Below, one piece after another: positions 1 to 64,000 of a stretch of 64,000 nucleotides of DNA; position 1 is the first letter of the stretch, and every line of letters starts with the position of its first letter. The position numbers and the translations under genes are program-made. Origin of the DNA: Daphnia carinata (Eukaryota); the NCBI RefSeq assembly GCF_022539665.2, contig NC_081334.1:2666001-2730000 (forward strand), given 5' to 3'. The notes beneath the pieces were generated by a model. That model did not search any database. It saw nothing but the letters and a program-made list of their open reading frames with translations, and was not told where the DNA came from.

Positions 1-473
1 TGTGTGTGTGTGTGTTACTACAGCAAGGAGACGTCTCTCAGAGTTTAGCTGTCGTGACATAAACCGCAATAGCAAGCTCAAACGATGTCAACGTATACAC
101 CACAACCTCCAACCCCCCCCCCCCCCCTCACCATTTTTTTTTTTTTTTTGTTTTTTTTTTACTACTTACAAGCCCGAAATGTCTGGCTCAAATGACGGGC
201 CATCGACACAAACACGCCAAGCTCGTCCATCATTATATTCCGGAAGGGGCTTGTGTTGGTAATAATAACATCACACACACACACACACACACAGAGAGCT
301 CCTAGTGCAACTGTAATCATTGTCGTCATCACCCAATTTAGTTTGATGGTTTGACTTTGCTGCGTATAGAAATAAAAAATATCGATTGTTTTTTTGTTTG
401 TTTTTTTCGTTTAAACCAATGTCATTATCCCTCACGCAGCGCCACAGCGGCCAGTATCGGTACTATCACTCAC

Positions 474-3419
474 CGAGATTGTTGAGGCCGTAATGAGGTA
501 CGACGATGGCGCCGTTGTCCTCGGACATGGGCGTGACGGCCGCCGAGTCGTCGGCGTACGGCAGGTGCTCTTGAGCGTCAAGGTAGGTGGAGAGGACGAG
601 TGGTTTACGGTCGCCGCTACTGCTGTTGTTGTTGGCGCCGCCCACTCGCCGAGGCCCGTTTCGCCACGTAAACTGGTGACTACCCCTGGACGAGCGACGC
701 ATGGCGAACGGCGATCCAGGTAAACTGAGACTCGCCTGCAAACCGGTAGAGCCTTTGTAATTTGCCTGTTCTCGTGTTCAGAAATTGAATCTTACTTTGC
801 GGACACGGCCGTTGATTTTCATTCGCGAGTCGCTGACGTTGCCGCCTCCCAACAGGGAATCGACGTCATCCGACTTGATGCTCATCTTTTCGCGGATGCT
901 GTAGTCACCGTCGGCTCCGCAACCGCCGTGACCGTTGCCACCAGCCGGACCGCCGGCCAAGGAGCTCCTACCGTCCGGCGGTGCTCCTTGGCCACCGACG
1001 AACATTTCGTAACTTTGACAAGAAAAGTCCGAAGGTGATTTGTTCATCCGGGCTTCGCGTTCTTCCTCCCGCGTCGCCGCCGCCGCTTCCGCTACCTGCA
1101 TCGCACACCGTACGCCACACAGTTTTTTTTTTGTTTTGTTTTAAATAAATCAATCAATTAAAGATGATGCGATTAAATACCCTGATGGCTTCCTCCTCCA
1201 AGAGAGCCGCTTCCTCCTCTTCCTCGGCCTTCTTCTGCAACTCATCGTACGACATGGCGACGATGGCCAAGATGAGATTGAGTAGATAGAATGAGCCGAG
1301 GAAGATGATGACGATGAAGAAGAGCATGTGCCACGGGCCGGCCGTCCTCAACACCAGCTGGTACAAGTTCTCCCAGTAGTCCTGCATCATCAGCCGGAAG
1401 GAGGAGAGCAGCGCCCAGCCGAAGCTGTCGAACGACGTGTAACCGTAGTTGGGGTTGTCGCCGTAACCCTGCAGGCACGTAAAGTTTTCCGGACACGGCC
1501 TGTTTCAAAAATTTAAATCATACATTTTTTTTTTATTTATTTATTTATTTTTATTTTTATTTTTTTTTTTTTTTTTTTTTGAGGACATTTAAAAGAAATA
1601 GGCTTACCCAGCGCCGGAGGAATTGCCGCAAAGAGGATAGTTGTCATTCTCGTCCTTATACCAATTGGCTGTAATAACAATGATAAAAAGAAAAAAGAAA
1701 AACAAGTAAAAAATAAGAGCCGACATTAGAGCCCCTCTCTAGCCAGTAATAGGATTACAGCAGACGATATAGCTTGAGATAGTAGAGTAACAATAGATTC
1801 TCTTTTTTTTTGTGTGTGTTTTCTCAAGGATTGCAAAGTCTCGCTTAATTGAGGCGAGGGCTTTTCGCCGTCTCGGATTTCAAACATTTTCAGATTGGGG
1901 GGTGGCAGTCTCGTAATCAGACAAAAAGAAATCGTATCCTTTTGCCACGCTGTAATTAGGCGGAAAGAGAAAAATGGACTCACAAGAATTTGAAACAAAG
2001 GCCTCGTAATTGACGTCGGTCAGATTGCCGAATGATCCATCGTCGGGGAAGGAGCGGATGCATTTCTGCGTCAATACGCCCATATAGATCTGCAAGCCTA
2101 GTAGGGCGAAGACGGACAGCGAGAAGAGCGTCAAAATGATGACGTCGCGCAGGTTCTTCACCGACTCGATCACAGCTCCGACGATAGTCTTCAAACCTAA
2201 TCACGTGATTTCACGTTTTAAACGATGTCACGGTACGCCAAAATAAATGAGAAAAAAAAAAAACATTTTTAAATACACGTCGGTTCCAGATGTTTTTTTT
2301 TAGATGTTTCATCTGCTTTTAAATCTTAAAAAAAAATAAAAATAAAAATAAAAATAAAAGAAATTGAATCTAACCTGGGATAATGGCGACGGTTTTGAGC
2401 GCTCGCAAGACTCGGAACGTCCGCAGTGCCGCCAGATTGCCCAGATCGATTCCCATCGTCACGTACCTATACGTCCATGTTTCACGTTTCCGTGTTTGTT
2501 TTGTTTGGTTCAGGTTTGGATTTGTAGTTTGTTTAAAGGGTAATGCGGCAGGGTTTTTTTTTTTTTTTAAGGTAAAAAGCAAAGTCACATTTGGGGACGA
2601 GTTCATTGGAGGAATCACGCAAACAGGGAAGAAACACACGCACATAGGAGGAGGAGGAAGAAAAGAAAAAAAAAAGAAACGAGAGAAACAAAAAAGAAAA
2701 GAGCTATTGTCTTGAACTCGCTCCCTCCCAATCGAATTATATTTAAATATATATATGTATAAAAATTAGCCACGAATTAACTGACTATTTTTTTTTTAGA
2801 TTAATTAATTTATTTATGAAGACAAATCATTAGCCTTACGAATAGAAAATGAACGTAGAAAGAATAAGAAATGTATATATATGCTATTCTTTTTTCAATC
2901 ATGTTCGATTGAAATTGATTGAAGAGGGCAATTGAATGAGGGATATGTAGGAGCAAGGGATCGGTGTCGTATGGTGGGGGGGGGTTGGGGCAGGTGAAGG
3001 GGGGGATTTCTACTCGATTTTCACGTTTGGCTTCTTTTTTCATTTTAAAGCGACTAAAAATAAAAAATCGTCTTTGTACAAATAGGGAAGAAAAAACAAA
3101 CGAACTAACCAACAATGAAACGCAACAAACGAAAATGTATACCCAACTAACGACATCTACGAGCGACTATTTTTTTTTTTCTTGTTCAAATGGATACTGT
3201 TTAGATAAAGAGACATGACACACACTTCCTTTTGGATCATCCGCGCCATAATCGAATAGAAAAACAAAATCATTTAAAAAAGAAATTGGCATCTTGAAAT
3301 GATCCAATCAGATTGTGCAATGAAGAAAACTACCATCAAAAATCGATGTACGCATATTAACTACAAATACAGACGATCGCATCTGAACGTGTCGACACCC
3401 TCAAAAATGAGCTCCGATT

Positions 3420-3455
<36 letters not shown>

Positions 3456-6400
3456 AATTCAATTTGTTTTGATCGAATTATTGTTTGGAGAGATGTGCCC
3501 TCACGTAGATAGATCGTCATCTAAACTAATTTCTGTCATTTATGGCGTGTGTGTACGTGTGTGTATGTGTGTGTGTAAAATTAAGAGCGTAAAAGATTTC
3601 TAAATAGACGGATAGACTTTGTTCTAAACAGATAAAAAAGAGCGACAGATGGTAATCGAAAAATCAAACAAAACGAGGAACAAAAGAAAAAGAAAAAGGG
3701 AAATCGAAAGAAAGAGAAGGAAAGAGAAAAAGGCTGTCGATGAGACGCTACTCACGCTAAGGCAATGACAATGAAGTCGAGCCAATTCCATGCATCTCTA
3801 AGATATGTGAAGGGTTTCAAGATAAAGCCGCGGGCCATTACTTTGACCGCGGACTCGAACGTGTAGATCGATGTGAAGATCACCCTGCGTTCAGAAAAAT
3901 ACAAAAGAAAATCCCAAGCCGAAAAGAAAACAAAAACGGGGGGGCACGGGTAATCAAAGACAAACTGGCCAACTGACGATATCCAACGAATATCAACAAG
4001 AAAGAATTTCAAAAAAAAAAAAAATTGTCAACTAAAAAGAAACCACCACAACGTAAACACGGAAATAAAATCATTGAAGAAATGAAAAGAAAAATAAAAT
4101 AAAATAAAATAAATTCATTAACGATACGAAATTGTTACGGGGACGATTGCTCTTGTTCTTGTACTTGGTGATGGCATCAACGAGGGATTGTGTGTGTAAA
4201 GCAAAAATTTAAAAAAAAAAAGGGGGGGGGGGAGGGAGGAGGACGTGGAAGATGTTTGTGAAAGTGGGGAAGAACACCAGACTAACATCCAACAAAACAA
4301 CTGGAAACATCAATTACATTTTGTTCGTTTTGTTCTCCGTGTGTTTCACAAGATCGAACAGCGACGTCCAATCAAAACTGCTTCGCTTTTCACAACGGAT
4401 GAACGGCGATTTTTTTTACCAACACAACAAAAATAAACAACATCGTCTTTTTTTGAACATTTCGAAAACGGTGCTAAACGTCTAACGTAACACACCCAAA
4501 TTGATTTAACCATCGATTACAACATTGTTAACAGGTAACGACGTCATGAGAAAAACAAATCAAAACTACTACCACAAATCAAAACTTGCCTTTCTCCTCG
4601 TTATCGAATTGAAAAGAAAAATATTAAATGGATCATTTCCAATTCACGATCCATAAAAGGCCTACTGCGAACCCGGACACACGCAGTAAATGAAAAAAAA
4701 AAAAATAAATAAATTGTTGATGACGTAACGCCGAAGAGCTTGTTGCATCTTGACCGATGTCTTTGAGCTCGTCTAATCATTGATGTATAGCCTCTATTAA
4801 CATTCTCACGGACCCCCTAACGCCCCAGCGTGGCTCTTGCGGCCCGCACGCACTTTCATGTACGTCCTCTCGCACAGTTCAAACGCTGTTTCATTTTGGC
4901 GCGATTGTTGGGTTAGCGTCGGTAGCGTCCAAAGAGACACAGTGCGTCTATAAATAGGACGCGCGTAACAAAGCGATTGTAATCTCGTTGATTATGCCGG
5001 TCTCGTTGCCGCGGGCAAATTTGCAAAGCGTCAACTTCCCCCCCCAAACCATGTACGAAAATAGCACCCCGAAATTGACACCAATGAAAAGCCTGGGCCC
5101 AAAACGCGAGAGTCCGCAACAACAAATATTCAAATGAAAAATAATAAATAAATAAATACTTTAAAAGGGGTAGAGAGAAACGGATACAAGTAAGTACCAA
5201 CAAACACAGACTAATCAAAAATAGTGAAGATATTACTGGTTTTCAAATGGATTTTGTTGTTTGTTTGTTTTGTTTTGTTTTTTGTTTTTCATTCCGGGGT
5301 TAGAAACGGGGCGTACGTATATACACGTCAATTATACACAGTTTCTACGACGACGACGATATTTGTTTTGTGTGTGAGGGGGGGGGAGGGGGCTACTTGG
5401 GACAAACTGCGCAATGCTTCCAACGATTGTTTTAAAGAACCACGTGAGATCAATAGGGTAATACGATGCATTCGTTTTTCTAAACGACCTAAGACGAAAC
5501 GGCAGTTCGAAATCCTAAGACGCATCATATATCCAATATGAAAGAAGTATACGAACATGAGGTACTCGAGTGTTGCGCAGCTTCACCACGTCCGTCAACT
5601 TCACGTTTAAAAAAAAAAAATGCCAATCAATGCAGATCCAATCGGTTCTAGCGCCTCTTTCGTTCAAATCGCTGGTAGACTATGTTGCCGATCTCTTTCG
5701 AATTCACGTGAAATTCAAATTTTTGGGGGCCATTTTATGACGAGCCTTAATGTTCCGAAATAGATGTTTAAAAAAAAAAAAAAAAGAAAAAGATTGAAAA
5801 ACAAAAGAAAAAAGAAAACTGATGATTCAGTTGGATACTGAAGGGATCGATGACGAAAGAGACCCAAAATAAATTAAATTTAAAAAAAGGACGGAACGCA
5901 AAATTGGAAAACAATGAAATGTGAAGTTTTTTTTTGTTTGTTTTTTGTGAACTTACTCGGTGGATTCGATGAAGGCGTTGGGCGGCATGATCATGAGGAT
6001 GCAATTGGTGAGGATGGTCAGAATGATGAAGAAGGAGAAGAGCGGATGGACCAGGACGTAGATGGCCACTCGCCGGATAGGATTGAACGGCGACAGGAGC
6101 CACATGGCGTCCGTTGCGCTGAACCGGTAAATGTCTTTGCCTTTGCTGATGACTACGAACGTCTGCAGCACAAACGCACCCCCCAGCACATAACAAAAGA
6201 AGACCACCACCACGAACGCCACAACACACACACACGCACACAGAGTGGAGGTACACGTGTGAGCACAGAAGTCGCCATCGAGATCACCCAAAAAGAAAAA
6301 CAAAACATTTGATTAGTTTCAATTAAAAAATAAAATTTAATCATTCAAGCAAAACAAAAGACGGTCAAAAATGGTTCTGTTCAAACCCCATTTTTCTAGA

Positions 6401-6635
6401 AATTGATTTTTCCCGAGTTTTCAAACAACTGGCTGATGCGACTCATCAAGAAGAAAAAAAAAAAAAAATATGCACAAAAGCGGGGATCATATAATGTCTA
6501 ATACGGTTGTTCTTACACACACACACTACGGTCATCGTAGACTATATACTTATATGTAGATGTAGCATCGGCTTCACGATGAAATCGCGTGCACAGCTGT
6601 TCCAGCTTTATATTCCCCGCATAATATTACGCTAA

Positions 6636-6672
<37 letters not shown>

Positions 6673-8995
6673 ATTTACATTACGTAGAGACGAAGGGCCA
6701 GTGTGTACATTCTCGTGCGCTGTTGTATGGATCGCACACGCGTGACAACACATTATACAACTCGCTGGATTTTCTCTAGACATTTTCAAGAGGAAATTAC
6801 ATTTCTTTTTAATTCAATGGGGTGTACGATTACGTCGGACCTTCGCAGAATGCTATTGGCCCCGTGTTTGAAAAAAAAAAAAAAAAAATTCGAGTTGGGA
6901 AAGGAAAAAAAAAAATAAATAAAAGGAAAGAATTGCGGCTCGTGCGATAATGTGCGATAAGCGTTAGCGGGATACGGGCTGTGGAGAGCTTTTGGACAGC
7001 CGACATCCATCATCCGGAGAAAGAGAAAGAGTCTCACTCATCCGCTGTTACTTTGCGTCCATTCTTTTCTCTTTCTTTATTTATTTTTTTTTTTTTTTAG
7101 CTCCAAAAATTATTATTTTTTTTTTTTCAAAGGAGTTGGGGGTGGGCTCATATTGATCCGTCCTTTCAACTCCAAACTCCATCAGCAAAGCGGCAACGAG
7201 AAGAAAGAGAGCGTGGCGAGGGCGGTAGCCACTAGGCAGCCGCCGGCAGCGGTTGCCGTCGTGTCTACCATCCAACTATGCGTCTATCGATGTGTGTACG
7301 TGTGTACGTGTGTGTGTGTGTGTGTGTGAGAGTGTGTATGGAACTTGTGGATGAGAAGAGCGAGTCGGAATGGCGGAAGAAGAGTCACTCCGCGTCTCTT
7401 TCTCTCTTACACACCTTCAACAGAGAACCGAGAGAAACGCAATCAATAATCAATTGCGTTGGACGCCTAAGTTTATCTTTCAACTTTACGAGAAATCACG
7501 CCCCTTTTTTTCAATCCCCCCAGGGTTGCCATTTTAATTATTTTCTTGTCCTTTTTTCCTCATCGTTGCTCTGCTGGTGAATCATTAAATGGAACGCATT
7601 AAACGGAAGATGTTTCCTTAAAAAAAAAAAAAAAAAAAAAAAAGCCCAAAATAATTTTTTTTTTTTTTTACAAAATATTTTAAAAAGAAACAATTTTAGT
7701 TTGCAAATGGCGGTTGTTATAAGACGAGGGGGATATCGCATTGAAAAAAAAAAAAAAAGCAACTTCATTTCGTTCCGGAATGGCGGATCTATTCAAGACG
7801 GCAATGCAAAAGGCGGAAACGAATGTGTGTGCCGACCCGAGAACGTTCGTTCGTGCTCCAGCTCTTTTTCTTTCCTCTCCCGAACACTCGAACGTTTCTA
7901 GTTACTCCGGCAACCGACTACATTTTTTTTTTTTTTTTTTTTAACACGCTTTACACACACACACAGACACACACTCTTGGTACTACTTTACTATTATATA
8001 CTATAGCTAGCCTTTCGTTTTCTTTCTCTCTCTAGCGCTACCCAGCCGCAATGTGATCAATACGACCGGGAGGGGGGAGCCTCTCAACAGTGTGTGTGCG
8101 AGTCAGTTCAATTCTCTATGTGTGTGTGTGTGTGTATACGTCAGCGGTACACACACACAGGGACCGCGCGGGCTCCGACATGCACTGCAGACATTCCAGT
8201 ACAGTTGCAATCGTTGCTATTGCGACCTTCCCGCCACCCAATCCACAACTAGCATTTCCTTTCGGACATTTACGGCTCTCTGCAAACAGCGGTTTTTACA
8301 CACACACACACACACAAGCTTTTTTCTTTTGTTCTTGATCGTTTATAATAATAAAACAAAAAAAAATCTAAAACAATTGAATCTAGTCAAAACGATGGAC
8401 GACCCTCTTTTCTTTGTCTATGCGGAGCCTGTCGTGAGAATATCTTTCTCCTCGGGGAATGTGTGTGTGTGTGTGTGTGTGTGTGTTAAAAAATAAAAAA
8501 AAAGGGGGGGGGGGAAGACCAGCAGTTGAGTTTTCTGTATTTACTACGCAAAGGAGTGGCGGAAGGGAAAAATCCCGATAATTCCCGCTGGAATAGCACA
8601 GCCTAATATAAGAACTACTCAATGCGCACTGATCCATCGAAAGTTGTCCCATTGTTTATATATGATCCCCCTCCCCCTCCCTTCCCACTGTTGAGACAGA
8701 AAAACTCACGATGGATCAAAAACAAAAGCTAAACAACAAAAAAAAAAAAAAAAGGCCGCATACGAACTGCGTGACTAAAGACTTCAATAACAAAACAAAA
8801 ATAAGACGTCAGCACGCTGGTATGCCTTATATAGTTTTCCGGCTTTTTGCCCTCTCTTTCCTATCTATTTATTGTCTTCGTTCGTGTATGTGTGTACGTC
8901 TCTGCTAAAACTCTCACACAGTTGGAGGGGGGGGGGGGAAGCTCTCCTATTCAACATTTTCAGAACTGCAAAACGTCTTGAGCTGCGAGAAAGAG

Positions 8996-9030
<35 letters not shown>

Positions 9031-12000
9031 AAAAAAAACTCTTCTTCACATTTGTTTTTGATTTTGTTTGCTTTTAGTTTGGTAAGGCCTTTTCTTTTTT
9101 GTTTCGCAGGGTCCAGAAGGAAAGAAAATGCAGTTGGGTATGAAAAAAAAAAAAAAAAAAAATGGAGGGATCCGCCCCACCGAGGGATTTCGGCTAGCTC
9201 ATATTGATCCGCACGGCTAGCCCTTCTCTCTCTCTCTCTGTGTCTCTTCTTTCCTTTCGCTTTTCTCCTTGTGTGCTGTTTTCATCACACATCATCCAGC
9301 TACCCGGGGTCAGATCAAATAGTGCGCACGATTCCACACACAGCAAATGGAGAGATAGAGAGGGAGCTGTCTTTTGAATAAAATTGTTAGACATACAAGA
9401 CGAGGAATACAATTCAACCAGCGACATCTAGAAGCAAACTATCCTCCAGTTATATAGCGAATGAAAACAACTGCTTTTTCGGGGGGGGGGGGGGACTATG
9501 GTTGCGCAATGGAGTCGATATCGCTGTATAGATTGTTGACAGCCAATTTACCATGTCATTTCCACGTTTGTTTGTTTTTTTTTTGTTGTGTTACGTATAA
9601 AAGCAGGGAATCCATAAAGATAAAACAGCCATTGAAATTGGGTTTTTATCTTTAGTCGATTTCTTTGTTTTGAAAATAATAGACCGGGAGATTTAAGGTA
9701 CGAATCGTTTGCGACTTACCCTTTGATTTTTGTAGTAAGGATCGATGTCTTCTATGGGGACGGCGGTCAGTTCTGGCGAATAGACGGCGTTCAATCGGAT
9801 TGGTAACGGCATGCCTTGCTCCAGCGTCGGATCAGCTCTCGGTCCTTCGTCCTCATCATCTTCATCGTAGCGCATCTATTCGATTGATCCACGGCGCGCA
9901 AAGACGATCCAGAACGAAGAGAACAAGAAAAATTCAAATTATTAACATCTTTGTACGGCATTGAACGCATCGTGTCAACTAGCAAGCAAAATCATACGAC
10001 ACTCTAAATAATAATAATAATAACAATAATAAAAAATAATAATAATACTAAACTACCGAAACAGAATCACACAAAAGATTTCTCTTTATTTTATTTATTT
10101 TTTTTTTTTTGCATTGCAACAACGTCCCTCATTCATCGGGATAGTGTCGAACGGCCCATCTCGTTTCTTTGTATCTTTGTGTGTGATTGAAGGAGAGAGT
10201 CAAAGAGAACAGATTCTATTGGCGCCGTTGGCTCTTTCTAGACGAAATTAATGATCCAACATGCACCAATGCCTCAAAATCTAAGAATTGTTATCACTCG
10301 ATGTATGCATTTAAAAAAAAAATAAAATAAAATAAAATAAATAAACTGAAGCAACGGGCCGACCGGCTCGCCTACTGTCCCGTGATGTGCGAATAAAACT
10401 GAAGGCCAGTGAAGAGTCAATGTGTCCAGCTCTTTAAGTGAAGGGGGGGGGGGGCGATAATGAGATGAGCGCGTTCGTGCGGGGACCAAAAAGAGCGAGC
10501 CATCAAATTCAAAATGAAGGATGGACGAGAAAATAAAAAGGCTTTTGTTCGCTAACGTGCCATAACTGGCAGATTATTAGCGTCAATTAATGATTTCACG
10601 CGTCAAACGAAATTTGCTCTTTGAGATTCGCACGACGCGCAGCCCCATCAAAAGATGAACACATTCACGTAGGGAAGAAAATGGTAATTATTAGAAAATG
10701 TCTACGTTCAAACAAACTTCTTTTTTGTTTAAGGAAAAAGAGTGAAGTGAGGATTTAAACAAACAAAAAACTACGAAATGGATTAAGAATGAATTAAAAA
10801 AAAATAAGTTGGGGAGTTGCGTTTGCAAATGGAATCAACTCCAAACCGCTTCCCGCAATGTAGGGAAAAATCGGGATGCTCGCTCTTGTACCTCTAATTG
10901 AAATTCCTACCAACCAAAAATGTTTTGAACGCGCGCTATTTCATTTAAAGTTATCTAACAACTTAATGGTACGACGTTGTTTATGCACGTTTTCTAATTT
11001 CGAGATGCATGTTGCACTAAACAAAAAAATAATAATAATAATCTCAAGTGTCACACACCCCCAGCTGCGTAACATACAGCGGGAATTAAAAAAAAAATAA
11101 TAATAAATAAATAAATGCAATCGTGATGACTTTCCAAGTTCTACTGGCCATTCAAAACAACCGATCCAAATCGTGTTTAAAAGGATTTGTATACAACTTG
11201 TTGAATGAAACGAATATAAAAAAAAAAAAAAAAAAAATGTTCTGTTTGATTCTTAGATCGGTTGGAAAGCGGCCAATCGAACGTGAACGATCCCACTGCG
11301 TCTGCGATGCATTCACGAGGGTGTTTAAAAATTAGTAAAATTCTCCGGTAATTAATTTCGTTAGAATAAATACGAGAAAGAAAAAGGGTAGAATAAGGGT
11401 GTGGCCAAAAAACACAAAAACAAAAAAAAAGTGGGGCAAAACAAATTAGATCAATTTTTAGCACGGCACGCGGGAAAATAATAATAAAACGAAAAGATTC
11501 TCGCAATCACGAAACGATGCAAAAGCAATTTCGAGTTCGGGATAATTAGCAAAGTGTGTAGATGCATTTCCAGCGGGCAAATCAGAGAAGAGAATCGAGT
11601 GAGTGGGAGTAAGACATGCAAAGCAACGTATCCACCCAGGGTTACCGAGACTTTCACGAAAGGGGAAGGAGAGGTGACTCCAGACAAGATTAGGGAAAAA
11701 GAAAATCATGTCGATTACGTCATTTAATCAATCTCGAAATAAATGCATCTAAAGGGGAAATCTTTAAAAAGTGGAAGCTCGTCAACCTGCAGATTGTGAA
11801 AACAAAAACGCCCCTTCACGTTGGCCTATTATAAACGTTCGCGTGGTACGAAAATGTGAATATGTCGTGCGTTCACATTTTGAAAAAAATAAATTCACGA
11901 AAGAAATCCCTAAAAAAAAACGGACAAGTTTTTAGCCGAAACGAGTTTTTGGAAGCGCTTTGGGACTATAACTGGAACGTCCACCGCTTTTCTACCTCAT

Positions 12001-13554
12001 CGATTTCGAGGTGGTCCCTCATGTCTCTCAATACGGGGACTGCGCCGTTACGCAACCCAAGTATACATATCTATATGGTGGAAGGGGCAAGGGGGAGGAG
12101 AAGCTCGGCCCATCATGAAAAACTGATGGCGGTCCCCGTCGATCGTCCACGCACGGTCGATTTCGCTGTTTTTGTGATGTCGCCCCTCAATCGTACGCGC
12201 CCGTACGATTATCGCGCGAGAGTAACGCATACGCTCATTTTCTCTTTGCAGCCATTGGGTCCCACTGGCTACGTTTAAATGCCGCGGGGGTGTGTCAACG
12301 CAAAGAAGGGCCATCGAGGGACATCCCCGGCCGAATGCAATTGAAAATCGACAGGAGCAGCTGTGTCGTTGGCTATCGCCATCAAACGGGCCCAGCGATT
12401 GTTTATCAATCGTTAACGAGCCTCCGCTGCATAGATACGCAGCACAAGCGGCGGAGTCTCTAAAAACAATAAAACGGTGAGGGGCGGCCTCTCACTCTCT
12501 CTCTCTCTCTCTCTCTACCGTCATAACAATGGACGTATCGATGTGCAAAAGCTCATTCAAGTGTCATTTCAAATTCTCGAGGCGCCATCAGCGAAATGGC
12601 TTCGCCTCTTAATGGATGGCGAGGGGGGAGGACGCAGTCAAGTGTCTTTTTGTGTTTGATGAAAGAGAATTTCGGCGTTAGTGCGTGCGGATGTTTGAAG
12701 CTACTGAAACTAATAAAAAAAAAACCATGTTCAACAAATAGCTCGAACTAGGGGAATGGACGCCAGGAAAAACTCAATTTGACGAAGATGCGAGAAGGCA
12801 GAGATCAGATAAAGAACGGAAGTGAATACGGCAAACCAAAACACAGCAATCAAGCAGAAAGATTGACGTAGACAAGTTGTTAAAGAAAAATAAAGGAGAG
12901 AAAGATGAAAGAAGAAAAAGGATGTAGAGAGTTCATTTCCTTACTTCTTTATTCCTTTTACGGGGCTTCAGGCCCAATCTGACCTACATATAGGGGACCC
13001 CACAATCATTAATCCATTGCCACATCGTCCTCTTATATTATTAAACTCGAAACTATTCAATCGCTCGTACTTTGTCAATGAATTTAGGTAATTTAAGCCT
13101 GGCCAATTTACAAATTTTTAAACGACGGACTTATTCAAACAAAAAAGGGGCTCCTGAATTTCTGACTTAAAATGAAAGGAAAGAAAAGATGGAAATAGAT
13201 CAGTAATAGACACAAAAGCAATAGAGTACATGAACACGTAGCAAAAGGACTTTCCAATATTCGATGGACAACACGACAACATCGAGAGTATTTAAAAAAA
13301 AAAAAACAAGTGACGAATCAAATAAAAGACGATGAATCAATAATTTTAGCTTATTTTTTAAACTTGACATGATAATTAGGAGAACATTGAATGGTTACCT
13401 CGCTCTCCTCCGCTTTCTTTTTGCGCTCGTTCCTCTTGGCCTCTTCTTCGGCGATCCGCGCCTCCGATTGGACCAGGGACTCGCGCGTGTACGGACAGAA
13501 CGCCGGTCGCTCCTCTTCGTCTTCATTGCTCTCCGTTTCGTGATCGCCGACCAT
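474..13554 (-). CDS. para: Voltage-gated sodium channel alpha subunit (para/Nav1), 5' portion; gene continues beyond the window start
   Basis: Exons with GT-AG boundaries and consistent phases, in transcript order: 13554-13399, 12983-12945 (optional), 9875-9720, 6162-5957, 3884-3756, 2466-2375, 2196-1984, 1668-1608, 1499-1181, 1095-796, 735-474. The translation has Nav hallmarks: [51 protein letters not shown]4 [15 protein letters not shown] pore loop QDYWE (D of DEKA at 1381-1379), IS6 [19 protein letters not shown], and L1 SLSLPGSPF and [23 protein letters not shown]. Confidence 0.98.
8997..9030. repeat. (GAAA)n tetranucleotide microsatellite in para intron 2
   Basis: About 8 GAAA units. 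Confidence 0.9.
12945..12983 (-). CDS. para: para 39-nt microexon ([13 protein letters not shown]), positional homolog of insect optional exon j
   Basis: Minus strand reads tatgtag|GTC AGA TTG GGC CTG AAG CCC CGT AAA AGG AAT AAA GAA|gtaagg. Phase 0-0, matching the flanking exons. Basic peptide ending KE, at the position of the basic optional exon before RYDDEDEDEG in Drosophila para. Confidence 0.8.
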
Positions 13555-14204
13555 GATGCGAGTCCCCCGGCCAACGAGTTGATTAGACTCACGGCCACAG
13601 CACTCTCCAATCAATCACTACGCACCCTACGAATTTATTAGGGAACAAAAAAAAAAATTAAACGATTTTTATTTTAGTAGCTGCGTGATTTTTTTTTTTT
13701 TAATATAAATATAGTGATATACCTGTTTAGACAGGACGGCCCCTGCGGCGATTGGCTGGTTGCCACTTTTAAGTTGCGTGCAGGCAAGCCGCTGGATTTG
13801 CTTCTGTTTTCTTTCACTCAAGAAAAAAATGTTTTCACTTTGTTTTGAATTCTTTCTTCAGGACGGCCGGAATTATAGTATAATATTATAACAACCAAAA
13901 GTCTTTCGTTGCTTTCAAATCGACTGTTTTTTTTTGTTTGTTTGTTTTTTTGCCCCGTAGGCTAACACACTTTCGCCTAAGAGCTTCGAATTTCCCTGCG
14001 GGCGATGATGACACTGATTTCACACAATGAGCTCCTTTATTCTTTTTTTTTTTTTTTTTATCAGTCGATCCGCCGCACCCAACACTGATCCGCGTACATC
14101 ACTCCAGCCGTGTGATGAAAACGGAAATCCGAATCGAATTGAATAAAATAAAAATTAAAAAAAAATAAAAAGGAGAAGGGGGAGGGAGAAGAGGCACAGA
14201 GAGA

Positions 14205-14411
14205 CTAGAAGATGCGATTGGACTGCACTAATAAATGCGTTAGAGTTGCAAGAGCAGAAGAAACAACTGCCGGAGCGCCAAATAAGCCCTGCCAGTCATC
14301 AACAGGAGCCGTTTGTGCGAAGGAAGCCGATGCTGACGATGCGGTCCGCTCGCGGGCATTCACCATCAACAACGCGACGAGCGTCAGCAGCAACAGCGCC
14401 GTCCCATCCAT
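14205..14411 (-). CDS. 68-aa small ORF with signal-peptide-like N-terminus and hydrophobic C-terminus, upstream of para on the same strand
   Basis: ATG at 14411, 13 nt after a candidate acceptor, running to TAG at 14205: MDGTALLLLTLVALLMVNARERTASSASASFAQTAPVDDWQGLFGAPAVVSSALATLTHLLVQSNRIF. It forms a GC-rich island in AT-rich flanks. No homolog recognised. Confidence 0.35.
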   Translation of the reverse strand: MDGTALLLLTLVALLMVNARERTASSASASFAQTAPVDDWQGLFGAPAVVSSALATLTHLLVQSNRIF

Positions 14412-15513
14412 CCTCAATGTTGTCCTATTTTTTTATTCCAAGAAAATAGAAATTGAAAAATTTGTTTGTCAACAACTGTTTGAGAATAACATAAAAGATT
14501 TTCAGAATGAAATTAACATAAAACCGCGCCAGAATGTGCCGCTGACGAAAATCGATGCGAGACAAGATTTGCTTAAATCTTTTACATCTTATGAATTTCA
14601 GAACGTTTAAGGTCAACGGCAGATTTATGTGCCGCCATCTCTATGTGCATCGTTTGTTTCAGTCTGTACGCACATCGCCATGTTCTTTTCTTTTTTCGCC
14701 CCAACATAAAAAGGAACGTGACCACCATCCATTACATGAGCTATCCTACAGAGAGCAGTGCGCAATCCTCTTGATTGGATAGACTACCCCAACACACAAA
14801 AAAGAAACGGATCTCTTGCAAACTCTGCAGAAAACAAAGAAAAAAAAATGGCCTCGCACAGACAGACTATCAAGTTACGCGAATATCTAGGTCATTGCAT
14901 AACGAGTGGCATAAAAGGGTAGCGCGAAAAAAATTTGAATGAAGCGAAGATTGGCAAAAAAAACAAAAAAAACAGAGGCAGTTTGCCCTCGAGTTACACC
15001 CTTTAACGCAGAGGGGGGTCGCATTGGGGAAACATAACAAATATCCGGTAAACAGGCAAAAGCGGAAGCAAAGCGGATGGAGGCGGATTTGGAATGAAAT
15101 AGGGGAAATGCTAGTCTCCTGCCCACAAGCACCAACGCCTACACCCAATACATGAAGCTAAAAAAAAAAAACAATAAATACAAACTAGCAGAAAAAATAA
15201 CGTGAAATCTCCGGGAAAAAAATTAAACGACAAGTTGATAAGAAGCAAAATATCCGAAAGATCAAACGAAAAAAAAAAAAAATGTCTGCGTTGCATCTAA
15301 ATTCTTTTGTGCCTATCCTCTCTGCCGGCTGTATACATGTTTGATGCGTGTGTGTGTGCCTGCGTGAGTTTTGTATAGCTCCCGGAGAGAAAGAATGGGA
15401 CTGCGGAAAAAAAAAAGAACACGCACCAAGTTTCGCCTCTGTGCTGGCAGTGCAGCTCTTCGTGTGGGCAAAAGGCGAGGCTCGCAGCCCCTCGCGGATC
15501 AATAGGGAGTCAC

Positions 15514-15527
15514 GTTACTATGGTAAC
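15514..15527. promoter_or_regulatory. RFX X-box
   Basis: GTTACTATGGTAAC is near-palindromic and fits the X-box consensus GTHNYY-AT-RRNAAC. It lies 2 kb upstream of the para ATG. Confidence 0.55.
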
Positions 15528-17286
15528 CCTAGCCAGCCTTTTACGAGAGACACAGAAACCGAGGGACACAGAGACTCCCAGACTGACTGGGGGCCAAAGA
15601 ATAAACCAAGAGGGAAAATATAAAAACAACACCCAAAGGAACCGAATTGGAAATCGGCAATCCGATTCTGAAAAATGTCTAGCAAAACACAAAAAAACAA
15701 ACAAACAAAAAAAAAATAGTGCACCCCCATTTCTTTGGAGGGGTAGGCAGCAGTGGATCATGCATTGATACCCTGGATTGGCGTGAGAAACAATGCCAAA
15801 CGTGCTGATGCGGGACCCTTGGAAAACAAATATTTTCTTGGGGAAAGTGAACCTTCCGCTTCATTTCCGAACACCTGAATTTATTTTCTACATTGACACA
15901 TTGTAAAACCCATTCAATCCAAGAGCGAAAGATTTAAATGGATAGCAACAGCTCGCCCTATTCAAACTGATTTCCCAAAATAGGACGAAATTAATTGAAA
16001 AAATTCGAATGTAAATGTCAAACTACGATGTGAAAAAACATATTTAGTAAAGTAGGAGGAACACAATCGTCCACACACTGTGTCTCCATGTACTTACGTC
16101 GTTATAATCAGCGCTTCTAGAATAACATGACCGAAGCCGGTCAAAGAGCCTCTGATTACACGACACTGCACATCGTAACGATCACTTAAAGGTAGGCACA
16201 GTGAGGGGTGTAAGGGGAGGATGGGTCCCAATGTTTAGAAATAAAACAACAGAGAGGCTCGTTAACGATGTCTGACACGTCCGTCAAAAGTCTAGTGGTC
16301 TACTTGAATTTCATTTTCTACAAGTTTGATTACCCGAGTATTTTAAACGCATTCGTATCGACGAAAAAATGGCGCGAATGAAATCACCCATTGAAACGAA
16401 CAGGAATTTCATTTGCGATTTTAATTTTTTACATCTTTAAATGAAATCAAATCAATCAAAAAAAGTTGGCTATAATGCAATTTTAAATAAATGCCTCGTG
16501 TTGCCGAACCCATTTGAGAATAACGGCTAGGCAGGGACTTGTGCGAATCGAGTACAAACGTAAGAAAAGAAGAATGGATTATAGTCTGTGAAAAAGAAAG
16601 TGGGATATATCGCAAGAAAACTATCCCAGTTTCCGGCCAGACTGTATCCGTTTTCAAGCAGGATAAAAAGTGGGAAATGTTATTCTAGAGGAGATTTCTC
16701 ACGCACAACAAACAACCGCAATGAGTGGGCTCTCATGAGTAAACTAGTTCGGACACACCCCCCAGACTACAATAACATTTTTTCAAAATACTCGATTCGA
16801 TTTTTTGAATCATAAAAAAAGCCCCAATCTGACGGTAACGCTCAAAAAAATAGTAAATGATTTAGTGTATACATTATAGAGCAAATAGCATCAATGGCAG
16901 TACAACTACTACTACCACAGCGAGGTCTATATATATATATATATATATATAAAGAGTCAAGAGTAGCAACATTGCCAGCAGCTGGTGACAGCCCTTTGTG
17001 TGTTTGACGTTTTTTTTTTCCCTACAGTAACAGCAGTGATCTTTCCTTTTTTTGTTGTTTCTTATTCTCTACTTGGATGAAAAATACACAAGAAAAGGGA
17101 CTGCGTTTGCGAGACGGACTGTTGCAACAACGCCGGAATAAACTAGGAAACCTCCCTTTTTCTTGTTTGTGCCTTAAAAGTTTCTTGTCCAACTTGACAG
17201 CGTCGTGTTGGGAGAAAAACTCTTGTCAAACGAGATTCACATTGTTAAATCTACAGCGCATATTCGTGTAGCTCATTAGAAACAAT

Positions 17287-17400
17287 TGAAAAGAAAAAAA
17301 ATGGCGGGCAATAATGAAAGAAAAAAATGGCGGGCGAAAACGAAAGAAAAAAATGGCGGGCAAAAATGAAAGAAAAAAAATGGCGGTAAAATGAAAGAAA
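17287..17400. repeat. 26-27-bp minisatellite (4+ units), each containing a YY1/Pho-type motif AAAATGGCGG
   Basis: ATGGCGG starts at 17301, 17327, 17353 and 17380. The unit is approximately GAAAGAAAAAAATGGCGGGCAAAAAT. Confidence 0.85.
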
Positions 17401-20400
17401 AACGCACCATTGAGCGAAATGTAGAGGAAAGCTGGGCCAATCACTTGCTGGGCGGCGTACATGTGTGTTTGATTCGATATTCTTCTTTAGCTCTTTTTAA
17501 ATGATCACAGCCGTTATTTGCACAAACACTTCAATCGAATTGACGCATCACCAGCACTTGGACACAAAGGATTTCTCTTCGATGAGACACTGCAACGCTT
17601 TTGGAACACTTAAAACATACAACACTAATCACAATATAAAATTGTTCAACGCCAGAGGAATGTGAAAGAATTTTCTGGCAAAAATTTTAAAAATGTCTAA
17701 CAAAAATTTCCACGATAGAAAAATGAATGGATGTGTGCGTATTTGAAACAAATGCGTTGGCTAAAAAAAAAAAAGGATCTCTGCAGTGGGCAGCAGTTGA
17801 TCGACGAATGAGACGTACACGTTCGTTGGCTGTTTGTGATCTACTGTAGCTCGTTTACTTTTTCTTACATCGACAGAGACGGGCACGCAGGAGCGACGCG
17901 CAAACACACACTGGACACCTACACACACGCAGAAAGACACACTCGACGACTGAAAAAAACCCTACATCTACAGCCCTGGACGATAAAAAGAGACGAATTT
18001 CTTACGTCACTAACACCGGTAGAGGGCCAATTGTTCTTCGTGGAAGAACAAGTTTCCCTTTATCGAGAGAAATGAACTCGAAGATGAGTCCTGGTCACTA
18101 GCAAAAGACTAACTAGTGCGAAAGGGTTCGACAGAGTGGATGGCCCAGTGGTTGTAGCGCCGTCTGCGGCAAAAAGCTCGGATAGGAATACAATAGTTGT
18201 ATGCAAAACTATTACAAGCAACGAATGTAGAAGCTATAAAGACTTTTAAGACACACAAAAGGTTGGATTCAAGTGTTCCCCGCCCACTATTATATACCTT
18301 TGGCTTTCACGAGGCGGGGGGGGAGCTGAAAAGCTGAACGCAAACGAGAGACTTCGGAATGCTGCACACATGCGGGACGTGTGCACACACTGACACAAAG
18401 AATGAGGAGAAAGAGCCACCGAAGAAGGGGCGGAACATCCGCCGGACGCATGCGCAATTGCCAATTTTCGATCGGCTTAAATAAAAAAAAATTTTATTTA
18501 AAAAAATTATAAAATAAAAATCAAATTGTTTAATTTGCGTAATATTCGTAATTTAATGTATTCCTAATTTAGGGCATATTTTTAATGGGCATTGATTCAA
18601 TTAATTTGTCAATTTATTAACCCGTTGCCAAGTGTATCAAAAATCGGCGAATTTCAACACGTGTAGCAGCCATTAGGGTTGGGAACCCTTTCCGAAGGGG
18701 AAGGGTTAGGAAAAGAGAAAACCACCAACTTCTTGGGATTTGGTAGTGAAGATAACACAAGTTTTGCTTCATTTTCTTCAAAGAATTAGTTTTGATGTCC
18801 CAACCTACTGTCACACGTTGAAAAGCAACAGTTTCTCGAAAAAAAACTAAAGGAGGCAGGGTAAGAAAGTGAAAAACTAGAAAGATTTCTAAGTAAATAA
18901 TGGCATTAACATCAAGGACACGAAGAACGTTGTATAGTAATAGAACCACAGTTTTTCAAAAACAAAGTGATTAAACCATCAAATTATTTCCAAGTGATGA
19001 GTTCGAATTTTTGTGTGACGAAAGCAGAGAAATAGCCCTACGGCTGTGAAAGGCACAGGGTTCGAATCCAGCCACGTCCAGTCCTTTTTTCTTTTTAAAA
19101 CAACTCTTTTTTCATAACAAACTTTAATTTTACTTAAATCCTAGTTTGACCCTTACAAACAATTTTGTTTGCAGGTGTAACGATCGCCTAATTTGGGGAC
19201 AAACCGAAGCACTTCATCCCACTTTCATGTGATGTTAATGGAGAACATCCATTACGTACTGGACACACTGATGTAATGACTTATTTTCAAAATGCAATTA
19301 CCATTATCAACTATTTCTAGGTTGCATCTTAAAAAAAAAAAAAAAAAAACTTTGGAAATTTCTTATAGACATTGGAATCGCAATTGCATTTCCGTCTCTC
19401 GTTTTGTTTACGCGCTTATGCGACAGGAATGAAATGCGTCCGAGGACAAATAAACGGATTGGACCAAGACGCCGCATCAGCAGCTGCGAGTCGTCCAACA
19501 TTCTCGGCGGACGCTATTTAGAAAGGACACAATGGTATTCGCTTGTTACATCCGGCCAACGTTCAAGTGAGTGTCCATTCCACATACGCACAAAGTCACC
19601 GTCCGTTTTCACAGAAAGCCAACTCAAAAAAGGAAAGTTTGTGCTCTGATGTCGGAGGTATTTCGTGGGGACAGTGCTCCAATATTGCGAGAAAGCTCTT
19701 TTCATTTCCCAAGTATCGATTCATTTCCTTCAATCATAGAAGGCCAACTTTAAGTGACGTATACACAGTTTTTATGGACAGTCGACAACAACTGATTGAC
19801 GCAGTCCCATATTTTTGCGTGTGCGCACCGCTTTTAAAAGATTCGTAATTTGGTGAAAGAGAAATTGCAAACATGATCACCTCCGCCCGGCGTCGTCTTA
19901 TTTATTGGTCTTTGTGCTAAAAGAGAAATGGGCCTGTAATATTGTTCCATTGAATGGAGCTCGGCACTTCCGCACTCGGGCTCCTATATAGGGAACGAGA
20001 GTTATCCGCATTTATCGTACATAGCAGCACATAATGTATATATATATATATATATGGACGGATAATAGGAAATAAGATGGAAAGGCTGACGGATGCCCTA
20101 GCGGCACGATGGTTCGCCTTATTTCTTTCTTTAAAATAAATATATGGATTGTGTGTACACACAGATAACGAAAAAAAAAAGATTTTTCCTCCAAGAAGAA
20201 GATTAGACGGCGTTGATTCACGCGGATGTGAAAAATCTTGGCCCGCCTGATCCAACAATAGAATGGGCTCTTCTAGTAATAAAAAAAAAAGCCAAAATCA
20301 TATTCGATTGTGGCCATGCACAGCTTGTCCACAAAGCCAAATGATAATTATCATCAAATAATACGAAAACATGTGTGGGCTAACGCAGCCTACTGGTAAA

Positions 20401-23400
20401 CACTATAAAGCAACACACACACGTTAGTTTCTAACCGAAAAAAGATTATAAACGAGTTAAAGGTTCATTACAGGCAAACGCAGCAGGCGTGGCCCACCCG
20501 TCGACTGGGGCCTATAACACCCGCAGTGATTCCCGGATTGTGTGTGTATACCTTTCTGATGATAACGAAGCCAGTGTCACTCCCGATAATCATCACATTT
20601 TTTTCTGAGGGGGGATTGTGTTTTATTATTTCTAAGCGAATCAACGATGTATATGTTAAATGACGATACGTTTTTATTCTGATTATCTTCGTCAGCCATG
20701 TGTAAAAATAATTTTTCCTTTTTGTTTGTTGTATCGACTTTTTGATTTTGTACTGTCTGCAAAACTCGTCACATGTAGACTTTTTTTTTTTCAACGGGTT
20801 TTTCGGCATGGCGGATTGCAAGTTATAATATATTCAACTGCATATCTATATATACTATAGTCTAGTGTATATATATATATATATATATGCCAGCGCATAT
20901 ATAGAATCGTATATATACGCGTATTACACATATCATCCTGCGCATGGAACTAATGGCTGCGTGCAGCTGGCTATCACGCGATTTGCTTTCTCTTGATACC
21001 ACACTCTTTCTCTCTCTCTCTGTGTATGTTCGCTCCCGTTTTATTTCATTTTTTTTTTCTTTTTGCAGCTTGGAAAAAGGGTGGATAATCCGCACCGAAT
21101 GTTATAAAAGAAAAGAAAAAGCGGGTCCGACGGTAGCTCGTCCCTCGCTCACTGTCTCACTGGCCCTCGCTTTTTTATGATGACAAATAAATCACGACGT
21201 CGTCAAAGCACAAAAAAAAAAAGAATGTTTAGGTTCTATTGCAGTCCCGCAATCTAATACTCAAAAATGCTAGCAGCTATATGGCCTAGATAGCGGCGTA
21301 TATACTAGTCTAGCTCCAGCATTTCCTTTTTTTTTTTATGTAGGGCTGCGTTTCAAGTGTATAAATGTTTAAAAAGAAAAGGGTGGAGCCACTTGCTTTA
21401 ATTTTCATGTTGCTCTTTTTAACTATGGAATGTGCGTCAGTAGTATAGAAAATGATTGGATCCTTACGTTTAAGCAATTAGAGACAAATTTTGGTTCTTT
21501 CGAGTCTAAAAGAATGTGCCAATTTTACACGTTTCATTGGCTACACATTTTTATCTTCGCTAAATGATTTTCATTTTTGCACGCCGAAAATATTAAATAT
21601 ATGTAATGAATCAGACTGTAACGTTTAGTTACAGTCATCCCTGTATAAGCTGAAGAAAGACAATGAGTTTTCTTCTATTGAAACGTTCTCTAATTCTCAC
21701 GGAGCTCAAGTTTGTTAAACGGCCGAAACAAAAAAAAGCTTAAAAAAACAAAACAGAATTTTCTTTTATTTGCGGATGCACCGCCATCGATTGGCTCCTT
21801 TCATTCCCTCTTTAGTTTTTCGGGACTGTATTTTTGCTTCCATCTCTCCTTGTCTTTCTCGTGCGTATGTATCTCGACTGCCTCTTGTTTTCTCGCTTTC
21901 TCCATTGTTGTCTATCCATTTTCGTGCCGAGTTTCTTCGCCCATCTGTCTTATAACATAAAAAAAAAAAAAAGAAGAATAGTCTCTATAAGCCAATGATA
22001 TGCGTGTGGCCATTTATAGATCACTTGATTGGATGCTCTACATATATATAGGGTACGGCAACCCATACTGCTGATTTTCTTTTTTAGATGCAGAAAGGCC
22101 AATTGCAAACGGCCGTAATCTTGGACAGTATCGGATTCATGTCGAATCCATCGATCTTCATAGACTCCGTTTCATTGGCTTTCATTGGGATTCAGCCACT
22201 GGAAATTCCGATCGGCACTATGATCGTTCATTAGCATCGTCGATTTGCGTCCATCATCGTCAATGAGATTGCATCCCATACAAACCGAGAAACTGTTGAT
22301 TTCATCTTTAAAAACACAAACATTTAAAACAAAAAAGGCTATAATACGTCAGTGCATGTAACAAAACTCAATGGGGGATATGTGTTCCAGTACAATCTAA
22401 ATAGCTTTTCATCGCTTCTTTGCCGCATTCAGCAGCCATTGCAGCATGTAGACCGCATAGGCAGCAAGTTGACCTCTTGCTGTTCTCCTCTTACACACAC
22501 ACACGCAGAGAACATAGTATATAACCGGGTTTTTTTTTTTGTTCCTGGCTGTATATACTATTGCAGCTGGTTGGCGTATATAACGCTAGCTCGTTTCTAT
22601 TGATTTATCGAAAGTCGACCTTTTTTTTTTATTATTCTCCTTGTGCTATAGTCTCTACCCTGCTTTTTTTTTTCAAACTTTTGCCACAACGATTCACGTA
22701 TAGGTCGCTACAGTGTGGCCAAATGAAAGGAAACCGCATTAGAGTTTGGCCGGCCTATCTTAGGCATAAGGTCCACATGCAAATGGTGCCGACATCAATA
22801 ATTTAAAAACTGCCAAAGATGATCTGTACATTTATGGATTTTGTGATGCATACTCAAAAGGTTTTTTTGTTTTGCGATGAAAGTTGGAGACCTTGACAGT
22901 TGAAGCATTTTGGTATGTGTCCTTAAATGCATGTCTACCGTCCATTGTAGCTCAACCTGTCTGCAACAAGAAGAGAGTCGTCAGTAACATCCTTTTTTGT
23001 TAAAATTGATCAATTCCCCGCACTATTTTCTTCTTTTATAGGTTTCCACATAAAATCATAACCTTGTGCACACTGGTCTAGACGTTTCAGATATGTTTAT
23101 AACGTTCCCCAAAGAAATGCTCGTAACCGTTACGCGATCATGCAACGTTCAGCGGAAACTTCTTTCGGCCTCTGCGTCAATCGAATGAAAAGAGAGGGAA
23201 TCCATATTTGCATATTTCCAAGAAAAAGGGAAAGAAGAAAAAAATCATGAAGATGAACCAGGTGTTAAGAAGAACACGCTGTATACAGTTCGCGTAACAT
23301 TCGTAAGCAATAACAAGCTGCAAAGGAGAGTTGCTATTTCAAACAAACTGTGACAGTAGACATCGTCTTCTTGTTTGCCCTGTTTATCGATAGTGACTTT

Positions 23401-26400
23401 CCACCATTGTCAATTTTTTGCTCTGCCTATCGAAAAAGAAGGGAGCTGTGTGACACTTTATCGATTTACTATACATCTGTGAAACTCAAATGCACTCCCA
23501 ATCCTCTGTTGCGTAAACCCATTTTTTACTTTATCCTCTCTCTCTCTCTCTCTCTCTCTTTCCGTTGAATAATTAATAAAGCTAAATACGTTTGAGAATG
23601 AAAAAACAAAAAGCTGACTCACTGTTCTACACAAGTGCTCAATAGCGAACATGCAAGACAGTAAGGAAAATGGTTAGCCTATCTCAAATATAAATGAAAA
23701 AAGAGTTGAAAGAGATTTATAGTTGTAGCTCGACTAAGGTACTCTTGTTAGACACTGTCTCTCTCTCTCCCTGTGTGTCTATAAAGAGAATAGTGAGAGA
23801 TGTATAGCTTCAGAGTTTCGGGGTGGATGTCGCCAGCAAATAAACCCGATCGCAGTCGGAGCGTAATGATCCCGTCAACGGTCGACAACTCGGCACTCAC
23901 GCCAAGAAGCCTCTATATATCTCCTGTTATCGTATAAGGCCAGTATATATACATACATCCATGTATATATATATATATATATTTCTGTTTACATTAAACG
24001 ATCAAGAAAATATAGAAATACACGTAAAATAATGCGTTGTACTATTCAAAGGCGATCGTTTGTAATTCAACTCACGCAGCGAATATTTTCTCTTTTGATT
24101 TTTATATTAAATGCGTAAGAGTGTCCTTTACGAAACTTGACAGCCTACGCAGATTATGGAATGGGAAAAAAAAAGGGACACACTTCTTTTGCGTCATCCG
24201 TTGCATTCGGAGGAGAGCACCTCCATTTTCAGAAAATCTTGGCATATCTTATAGATTCTGCGTTCGGTTGTGTGCGTCTGCCGAACACAGAGAGCGGCAT
24301 ACAGAAAGAGCTTATATTAAATATACATCTCTCTCTTTTTCTTTTTATCCCGTTTTATTTTTATTTTCTTTCCCCCTTTTTTTTTGCATTGTTCGTTGTC
24401 TTATATATTTTATTCCTTATCTATATAAATTCTCCCATTTCCTTTCGCGCGCTGTCCTTATAGAGTATATCTATTGATTTGATTTGCTGGATGGGCGGAT
24501 GCGCACCAAGTCTACATAGCACCGCCACACCGACGCCGCAGTAGACAGGCGTCGCAGAGACATGTCATCGAAACCTCTCTCTCTCTCGACGAGTTGGACC
24601 GATGTAAAGCGAATTGTTTGTTTAAAAAAAAAAAACATTTTCAAAATAGACATCGCATACATCCTTGAGAAACGCATAAAAACTCACGAAAAAAATAGCT
24701 GAAATATCTTACCGATGAAATAAAATATTCAAAATGATTGAAAACGGAAATCAGTGGGTGTTTAAATACATTTTCTACGTAGTCGATAGCTGTGTTAAGT
24801 TAGCACTGCGGGGGAGTATAGACATGTACGTAAGAAGAGTTATAATGGAAGAAGAGGGGGACTTTTGCTTGTTTGTTTTTTTGAGCTTTTGGTGGGACAA
24901 CAAAACAATTGGAATGTTCCGTCTACTGCATTGTATACGTCTGATATTATATAGATCCGTTCCACTGCTGCGCAAGTGCAACCCCCTGACGTCGTTTTCC
25001 ATCATTCCCCTTGCGCTAGAAAATGTAAAACGAAAAAAAAAAAAATCCATGAAAATTCAAAAATAATATGAAATGTTGCACACCATTTTTTTTGTTTGTT
25101 TGTTATGTAAGTAAAAAAAAAATGTTGAATACACACAGACAAGAAAATGCGCTTTTGGTCCCCATTCCGAGCCTACCGCATCTTATCTTATTACAAGGTG
25201 GATGGACAGTGAATAAAAAAAAGGGATGGCGTGCATGGGCGAACTTGACGTGCTCGTTCGTGTCCCGTTGCATCGTTCACTGAACATCACCATTCTCATC
25301 ATCTTCTCCGTTTCCAATTATCTAAGAGCAACGAAATAAATAAAGGACACCCACCCAGTCCCCTGGCCAAAAACAAAACACAACCGTCACGAAAATCAAA
25401 GCTTTCGCATATACGCCCAACTATATGAAAAAAAAGGAAAAATCACGATGTCTATACAGCCCCATTATTATATGCCTGTACAGTGTGAGTGTATTTGTCA
25501 GCCCATGTCGCGGGGATGGACAGATGGCACTATAGGGACGTACACTCCATAACACTGTATCTGTTTTTATTTTTAATTGAATTTTTAAAAAATATAATAT
25601 TTCATAGCTGGAATGGTCAGAAGATGATGTCATCCATGGCTGAACATCGTCCAGGGCTTATTTCTTTCCCGTCAGTACTGGGCAGCACCGCGAAATAAGA
25701 ACATGTTCTTCGACGCCTATCCGAAAGATGCCAAACAAAGGTTAAACACCGCCCCCTGCTTATTTTGGTACGTTCAAATTTCTTTAACTGTAATGTCTTC
25801 TTTTATGTGTATGTCCTTAACAATACGGTTATTATAAGGGTTTTGTAATATATAGTGAAATGGCAAAGCGTAGGGCGCATGGTATAACGTCTACTATAGC
25901 GCCACGCAAAGTCAAATAAATCGCCCGGCTTCCAAAATCACCCGTCTCAAATGTGTCTGTGTTAGTCCAACGTCCGACCAGCTAAATTTATTGACTTGTT
26001 CCTACACTCGCACTGCACTGCTTAAAAAAAAAAAAAAAAAATAGATAAAATAAGTTTAAGAAAAAGAGAAAGGATTGATTGGGTCAGGGTAAGGACCTTA
26101 TCGTTGTCCGTGCAGGCATCGCGGGACCTTTGCGGTTTTTTCTTGCAAAGGCAACAGAACGTAATTTTTATTTGTAAAGCGGAAAAGAAGAAAAGAAAAG
26201 AAAAAAAGCAAGGGCGCTGTTGCCGCGCCTCTCCCTGTTACTCCGGCTCTCTTAACCCGGACGTACCCATGTCGTGACATCGATCCCATTTTTATATTTT
26301 TTTTTTCTTCTTTCTTCTCTCCTTCCGCTCCTCTTTGTGTGCGTAACGATATGACGAGTGATCACCATGGATATATAAGGCCGCATCGACACACTTGCTA

Positions 26401-27606
26401 TTTCTCCACTATAAAGACGATGGATATGAGGAACGACGGCGAGTCACTAGCTCGTCGGGACTCTTTTACCCGAATGGATCGAAACCTCATTCAGCGAGAG
26501 GCACTATTGAACAGTTCCCATCGTTTCGACAGTCCGAGAAAATAATAATAATAAAAAAAAATATATATATATAGAGGGAGAGAGAGAGTTTTTTCGTTCT
26601 TCATGCCTATTTTCATTCATCCGATGACGAAGATGACGACTTGATTGAAAAATCATTCTCTTCCACATCCCACGGGCAGAATAGTATTAAAGATGTGTCT
26701 GACCTTCATGAAAGAAATGTATTTTCACGTGGATAGTGACAATTTTCTTCCCTTTTTTTTTTTGAGAAGATACGTGGAATGGATAAATGGTATTGGAAAT
26801 GAGTTTGAAAAAGAAATCAAAGTTTTTTTGAATTCTGTCTCGGGTTGGGAAAAAAAAAAACAGCCAAAGCAAAGAATATGCAAAGTTCTACAAAAAATGT
26901 CACTGTGATTCAATTGAAAAATTTTCAAGACAGTTGTGTGGTTTGGTAAGGTTAGTATGAGGTGAAAAGATGGAAAAAATATATATGAGATGATTGAATC
27001 AAAGAATCGGTCAAGAATAACGAGTAAAAAAAAAAAATGCAAACACATAAAGTAGAGCCAATACAATTGACCGCCTCGGAGTCGTTATCGAATTTACGTT
27101 CTGGACGCGCCGACGCGTCGCGTTCACATTCTCCCGTAATCTACTCTTGTCTCCATGGCCTTCCCATCCTCCATTGCCGACGTCCCTGACGAGTCCTTTA
27201 TTTGGATACGGCCAATTACCATTTGGATCTGAGCAAATATTGAATCGACGTGCGTATAAGGCCGCTTCTGTTGTTGTGCGTCTGTCAAGGTGAAAAGACT
27301 GCAGTGCAGTTCATTTGAATAAACAGAAAAAAAAGTTAAATTCGGTTTGTTGATTTCCTTTACGATTTTCAGTAACAGAGGGCGCTGAGAGCTTTAAATA
27401 TTGACCGCTAGATGGTAGCAGCCAGCTGTGCAACACGTTCAACCACCTTATTCCATCCAGAGCTTTTATCGGTTGGCAGGCGAACAAATTTGAATCTGAA
27501 ACTTTAGCCCAACCGTCACGTTGTGAGGGGCGCGCAATAAATCGAAATTGATCAAGTTTAGAGGCGTCTCCCCAATTTTCTTTTCGAGTCAACCGAAAAC
27601 GAGAGA

Positions 27607-28089
27607 ATGTCGTACAAGAATATCTATTATTCGGACAAATACTACGACGACAAATATGAATACAGGTGAGTGACGAGCATTTTGTGGAAACGTTGGTAAA
27701 GCATTGGTTGTAGAGGCACATGTTCTTCACTTCTATTCTTGACAAATGGCAATTGCCAACATTTTCGGTTTTTAGCATGATATTATATTTACGCCGTTTC
27801 TTTACACTCGATACTTTTTTGACAGGCATGTTCAACTTCCAAAGGATCTTGCCAAACTTGTACCGAAAAGTCATCTAATGACGGAGGCCGAGTGGAGAGG
27901 GCTTGGTGTCCAGCAAAGCCAAGGCTGGATTCACTACATGATTCATCAACCTGGTAAGTCCCAGCCATTTAAATATCAAATCAAGTTTCAGATTGGTGAT
28001 AAACTTTCGGTCTTCGTATCACAGAGCCTCACATTCTGTTGTTCCGACGCCCAATCACCACACCCCCAATGGAAGAAAAAGAATCATAA
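27607..28089 (+). CDS. CKS1: Cyclin-dependent kinases regulatory subunit (Cks1/Suc1 family), 83 aa
   Basis: Exons 27607-27665, 27826-27953 and 28025-28089 (59+128+65 = 252 nt, GT-AG). Protein: [83 protein letters not shown], with the CKS signatures YEYRHV, EWRxLGVQQSxGW and [13 protein letters not shown]. Confidence 0.97.
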
Positions 28090-28376
28090 ACGAACAATCT
28101 TAAACTCCCTCCACTAAAAGCCAGCAAGTGCGATTAAAAGTGTTGCTATTGATAATTATTTCTTTTTTGACGTTTTCTTCTTCGATTCACCTTTTTCACT
28201 TCATCTTCCCACTTCTGTCATTTGTTCAACCTTCCCCGTCATTCCCTTCATGCTTAAAGATGTCTTTTTTCAGGCTCTTTTTTTTAGGCTTCCCAAAAAG
28301 CTGTTTTTTTTTCTTTCTCAGTTTAGTTGAGTGTTAATAGAGCCAGAGAACCTGTACAATATTCCGTATGTACCGT

Positions 28377-28382
28377 AATAAA
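28377..28382 (+). terminator. Candidate polyadenylation signal of Cks1
   Basis: AATAAA about 290 nt after the Cks1 stop and before the LRRC49 start. Confidence 0.5.
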
Positions 28383-28527
28383 AACCCATGTTTCGCTGCT
28401 AACGCAGAAAGAAAACAGGATAAAATGATTTCGGACACCATCTGCTGGATTGTATAGGAACACACTCCATCCATCTATAAAGTAAAGCAGTGAACATGAA
28501 AACAAAAAACGGAAGATTGAAGCCTTC

Positions 28528-31500
28528 ATGTTTAATAGCTGTGGGCAAGGCCTTACGTGAGTTTACTGGTTGCCACGGCCACGGAATCAACAAAGTGGTT
28601 TTTGAATGAAACTCTCGACAGTCATCCGAGTGGGACAATGCAGAGGAGATCGTTTTCACATAAGAGGGTGGATTCGTTCCACTCGTTCAATGCCGCGAAA
28701 ACAAAATCTGCACCACTCAAGAGCGAATGGGGAGAAAACTTCATTATGGACAGGTAAATAATCGTGAACAAGTTGAGCACTATATATTTTTTATAACATT
28801 TCCCCTCTATTTGACTGTTGATTATTGAATTGGGGACATTGGCTGTCTACCCATTGCCAGGTGCGGTCTGCCATGCGTGCCTTCGCTCAAGGGCCGCGAA
28901 AACGTCCAGTTCATTTCCCTACAGCACAATTTGATCTGTCGGATCGATTCTTTGGCCTCCTTCCGGATGCTCAAAGTGCTGAACCTCTACGACAACAAAA
29001 TCGAACGGATATCGGGTCTTGACACGCTCACCTCTCTTCGAGTGTTGATGCTCGGTAAAAACAGGTACCGTAGCCATGCTCGTACTTTGACGGATTACCA
29101 GTCATTTCCCCTTGGCCAGCCTGACCTGCTGTATACTTTCTTTCCGATCAAGTCAGGCATAATATGAAACGAACAAAAATGATTGGACGTTCGTTTCACT
29201 GTTGTTGCTTGTTTTTTTTTTCTTAACTCCCCTCTTCTTGACTTCTCTCTCTTTTATGTACGTGTTTCTCAACTTTGACGTAGATTGAAAACGACGGAAG
29301 GGCTGGAGTCGTTGCAGAGCCTCGACATTTTGGACCTGCACGGCAACCAGATCGCCGCTCTGACGGGTATATCGCGCCTCCGGACTTTGCGTGTGCTAAA
29401 TCTGGCGGCCAATTCCCTCAAGAAGCTGCCCTCCCTTGACGGACTCCTCGCTCTCGAGGAGCTCAACGCCAAACGCAACCGAATCTGCAAGATCGTGCCG
29501 GAAGTGGCACACGCCAAGCGGCTCGAACGGCTCTACTTGAGCAACAACGAACTGCGTCGGTAAGTTTTTGGCGTACAGATGAAACACTTCCCACAACAAC
29601 AGCCGGTTTGAAATTACCATCGCAATATATAGAGAAAAGGGAAGATGGCACCAACTTTCTTTTTACTTTCTCTTTCCTTGGATAGTGTGTGCCCATTCGG
29701 CCGGAGTTCGAGAAAGAGCCACGGCTTTCTGCTTGTGACACAAGTTTTTGAGGGAATACGTCGCATGAAAAGGAGGTGAGGGGGGGACTCGGCTTAGACT
29801 TGAAGAGACGAAATGCCAGTGTGTGCATCATGGCGTGCGTGTGTGACGTAATAAGAGAGGTGGCCACGGGAATCGTTTATTTGCGTTGTCCAAAGTAGGA
29901 ACGGACGTCCCCAACGACACAAGAACAACGGAAGCGAACAGAGAAGGCGACGACGTTTTGAAAACAAACAAAACACTGTCTATAAAGCTTTTGGATTTTG
30001 AAAAAAAAGAAGACGAGGGGAAATAGACAAGAAAACTTAATAGTGGACTGGAAGCACCAGGTCGACGGGTTTTTTTATTTTATCGCGACCAGTTCAGTTA
30101 AATCGATGCGAACAAAAAATTGCAATACTCTCGTCGTTCTTTCTTTATTGTTAGCAAGGGCAGTAGTTTCCTTTTTGTTTTTCAAATGGCATTAAAAAAA
30201 AACGAATTTTGTGACTCATCTAAATTGATATGTCATGTACGTTGTAGTGTTATATTCAGAAAGCATGCTAAAGAGCATCAAACGAAAGGGTATTACTTTT
30301 GCCGCGGGCCGGATTGTATCCATATTGTGCACTAAAAAGCCTAGTCGGGGTTTGGATGACCAGCTTTTGGAACAGTAAAGCGTTCATTAAAAACGCATGT
30401 CACCTTGTCGTAATTCACTAGGTAAATGGATATGACCCTTCGCTATTTTATTGCAATTTCGTCGTAAACAATGGACAAAGTTCTCTTATTTAATCATCGT
30501 GTTCTGAATTGTTTGTAAACAGCAAAGCAGTAAATGATGTAATTGTCCAGCCGTTTCATTCTACCGAATTTGTATGTCACGTGTTTATCTCTGCTATATC
30601 CAAATGATCGTGTGTTCGTGCATTTGCAGGCTGGACGACCTGAGCCCGTTGAGTTTCCTCAACGGATTGAAGGAGCTCTCGCTGGACGGCAACCCGCTGA
30701 CTTTTAACGCCAACTACGTCCTGTACGCGGTCAGTTCGATGCGTTCGCTCGTTTTACTCGACCAAAATGTCATCTCTTGCGGACTGAGAGCCGAGGCGGA
30801 GACCTGGTCGTCTCAGCGCTTGCCGGCCAGCACAGCCAGCAGCCAAATGGACAAGATCAACCCGATTGTGACTGTCCAACACAAGGCTTCTGCTTCCGGC
30901 GTTGCCATCGGCACGATCAAGAGCTCCGGCATGTCCAGCAAGTTCCACCAGCGCAATGTCGCCGTCGTCCGGCCCATGAGCACGACACATCAGCCGGAAC
31001 AAGACCATCACGAGACTCCGCCACAAGCGGAAGGTTTGACGGGGCAGGTTGGCAGCCCCCCGATTGCCCACGAACCGCCCCGTTGTCATAGCCCGGGTCC
31101 GATGGCATCGCCATTAAATCGTGTTTGGTCAGGAGCGGTGACCCTCCGCGGCGCAAGTCCTTCCGACAGATCGCCTTCTCGGCGATGGTGTGCAACGCGG
31201 CAGCGCCTCGGCCGGCGGCCGATGATAGCGAAGACAGGCCCGTCTTCCGTTTCAGTCTCCGCCCACCGACAGCCGAATGGAACGAGAAAATCGAAAGGCG
31301 GACCACCGGAAAGCGAACGACCAGCAGCGGCGGTGGCGGCAGCAGCAATTGTAACAGACGACGCGATCGATCGCGTGTCGCCATCGAGTTTGACGATTCT
31401 TCCAGTTCGTGGAATTCCGACTCGGACGACTCGGATACGGCGTCCACCGCGTCCACGCAGTCCAGGAAACCGGCCGCCAGGTTGCCCTGCCGCGTTTCAA

Positions 31501-32675
31501 CTGCACCGACGGCCAGCGGTGCGACGATGAACTTGAGTCGCGGCGTCTCGTCGAGCAAAGCGCCGACGTCGTTGGCCAATCAGAAGCTGAGCGCCACGAT
31601 TGGGATGAACATCAAAGAGCAGTTGCGCGACCTGCGGATTATCGTCGGCGAAGAGGAGGTGCACATTACCGGTTTGAACATTGTCCGCATGCTGCACAAC
31701 ATGCACTGGTCGGCCGATGAAGTGGATTTGTTTCACATGATCGTCTTTTACGGCCTCAGCTTCGATCAGCTGTGTCCGCATTACGCGTCCATCCGCAAAC
31801 TGTTCCCCAACTTGCGCAATTTCGCCTTCCGCAAGATGGCCATCCCGCCGACGTTGCGTCAGATCAACGCCCTGGCCAAACTGGAAAGCTCGTCGTGGTT
31901 TCGATGGACCATCAGCGTCGAGACGCTCGTCCCAACGCCAGAGCCGTTGAGGGCCGCCTGGAAGTTGTACGCCATTTATCGGTTGCATCCATTCGGATTG
32001 GATCAGATCGACGGAGAGCCGATTGGACCCGAAGACGTGGCCAATGCCGAGGACCACTACGATACGCTCGATGCTCTTGTCTTGTTAACAGCGCCATCAA
32101 CGGCCATCCGGAGACAATTTGATCGGTTCCACGATGCTGGACAAAGTCCGTCATCGTCGTCTTCTTCTTCTGGATCTTCGGACGTTGGCGGGGCTGCGTG
32201 CCAACAGCAGCAACAGTCACGTGATAACGAGTACGGCCTCTTGATGAGGAAGCGAGCCATTCGTGCCACGTTTCAACCGTTCAAGGTGTGTCTGTGAATT
32301 GATTATTTTTAAATGAGGCTGCTGTCGCGATCCACAACGATCCGTCAGTGTCGTTCGTGGAAATATTCCATCAATCCGACGTTGTTGTTTTTTGTTGCTT
32401 TTCTTCTCGTGCGTGACTTGGTTTCTAAACTTTCATATTTATTCATTCCTTTCAATTTTTCTGTTTAGGAAACGAAGCACTTACGAAATCGTACAGCGCA
32501 TCTGAAATACATTGCCGAGTACGGTATGGAAGTGGCCATCAAGTTGAGTTTCCTGTCCCAAAACTGGGAACGTCTTTTGACCGACATGGTGGAAACTGCA
32601 GCAGACGAAGTGCAAGACGAAGCTGTTTACAAGAGGACCAAGATGGCTCAGATGAGGAGCAACTCGAATGCCTGA
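28528..32675 (+). CDS. LRRC49: Leucine-rich repeat protein 49 (tubulin polyglutamylase complex / centriolar satellite LRR protein)
   Basis: Exons 28528-28556 (start tentative), 28622-28753, 28861-29064, 29284-29559, 30630-~31047, ~31092-32285 and 32469-32675. SDS22-like LRRs (LNLYDNKIERISGL, LRVLMLGKNR, LDILDLHGNQI, LRVLNLAAN) and an LRR cap (LSLDGNPL..YV) match LRRC49 as I recall it. The C-terminal domain contains RKLFPNL..LRQINALA..WKLYAIYRL. The junction near 31048-31091 is uncertain because of a frame change. Confidence 0.85.
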
Positions 32676-35600
32676 TTGGAATATACTGTTTTTCTTTTCT
32701 TTTTTTTTTTCCTTTTTTTTTCTATTTATTCATTCAAACAAACAAAACAAAATTGACATAGAGAATATGAAAATCTAGCTTTTGTTTTTTATGCAAATTT
32801 ACGTGCTTTTCGTATCGTTGCTGTGGTTAATCAATGTTATTTTCGACCTTGCCAAAGAAAGGCATAAAATTACGAAAGAAACAAAAAAAAAAAAAAAAAA
32901 AAGAGAGGGAGAGAGACGTAAAAAAAAAAAGGAAAGTTGTGAAAGCGTAATGTTGGAAGAAGAGAAATATACGTGGCAACGCCAAATGTTCTTTACTTTC
33001 TCGCGCCTGTATTTCCCAGGGTGTGTGAGTGTCTGGTGTGTGTCCAAGCAAAGTAAACACAAAAGATGGTGGTGAGTTGTGCATGTCGTACTGTGCCCTA
33101 TGTTACTCCACCCCTGCACCACGTTTTGTGTTGAATTTCAGCGAAACGGTTGCACTGAGAGACGTCAGAAGGGAGATAACAAGAAATTCAACTATTCGTA
33201 GAGGTAATTCGTAAAATCGATAACGAAATATGTAAATTATTTTTACCAACGGTTTGCACATAATATGGTGAAGAACGAATCACGAATGAAGATGAAAGTA
33301 AGGCCGCAACTGCTTATCTAGGTTATCCACCTTGTCCTGGTTATTATTTTGACAAACACAAACTATTAGATAATAGTTTAAAATCTAATCATTCAAAATC
33401 TCTGCTTTCAGGCAATAATGGATATCTTTTGGGTGTTAGCTTACGTTTAATCTTTCGCCAACGTTTCATAAGTTGCTGATGTGGACTCACGTCTTGTAGT
33501 TTCTGCATCCACATGTATTCACATCATATCTAATGTTAACATTATATCATATCAGGTGGCTTATCGATGTGAATCTCTTTGTTATCACATTCAGCACAGG
33601 GCATGGATCATGAGTGCTGGCGATAGATTGCAGCCTATAGAGTTTGAAACATTGAAGAGCTCTGTGCTCAGCAACAAAGGCAGAAGCATTGGCCATTTTC
33701 ATATTTAATGACGAATGCCCCATGTCGTGCATGACACAGCCAGTGACCCTGCTGGTTCGCTGTGATAGAAAAGCCTGTGGTTTCCCATTGTGGGTCTGGT
33801 TACTATGGGAAACCAAACTACAGCCAACCACTACATCCTGCTGATAAAAACTTAATGCTATCGATAGATTGTACATTGATCCCGTAGATTTTTCCAATAC
33901 CTAGACTGACGGGGTACCCATGTTTTCGAATCGCAGTTGGTTCACCCGGAAATCGAATGTTTATCCAGCAAACAAACAAATAATGCCGATTGTATTTGCG
34001 AGAACACGATTTCTTTTGTTGACGTGACGGGACAAGTTGAGTGCCAAGGTTATTGGCTGCATGATACTAGATGATCATTTATGGAGATGACTCAACACGC
34101 TTCGCTACTGATGGCGCCTGCGTCTGCTTGCACATTGCATGTGGTCACAAACAACGGAAAAAAAAAAGTGGCAAGTTTTTTGCAGAGATGTTGTGAAATG
34201 TTGAAAGGCTTTTATCCGTCTGTCTTCGACTCTTTTCCCTCGTGAGCTTCTTCTGTGGAAAAAAAAAAGGAGAGCACAAATATCCACGGCGACTGTGCGG
34301 ATTCCGCTGGTCCAGCCGGCTCCTCACACCCTCCTCTATAGCATCTCCTCCTCCAGTAGTGGTAGCCGAGCCACCCGACACGGTCGTCTATCAACCCGTG
34401 CTCGTCGTGTGTGTTCCGTTGGCTCCCTTTTGTTTTGTTTTTTCGGATACAAAAACTCTTTCCGTGTTGGTTTCTTTATCCAATAAGATTTCGGTAATTG
34501 AAAGATATTTCTCTTCTTCGCACTGTGTTCTCGTCAAGTTGTTTACCGAGATGAAACGCACGTCGGGGCCCAGTGTTTGAGCTTTGATTTATTCATCGTT
34601 GGGTATTCTCGTTTATTGGTTCTATGGCACGTAGATCAATTTGATTAAGACCAAGTGCATCCCCCCCCCCCCACCGACCACATCGTTCCCCCAGTTTCTT
34701 CTTTTATTGTTTTCTCCGGCCAATTTTTTTTTAGTAGTGAAAAAAAAAAAGGGAGAGGATAAATGAGAATCAAATGAAAAAGCAGAACGTGTGGTTTTTT
34801 TTTTTTTTCCCTTTAATTGTGAAACAGCAAATGTCCAGCCGGGATGCTGTCGTCCGCTAACAAACGACGCACTCGTTTCTTTTTGGAGATGGTTCAAGTC
34901 TTTCAGCTCGTGACCATTAAGAGGAAAAAAATAACTTACAAAAGGAGGAAGATGAAGGAAGAAAAGAATAGATTTTTATTGTAATTTCTTTTTTTTTTTT
35001 TTGCTTGTTATTATGGCCAATTTTGCTCGACTGACCACCGCCCCTATTTCACAGCTGCGTGAACAAACGAAACATACCCAAGGATTTCTTAACGGCCATT
35101 TTTCTTATCCGTTTTATGGATGCCGATTCCGGGTATAGAAAGTTGTTCGAAAATTGTAGAAAGGGGAATTGACGAAAGAAGAAAAACGGATTAGGATTCA
35201 CGCCACGTTGATCATTTATGATCCCACTCATATCGTACCTCCCTTTACGATTCGCCCCCCCCCCCTTTCTTCTTTTCGGTCAGACCGTAGGTGGGAGCAT
35301 GTTCTTATTCTTCCTCCACAAACTCGATATGAAGGTTTAGAAAGAAGTTGTCGGATCAATCGATAAGCAATTCATGAACAGCTAGATGTTATGTAGGTGG
35401 TCAGCCGGCCAAGGTATGGACGTGTGGGGTACATGATGTGTGTTATTCGGAATATCGGGAACCCGATGGTACCAACGGCTGGTATGTCCGCAAGGCTACA
35501 CTTCTTTATGCCTCGTACCATCCGATCTGTAGGATGGTAATGACTACTGGGAAAAAGGCCGGAAGCATATACATCGAATTCAATTGTTTTTTGTTATTAT

Positions 35601-36381
35601 TATTTTATTTTTTTTGCTATTGAATATCATTTTATGTGCTCGTATTCTTTTTTTTTTATTGATATGCAAAACGATTGACATGTTTTTTTTTGTTTTTTTT
35701 ATAGAGAAAATCGGATTGAAGAAGGATGACGATGACTATCGGTAGGATAGCGCCAATCAGCAACGTCGATCATCAATACTGAAAAAAAACAACAACACAG
35801 CATTCGCCCAGCATCAGAAAAAGGAGAAGACGGCCAACAGAAACTTGGCACAACACGAGGAAGAGGAAAATAATCGTAATAATAAAGTTGTGTGTTTTTT
35901 TTTTTTTCGTGAGAGAGAGAGGCAAACTACTTGAAATTGGTGGGAAACAAAAACGGCCAGCATCAATGCGCCATGTGGACGTACTCCAAGAACCAGCCTT
36001 CTCGAGGTATATATATTTACTTTTCAAAGTTTTTATCCCCCCCCCCCCTCTTTTTTTTTTTTTTTTTTTCTTTAAATATTTTTAAGTAACGTGTTCCATG
36101 CGTATTTCTTCATCCGGATATGTTTTTCCCCGCTATCCTGCTTATTATTTATTTATTTTTATTTTTATTTTTTTCTTTCGTCTCCGCCATTCTCAACGAT
36201 TTTTCGCCGTGTTTTTGCGCGCGCTTTATTTTTGATTGCTGGAAGAAATCTCGGGTCCGTGCGCGAAAATACTCGGGACGGAACAAAACGTTGAAAGCCT
36301 TTCGGTTCCGCTGGGATGCCGCATTCGTTGGCACCACATCAATCCATTCTCATTTCCGTCTGGCCCTCTTTCTCCCCCTGG

Positions 36382-36384
<3 letters not shown>

Positions 36385-36436
<52 letters not shown>
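36385..36436. repeat. (TC)n microsatellite / GAGA-type tract upstream of ATP8B
   Basis: About 26 uninterrupted TC units. Confidence 0.95.
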
Positions 36437-36439
<3 letters not shown>

Positions 36440-36729
36440 CTCGCCGCGCTCCAACTTTCTTTCATGTATTTATATCCCCGCGTAACGTGTAGACATTGAA
36501 TAAGCGCATCGCCGTCCGGGCCAAACATTGGCCTGTTCTCGCCTGTCGCCTCTCTCTGTTTGTTTGTTGTTGTTAGCTCTTAGCGTTTGATTTCTTCATC
36601 GGGCGTGATTGAATTCGGTCATTGAGACAATCGTTTTTGGATTTCGTTTCTCTGTGCGACGAAAATGATGGACAAAATTGATTAACCTTAATCGTGTACG
36701 TACACAAGGGTCACGTGTGTCGTAATCGC

Positions 36730-36743
36730 GTGTCCATGGCAAC
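36730..36743 (+). promoter_or_regulatory. RFX X-box-like motif in the ATP8B upstream region
   Basis: GTGTCCATGGCAAC has a perfect CATGGCAAC half-site and lies about 860 nt upstream of the putative ATG. Confidence 0.45.
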
Positions 36744-37600
36744 CAGATGCTATCACAGAAATCCAGGGGAGTCGAAGCTAAGATCAACACATCAGTTTGT
36801 CTACCGTGTTGAACTTTTCTTGTTTCTTATTCGTCTGCATTTCTTTTGCCACTGTCTCTGCCTCCCTTTTTTTTTTATGGTATTGGGAAAAAGAAAAAAT
36901 CATTTGGACTTGCGACATCAGAACTGACTCGTTCGAATGGAATTGGCAATGAAAAACAAAAAAAGGAAAGAAGAAGAACAGACATCGAAAGATATGAAAG
37001 AAAACAAAACAAGGTGTGTCTCGCTCTATTCGTGACTGCTGCCATTGATATTGAGCCCCGGGACAAGAACGTCTACAATTCAACAGTTTGCATCGACAGC
37101 TTTTCTTGGAAACACTTGTATCATTATTTATTTATTCATTCATTTTTTTTCCAAATTCTTGTGCGGAAGTTGAGCGAACTTTGTTGCGATAAATCATCGT
37201 CCCGGATCCACCGCCAGAAGCAGGATACACCAACGTGTGTTTTTTTTGTTTTTTGTTTTGTTTTTTTTTAGTTGAAGAAGCAAACTTGGCAACTCTGTTG
37301 GCGAACAATTGAGCAACGCCTTGACGCTTATTCAATACCAAACAAAAACAAAAACAAAAAATCAAAATACCTTTCTCGGATATTTTCTATATTTATTTGC
37401 ATGAGCGGACGTCGCTCTCTCCGCCGCATTTTGGGACGTGCGGAATTTCAAAGAAAAACAAAATGGACCGGTAGAAGACGGTTGCATCATTTCCGTTCAT
37501 ATCTCGAATAGCAGAGAGAAGAAGAAGAAGAAAAATGTGCAAAACACAAAAAATGAAAAGGTAAAGGGAAAAAAAAAACAAACAACAAAATCGGAAGGCG

Positions 37601-38620
37601 ATGAAGATGAACCGAGTGGAAACGAATTGCAGGAGGGAAGTAGTGAATGAAAGGCAAGACGGACGGCTGATGGATCAAGCGGATGGATCATTGTCGCCAT
37701 CGAGCCTTTTACTGCGTTCAACCGCCGCCGACAATGACGGATGGCGAAGGCGCACAGACCGACGCATGGCCAGGGCTCGAACGCGAAGAGCTCGAGCCGA
37801 CAAGCAGCAGACGAAGCGCTTACGCTCTGCTCCGGATGTTCATCCAAGTTCCGGCCGCTGTTGGATGCCCGTAGCCGGCGGACAAGATGAGTCGCTCTGT
37901 TCTCCATTACCCGCGGCGTCCGCGTATCAGGAAGCGCAGACATGGCAGCAACACCACCACCAACAGCAGCGACGGTATCGATCAAAACGTCCGTTCCCAC
38001 CCGCCCGCCTTCAGCTCTTCTGTGTGTGTGTGTGTGTCGCTTTTCTTTTCCTTCTTTTTTTCAATGATACTGGAGAAAGGGGAAAAAAAAAAAAAGGCTC
38101 GGTCGAAGATGTACAGCGTCATTCTTTGGAACCCGATTCCCGGATTTTTCACTTGACAGTTGATAAAGCGCACACGCAGGCCCGTTTCGGTCAGGCCATT
38201 TTTCCGCCTTTTTTTTTTTTTTAATCCCGAAGAGTTTCACGATTTTAAAAACTCGGCTTTACCTCCCCCGGGTTCTTTATAGCGTCCATCTTTTTTTTTT
38301 TTTTTTTAAGCGAAATGTCGTTTTCTTCGATTGAGTCATCGGTGATTGCGTTTGGTCCTCTTCTTCTGTGTTTACGCTCCGAAAGGATTGACTAGCAACA
38401 TGCAATGGTTGCGATACGAAGACCACACTCCATGCATGTACTTCCTTTTCTTTAAAAAAAAGAAAATGGGGGGGGGGGAGGTTTAGAATGATGGAAATAA
38501 AAAGGAAGTAAAATATTAATAAAGCAGAAAAGGGAGTAGACGGGCCTTATTTTTGTTGGCAATGGACTGTCTGAAAGAACGTGAAATGATTATGTTTGTA
38601 GGCAATGCAAGGGCGTAGGT

Positions 38621-38655
<35 letters not shown>

Positions 38656-39663
38656 CACGGGGAAGGGATAGAAGAAGAGAAAGAAAAGTCTCAAGATCAA
38701 AAAGGTCGGATGATAAAAGGTGAAAATGTGTTCCTTCCAAAGGGGCGGGGAGAATAAAGAAAGGAAAGCAAATGGCTTCATTTCTAGTCCGACTCACGTC
38801 CGCCATGTTGCGCAATCTGCCCTGTTAAAAAGAGCAACAGCCATTTGCTGGCCTCTCTGTTGTTTTCTATTTCCGTATTTTTTTTTTTAATTATTATTAT
38901 TATTATTTTTGTTCTTCTTCTTCTTTTTATATTTTTCTTTTCTTTTTTTGTGATTTCCTCGGAATGTGACACGCCCCTGAAGCGGACGAGGTCAATCGAT
39001 GGAGGGACTTTGACTTTGACGTTGTTGCCATTTGTTCACCGTTGTCACGTTTTTTTTTTCTTCTCTCTTTTGCGTGTGTCGTGTTGTTGTCGCCCGTCGA
39101 AATGTTGTCGTTACAGCCTGAACAAGCCGATCGATGCTACCATGGATAATAGCGCCACAGTGACACCCCCTCACGAAGGAGCCAATCCCGGAATCAACGG
39201 CGGCCAACCGGATCAACCCAAGCCGTCCATACGACGTGATTTAGGCAAAAACATCATTTGTTTTTTTGTGTTTTTTTTTTCCCCTTTTTCTTTTCGTTGT
39301 CCGTGATTGAGAATTTTTGCGTTTTCGTTCCTTTTCCAAACGGCAACAACAACACAACAAAAATATTGTCGTATGCAAAAACAGGTTCGAGATCGCGGAG
39401 CGCAGAGGCGATGGGCACGCCGTCGTCGGACGGCGGTAGCCACGGCAAAAGCCGGCGGATCTTGCCGTCGTTGAGACGCATATCAACAACACCATTGAAG
39501 CCGAGACGTCGGTCTTCGTCCGAATCGTCCGAATCGTCGTGTCCGTCGGCGCCGACGGCTCCCAAACAGCCGGCCAGGCCGAGCCCGTTGAGGAGCGCGG
39601 CCGTGGCCGCAGCGCGCAAAACGCGCCGATTGTTCGGCGCTAAATCCAATGACATTTCACCTG
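37601..39663 (+). CDS. ATP8B: Putative N-terminal extension exons of ATP8B (about 257 aa, low-complexity and S/R/P-rich)
   Basis: Exons 37601-37974 (phase 2), 39117-39235 (phase 2->1) and 39385-39663 (phase 1->1) join in frame through GT-AG junctions to the conserved [10 protein letters not shown] exon at 41024. No domain homology recognised; alternative starts are possible. Confidence 0.6.
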
Positions 39664-40100
39664 GTATTTTTTTGTTTTGTTTTACGCACGGATTGCCGTT
39701 GCTTGTCCGTCTTCCTGTCCGTCTCATTCGCCCGTCTAAAAACCGCATGTTTTATTTTGAGACGTTCCATGTGCGCACGTGTAGTGGAACGTCGTCGTCA
39801 TTTTCTTTTTCAATGTTGGTACGCACGCAAAAATTGCACAAGCTGTTGCAAAAAAAAAAGTAAAAGACGTTGCGTGTGTGAGTGTGTCTGCAAACGCCCC
39901 CCCCCATTTTACTTGTTGATGGCTTTCAAATTCGATCCCCCCCCCCCCCCCCTTCGTATTTTTTTGTTTGGGGGAGGTTGTTGGACGATACGTTTCTTCT
40001 TAATTAGTTTCCGGCTGCTTGAAAGGCGAGCAAAAGTCAACGTGAGTGTATTAAAGACGCGGGCACTATAGGAGAAAGAACGTAACGTGATTCGTTTGGA

Positions 40101-40137
<37 letters not shown>

Positions 40138-41023
40138 GCACAGCTGTTACGTCTCTCGTTCTCGCCCTTGGATGGCCAAAACCAATCGATGAGAAGAGAT
40201 TCGGCTTTTCTCTCATCAGGCGCTCTCTCTCTATCCATTTTTGCTTTCTCTTATTTGTAGCTATTCAATCTTTAGTAGCGTAATGATCTTTTTTCCTTTT
40301 ACGGATCAATGATATCATCATCCTCCTTTCCCTTTCCAGAGGTAAAAAAAAAAAAAAAGAGAAACATATTTTTGTTTGTAATGATGTCATCCATCAATTT
40401 TTTTTTTTTTGCCCGGAGTTCGTGATTCCCATCGTTCTCGGCCACGGCCGCTCTTTCCCGGTTGTTAGCAAAAAAAAAAAAAAAAAGGTCCTGAAAATCT
40501 TGCGTCATAGTCTCTAAGGAATTTTTATGATTTATTTATTTATATTATTTTCCGGATCTTTTTTTTTTTTCTTTCTATGTTTTGTATTCTCTTCTTCTCC
40601 TATTATCAAAAGCATCCGGGTGCTGTGTGTGTGTGTGTGCGTGTAGTATTGATCCGCCTCCGATTGTAATAACGCCGGCATGGAAGGGGCTGGCTTTTAA
40701 AGTATTACGTGAGGGATTGTTGTAGAAAGGGGAAAGTGGGGAAATCGTCGTGTTTGTACATTCCATTTTTATTTAAAAACAATACCCACGAAAGAAAAAA
40801 AAAAAGGAAAAGATGAATCGAACAATATTTGCATGGCACTAAAAGAGCAACAATTGGAAAAATGGTGAGATGTTTGTGGAATGTTTGTTGATGTTGTAGT
40901 TCTTGTTGCTTTCCATTGTTTCGGTTAGGTTGATTGTAGTTGTTGTTAGTGTGACTTGATTATCTCCTTTGATCATTCAACAAAACTAACATTCGATTTG
41001 CATGATTTTCATAATTGATATAG

Positions 41024-44000
41024 AAAACGAAAGACGGATACGGGCTAACGACACGGCTTTCAATTCGCAGTTCAACTATTCAGTAAGTGATCTTCATTTG
41101 TTTTGTTTTGTTTTGTTTTGTTTTGTTTTTCGTCTCAAAATTCAATTGTTTTGCCGGGTGGGTTCGTTATCTTTTTAAATGAGGAAGCGCATCGTTTGAA
41201 AAAAGGAAATTACAAAACGAAAATGTTCACATCCGAACTCGTGACGTTGACACGCGTCACGTGTGTTCCAGTTTGCTGACATTTTAAATGGAATGAAATT
41301 AATTCTTTTTTTTCGTCCTCGCTTTGAAAAAAAAAAAAAAAGGATAATTACATCCAGACGTCCAAGTACACGCTGGTGTCGTTTGTGCCAGTCAACCTGA
41401 TCGAGCAGTTCCAGCGGCTGGCCAATTTCTATTTCCTGTGCCTTTTGGTGCTCCAGTTCATCCCGTTCATCTCGTCGCTGACGCCAGTCACCACTGCCGT
41501 GCCTCTCATCGGTGTCCTGCTCCTAACGGCCATCAAAGATGCCTACGATGATTTCGTGAGTTTTAACTTTTTTCCCAATTTCGAACTGGCATATCATGTG
41601 AATATGCCTAATTGTTTTGTTTATGATTTGGAACACGTTCAGCAAAGACATCGGAGCGACTCGCAAGTGAATAATCGAAAGTCGCACGTCTTGCTCAATG
41701 GCAAGTCGGTGGAAGAGCGTTGGCACAAAGTGCAGGTGGGCGACATCATTCGCATGGAAAACGATCAGTTCATCGCGGCTGATCTTCTTCTTTTGACCAC
41801 GTCCGAGCCCAACGGCCTCTGTTATATTGAAACGGCCGAGCTGGACGGGTATGATTTCATTTTTCCCGCCCTTTTTTTTTTTTATTTATTTATTTATTTT
41901 AATTTAAGTACTTTGCTAAACATGAAAAATTGATGATGTTAGGGAGACCAATTTGAAATGCCGCCAGTGCCTGATGGAGACGGCCGAAATGGGCCAGGAC
42001 GAGGCTAGGATCGGCGGTTTCGACGGAGAGATCGTCTGCGAGCCGCCCAATAATCACTTGAACAAGTTTGAGGGCCGGTTGACGTGGAACGGCAAGCAGT
42101 ACTCGCTGGACAATGACAAGATCCTGCTCCGCGGATGCGTTCTGCGCAACACGCAGTGGTGCTACGGCGTCGTCGTCTTCGCCGGACGCGACACGAAGCT
42201 GATGCAGAATTCGGGCAAGACGAAATTCAAACGGACCTCTATTGATCGTCTGCTCAACTTTATCATCCTCGGGGTACGATTTCATTTCCGTCATTGCTCA
42301 TTTGCCTTTTGACATTCAAAATCTAAGCCAACGTTTTTGTTTTTGTTTTTGTTTTCTTAGATTGTTTTCTTTCTGCTGTCGATGTGCCTGTTCTGCACGA
42401 TCGCCTGCGGCGTCTGGGAGACGGTGACGGGCCAGCACTTTCGCTCCTACTTGCCGTGGGATCCGCTGATTCCGGCCGAGCCCAAAGCTGGCTCCACCGT
42501 CATTGCCTTGCTCATCTTCTTCTCGTACGCCATCGTTCTCAACACAGTGGTGCCCATCTCGCTCTACGTCAGCGTCGAAGTCATCCGGCTGGCCCAGTCT
42601 TTCCTCATCAACTGGGACCAGCAAATGTTCTACGAAAAGACGCAAACACCCGCCAAGGCGCGCACGACGACACTCAACGAGGAGCTCGGCCAAATCGAGT
42701 ACATTTTCTCCGACAAGACGGGCACGCTGACGCAAAACATCATGTCATTCAACAAGTGCTCCATTGGCGGATCTTGCTACGGCGACGTCTTTGACGCATC
42801 CAACGGCGAAATCATTGAGCCTAACGAGGTACACCGTCCTCCGTTAATCGTTTTAGTTATTCGAACATCATTTTTTTAACGTGACGTGCTTTCAGAATAC
42901 CAAAACAGTGGACTTCTCTTTTAATCCGCTTCACGAACAAACGTTCAAGTTTTACGATCAGACACTTGTCGATTCGAATCGTGAACAAGATCCCACCTGC
43001 CATGAATTCTTCCGACTTCTGGCACTCTGTCACACCGTCATGCCCGACGAGAAAAATGGTATTTCATTTCTTTCTTTCTTTTCGTTGTGTGTTTCATTCT
43101 GATTTCATTTGTTTGTTTTTTTCATTTTAAAGGAAAACTGGAATACCAAGCCCAATCGCCGGACGAAGGAGCTTTGGTATCAGCAGCTCGCAATTTTGGT
43201 TTCGTCTTTAAAGCACGCACACCAGATTCTGTCACCATCGAGGTTATCATCATTTCTTAAAGAATGATTCAATCAAATGTGTGTTGTTAATGAAAAAAAA
43301 AAAACATTTTATGACAGGTGATGGGAAAGACGGAAGTCTACGAATTGCTGTGCATTTTGGATTTCAACAACGTCCGTAAACGAATGTCGGTCATCCTTCG
43401 CGGTCCCAATGGCAAAATCCGCCTCTACTGTAAAGGAGCCGACTCGATCGTCTACGACCATCTGCAGTCGGGAAATGACGACATTAAGAACAAAACACAA
43501 GAACATTTAAATGTAAAAAAACAGTTGCTGAGCGATCTTGTTTTTGTTTTCTCTGAAATTACTTTTTCCTTTTATGTTTCTCCAGAAATTTGCTGGTGAA
43601 GGTTTAAGAACGTTATGTTTGGCAATCCGTGACGTGGACGAAGCTTATTTTGAAGACTGGAAGGAACGACATCACGAAGCCTCGGTTTCGATGAAGTCGC
43701 GAGAAGAACGTCTGGACAAACTGTACGAAGAAATCGAACAGAATCTGACACTGTTGGGTGCAACGGCCATTGAAGATAAACTTCAAGATGGGGTCAGTAG
43801 AATTTATTTCAGTTTCCAGAAAAAATGTCTTTTTAAATTTGAATTTTATTTTGTTTAAAGGTGCCACAAACTATTGCTAACCTTGCGATTGCTGGAATTA
43901 AAATTTGGGTGTTGACTGGAGATAAACAAGGTGATTGATTTACACAGTCAGATATTGGGGTGGTATAAATAGAGATTACTTGTGAATCTAGAAACTGCCA

Positions 44001-47000
44001 TCAACATTGGATATTCTTGCCAGCTGTTGACCGACGAGATGGTCGATATTTTTATAGTCGACGGCCAGAACGTCGAAGATGTCGAGCTGCAATTAATCAA
44101 ATGTCGAGAATCTCTGCGTGGATATGCCCGCAGTCAAGTCCAAACTGCTCTCAGTGGAATCAGGTACACACACACCTTCGTCCATTTTGCATCTGGATAG
44201 TTCTGCTCATCAATGATTTGGTAAATCATTTAGTGACCGTGGCTATTCGTCCAGCATCGGTGGTGAAATGGAGGACATGGCGTGCGGACCAGAATTGACG
44301 GGAATCGACGAGGACAACAACACGGGTTACGCCTTAGTCATCAACGGCCATTCGTTGGTCTACGCCCTGCAGACCAAGTTGGAAAAACTGTTTCTCGATG
44401 TCGGTACACAATGTAAGGTCATTTGTTGCTGCTTTTCTGCCAAATCCATTTGGAAATGATGACGACACGCTGGTTTTCAATTGTTTTCAGGCAAAGCAGT
44501 GATTTGCTGCAGAGTGACACCACTTCAGAAAGCCATGGTGGTCGATTTGGTGAAAAAATACAAACAAGCCGTCACGCTATCTATCGGTGACGGAGCCAAC
44601 GACGTATCAATGATCAAAACAGCCCACATTGGCGTTGGCATCAGCGGTCAGGAAGGCATGCAGGTAATATTATTCTTCGTTCGAATTTAGTGACGGTCTG
44701 ATTTTTGCAATTGCAATTGTGACTGTCTAGGCCGTCTTGGCGTCAGATTACAGCATTGCCCAATTTCGGTATCTCGAACGTTTGCTGCTCGTCCACGGGC
44801 GTTGGTCCTACCTTCGCATGGCCAAGTTTTTACGCTACTTCTTCTACAAGAACTTTGCCTTCACCCTCTGCCATTTTTGGTTCGCCTTCTTTTGCGGATT
44901 CTCCGCCCAGGTATGTGCATTTGTTTTTTCTTTTGTTTCTATCCTTAAAGAAGTTCAGTTTTTTTTTCTTTTGCGGGGAGGGGGGAGCTCTCGTAAATAG
45001 AAGTCGGGGGTGTGCCAATGGTATCAAACGTTCCAGGGCAACGGTTCCGGAATCTTATTCACATAGAATCTGATCTTCTGAATTCTTTTGTTTGTTTTTG
45101 TTCTTATTTTTGCTTGGGGAAAAGTGTACTTGTCGTTTCGCACGAATTCTCGCAAACCAAAACTAATATGAAAAAAAAACAAAAACAGCACGGCTAAACT
45201 GCACAATTGGAATGGAACCCACTAACCGAATTGGTTTTAAATTTTCACTGAAACAAAAAAAAAACGAAAACAAAAACGTATAAAAACAAATCGATTTCTA
45301 CGCAACAACAACAACAAACAAAAATGTTGTCGATTGAAACGGGGGGACGACGCAGACGGTGTACGAGCCGTTCTTTATCATTTGCTACAACGTGGTCTAC
45401 ACGTCGTTGCCCGTCTTGGCGCTGGGCATCTTCGAACAGGACGTCTGCGATACGCTCTCTACTCGCTACCCGAGACTCTACTCGCCCGGCCTGGGACACA
45501 ATTTCTTCAATCCGCGAAGCTTTGCCTCGGCCGCCTTGCACGGTGTCGCCACATCCGTTTTAGTTTTCTTTGTACCTGTAGGTACGTACGTTTTTCATTT
45601 GCATGCGAAAGCAAAAACACGAAAACACACAAAAAACAAAATCGGAAGAGACCCGGTTTTCATGGTTTTGCGCACGTCAAAAAGCACTTTGACCTCCAAA
45701 ACTGCCTCCTCGAATTTCCCTTCCTCCTCGCCCATTTTGCTTTCGATTCCGTCGGCGGATGTGTCGGATGAAAATTCCCGTTTCAAAAGATAAAAAAAAA
45801 AATGCGGATGGCATGTCAGTTATTAACGGATTGATAGGTGGCAGTAGTAGATAAACCAACCGTCATTGAGTTAGGAAAATGAATTTATTTTTTAAATCTA
45901 TTTTCAAGCATGATTCTTTTTTATTTATTATTTTCGCTTTCGCCTCTTTTTTTTTTCCTGTTCAATATATTATTATTTTTGTCTATCATTCGTTGGGGCT
46001 TCCGGTTGGTTGTTGATCTCCGAGTCGTTAACAGAAGCCAGGGAGCTTATTGTGTCTCGTCTTCCCGATCTACTAGTATTAAATGCTAAACAAATGGCCA
46101 CGCCCTTCTTCGTGTTTACGATGCTCTCGGGGGACCGTTGTAACGTTTAGATTTTGCTTATTTTTCCTTCTGCTTTTGAGGCCTTGCCCGTCTAATAAAA
46201 ATGTTTTATTTATTGATTCCTGTGCGGGCAAAACAAAACAAAACAAAATAAAAAACAAACAAAACAAATGGCTGGACGTGGATAGACTGTGTTTGATCCA
46301 ATGTTCATCTCGGTGTACAACCTGTTCTACACGTCTCTGCCCGTCCTGGCGTTGGGCATCTTCGACCAAGACGTCAATGACGTCAACAGCCTCAAGTACC
46401 CCAAGCTCTTCACACCCGGCCATCTCAACCTGCTGTTCAACAAGGCGGAATTCTTCAAGAGCGCCATGCACGGATGCATCACGTCCTGCGTCCTCTTCTT
46501 CATTCCCTACGGTGCGTCCTCGCTTGTCCGTTTCCCCGTCTTCCGAACTCCATCCAACGTAACAACACCACAAATCCCCTCAGCGAGATCCCGCTGTCCT
46601 CAAACATTGAAACCGAGCAAGGGACACTTCCCTTTTTTTTTATCCTGTCCAGCAGAAATCTCTTGTACATTGAGCTCTTCCAATCACCTCGTACCCTCTC
46701 TTATCCATTGATCCTCCTTCTCTCTTTCTCTCTTTATTCGAGCACATAAAACAATATCATTTTCTTTCATTTTAATTTTTCAAAAACATTTGATGACGAT
46801 ATTTTTCTATTGTTCTGCGATGTGGATGTGCGCGGTGGAAATGCAGGTGCCTACTTCGACGGTGCCTCGCACCAAGGGCACACAACTTCGGATCATCAGC
46901 TGATTGGCAGCGTCGTGGCCACCATCCTGGTCGTCGTGGTGACGGTGCAAATCGCGCTGGATACGGCCTACTGGACAGTGTTCAATCACATCACCATCTG

Positions 47001-47997
47001 GGGCTCGCTCGTCTGGTACTTTGCCCTGCAATATTTTTACAACTTCGTCATCGGCGGATCCTATGTCGGCTCGCTCACCAAGGTACCTCACCATCATTTA
47101 TTTATTTATTTTTTTTTTTTTATCCGTTTCGTGACATTTTCATTTGAAAAACAAAAAACATTTTGTCAGGCGATGGGAGAGGCGACGTTTTGGTTCACGC
47201 TGGTCTTGTCCATCGTCATCGTCATGATTCCCGTCGTTGCGTGGAGATTCTACTTTTTCGACGTTCATCCAACGCTGGCCGACCGCGTCCGTTTCAAGCA
47301 GAGACAGCCTCGCATCCGGTGCGTTCAACATTTATGTTTTTCCATGTTTTAAGTTTCGATTTTTCATTTTGTTTTTGTTTGTTGTACGCAAACATTTTAG
47401 GGCGCACAAATCTCAAGACTTTTTGCGGACGCCTTCGGCTCGTCGCAGTCGACGATCGCTGCGATCCGGCTACGCCTTCGCCCACCAGGAAGGTTTCGGC
47501 AAACTCATCACATCAGGCAAGATTATGCGCAAGACGGGCTTGAATTTCGGGACGAAAGCAAGCAGCAACAATGCGGCAAACAACAACAGTGGAAGCAGCC
47601 ACAGCGTGTCGACAGGTGGCGGCCTGGCCTCACTGGCCGATCACCCTGACGGTAAGTCGCACATGAACTCATCATTTCGTTATCGAATTTGCTTGCTGGC
47701 CAAGTTTATTTTTATTTTTTTATATATATATTTTGAAACAAATAATTGAAAGCGATCGTGTGCGTAGGTCCAGTTTCGGGCATTTTTTACCATCCGATGG
47801 GAGAGAACGATAGAAGTATGCAGCCCAGTACGCGCCAGTCTCACAATGGCAGTAGCGTCCAGCCGCGAGCTTCGTCCGTCGCTTACGCGCGCACGGCCAA
47901 CAATAGTAGCCGGCCACGATTGCAGGATCCCTACGCCATCACCGTAGATCTGGAGTCTGGCGGAGAGCCTGCCTTACCCAATACAATGTCGACGTGA
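41024..47997 (+). CDS. ATP8B: Phospholipid-transporting P4-ATPase (flippase), ATP8B class
   Basis: Exons 41024-41082, 41343-41555, 41643-41848, 41943-42273, 42361-42828, 42896-43058, 43133-43242, 43318-43512, 43586-43792, 43861-43930, 43992-44163, 44234-44412, 44491-44663, 44731-44910, [45356-45581 OR 46286-46511], 46847-47082, 47170-47318, 47401-47651 and 47768-47997. With the three upstream exons the total is 4590 nt and in frame. Motifs: DGET, PISLYVS (P4-specific TM4), phosphorylation site DKTGT (Asp at 42712), QSPDE, TGDKQETA, GDGAND, and C-terminal [13 protein letters not shown]. Confidence 0.97.
45356..45581 (+). CDS. ATP8B: ATP8B mutually exclusive exon A (TM6-loop-TM7, divergent copy)
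   Basis: cgcag|ACG GTG TAC ... GTA G|gtacgt, 226 nt, phase 0->1, no stops. Translation: [76 protein letters not shown]. Confidence 0.9.
46286..46511 (+). CDS. ATP8B: ATP8B mutually exclusive exon B (TM6-loop-TM7, canonical-like copy)
   Basis: gatag|ACT GTG TTT ... TAC G|gtgcgt, 226 nt, phase 0->1. Translation: [76 protein letters not shown]. Confidence 0.93.
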
Positions 47998-50900
47998 TGG
48001 GCGTCCAAACAATTCGGACCAAAAATGTTTCTATTTTGTCTGATAACCAAAATTTAAAGTTTTATAAATAAGGGAAGGGACGGGGGGGGGGGGGGGAAAG
48101 AAAAACAAAAAGTGCAGTTGGGGCTTTTCCGTGAGTGGCGCGTGTACGTTTTGAAAGTCAACTACGGTGGAAAACGAAATGCCGCAATTTTCTTTCAATT
48201 TTTGCTTATGTTGCTGAAATTGACTTTTGTCCAACCCCGAAACGAAACAAAAAGAAAAGAAAAAAAAAATTCCTCTTCATCCCAAAAGGTTGTGCCGTTG
48301 CCGCTACGCAACATTTTCTTGTACAGGTGTAACAGATCCGATTAGATCCAAAGATAAAGACACGAAAAGAAAAAAAAACGTGAAAACATAAAAAAACATA
48401 AATGTCGTGTGAAATACGCCATGTTTGTGTTTGGTTTTGTTTTTAGTTTTTTTTTTTTTTTTTTTCCCCTTTCAATCTACCAATTCTTTTTTGTTTTGTA
48501 TGATGCGTTTACTTCTATCTCGTCAAATGTGTTTCATGTCGTATTTTCCGAGCGGCTTTGGTTGAAATTGAAAAAAAAACAAAACAAACACGATTGTACC
48601 TTATACGTCCGCATTTGCGAGTTGGTGACCTTTCGAACCTTTCCCTGCAAAACAAAAGAGATGGAGATTTAAAACAAAAAAAAAAAAAAAAAACAAAAAA
48701 AAAAAAAAAAAAAAAAAAATGAAAATTCCACCTTAACCAAAAAAAATGATAATAATAATAGCGAAATTAATGAATTGAAAAATAACCTTATGTAAACGAA
48801 GATCTTATCCCCCCCGCTGCCCCCCGTTTGCTATCCACTTCTTTATTTATTTATTTCTTTTATTTTTATTTTTCTAAATGAAAATGTGTGGTACGTAAGA
48901 AGATATATTTATTCAAGTAATATCACTAAGATATTTTTTTTTTCACTCTTCTTTTGATAACATCATTTTAAAAAAAAAACCAATAATGAATTTGTTTTTG
49001 TTTTTGTTGTAAACGTCATCATTCCTTTCTGAACAAATGAAAATGTTTTTGTGTAAGTGAAACGGAGAGTTATGTGCGTAACGCTTCGTTACTATGTACG
49101 TGCAACTTGTGCTGCCCAATTTTTAAATTGATTTCTTTCTTTCGGTTAAACCCTAAATCCTAACATTCTCGCAACCACCACTGTCCGAGCCGTTTTATGG
49201 TGCGCCTTTCACCTACGAATTGCGTTTTCATTTTTGGTTTTTCTTATCGTTTCCAATCTTCAAAACATTTTTTTTTTTGTGTTTTGAGAAAAACAGAAAT
49301 ATTTGATTTAATTAAGGATATATATATATAAACAGTACATATAAATATATGTTTCAAATTGAGAGATATCTTGGACGCGATGGAGACGATATCGATTTAG
49401 ACTTGTTTCAACAAAGACCACTTACGTCATGCCTCCTCAGTTTATGCTTTTGAACTTTCATTTTTTTTTCTTCCTTGTTTAGCTTATTAATAACTCATAG
49501 TTGAAACTTATCTGAATGAACGTGTCGTGGAAAAAGAGAAACAATTCGTTTTTGTTTCCTATTTTTCATTTTTGTTTTTTTTTTAGTTCAGTTTTGTGTT
49601 TATTTTAAGATTTTCCGCCCTCCCCCTCCTCTTTTTTTTTTAATTAAATGAAATTGAAAAACAACTCTGAATGACGGAGCTCGTTCGCTATACGTGAATG
49701 GCATATTTTTATAAACATTTATTATTATTTTTTTTTTTCGTTTGTTTTTGTTTGCATTTTTCCTATCAGCGTGCTGTCGTATGCCTTTTGAATTTCCATT
49801 TTCCGTTCAATTATTATTTTTTTAATTTCTAGTCTCTTTCGCCTTTCCATGGTTGCCGAACAACAATACGGCCTCCTACTGATTCAAATTCTTTAATTCC
49901 CCCTTTCCTACGCAGCGAGGAAATATTATTTTTTAAACTTCATTTAAAGAATAGAAAACCCATGAAATGTAATTTAAAATCATTTCGTCCCCTCAGCCCT
50001 CCCAAGAAAAATGATCCCCCCCCATTCTCTTGTTTTCCTGTTCCTCGAAACCTTCCCTTTCGTGTCAACTATCTAACATAAGATTTCACTTCCTTTTCCA
50101 AAACCGATATGATAAGTCATCGGACAAACCGATCGGGGTGAACCGCGATGACTCAAGATCTGTATAACTATACCAAGTGCCTGCCATGCCTGTTCGTTCA
50201 TCACAACCCCCTTCCCCCGCTCCCTTCCTTCCCACAAAGTATTTGTTTTTGATTTTGATTTCATCATCTTTTCAGTAAGAAAAAGAAAACAAAAAGAAAA
50301 AATCGAATTCATGATGATTTAAGACGAAAGAACCGCACCGATACATAACCACGTTCTTATAAATCTGGCCCCATTTTTATTTATTTATTTTCTTTTTTTT
50401 TTTCTTTCCCCAATTTATGATTTCGCCTCCAGACCTATATTATACAGTTGTTTTGTATACTGTATTGCCCTGATATAGTATATAAATATAGAAATATATA
50501 TATGCATACAATAACCCAGAACGAAACCGTCGATATCCTTCACCCAGTTATGATGACGTTGCATGTTTGTGGACGTGAATCGATACGTCTACGCCTACGC
50601 CTACGCCTGGCAAAAGAAACGTGACAAAATTCATGTGAACTTTCACAATTTCCTGGAACGTGGGATTACCCTCTTGTGGTAGGCCTTCAATTAGCCGATT
50701 TTCACGCGTGACAACGGCGAGCCCAGAGAGTCAATCGAAAGCCCACCCGCCCCCCCCCCCCTTTTTTTCGTGACGTTGTCGAGAACTTGGTCGACCACAA
50801 CGATCCCGCAGATTGAGCACGCGCCCCTTCAAAAACAGGGAATATTTCAAAGAGAAAAATCAAGCATAAACAAGAGATGAATTGAATCACTAAAAATGTA

Positions 50901-52486
50901 TGACATATGCACATCGCAGGTGCTGATGATCCCATAAAAGTTGAAACTGTTTCACAAACACGCGGCGTTCATATGCGAAATTCTAGTGTGTAACTCATTT
51001 GTTGAACCGAAAGAGAAAAAAAAAACGAGGTTGATGTAAAACAAAGAGAAATTGTAAAATGAGTTGCAGGATATTGATCAGGTTCTTTCGGGGCCAGGAA
51101 GAAAGCGAAGCCATTAGCCGAGCACAAAGGCTATAAGATGCACGTGTGTCGTTTGAAATGTGAAACTTTCTCGCACAGGGCACGAAAATAAAATAACCAA
51201 GAAACGGACGCATTCAAAAACTTTCTAGAATTCAACTGCCGCTGCATCTCAGTAGTTGACGTTTGCCTGATTGAATTTGATTTGAGTATGGCATAGAACA
51301 ATTGGGTTTCGGAACGCACTCGCCAGAGAGAGAGAGTTACGACTTTTGAATTTGAATAGTTCAAAAACTGTTAGTCCCACGCAGAAATGAAGTCGATTTG
51401 TTTCAAGTCCGACTTTTTTTCACACAGCAAAATTGGCCTTTCAATTTTTGAATCGTAATCCTATCAAAACGGAACCTGTTATAATTGGGTCCTACTATAC
51501 AGACTTCCGTTAATTAATTAATTTCCGCATTTGATTTGAACATTCACACAGTTCTAATTCTGTTTACTGTTGCTCTCTTCTACAATTCGAGATACGTCAG
51601 GCAATGTACGAAGTTATTCGAATCAAATCTTTCACATTGTATTGAATGATATCCGACCTCTCTGTTTGTTTTTTGATTGCACCCCACTAATTAACGCTGT
51701 GCTATGGCGACACCCGCGTAGCAACTCGAAAGCGATTAGAAATTAGAACCCGCTGATTGTTCCCCTATTTCCAAACTTCCTTTTCGCTGATTCGATTCGA
51801 ATAAAACCGTCGCAAAAATAAAAAAAAACAAAAACAAACCTAATCGATGTAAAATCTTAAGTTAACTGCCATAGTTTATCTTGATTCCACATATTTTCTT
51901 CCTCCCCCCACCATTCGACTTATGTGCCTCTTTCTCCACTGACTCGGAGATAATACCACTTGTCCAGCACGTTTCCACTGGCCCGTCTCTTATTGTTTCT
52001 TTATTGGGAGACAGAGAGAGCGGTCGGCTGCGTCTGCGTGTTTGCCCGTCCGTATCGCAATGCGTCCCTCTCCGTCGAGCTTTCCTTTTATTTTCTTTTT
52101 GTCCCTACTTAATCAATCCGTTATCCATTTATCTTGCCAACCGTCTCCTCAAGAGCATCAACCACCAGAGGAAAGATCGCTCCGTGGCCGCTTTAACTAA
52201 TGTCCTGTCTATACAGTGTGCTCGACATAGCCCCGTGACATTGTCAAGCCGGGCCAAACGATTTGCCATTGGGTTTCAAAGGCATTTAAAAAAAAAAAAT
52301 GAAAGTAAATTTTTAGTACTATTTTTAAATGTTGGCCAAGAATTCCATCGAGTTCATGCAACAAAAATGCCATCAACTACTGAGCTATTATAAGAGTATT
52401 GTTGTATGCCGAGAGCGGAACTGACCGAGATGTACAAGACGATCGATTTCATTGGTCCCGGAGTTGATTGACGAAAAGAGAAAAGC

Positions 52487-52526
52487 GGACCTGTCCGGAC
52501 CTGTCCAGACTTGTCCAGACTTGTTC
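52487..52526. promoter_or_regulatory. Four head-to-tail decamers matching the p53-family half-site RRRCWWGYYY
   Basis: GGACCTGTCC GGACCTGTCC AGACTTGTCC AGACTTGTTC. The last two are perfect matches, the first two have one mismatch each, and there are no spacers. Confidence 0.55.
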
Positions 52527-54428
52527 CCCCAACTCCACTCTGCGGCCCCGTCAAATGTAATAAAGAAGAAAGGGAGTCTTGTAATCGCAAAGAAGATGGT
52601 TTCTTCTTTCTTTGTTTTGGGACATTGTGCGTTCCAAGAAACAACGAGATGGGCTCTCCTATTTGTATTTTCCCCCCTCGTTAGCCGGTGGCTTTCAAAG
52701 TCAGGTAAAAAGAAGGAATAAATCCATTCAATTGACGATGCATACATTATATCTTGATTTATGTTTGCAAAAGATGTGCTGTGCTTTCGCTGGATATTCT
52801 TCACTTCGTGACACGTCCGGGCTTGGAACAAGTGTTTTCTTCGACGTATATGCACGACATCGTGAATCTTCATCGTGATTTATTCACGGTTGCGAGGCAC
52901 GTAGGACGATAGGACTAGACGTCAGCCCGGATTTTTCGCAAAGGTAAGCTTGCACATCAACTGTCACTGCATGTTATAAATAAGTTCGAGGGTCAGTGTG
53001 GGGAGATGGAAATTTTTCATTTCACGACATTGTGATCTTTCGCCAGCGATCCCTTCGACACCATCGAAGATCAAAGTCTTTTTGACGGTTTTTCGTGACA
53101 ACAAATGTTGAACACGGTGAAACCCACAGGCTGTCGGCGGCGAAATCAAAATGTGTAATGCGATGTCCGTGCTTCTCGTACAGCCGCTCCGGCTGGATCG
53201 ATTTGATGTGACGGCCCTGGCCCACGTAGTCCAACTAGCCATTTTTATTGAGAGGCAGAAATCGATGTTGGAACAGTTGTTGCCCCGAGTCTATGATTTT
53301 TTTTTTTTTTTTTTGAAAGGCTTTCAGGGTTTCGTTTTGTTTCATACCACAATTCGATTTAAATCGAAATGTTTTATCGTTTTACACATGGCCGTTTTTC
53401 TTGGCCATCTTCGTTCGGCTCGTCTGTTAGATTAACGTTTATTATGGCGCATTATAAAGAGGGAGGAGGACACAAGAACATCAGTGACAGACGCAACGTG
53501 CAGCGTGACGCATTATCACTGATCGTGATGCACCAAGTCGAACTAAAGCAGCTGGATCAGACAGCTGGAATCCTGCCGGAAGAGGAAGTCTGATTCCCCC
53601 CCCCCCCCGTGATTTATTACATCGATCCGACGATTTCCATAGTGCCGAGACGATTACAAATGGGAATTGCTGATTGAGACTAATCAGAGATTTTATTTTC
53701 AATAGAAAAAAGAAAAAAAGAAGAAACAGAGAAAAGAACGCAATATCTTAATGTTCCACATCATTAGATTTTGGCAAGAAAGACTGAATGAAAATCAACA
53801 GTGAAAAAAGAACGAGAACAGAGCACGTGAATTTGAAGAAGAAAACGACACGATTCGAGCGAAATATTACATCAAAAAGGGAAAATGAAATTTGATGGGC
53901 TGTGGAGATGCAAATCGCTTGAAAGATATTCAAGTGGGACGTGAACCGTTTTATCAACGTTGAAATGTCTAAAGAGATTTACACGTACAGCGAGGGCAAC
54001 TTGTTTGCGTCTAAACTTTGGCTGTGTGTGGGCATAGTGTAGGCCTAGGGCAAACTACATTATTATACAAACTTGGATGATAAAGAAGAAGATTTTTTTT
54101 TTCATAGTTTCTATGGGAGTTTCAGATGGTACGTCATTCTTCCTTTTTTCTTCATTGATCACCGACATAACGTTGGAATTGGAAACAAATTGTACAGAAA
54201 AACCAGACACGTGAATTCGACTGTCCTCGTCTTTAATTTTCGAGAAGAAACGAAGTTTTCATCGTCACCGATAGGGAATGAACTGGGCCTGCAACGGCCG
54301 TGCTGGCAAACCTGGAAACATGAGCACACAACAAAATGAAGATGGCCGTCACCGATAAACAAAATGCAAGTTTAATACCGGGACTGTAAGTTAGGCGTGA
54401 CATGTTGTGAAATGATGAGATGCAAGAC

Positions 54429-55671
54429 TCACAGGTAACTTGGTTTGGAGAAGCAGCACAAGGCGCGAATGTTGCGGCAAAGCGGATTGGAAGTAGCGCG
54501 CTGCCGCCGGTTTGTCAGCATCCGCTGTTTGGCCCAAACGCTGAACTTGTCCTCGCCGGCCAAGGCGAACGCCCGTCCTTTATTGCCAAAAGAAACAAAA
54601 ACTCTAATCAATTAATATCTAATGGACTCTAACCCTGCCAACCAAGAGTCACGACATGTTCATCCTTTTATATATATACAGTACATATATAACTTAACGA
54701 ATGATGGCCTTTTTGTTGCAGTGGACGGATAATGAGATCAGAGTTCACTGGGTTCATCACTTTATTCAAATAGAATGAAGCCTTTCGTGAAGCTCATTTT
54801 CGTGCCTCGTCGTGAACAACGCTAGACAGTGGCCTTGCGTCTCTTCGTTTTGTTTGTTAACGAGCTCAATTAAATAGCTTATTAAAGTTTCATTTTCAGG
54901 TAGTCGTATTACCAAATGAAGGTGAACATTTTGTAATCAAAAAAAGAAAACAGCTGAAAGTGAAAAATCAATGACCTACCGTATGACTCTTCCATGGGCA
55001 TGAATTCCGAGAGGTCGTCAATGAGCCGTTGGATATCCTCCGAGTCTTTGCGGATGGAACGGAGCTCCTCCGCGTTGAAATCGGGCGCCAGTTGTTTGCA
55101 GAGAATGATCTGGCTGAAGACTGTACCCAAATTGGATGGCCCGGCTCGATTTTCTGTTGATGTTCCAGTTGTTTCCAAACGACGGTCCGATTTCAAAGGA
55201 AAAATCAAGCAACGATCCAAAGAGATAAACAAATATATGAACAGCCAACAAGATCAAAACAATCAATCCAAGACTCGAAAGAAAAGGGCTACCGTGTTAT
55301 CTGTCAAACTCAAGATCGAACCCCCCCCCTCCCGACCTTTTCTTTTTTACACTCTCCCTTCGTTGATTGAGCGCCAACATGGTCGATATACTCTCGACTT
55401 TCTAGACATCTATTGCACCATTGCGTTTTTCTTTTCGTATCTGTGCGATCGTTCATGCAGCAATCAATGGTCTACTTAAACACTCGTACACGAAAAGGGC
55501 AGTGCGAATCATCGACCGCCATATAAAAAGGGCGTGGTGACCCCCCGCAGGATCGATTTGCTTTGCGACCGTATAGCTCCTCACCGTCGCTATCAAACAA
55601 CATGTCTGTGTGTATACAATGCCGTCGGGAGATAGTTTGGATGGACATTTATCTTACCTACATATTGCTGG

Positions 55672-55708
<37 letters not shown>

Positions 55709-58278
55709 AATATAGAAGGAGATGAAAGTGAGGAGAGAAACTTGGAATAGATGAGAAAGAGGTCGTGACTGGACGGACGCTGTTTGTTTTTAACGGTGAG
55801 GTAATCAACTTTGTAGTGAGGACTCGTGAAACTTGTGCTATCTCGTAGGAGAGATGACAAGGTGAGAAAGGGATCTCATCATCTTGTGTACACGGACATT
55901 TCTACGTCCAGCTTTCCGTTTGGCCACTTGAGAAATTGTGGAGTTGGCGTTCATTAACTCGCTGCGCAGCGGGTCTTGTCTATGTCATCACAAGGATATT
56001 TTTTTTTTTATACCCAATTTTCACGTCTTTCTTTTGACACGAAACTAATTATTCAAATGACGTCGTCTTTGCCTTTGTTTCCCACTTTCGACGAGCGTCT
56101 TCCTCTCACTTCGTGTTGCTAATTCTCAATCCACTTTGTCTTTATAACAATCACGAATTCCTTTCAATCCTTCTATGCAAATAAGGACGATGGGAAAATT
56201 AAAAAAAAAAGGGTTAAGGCGATTAGACTTTCATAGAATAGGCTACAGTGGTGTTGCATCGATGTAGGGCCACTTCTGTATGTTCCCATCAATGATGTAC
56301 CAACCGACCATCATAGGACGCAAGTGTTAGCCTTCGTAGATTATGAACGTTAAGACTGAAAACATCAAGACGCCAAACGAGTTTACTAAACCCTTTCAAC
56401 GGGATTACAAAACGCCACAGCGGACCAGAGGGGCTGGGCTGCTGACTTGGTTAGAGCCGGGGATTTCCCGACGGAATACAAAAGTTTAGCCAGCCATGGC
56501 AGCTTGATTTCAACGTATGCACTTTACAGCTGTGTTGCGTGTGTACATTGACGTCGTGAAACGCGTACGGGACAACTGATGGCGAACGCTTGTAAAAGTT
56601 TACAAAAGAATACTAGTCGATTTCATTCTTGAAAGAGGTTTTCACGTCAAGGGATGTTCGGAGTTCGTTCACGAACGAGACCACACAGTTTAGATAATAA
56701 AAAAGAAGAGGAGAAGGAGAGAAATAGAAGCACGAAAAAAAAAAAAAAAAAAAACTTTGCGGCCCTTCTTGTGTGAACGTCAAACAATATGAGCCGAGAT
56801 GAAAAAGAAATCAAAGATTTTTGTTGACGGAAAATTCCGGTCCGATGGACATGTTTCCGTTTCACGAGGCGTGCCCCCCTCTAAGGCCGTTTTCGCTCTG
56901 GCTCGTGTTACATATTGCATTTGATGAAATCGCGAGTTTGCTTATGTTGCCTGAGATGTCCCAACAACACACACACAAAAAAAGAGATGTTTGTTTGTGT
57001 CATAAATTGACCATCTTACCGTAAAAGCTGGTCATGTCGAGCGGTTTCCTCTGAATGAGGCGGTGACTCTTGTGCAACTCGCGGACCAGCAACTGACAAC
57101 TGCAGAAAAAATGGACCAAATGGTCCTTGTCCAGCGGAATTCCAGCGGCGATATCACTGAGGAGCAATGAAAATAAATGCATCAAAAATTACATCGTCCC
57201 CATATGTAACGTAGCTACCATAGTATAGCATTCTATTGTTTTTGTTCCTCATCCAATACTATATATATATACAGTATATATATCGTGTAAAGAGCTGGAA
57301 CTTAATCCTTTTTCAATCGTCGGGTAATTGCGCGATGGCCATTGCATTTTCCCCGTACTAGTTGGCCTGAGGATCGTTTGCGTGTTCCCAAACAGGCCTT
57401 TATTTATTTTTTTTTTTTGTCCTTTAGACCGTAGCCCTTTTTGTGTGTGTGTGTGTGTGTGTTTAAGGCCGATCGTGTGTATCGATTGATTCTTGGTAAA
57501 AAAAAAATAAAACGAACGAAGAAAAAAGAAAGGCTGAAAATTGATGGTCAGAAAATAGGCGTGGCAATAGGGAACTGTTGTGCGGCTATTCAAGCAACGA
57601 GCTCAAACGAAAAGAATCAAACCAGTGAAGTATAATGATGCAGCCCTCCCCTCAAATCAATAGCCAATTTCGCTGAATACCCAAACTCCGTCTCTATACT
57701 TCCACCCTTCAATCAGCCTTTTTTTTTTTTTCTCTCTCTCTCTAACATGTACACGGAGCTCTTGGGTATTAACTAAGTCCGTCCAATGCCCACCTCCATC
57801 AGCCCGTTGATGCGTGTCTTTTATATTCATTGGCAATCCTCGTTACAAAAAGACGAAGCCCCCAAAATCGATCTACATTTAGCGCCGTCAGCTGATTCAC
57901 TGTGCCCACGTTCTCGATTCATCCGACTTCAAAGAGCCACATCCGTTCATGTCTCCCCTCTACACTATAACATATCTTCAAAGAGCACTCTACCTCTTTC
58001 TTATTTCCTAATTTGATTTGTTGCCTAGCAGGTTCCTTAAAAAAAATCACGTGAAATCCCGGGAACATTTTGGAGCCCCCCTCCTCCCGGCCGGTAGGAG
58101 ATGGTACGTACCTGTGTATCTGCGGCAGAAGGAGCTGGTTGGTGTGTTTGCAAGACTCGACGCACTGTCGCCGCAACCGTCGGATCTTCTCTCGGACTTC
58201 GGGCGAGTCTTTGGGCTGCCCGATGGTGATGAGTAGTTGCCGAAACTGGGCCACTAGGCTGTTCAGTTCGCCGATCAT
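54429..58278 (-). CDS. RGS7BP: Regulator of G-protein signalling 7/9-binding (anchor) protein, R7BP/R9AP family; an upstream exon was not located
   Basis: Exons 58278-58112, 57156-57020, 55153-54980 and 54577-54429 with consistent phases (627 nt including stop). The N-terminal helix MIGELNSLVAQFRQLLITIGQPKDSPEVREKIRRLRRQC resembles the R7BP/R9AP syntaxin-like bundle. The C-terminus has a basic stretch plus di-cysteine (NRRQR...RALCCFSKPSYL*), like the palmitoylated R7BP tail. The first located exon starts with ATG directly after an acceptor. Confidence 0.8.
55675..55703. repeat. (TG)n microsatellite in an RGS7BP intron
   Basis: About 14 TG units; one of many (TG/CA)n, (CT)n and (TA)n tracts in the window. 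Confidence 0.9.
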
Positions 58279-61200
58279 CTGAAACGACATACGGAATTCA
58301 TTTGTTTTATACAACTGCCATGGACACCGTTGATTCTCCGCTACGAAGGTAGGCCTATTTAAATTAATCACGACTATTTTATGTGAATCGTTTTAGTGTT
58401 TAGTTTTTTTGTTTTTTTTTGTATTATTCATTCATTAACGCCTTGAATGAATAATGAAGTGTGGGCGTCCCACTCAATAAGGACAGGCGCTTAAATGCTG
58501 CTGTGCGTATTTCGTGAGTAGTATTCGACATTCCGTTTTCGGTTCGTCATGAACGGGTACTTGACGAGCCACTTGCGCGCATAGAAAATACTCGTTTAAT
58601 TAGTCAATATTGTTCCATATTCATCACGGAGGATATTAGCATGATGAAAACGCCCTGGCCAAAGGGAATTCTCTTTACTAAGAATTCTTTTTTTTTTTTT
58701 TTCTCCCCTTTTGGCTTTTCATCGTTCTCTCGTTTTGCTCCCGAAATGAAGGTCAATGAAGCGATGAAGCGAAACCTGTAAGGAAGTCAAGATTGTGCTT
58801 TATCTCTTTTTCTCTCTGTGCTGGTAAACCCGGTTGGCTGCGCTTCGTAATGAAACTAAATTCGGTACGGCAAGTAGACGGAGATATTCAAAAAAAAAAT
58901 AAAAAAGTATGTGAAACTGCGTAATTTCGCGATGCGTCTCTCTTCGAATTCTTGCGTTTCCAATCGTTAGATTCCCTTGGAAGCCGAGCTTAAGACACTT
59001 TAAGGTTGGACATGACAGTCCAAGTGTTGCCAAAACTTTTGATGGGAAAAAAAAAATTTCATCTCATTTTACGGGTCGCAATTCTTTTTCTGTTTTTAAT
59101 CGATTAGTTCGCTCTCGGACGAATTTCAAAGCGCCGAAATGCAAATCAATCACGTGCGTTTAGTCTTTTTTTTTTTTTCTTTTCGAAATGAAAGATTGAC
59201 GACGATCGATATTGAAATTTGGTGACAGTTCAAAGCATTGCATGGATAAGTAAATAGACATTTCAAGAAGAAGAAGAAAAAAAAAAAAAAAGGCCTTCTA
59301 TTGGACCTGGTAATATCAGTCGGATTAACAGCAAAAAAAGAGGACGAATGAGACGTGCGGCTGTGCAATCAAGACTTTCGGAAATGAAACGATTAAAATG
59401 GCAGAAAATCTGTAGACTTTTGAAAGAGGGGGGGGGGTCAAAATGTTTGTCTTCTTTTGTACCGGTTACTCGACAGCGCAGATGCCTTCTAAAAATATAA
59501 TGGAGAAAGAGAGAGAGAGAGAGTGAGCCACATTGATTTTCAATACTCTCATCGTAATGCTCGGTTGATCAACAAGCCGAAGTAATAACAGCTGTGACAT
59601 GACTCTCATGGCCCACGAATAATATGAACGAGCACTACTTTGCAATTCAAATGGAGCCAAAAAACAAAACAAAACAAAACAAATAAAAACACATGGCATT
59701 CTCATTTTCAAAGGCCAAAGCAAATATCGAACCGAGAGACCTCCTCCCTCTCTCTCTTCATCACGATTTTTTTCTCCGTTTCAATGTGTGCACTTCGTCG
59801 AAGAGATTGCAATAGCTGATGTGTGAGCGCAATTTTTTTTGCAATTTGCCATCGAGCTGACAGTTTTGAGCGGGGAAACGATGCGGCGAAGTTTGCGTGG
59901 CTTTTAATGTCGGCCGTTAACCGGACGTTATCCTCTACGCCATGCACACACACACACATCAGAAACACAGTGCGCGTTACAATTACACCAAGACCAGCGT
60001 CTCGCATCCTAGAAGGCGGGGGGGGGGGCCCTCCAATGATTTATCGCCATTCTTTCCTTTTGATTATTTCTTTCGTTTTCATCCGAGTGAATTGACGCTG
60101 TGCACGCACCCGTTTTATATAGACACAAGCGTTGAGCCTATACATGGCCTATAAACTGTATTACATATCACTTTCTCGGCCTGGTAGCCAACTGCCAATG
60201 TCGTTGATAACACGCGCTGCACAATTCAACAGCTGCTGCCTTACGTCCCCACTACGAAAAACAAAAGGGAAATGTTGTGATGAAATGGGCAAAAAAAAAA
60301 AAAAAAGAAACGTAAAAATTGGGAGGAAACAAAGTGTGTGGCTTCTATCATAAACAGAAGAAAAAAAAGTTGGGGGGGGGGGGAGGCAGTCTCTGTGGTT
60401 CGTAAAGAAATAAAAAAAAAAGCTGCGCTGTTTTGTTGTGATAGTCATAATGGTCATAAACGTGGGAATTGTAAACAATAAAGCTGCACAAACTGTCGGT
60501 CGCTAATTAAAGAGGAAAGACACAAACAATGACTTTGATTTTTCTTTCTCTCCTTTTTTTTTTTTTTTTTTTTTTGTTTTTTTTTTTTGCTTTGACGATG
60601 GCCGTACGTATAGGGGCGTGTATATGTATAGTGAGATTATAATGAATAGGATCCTCGTTGACTCGTTATAACATTCTCCGGAAGCCATCCTTATATAGAC
60701 GTGGCTTTCTTTACGTGATGCTTCTTCCGTAATACGTCCTTTCATTCTTCCTTATTTATTTATTTATTTTTTTTGTTTTCATATAAATATAGAGTACACT
60801 ACTGAGTAAATCAATCGCCATTCTTTTCCTTTTGAATGCGTCGCTGTTGGTTGTTCGTACCTTGGCAACTGTCGTGAAAAAACAAAAACCCGAGCCGATG
60901 ATATCGACCGTAAACATTCTCGCGTATAATTATCCTCTGCTATTCCTAATACGATTCAGCTGAAACGGCCCTTGCTCCTATCGCGATCGTCGAGTCGCTA
61001 AATTGCGGCAAATAATTGAGCAGTTAGTTTAAAAAAAACAAAAGCAACAAGCAGCGCAATGATGAACGAGGCTACATCGTTTATTTATGTATGACAACAT
61101 AAACAGCAAAGGAAACTGCCGAGTAAAAACGCGATACAATTGATTTGACGGGTTGTTATATTTTTCTTTTTTTGCCTTCTTTTTCGAAAGTGCAACAACC

Positions 61201-61854
61201 TGAGTCTATTACACGAGAGCATAAAAAAAAAAAAGGAAATGAAAGGCGGATAACTGGTATGTTTGGTGTATATTATATTACATATATCGATCAGTTGTAA
61301 AGGGAAAAAGCGTATGGCTGATCTGAACATGTAGAAACACGGAAAGGAGAACTCTCCACACTTGACGATTCGGATAAAGACACGGGCAAATTTGTTTAAA
61401 AAGAAAAAGCGAGCCCTTCGTCAAAAGGAAACGAGATCAATATTCTATCGATTTTTCTTTTAGATACGTCTACGTGCTAGACGATACTATATCTGAATTT
61501 TTATGTATTTTCTCTTTTTTTCGCACTTCATCGCTCGTCCGTTTCATCCTTCGCTGCTATAGAAAATAGGAAGAAAAAAGGAAAACAGGCACGCGTACGT
61601 ACGCGCGAATTCGGTGAAAGGTTTTCTTCGCACCGAGGAAAAAAAAAAAAAAAAACGAAGGAAAAACAAAAGAAAAATATTTCAATCGCGTTGCATATGC
61701 GTCTTTTCCCATCCATATGTTTTTCAAAAACGCATATATCCCACATCGTTTGTGGGAAAGAAAAAAGAGAAAAAGAATGGGAGGGGTGGGGGGACAAGTT
61801 ATTCTGTAAGTTGTCCATGTGAGAAACAAAAGGAAGAATAAAAATTGCGAATAT

Positions 61855-61889
<35 letters not shown>

Positions 61890-64000
61890 ATCGGTTGAAA
61901 GTCTCTGGTTGACAATCAGGAAGTGAAAACACGCGCCGTGGAAATGAATGTGCCGCTGTATTAGTACGTTGTCGTCTAGATAATTATCTGCGTTCATTTC
62001 GTGTTTTGTTTTGGCGCGCACGTCACAGCCGAGAGATTGGACTTGAATGGCGAGACACTGACGTTCTGCTGCGCTCATTTTGACGCCGCGCCGTGCATAC
62101 GTAATTCGTTTGACTGACACCCATACACCTACAGATACGTACTTTAAGCGTGACGTACCTTTTGAGCCCTGTGATTGGCATTGGCGGGATTGTGATGCTC
62201 GTCGATGGAAATTTCATAATCGGCTGACGTCGGCATTATGTCGTCCCAGCAGCTGCCGTCCCTTTATGTATAATGTGGCTTCGACTATACGCACAGCACA
62301 AGCCTCAGATGATGATGTGAAATGTTTGGCGCGACACGCTAGCCAGCGCTGAAATAATGCGGACGAAATTGCAGTTGGTCGGTGCGAATGAATCGTGACG
62401 ATTGGACGACGCCATTCAGAGCGGCCGAAAAGAAAAAAAAAAAAAAAAAATCACTTTCAAGATCGATGGGCGACGATCGGCCGCAACCGCTGCCGTTCCA
62501 GGTGTAACTGTGCAATTGCGAGATGTTGGTTATCCATTGGACGTGGCTGAAATGTGAGAGTCCATGTGCGATGACGAACGCACTCGGAACGAAAATTTGG
62601 GCGGCACGAACGGCCTTCGGCCCAGCGGGTAAAAATAAACGCGGAACAGTTCTCACTTTTTCTTTTTTTTTTTTTTCTTTCTTTTTTTGGAATATTCAAA
62701 TTATTTTCTTGGCTCATCTAGATGTTGAAAATGAAAGGCACCGTTTCTCTTTATTTTTTATTTTTTTTTTTTTGTTCTGTTTGGTTTGGATTGTTGTTGG
62801 GCCTACTCACTTCAAACACAGACCTCTGGTGTTTAGAAAGGACCGTTGCCTAACAGCCAGCTGTCGGTCAACATCGAAATGGAACGACATCATTTTTCTT
62901 TCAAACAATTTACGTTTAACCAAATGAATTTTCAGAGGACAGGCTGAATCACCCGGCGGTCTAAAATAGCCAATGTTTTGGAATTTGAATGTGAGGCCGA
63001 CGTTGGCTATGCGGATAAGTCAAATACGTGATACCGCCGATCTGTTTTGCCTGTGTCAAATTGCTTCTGCGTGCGTCACACTCGTAACTGTATTTAAGAT
63101 AAAAAAAAGGGACGAGAAGAAATCTAGGAAAAAAAAAAAATAACGTCACTCTGCCAACGGCAGTCCGTTCCAGACTGAGACGCTACACGTCGAGCGGCGT
63201 GCACGTTACTACTCTCTTTTTGCTTTCGTGGAGAGTGCGTGGTAGTGTCGTTCCCCAGTCAGCTGAGTGCCGTGTGCAGGGTTCGTTTCTTTTCCTTGGC
63301 TACGCATACCGTCACAAATGTATTCACAAAACTCAACGCTCGTCCCTTTACAGCAACCTTTGCTTTGCTACTAGGATTTTTCAAATTACATTTCGGACGT
63401 GAACCCCCGCCGACTTGATGCAAAACGTGAGTACACTTTTTTGATTTGCCATTCTTATTCGCATCTTTTGGTTGTTGGACATGCACAACATTCGCCGCGA
63501 ACGCTTGCTATTATTCTGCTGTCAATTTGCTCGACAATGATTTGCTAGAATTGCGACATCTTTTTTTCTGGGTAGATAACTGATAAACAGCAACGCGTTT
63601 ATACCCGCGGACACAGTCGGCAGCTGTCGTGATTTTACCGTTCGATATAGATTTTTCGTTCTCCTGCGTATATACATACCTGCTGCTTCAATTGAAAAAC
63701 GAAATAATGAACCTGTTAGCGTAATGTGCTTATTGTTAAAAGCTATTCGCATGTTGCAATGGCGGTTGTTCGAACTTGCCACCGTTTTCTCGGAATACTC
63801 CATCTACTTGAATTTCTAATTCAATAGCCTAGCATAATAGAATCGAGCTTCTATCTCGTTTGTGCAATGCTACGCGAATTGGCGATGCACAGCAGCTGTG
63901 CCACACACTGCGTATAACTTCCTACACACTCACGCAAAAGAAGAAAAAAAAAGCAATAAGAAATAATGGAAAGAAATATTTAACTGCAACCGACGTCGAG

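Follow-up and report, generated by a model that had tools for sequence, protein, structure and literature searches.

The locus examined here raises the question of whether one flippase gene of Daphnia carinata can supply two versions of the same pair of membrane helices, and of what the second, unannotated version would be for. The window, a 64,000-nt stretch of contig NC_081334.1, contains on the + strand an ATP8B-type P4-ATPase gene (39411..47999), for which a 20-exon coding model gives 1,356 aa with either of two neighbouring exons, here called A (45356..45581, +) and B (46286..46511, +). They are preceded by a constant exon (44731..44910, +) that encodes the end of the P domain and TM5 and ends with FSAQ in phase 0, and are followed by a constant exon (46847..47082, +) that starts in phase 1 and encodes the TM7-8 loop onward. 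A first-pass annotation had proposed A and B as mutually exclusive exons, and the positions, the 226-nt length, the flanking AG and GT and the stop-free frames that it gave for the two were all confirmed. The gene carries the PISL and DKTGT motifs and a P4 C-terminal domain, and human ATP8B1 is its nearest solved relative, in agreement with an ATP8B-type assignment. Both exons matched Pfam PhoLip_ATPase_C (PF16212) at positions 60-134, and their segment aligned without gaps to residues 978-1051 of human ATP8B1, a stretch holding N989 and T993 of TM6 and the pocket residue R1032; therefore, the earlier identification of the exons as TM6-TM7 stands. No other duplicated exons of this gene were found in the window by tblastn, and a search of the ESM Atlas returned the known family only. 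It was also noticed that upstream exons at 37649-37975 and 39118-39246 match isoform X1 of D. pulex in its long N-terminus; the gene has alternative N-termini as well.

The model containing only B (1,356 aa) showed no mismatch to the RefSeq protein of D. carinata (XP_057374311.2), and the model containing only A, of the same length, differed from that protein at 35 positions. Inclusion of both exons led to a stop at 1,071 aa, three residues past A and 851 nt ahead of the last junction, and omission of both led to a stop at 1,011 aa, 579 nt ahead of the last junction, which agrees with the earlier statement that both or neither would shift the frame. A and B are identical at 132 of 226 nt (94 differences) and at 40 of 75 whole-codon residues, or 41 of 76 when the split Gly is counted, as the first-pass annotation had done. 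Its further remark, that a 12-residue core is kept in the protein while the codons differ, was overstated as regards the codons, since the same codon is used at 23 of the 40 shared residues and a different one at 17, and in the core 4 of 12 codons differ.

In other Daphnia-like DNA, orthologs of exon A were 83-97% identical to it. A search with A yielded four clusters of open frames (83-88% identical), each bounded like exon A, one of which includes KAK4015510.1, a D. magna gene model of one exon whose number adjoins that of the main gene; exon A has been missed in Daphnia annotations or, as in D. magna, treated as a separate gene. A metagenome scan for the A pattern, which selected for PFFI, confirmed 7 of 369 pattern matches. 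Two contigs were informative about gene order: L001 carries the upstream exon, then A, then the start of B, and L002 carries the upstream exon followed by A. The stop-free frame of 226 nt was exact in every A copy read at the DNA level. Nei-Gojobori counts in three pairwise comparisons gave pN/pS values for A of 0.25 (window and L002, p = 6e-6), 0.19 (L001 and L002, p = 1e-7) and 0.17 (window and L001, p = 0.035), with 0.13-0.16 in the TM7 part (positions 53-75) of the two pairs involving L002, and the differences among A copies lie mostly at third codon positions. By these substitution patterns, exon A is under purifying selection at the protein level in Daphnia relatives, as the first reading of the sequence had supposed.

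Exon A evolves faster than B, with 63 of 75 residues identical to D. magna against 70 of 75. Between the window and L001, synonymous change was seen at 4 of 56 sites in A versus 97 of 216 in five constant exons (p = 2e-8), as expected for a regulated exon; between the window and L002 the gap was small (0.35 in A versus 0.49 in the constant exons), so that the low rate was not repeated there. The A exons of the window and of L001 (3001-3226) differ at 6 nt though the constant exons are far apart and D. magna A (P0246) has only the 63 residues in common with the window, a closeness that may stem from unevenly distributed constraint or from several A lineages. Over its first 45 nt (46286-46330), B is identical to L001:4114-4158, which suggests RNA-level constraint at the B acceptor; this stretch keeps the codons that cause the early stop on joining of A to B.

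Gene models revealed A-like copies also in decapods, a stomatopod and isopods. In models of Cherax, Procambarus (two), Penaeus japonicus and Oratosquilla, the upstream exon is joined to an A-like segment distinct from the B of the same species, and in those of Armadillidium vulgare and A. nasatum the A-like segment stands directly before B in one gene; altogether, the upstream exon is joined to A in seven models from six malacostracan species. Crayfish and mantis shrimp are identical at 59 of 75 residues in A and 64 of 75 in B. Crayfish A matches Daphnia B at 47/75 residues and Daphnia A at only 42/75, and exon B is closest to the segment of insects, chelicerates and myriapods. Five residues (N12, T16, P19, G63 and P74) are kept in all six A and all five B segments checked. 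PFFI was considered as a marker of A but proved unsuitable, being present also in myriapod and snail segments and having been a selection criterion of the scan.

A profile search of 1.84 billion representatives detected further open frames of the same length and two more tree groups, which are probably of A type, an assignment sorted from the tree. Contigs L003 and L004 hold 226-nt AG-GT exons of the A kind without neighbouring exons in the contig. In L003, a TM7-like stretch with a donor of the same phase (about 1490-1560) lies some 320 nt upstream of the 226-nt exon and is possibly, with some uncertainty, a remnant or a third copy. Divergent A-like frames of 75 residues without the Pro at the TM7 end, which is present in the A of Daphnia and malacostracans, were also noticed (P0320, P0325, P0336, P0376, P0383 and relatives). 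In a tree of 28 of the 69 available rows, all nine A rows fell on one side of a branch with support 66/81, and neither a branchiopod A+B clade nor a malacostracan A+B clade was rejected (p-AU 0.25 and 0.27, respectively). One old A/B duplication is the history given by the best tree, and separate duplications stay compatible with these alignments.

Other membrane exons of ATP8B appear to have been duplicated as well. The ATP8B of another animal contains tandem 84-nt exons encoding TM6 only, with AG-GT borders and phase 0-0 (L005:1168-1251 and 1963-2046; L006:722-805 and 1496-1579; L007:2831-2914); in L006 the pair sits after the FSAQ exon, and the second copy resembles the segment of the annelid Helobdella. 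As 84 is a multiple of three, the frame would not enforce a choice between them, and the pair is probably a separate duplication at the same place. In Littorina saxatilis, isoforms X2 and X1 (P0356 and P0357) are of equal length and differ only at residues about 70-101; this block, with 15 residues changed, covers the TM1-2 loop and TM2 and makes a further exchangeable membrane exon, here in the ATP8B of a mollusc. Together with the A/B pair, these two cases suggest that ATP8B has repeatedly duplicated exons for membrane helices.

All 16 Daphnia models longer than 900 aa among those listed use B and none enters A; one of the 16 is an open frame of a Logan assembly, and together they supply the junction from the upstream exon to B that bridges A. 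The counts cover up to 15 members per cluster (15 of 24 for Daphnia, 15 of 27 for Penaeus and 15 of 17 for prawn). Among the 86 listed crustacean models longer than 900 aa, 82 contain only B, three terminate shortly past A and one has both. RefSeq isoforms usually rest on RNA-seq junctions. Of the junctions by which the first-pass annotation proposed to recognise the A form, that from the upstream exon into A was seen in gene models of malacostracans, and that from A to the exon at 46847, bridging B, occurred in none of the seven gene models entering A and in none of the 86 long crustacean models listed. Six proteins that scored for A together with the downstream exon turned out to be distant P4-ATPases, weak on both profiles, and were set aside as not being crustacean A forms. 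On this usage in gene models, B is the default exon and A the minor one.

All five models in which A is complete (P. japonicus X6, O. oratoria X5, P. clarkii X6, an older 156-aa model of P. clarkii, and C. quadricarinatus) end 3-18 residues past it, and these tails lack conservation, even from one D. magna-like allele to another. Two A-entering models end in Gly-Glu and a short tail, which we read as probable intron read-through. Three end with DTV and a stop, which is compatible with out-of-frame splicing of A to B; of 2,000 possible tails, 24 end in a stop and are compatible with it, this one included. Joining of A to B therefore seems to occur in two crayfish species, and in two isopod models a shortened A runs into B. 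The claim that splicing must be mutually exclusive was too strong, as the frame only makes double inclusion unproductive and the crayfish models fit A joined to B. The 156-aa crayfish model, folded without an alignment, reached a pLDDT of 47, too low to be informative.

Comparison of the introns revealed several short conserved motifs. One lies upstream of A (45189..45217, +), was one of the top local matches in all three pairs among the window, L001 and L002, and is a candidate splicing element. Two lie downstream of A (45673..45773, +), of which 45673-45715 is common to the window and L002 and 45743-45773 to the window and L001, and three lie upstream of B (46035..46207, +) and are common to the window and L001, the last having a branch-point-like CTAAT that may serve as the branch point. 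The motifs common to L001 or L002 are candidates for control elements. An RNA stem looping out A was sought in two duplex scans of three sequences (L002 incomplete), and none rose above shuffles: duplexes at least as good as the best came from 15, 84 and 28 of 100 shuffles in one scan and from 52, 43 and 30 of 60 in the other. Pairing of the downstream-A motifs with the upstream-A motif was likewise no better than shuffles. Docking-site/selector pairing, as in Dscam-type exclusion, is unsupported, as its duplexes were not above shuffles, and steric exclusion of A and B appears unlikely with a 704-nt intron and a branch-point-like motif near B.

In the protein, the two exons agree at 22 of 30 positions in TM6, 9 of 22 in the loop and 9 of 23 in TM7. 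The TM6 transport-site residues (equivalents of N989 and T993) are identical in A and B. At position 55, corresponding to ATP8B1 R1032, B has Glu and the A of the window has Ser, and the equivalents of R952 and R1164, located by numbering via a 1251-aa ATP8B1-like protein, are Arg in Daphnia; both these and K957 are encoded by constant exons, R952 and K957 in the upstream one. Glu occupies position 55 in 30 of 31 B-type or single arthropod segments versus 1 of 26 A-type segments, a set that was sorted in part from the tree, so that the latter count is not independent. Named A exons have Ser, Val or Thr there and no basic residue, Armadillidium B has Ala, and six mollusc and annelid segments are non-acidic. 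In Daphnia, TM7 is more hydrophobic in A than in B (1.8-1.9 versus 1.2-1.3), a difference that is small or absent in malacostracans.

These differences can be placed on ATP8B1, as far as the passages available from two structural papers go. Simulations of ATP8B1 name R1032, R1164 and R952 as top contacts of PI(3,4,5)P3, in a pocket formed by TM5, 7, 8 and 10 (PMC10657443), and the TM6-7 loop touches the N-terminal tail of CDC50A (PMC9045818). By analogy, it is possible that B damps and A frees the phosphoinositide pocket, provided that phosphoinositides regulate the crustacean enzyme in the first place. The part of the first-pass annotation's idea that concerns contact with CDC50 fits the divergent loop. 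Its other part, a different lipid preference, is weakly supported: TM6 lines the canonical site, but it is the part most alike in A and B, with identical transport-site residues, and the headgroup groove and cavity of ATP8B1 are described as TM1-4 (PMC10657443).

The reading that we favour, with moderate confidence, is that A defines a minor, mutually exclusive isoform beside the default B and is likely to retune regulation rather than the choice of lipid. The gene contains two intact copies of the TM6-TM7 exon that diverged long ago, and at some stage or in some rare cell type A would probably take the place of B. The selection seen on its amino acids implies that A is part of some protein. 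Duplications of this sort commonly lead to a full-length product, and the retained donor, after exactly 226 nt, and the retained Pro (P74) closing TM7 agree with a protein that continues. The A form is predicted to be a full-length flippase with the same transport site and probably a different regulatory face, as A would lose the Glu that B puts at the main phosphoinositide contact of ATP8B1, beside two Arg from constant exons, and would rewrite the loop that touches the CDC50 N-terminal tail. Exclusivity would be leaky, A+B and unspliced transcripts being formed and then cleared by nonsense-mediated decay, and these messages would be what bulk data show. If the isoform exists, we hold only tentatively, as something that may well prove otherwise, that the swap alters phosphoinositide activation or CDC50 coupling more than headgroup choice. 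A full-length A form would provide a natural swap experiment on the most poorly understood side of P4-ATPase control, in one gene of a tractable animal, with the transport site kept and the TM6-7 loop and phosphoinositide pocket changed. It would single out the position of R1032 as a switch of sensitivity to regulatory lipid.

Four other explanations have to be weighed against this isoform. The absence of A from every listed Daphnia model, together with a T content before its acceptor that is the lowest among the 20 acceptors listed, could indicate a dead duplicate or an assembly artefact, the two outcomes that the first-pass annotation had named as fatal to its proposal. We regard this as very improbable, since A is intact and under selection in independent assemblies, L001 repeats the order of upstream exon, A and start of B, and A differs from B at 94 nt. 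A true mutually exclusive switch acting mainly on lipid substrate preference, a variant of the favoured reading that is weighed separately, would explain why 8 of the first 30 positions differ, including Phe/Met at 6 and Cys/Val at 10 in the exoplasmic half of a helix that lines the canonical site; it is improbable in view of the invariant N989 and T993 equivalents, the placing of the headgroup cavity in TM1-4, and a divergence that is greatest after TM6. It is also quite unlikely that A acts as a poison exon, which on inclusion ahead of B would put the message out of frame and target it for decay, and so tune the amount of the B enzyme with no A protein being made. The premature stop on joint inclusion, the crayfish models that fit it, the strong nucleotide conservation between the window and L001 in A and at the start of B (first 45 nt), and the conserved intron motifs are what such an exon would show, but the protein-level constraint on A (pN/pS 0.17-0.25 with its third-position bias), the 59 of 75 residues common to crayfish and mantis shrimp and the exact stop-free 226 nt in every copy are not.

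Protein-level selection would equally be explained if use of A ends the protein just after TM7, by read-through or by out-of-frame joining to B, and selection acts on the resulting short protein, a seven-helix flippase without TM8-10 and the C-terminal tail. All five complete-A models stop in this way, the DTV tail fits joining to B (24 of 2,000 tails), and the TM7 of Daphnia A is the more hydrophobic one. Against it, the tails are not conserved, the difference in hydrophobicity is small or absent in malacostracans, and the stop on joining A to B falls 851 nt before the last junction; such an early stop is a typical substrate of decay. TM8 and TM10 account for much of the CDC50 interface. Both also belong to the phosphoinositide pocket described for ATP8B1 (PMC10657443). 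We judge this explanation unlikely, and slightly less likely still that an exon ending the flippase after TM7 has been kept since the split of water flea and crab. Were that so, a P4-ATPase of seven helices would retain the whole transport core but lack TM8-10 together with the regulatory-lipid pocket and the C-terminal brake, a form for which we found no precedent, a search for truncated P4-ATPase isoforms having returned no relevant literature match.

A duplicated exon is already on record for the human flippase ATP8A1, where we take it to belong to the A domain. This pair (74 nt; supplements of PMC5740500 and PMC8373072, as far as available) is similar to A and B in concerning a P4-ATPase and a length not divisible by three, and different in belonging to another subfamily, in encoding an N-terminal cytosolic part and not membrane helices, and in its listed vertebrate origin. 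ATP8B is absent from the supplements obtained from PMC5740500 (which lists ATP8A1) and PMC8373072 (which lists ATP8A1 and ATP10B), and term matching found no ATP8B in the supplements of PMC7954323, PMC7318467 and PMC11282837 or in the retrieved text of PMC10379218, a result that is weak for supplements giving genes by identifier. In agreement with the first-pass annotation, the literature searched did not yield any account of a TM6-7 exon duplication in ATP8B; as a mechanism, this type of splicing is already known. The Drosophila gene dATP8B (CG14741) is an insect member of the same family with seven predicted isoforms (PMC3961175), but its retrieved proteins carry a B-type segment and the passages seen of that paper hold no TM6-7 splice choice. 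The closest solved structure is human ATP8B1-CDC50A (PDB 8ox4 and others; PMC10657443 and PMC9045818, in part), in which N989, T993, G1040, R952, K957 and R1164 correspond to residues kept in Daphnia, whereas R1032 is replaced by the Glu of B or the Ser of window A, and no TM6-7 exon pair is listed for the human ATP8B genes. The nearest parallel lies in the mutually exclusive homologous exons treated in the accessible parts of PMC5740500, PMC8373072 and PMC9741552. PMC5740500 requires neighbouring homologous exons of similar length with the same phase and splice sites, as A and B are, and a bridging junction for each exon, of which the gene models listed here provide that on the B side; it accepts joining of the two exons when the frame is shifted, as it is in the crayfish models, and among human clusters it reports lengths not divisible by three in 60%, with joining reads in 22% of those. 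A and B are like these known exons in being paralogous neighbours of equal length and phase, in shifting the frame on joint inclusion, and in comprising one default and one minor exon.

What the first reader, a model, noticed from the sequence alone, without database searches (positions are those of the whole stretch)
44998..46072. Nested complementary intron elements that could loop out ATP8B exon A (docking-site/selector-like RNA switch)
Seen: two imperfectly complementary pairs in nested antiparallel order around exon A. TAGAAGTCGGGGG (44998-45010) pairs with TTCCCGATCTA (46062-46072) with a 2-nt bulge and G-U pairs. GGCAACGGTTCCGGAATCTT (45037-45056) pairs with GGGCTTCCGGTTGGTTGTT (45996-46014), with a CCGGAA/TTCCGG core plus GGCAAC/GTTGTT. 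These are GC-richer islands in AT-rich introns. Established: long-range RNA pairing selects mutually exclusive exons in arthropod Dscam, Mhc and 14-3-3zeta. Inference: the stem brings the 44910 donor close to exon B and hides exon A. The pairing was judged by eye and is imperfect.
Basis: partly seen in the sequence, partly recalled or inferred. Interest (0 to 1): 0.7.

Follow-up and report, generated by a model that had tools for sequence, protein, structure and literature searches.

The report
Intron stem hides water-flea flippase exon
In a water-flea lipid-flippase gene with two duplicated either-or exons, the RNA pairings first proposed are no better than chance, but a different and stronger pairing between the two introns is predicted at the same place in a second lineage and likely loops out the first exon, which was never seen spliced in here.

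Summary
The gene is Daphnia ATP8B. Exons A (45356-45581) and B (46286-46511) are duplicated 226-nt exons, and A is under coding selection. A divergent ortholog, L038, folds a long stem at the same place (0 of 80 or 10 of 80 shuffles, by setting). No competing selector lies before exon A, so this is a one-way loop-out like the srp upstream pairing or ATE1 R2R5, not a docking/selector switch. Both acceptors have candidate distant branch points with long AG-free zones in both lineages. Only B was seen spliced. Caveats: only two full sequences, 6 of 83 background segment pairs score better, and the window's exons A and B look copied from another species, probably an assembly artefact. New member of a known kind.

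The parts
44731..44910 (+). Constitutive upstream exon of ATP8B; common 5' splice site at 44910/44911
   Evidence: Translation and donor; an X6 RNA contig joins 44910 directly to the start of exon B
44983..45017 (+).
   Evidence: Pairs with 46095-46128; counterpart L038:2404-2440, extended by a second helix at L038:2449-2466
45037..45056 (+). Predicted to form a local hairpin with 45006-45016 before the 3' arm is transcribed; alternative 11-bp partner at 46131-46141 (helix Q)
   Evidence: Prefix fold p 0.98-1.0; Q -17.1 kcal/mol, 2 of 200 shuffles in the window but 104 of 200 in L038. Lead only
45220..45226 (+). Candidate distant branch point of exon A (A at 45225, -130), inside a 165-nt AG-free zone
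   Evidence: L038 has the motif at -95 with a 122-nt AG-free zone; the alignment block scores 18, below the shuffle mean of 22.3
45356..45581 (+). Exon A, 226 nt, duplicated alternative exon (matches human ATP8B1 residues 978-1052); not seen spliced into any mRNA examined
   Evidence: 20 of 35 differences from X1 fall at third codon positions, p=0.003; window letters probably come from another species
45743..45773 (+). Best-conserved block of the middle intron (E1); no significant partner in intron 1; possible protein-binding element
   Evidence: Score 36, equal to the maximum of 300 shuffles; partner test 172 of 200 and 121 of 200
45996..46014 (+).
   Evidence: not among the conserved blocks
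46062..46078 (+).
   Evidence: 1 of 200 shuffles in L038, 48 of 200 in the window
46095..46128 (+). 3' arm of stem S, 157 nt before exon B's acceptor and about 67 nt before its candidate branch point
   Evidence: core 46104-46124 conserved in L038 (score 30; shuffles 95% 27, 99% 31); 46089-46116 aligns in a third lineage, X15
46184..46231 (+). Candidate distant branch point of exon B (A at 46195, -90) in the loop of a small hairpin, inside a 103-nt AG-free zone; overlaps an AATAAA hexamer
   Evidence: Block score 33 against a 99% shuffle level of 31; L038 has the motif at -69 with a 124-nt AG-free zone
46286..46511 (+). Exon B, 226 nt, the exon found in every Daphnia mRNA and full-length protein examined
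46847..47082 (+). Constitutive downstream exon
   Evidence: Spliced joint 46511 to 46847 (GT..AG) in an X1 contig

Best explanation
Daphnia ATP8B has two duplicated 226-nt exons, and a predicted long-range stem between 44983-45017 and 46095-46128 likely loops out exon A and sets the common donor close to exon B's predicted branch point, which would make B the default choice. Shown: the exon pair; coding selection on A; frameshift stops if both or neither exon is used; B as the only spliced form seen. Predicted: the stem, its counterpart in L038, and distant branch points at -130 and -90. Inferred: exon A can be chosen only if its weak acceptor is committed before the 3' arm is made (about 740 nt later), or if a protein or a local hairpin keeps the 5' arm busy. 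The stem would set the ratio, while exclusivity likely comes from splice-site competition plus decay of frameshifted products.
For: Stem S is the best intron-1 x intron-2 duplex at penalty 0.3: 0 of 150 shuffles match it. It lies in the minimum-energy fold at no cost, with helix probabilities 0.84-1.0. L038, whose introns are otherwise mostly unalignable, has its best duplex at the same relative place (2404-2465 x 3905-3960; 0 of 80 shuffles). Of 29 window pairs, 18 are paired at the aligned position in L038: 14 unchanged, 3 changed on both sides, 1 on one side. The 3' core is conserved in sequence in L038, and a 28-nt piece of it aligns in X15. None of the 39 listed X1 substitutions falls in the 5' arm, and the X1 contig over the 3' arm has 2 differences in 329 nt. 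B is the spliced exon in X1 and X6 contigs, in L001-L005 and in 16 of 16 full-length Daphnia-type proteins. Both-in and both-out products meet a stop within 3 and 19 codons. AG-free zones are 165 and 103 nt in the window and 122 and 124 nt in L038, against 15-102 nt at the 14 other window acceptors scored. In Drosophila srp an equivalent upstream pairing directs the second exon (PMC4691838, results part 1 read).
Against: Only two full sequences could be compared. At penalty 0.4 the L038 result falls to 10 of 80 shuffles, and in the window a G-rich/C-rich duplex (44973-44985 x 45719-45731) outranks S. 6 of 83 equally spaced segment pairs elsewhere in the window score better than S, 4 of them not low-complexity. 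The homologous core alone is not significant in L038 (73 of 200 and 34 of 200 shuffles); there the strongest helix uses the neighbouring block E4, which is weak in the window. 11 of 29 pairs are not kept, and 2 of the 3 double changes lie at a loosely aligned end. The X15 piece is 28 nt, under the tool's 30-nt reliability mark. Rare use of A is equally explained by a weak acceptor. A was never seen spliced, so its use as an internal exon in Daphnia is inferred. Equilibrium folding of 1.4 kb is a crude model of co-transcriptional RNA.
Confidence: 0.55

Rival explanations
1. The stem is incidental or minor. Exon A is repressed by its weak acceptor (distant branch point, no adjacent pyrimidine tract) and by proteins binding conserved intronic blocks, and nonsense-mediated decay removes the wrong products.
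For: 6 of 83 background pairs beat S. The result in L038 depends on the penalty. The best-conserved block, E1, has no partner in intron 1. Both acceptors are atypical. [quoted passage not shown]
Against: The best duplex of both lineages falls at the same relative place, and one of the three best non-repetitive conserved blocks of the middle intron is its 3' arm.
Confidence: 0.25
2. It is a true two-state switch, Dscam-type or srp-type, whose second pairing (selector before A, or a stem around B) was missed; helix Q or the local hairpin of the 5' arm could be part of it.
For: Before the 3' arm exists the 5' arm folds back on 45037-45048 (p 0.98-1.0), and that segment has an 11-bp partner right after the 3' arm. 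srp uses two competing stems (PMC4691838). No ortholog sequence was available for the intron after B.
Against: No selector before A (242 of 300, 189 of 300) and no significant middle-intron x downstream-intron duplex (18 of 100). Q is not the best partner in L038 (104 of 200). The best candidate over B's acceptor (46271-46285 x 46640-46653) seems not to be kept in the translated intron of P0097 (judged by eye from protein letters).
Confidence: 0.12
3. Exon A is not an internal alternative exon. It serves as a terminal exon (read-through and polyadenylation) or is circularised, with the flanking stem helping back-splicing.
For: A appears only in unspliced contigs that run into the intron (X1, X6). 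Penaeus japonicus RefSeq isoform X6 ends in the intron after its A-like exon. A conserved AATAAA overlaps B's branch motif. Flanking complementary introns promote circular RNA (recalled).
Against: A keeps B's length, phase, open frame and donor in every lineage seen, with third-position bias. A protein ending there would lack the last membrane helices (recalled topology). No back-joint was listed in the runs laid, though contigs of poly(A) libraries have little power for circles.
Confidence: 0.08

Closest known systems
Drosophila serpent (srp) exon 4 cluster, upstream pairing Ud-Ds (PMC4691838; abstract and results part 1 read)
   Same: Two duplicated exons; an element after the upstream constitutive exon pairs with an element in the middle intron, looping out the first exon and directing the second.
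   Different: srp has a second, competing downstream stem needed for the first exon and is proven by compensatory mutants. Here no downstream stem was found and nothing is tested at the bench.
Human ATE1 R2-R5 ultra-long-range pairing (PMC7797038; abstract read)
   Same: A long-range stem that changes the ratio of two mutually exclusive exons and depends on co-transcriptional folding.
   Different: ATE1 R2R5 spans 30 kb, and a separate competing module (R1/R3/R4) enforces exclusivity; no such module was found here.
Dscam1 exon 6 docking site/selector system (PMC12962786; passages read)
   Same: A donor-proximal intronic element pairs with an element upstream of a variable exon.
   Different: Dscam has a selector before almost every variant, all competing for one docking site. 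Here only one partner was found, before exon B.
Distant-branch-point MXE pairs such as OGDH 4a/4b (PMC7969005; passages read)
   Same: Duplicated exon pair with a distant branch point and a long AG-free zone.
   Different: In OGDH the branch point lies 25-41 nt from the first exon's donor and excludes double inclusion sterically. Here it is about 612 nt away, so there is no steric exclusion.

Membership tests
Tandem-duplicated mutually exclusive exon pair | Homologous adjacent exons of the same length and phase with intact splice sites | tested here: met
   Both 226 nt; 40 of 75 residues of A identical to the window-type B; sites kept in L038
Tandem-duplicated mutually exclusive exon pair | Both exons under coding selection | tested here: met
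   20 of 35 exon A differences at third positions, p=0.003; B in all Daphnia proteins examined
Tandem-duplicated mutually exclusive exon pair | Each exon seen spliced alone into mRNA | tested here: inconclusive
   B yes. A not seen spliced in 6 of 18 runs laid, all as contigs, nor in 16 full-length Daphnia-type proteins; contigs drop rare forms
Dscam-type docking site/selector switch | One docking site after the upstream constitutive exon | tested here: met
   44983-45017; L038:2404-2466; predicted only
Dscam-type docking site/selector switch | A competing selector in front of each variable exon | tested here: not met
   No partner before exon A: 242 of 300 and 189 of 300 shuffles as good
srp-type bidirectional pairing | Upstream stem (intron 1 x middle intron) looping out the first exon | tested here: met
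   setting-dependent in L038
srp-type bidirectional pairing | Downstream stem (middle intron x last intron) looping out the second exon | tested here: inconclusive
   18 of 100 shuffles as good in the window; no ortholog DNA for that intron
RNA-structure-controlled MXE (any type) | Covariation across many species | tested here: inconclusive
   Two full sequences; 3 double-sided changes among 18 shared pairs, alignment-dependent
RNA-structure-controlled MXE (any type) | Disruptive and compensatory mutations change and restore the exon ratio | not testable with these tools
   Needs a minigene or genome editing
Steric (OGDH-type) MXE | Branch point of the second exon within about 50 nt of the first exon's donor | tested here: not met
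   Candidate branch point about 612 nt from exon A's donor

The most novel reading that the evidence does not exclude
Crustacean ATP8B flippases carry a hidden, unannotated isoform that swaps a membrane-helix segment next to the lipid path. In Daphnia it is kept off by a conserved RNA loop-out and switched on kinetically: the 5' arm first folds into a local hairpin and is captured only when the 3' arm appears, so polymerase speed or temperature would set which flippase is made. Duplication at this very exon recurs in shrimp, an isopod and at least two other lineages, which suggests repeated selection for switchable flippase properties.
Probability: 0.15. Interest if true: 0.6.

Novelty: new member of a known kind. 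Interest (0 to 1): 0.33.

Why it matters
If real, it adds a compact (1.4 kb), testable crustacean case of RNA-structure control of a two-exon cluster outside Dscam, and it points to an unannotated P4-ATPase isoform that changes the segment matching human ATP8B1 978-1052. The mechanism class is well known, so the gain is a new instance. The side finding also matters in practice: several exons in this assembly look overwritten by another species' sequence, which would mislead conservation and selection analyses.

Tried and rejected
With windows placed by the MAFFT alignments and by eye, the L038 counterparts were matched by 85% (P1) and 19% (P2) of control windows. The P1 test there used the outer 5' segment; the inner segment gives the 13-bp helix described under the observation check. 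The low fractions for P1, P2, S and Q in the window are post hoc and were not counted.

Stem hiding exon A's acceptor (45332-45353 x 45543-45565, p about 0.9): rejected. It uses exon letters that differ in X1 at 45547, 45553, 45556 and 45557 (effect judged by eye), and it is absent from the L038 fold.

Outer U-rich/A-rich stem (44920-44938 x 46241-46259, p 0.93-0.95): low complexity, and the A-rich tract is missing in L038.

Near-identity of exons A and B between the window and L038 as a sign of regulatory conservation: rejected as a likely mosaic.

X15 showed no listed piece on the 5' arm at 80% or 84% likeness; the tables were cut, so this proves nothing. X2 gave only low-complexity pieces.

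Unpenalised duplex scans grow without limit and are uninformative (observed -55.4 against a shuffle mean of -49.1). Rfam gave nothing real (2 hits, E 0.16 and 0.91). Prokaryote and viral collections held no ortholog (L039 is spurious). The 75-residue tree cannot say whether the A-like exons of Daphnia, shrimp, isopod and L029 share one origin. No competing structure stood out in the three-copy clusters L034 and L035 (no shuffles run). Earlier scan notes: none.

Full report
Gene and anatomy. The region is a P4-ATPase of the ATP8B group. The window's exons match the Daphnia carinata RefSeq protein XP_057374311.2 with no mismatch in the 18 of 20 segments where the comparison aligned properly; two segments were misaligned for that protein. 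After the donor at 44910 come exon A (45356-45581) and exon B (46286-46511), both 226 nt and in the same phase, then a constitutive exon from 46847. Exon A aligns to human ATP8B1 residues 978-1052; by recalled topology this is about TM6 to TM7. Reading B in the shifted frame meets a stop at the third codon, and skipping both exons meets one at codon 19, so both wrong products are likely decay targets (inference).

The four strings are where stated and give -10.9 and -16.4 kcal/mol. In a local duplex scan of intron 1 against the middle intron with a per-base length penalty, 150 of 150 dinucleotide shuffles had a best duplex at least as good as either pair, at both penalties tried. In the ensemble of 44880-46320, P1 reaches 2e-6 and P2 0.012. 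Forcing P1, P2 or both costs +10.2, +3.6 and +18.2 kcal/mol. P2's 3' arm prefers a local hairpin and is not among the blocks conserved in the ortholog.

The stem that is there. The same folding shows 44983-45017 pairing with 46095-46128: 29 pairs, -41.9 kcal/mol, helix probabilities 0.84-1.0. It is the top duplex at penalty 0.3, matched by 0 of 150 shuffles. At penalty 0.4 a G-rich/C-rich duplex (44973-44985 x 45719-45731), which also brackets exon A, ranks first and S second. Against real sequence S is good but not extreme: 6 of 83 equally spaced segment pairs elsewhere in the window score better, 2 of them simple repeats.

Second lineage. One of 38 metagenome loci, L038, holds the upstream exon, exon A and the start of B with largely unalignable introns. 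Its fold has a long stem at the same relative place, 2404-2466 x 3904-3960, with perfect 8-bp and 13-bp helices. 0 of 80 shuffles match it at penalty 0.3 and 10 of 80 at 0.4. The 3' core is conserved in sequence (score 30; shuffle 95% and 99% levels 27 and 31). Of the 29 window pairs, 18 are paired at the aligned position in L038: 14 unchanged, 3 changed on both sides (2 at a loosely aligned end) and 1 on one side. Tested block by block against shuffled intron 1 (9 blocks, 2 lineages, 2 penalties), the core block is significant in the window (0 of 200) but not in L038 (73 and 34 of 200; at the lower penalty its best partner is the homologous site), while the neighbouring block E4 is significant in L038 (1 of 200) but not in the window (48 of 200). 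So the place of the stem is kept better than its individual pairs. In a third lineage, a 2258-nt contig of run X15 aligns at exons A and B and, between them, at 46089-46116, within the 3' arm; the piece is only 28 nt.

Not a docking/selector switch. The 5' arm has no partner in the rest of intron 1 (242 of 300 and 189 of 300 shuffles as good), and the middle intron has no significant partner in the intron after B (18 of 100). The structure therefore works like the upstream half of the srp system, where such a stem directs the second exon (PMC4691838, results part 1 read), or like ATE1 R2R5, which sets a ratio (PMC7797038, abstract). It is not a member of the Dscam docking/selector class (PMC12962786, passages). 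A possible kinetic element is that, in a prefix ending at 45760, the inner 5' arm folds back on 45037-45048 (p 0.98-1.0). That segment also has an 11-bp partner at 46131-46141 (2 of 200 shuffles in the window, 104 of 200 in L038). This is a lead only.

Acceptors. Neither exon has a pyrimidine tract next to its AG (25% and 30%). Both have long AG-free zones, 165 and 103 nt (122 and 124 in L038), with a branch-like motif at -130 and -90 (-95 and -69 in L038); the 14 other window acceptors scored have zones of 15-102 nt. B's motif sits in a conserved block and a small hairpin loop. The stem's arms lie 72 nt from the donor and about 67 nt from B's branch point. B's branch point is about 612 nt from A's donor, which rules out OGDH-type steric exclusion (PMC7969005, passages).

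Use of the exons. B is spliced to the next exon in an X1 contig, joined to the upstream exon in an X6 RNA contig, present in L001-L005 and in 16 of 16 full-length Daphnia-type proteins examined (15 of 24 members of the main cluster were listed). A appears only in unspliced contigs. Contigs drop rare forms, and 6 of 18 runs were laid. A is nonetheless constrained: 20 of 35 differences from X1 are at third positions (p=0.003), and intact copies occur in P0001-P0004. A-like copies occur in Penaeus japonicus isoform X6, where the model ends in the following intron, in an Armadillidium gene model and in L029; L034 and L035 have three tandem copies of the first 84 nt. Their common origin is unresolved.

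Assembly caveat. X1 is nearly identical to the window in the introns (2 substitutions and 1 insertion listed in intron 1; 2 differences and 1 gap in 329 nt of the middle intron) and in the next exon (1 in 238), yet differs at 35 of 226 bases of A, 19 of 227 of B and 6 of 61 at the end of the upstream exon. Those patches, and two more exon stretches upstream, are about 96-100% identical to L038. At the protein level B is 1 residue from D. pulex and 5 from D. magna, while several other exons are closer to D. magna. The simplest reading is that reads of a second species overwrote conserved exons during assembly (inference); exon-limited gene conversion is less likely. Pairings that use exon letters are therefore unreliable, while the intronic arms appear unaffected.

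Literature. Ten full-text searches, nine of them on splicing or ATP8B, found no paper on this exon pair or structure. ATP8B terms were absent from the main text of PMC6071210, PMC12962786, PMC5740500 and PMC8373072 (term look-ups, passages seen), and the dATP8B paper PMC3961175 (passages) has no mention of splicing. Supplements were not opened, and subscription papers are not covered.

Verdict. Observation partly confirmed; interpretation partly supported. The best reading is a one-way loop-out stem that favours exon B (0.55). New member of a known kind; interest 0.33.

Noticed in passing
window 42555-42828, about 43318-43470, 44822-44916, 45348-45591, 46280-46511: Exon patches about 96-100% identical to a distant lineage (L038, as far as it reaches) while differing by 8-15% from a relative with near-identical introns (X1) where X1 was laid. 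Probably foreign reads overwrote conserved exons in the assembly; the matching RefSeq protein carries the same exon B.
   Followed up: partly
L034:4001-5470 and L035:3270-4798: In another animal lineage the first 84 nt of this exon occur as three tandem copies with intact splice sites, a separate three-exon cluster in ATP8B.
   Followed up: partly
P0228, P0005, L029:23-645: A-like second copies of this exon in Penaeus japonicus (isoform X6, ending in the intron), Armadillidium vulgare (piece inside a gene model) and a partly spliced transcript, L029.
   Followed up: partly
window 45684-45712, 45743-45773, 45802-45823, 46035-46057: Collinear conserved blocks in the middle intron with no significant partner in intron 1; some are echoed in the translated introns of P0001-P0004. 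Candidate protein-binding elements.
   Followed up: partly
   Followed up: partly
window 46194-46199: An AATAAA hexamer overlaps exon B's candidate branch motif and is kept in L038; it could allow intronic polyadenylation after exon A.
   Followed up: no
window 46846 acceptor: The constitutive exon after B also has a long AG-free zone (102 nt) and no adjacent pyrimidine tract.
   Followed up: no
window 39585-39616 x 40433-40461; 12285-12322 x 13429-13466; 30779-30840 x 31197-31262; 31184-31219 x 31937-31976: Non-repetitive long-range duplexes that scored better than stem S in the background scan; not examined.
   Followed up: no
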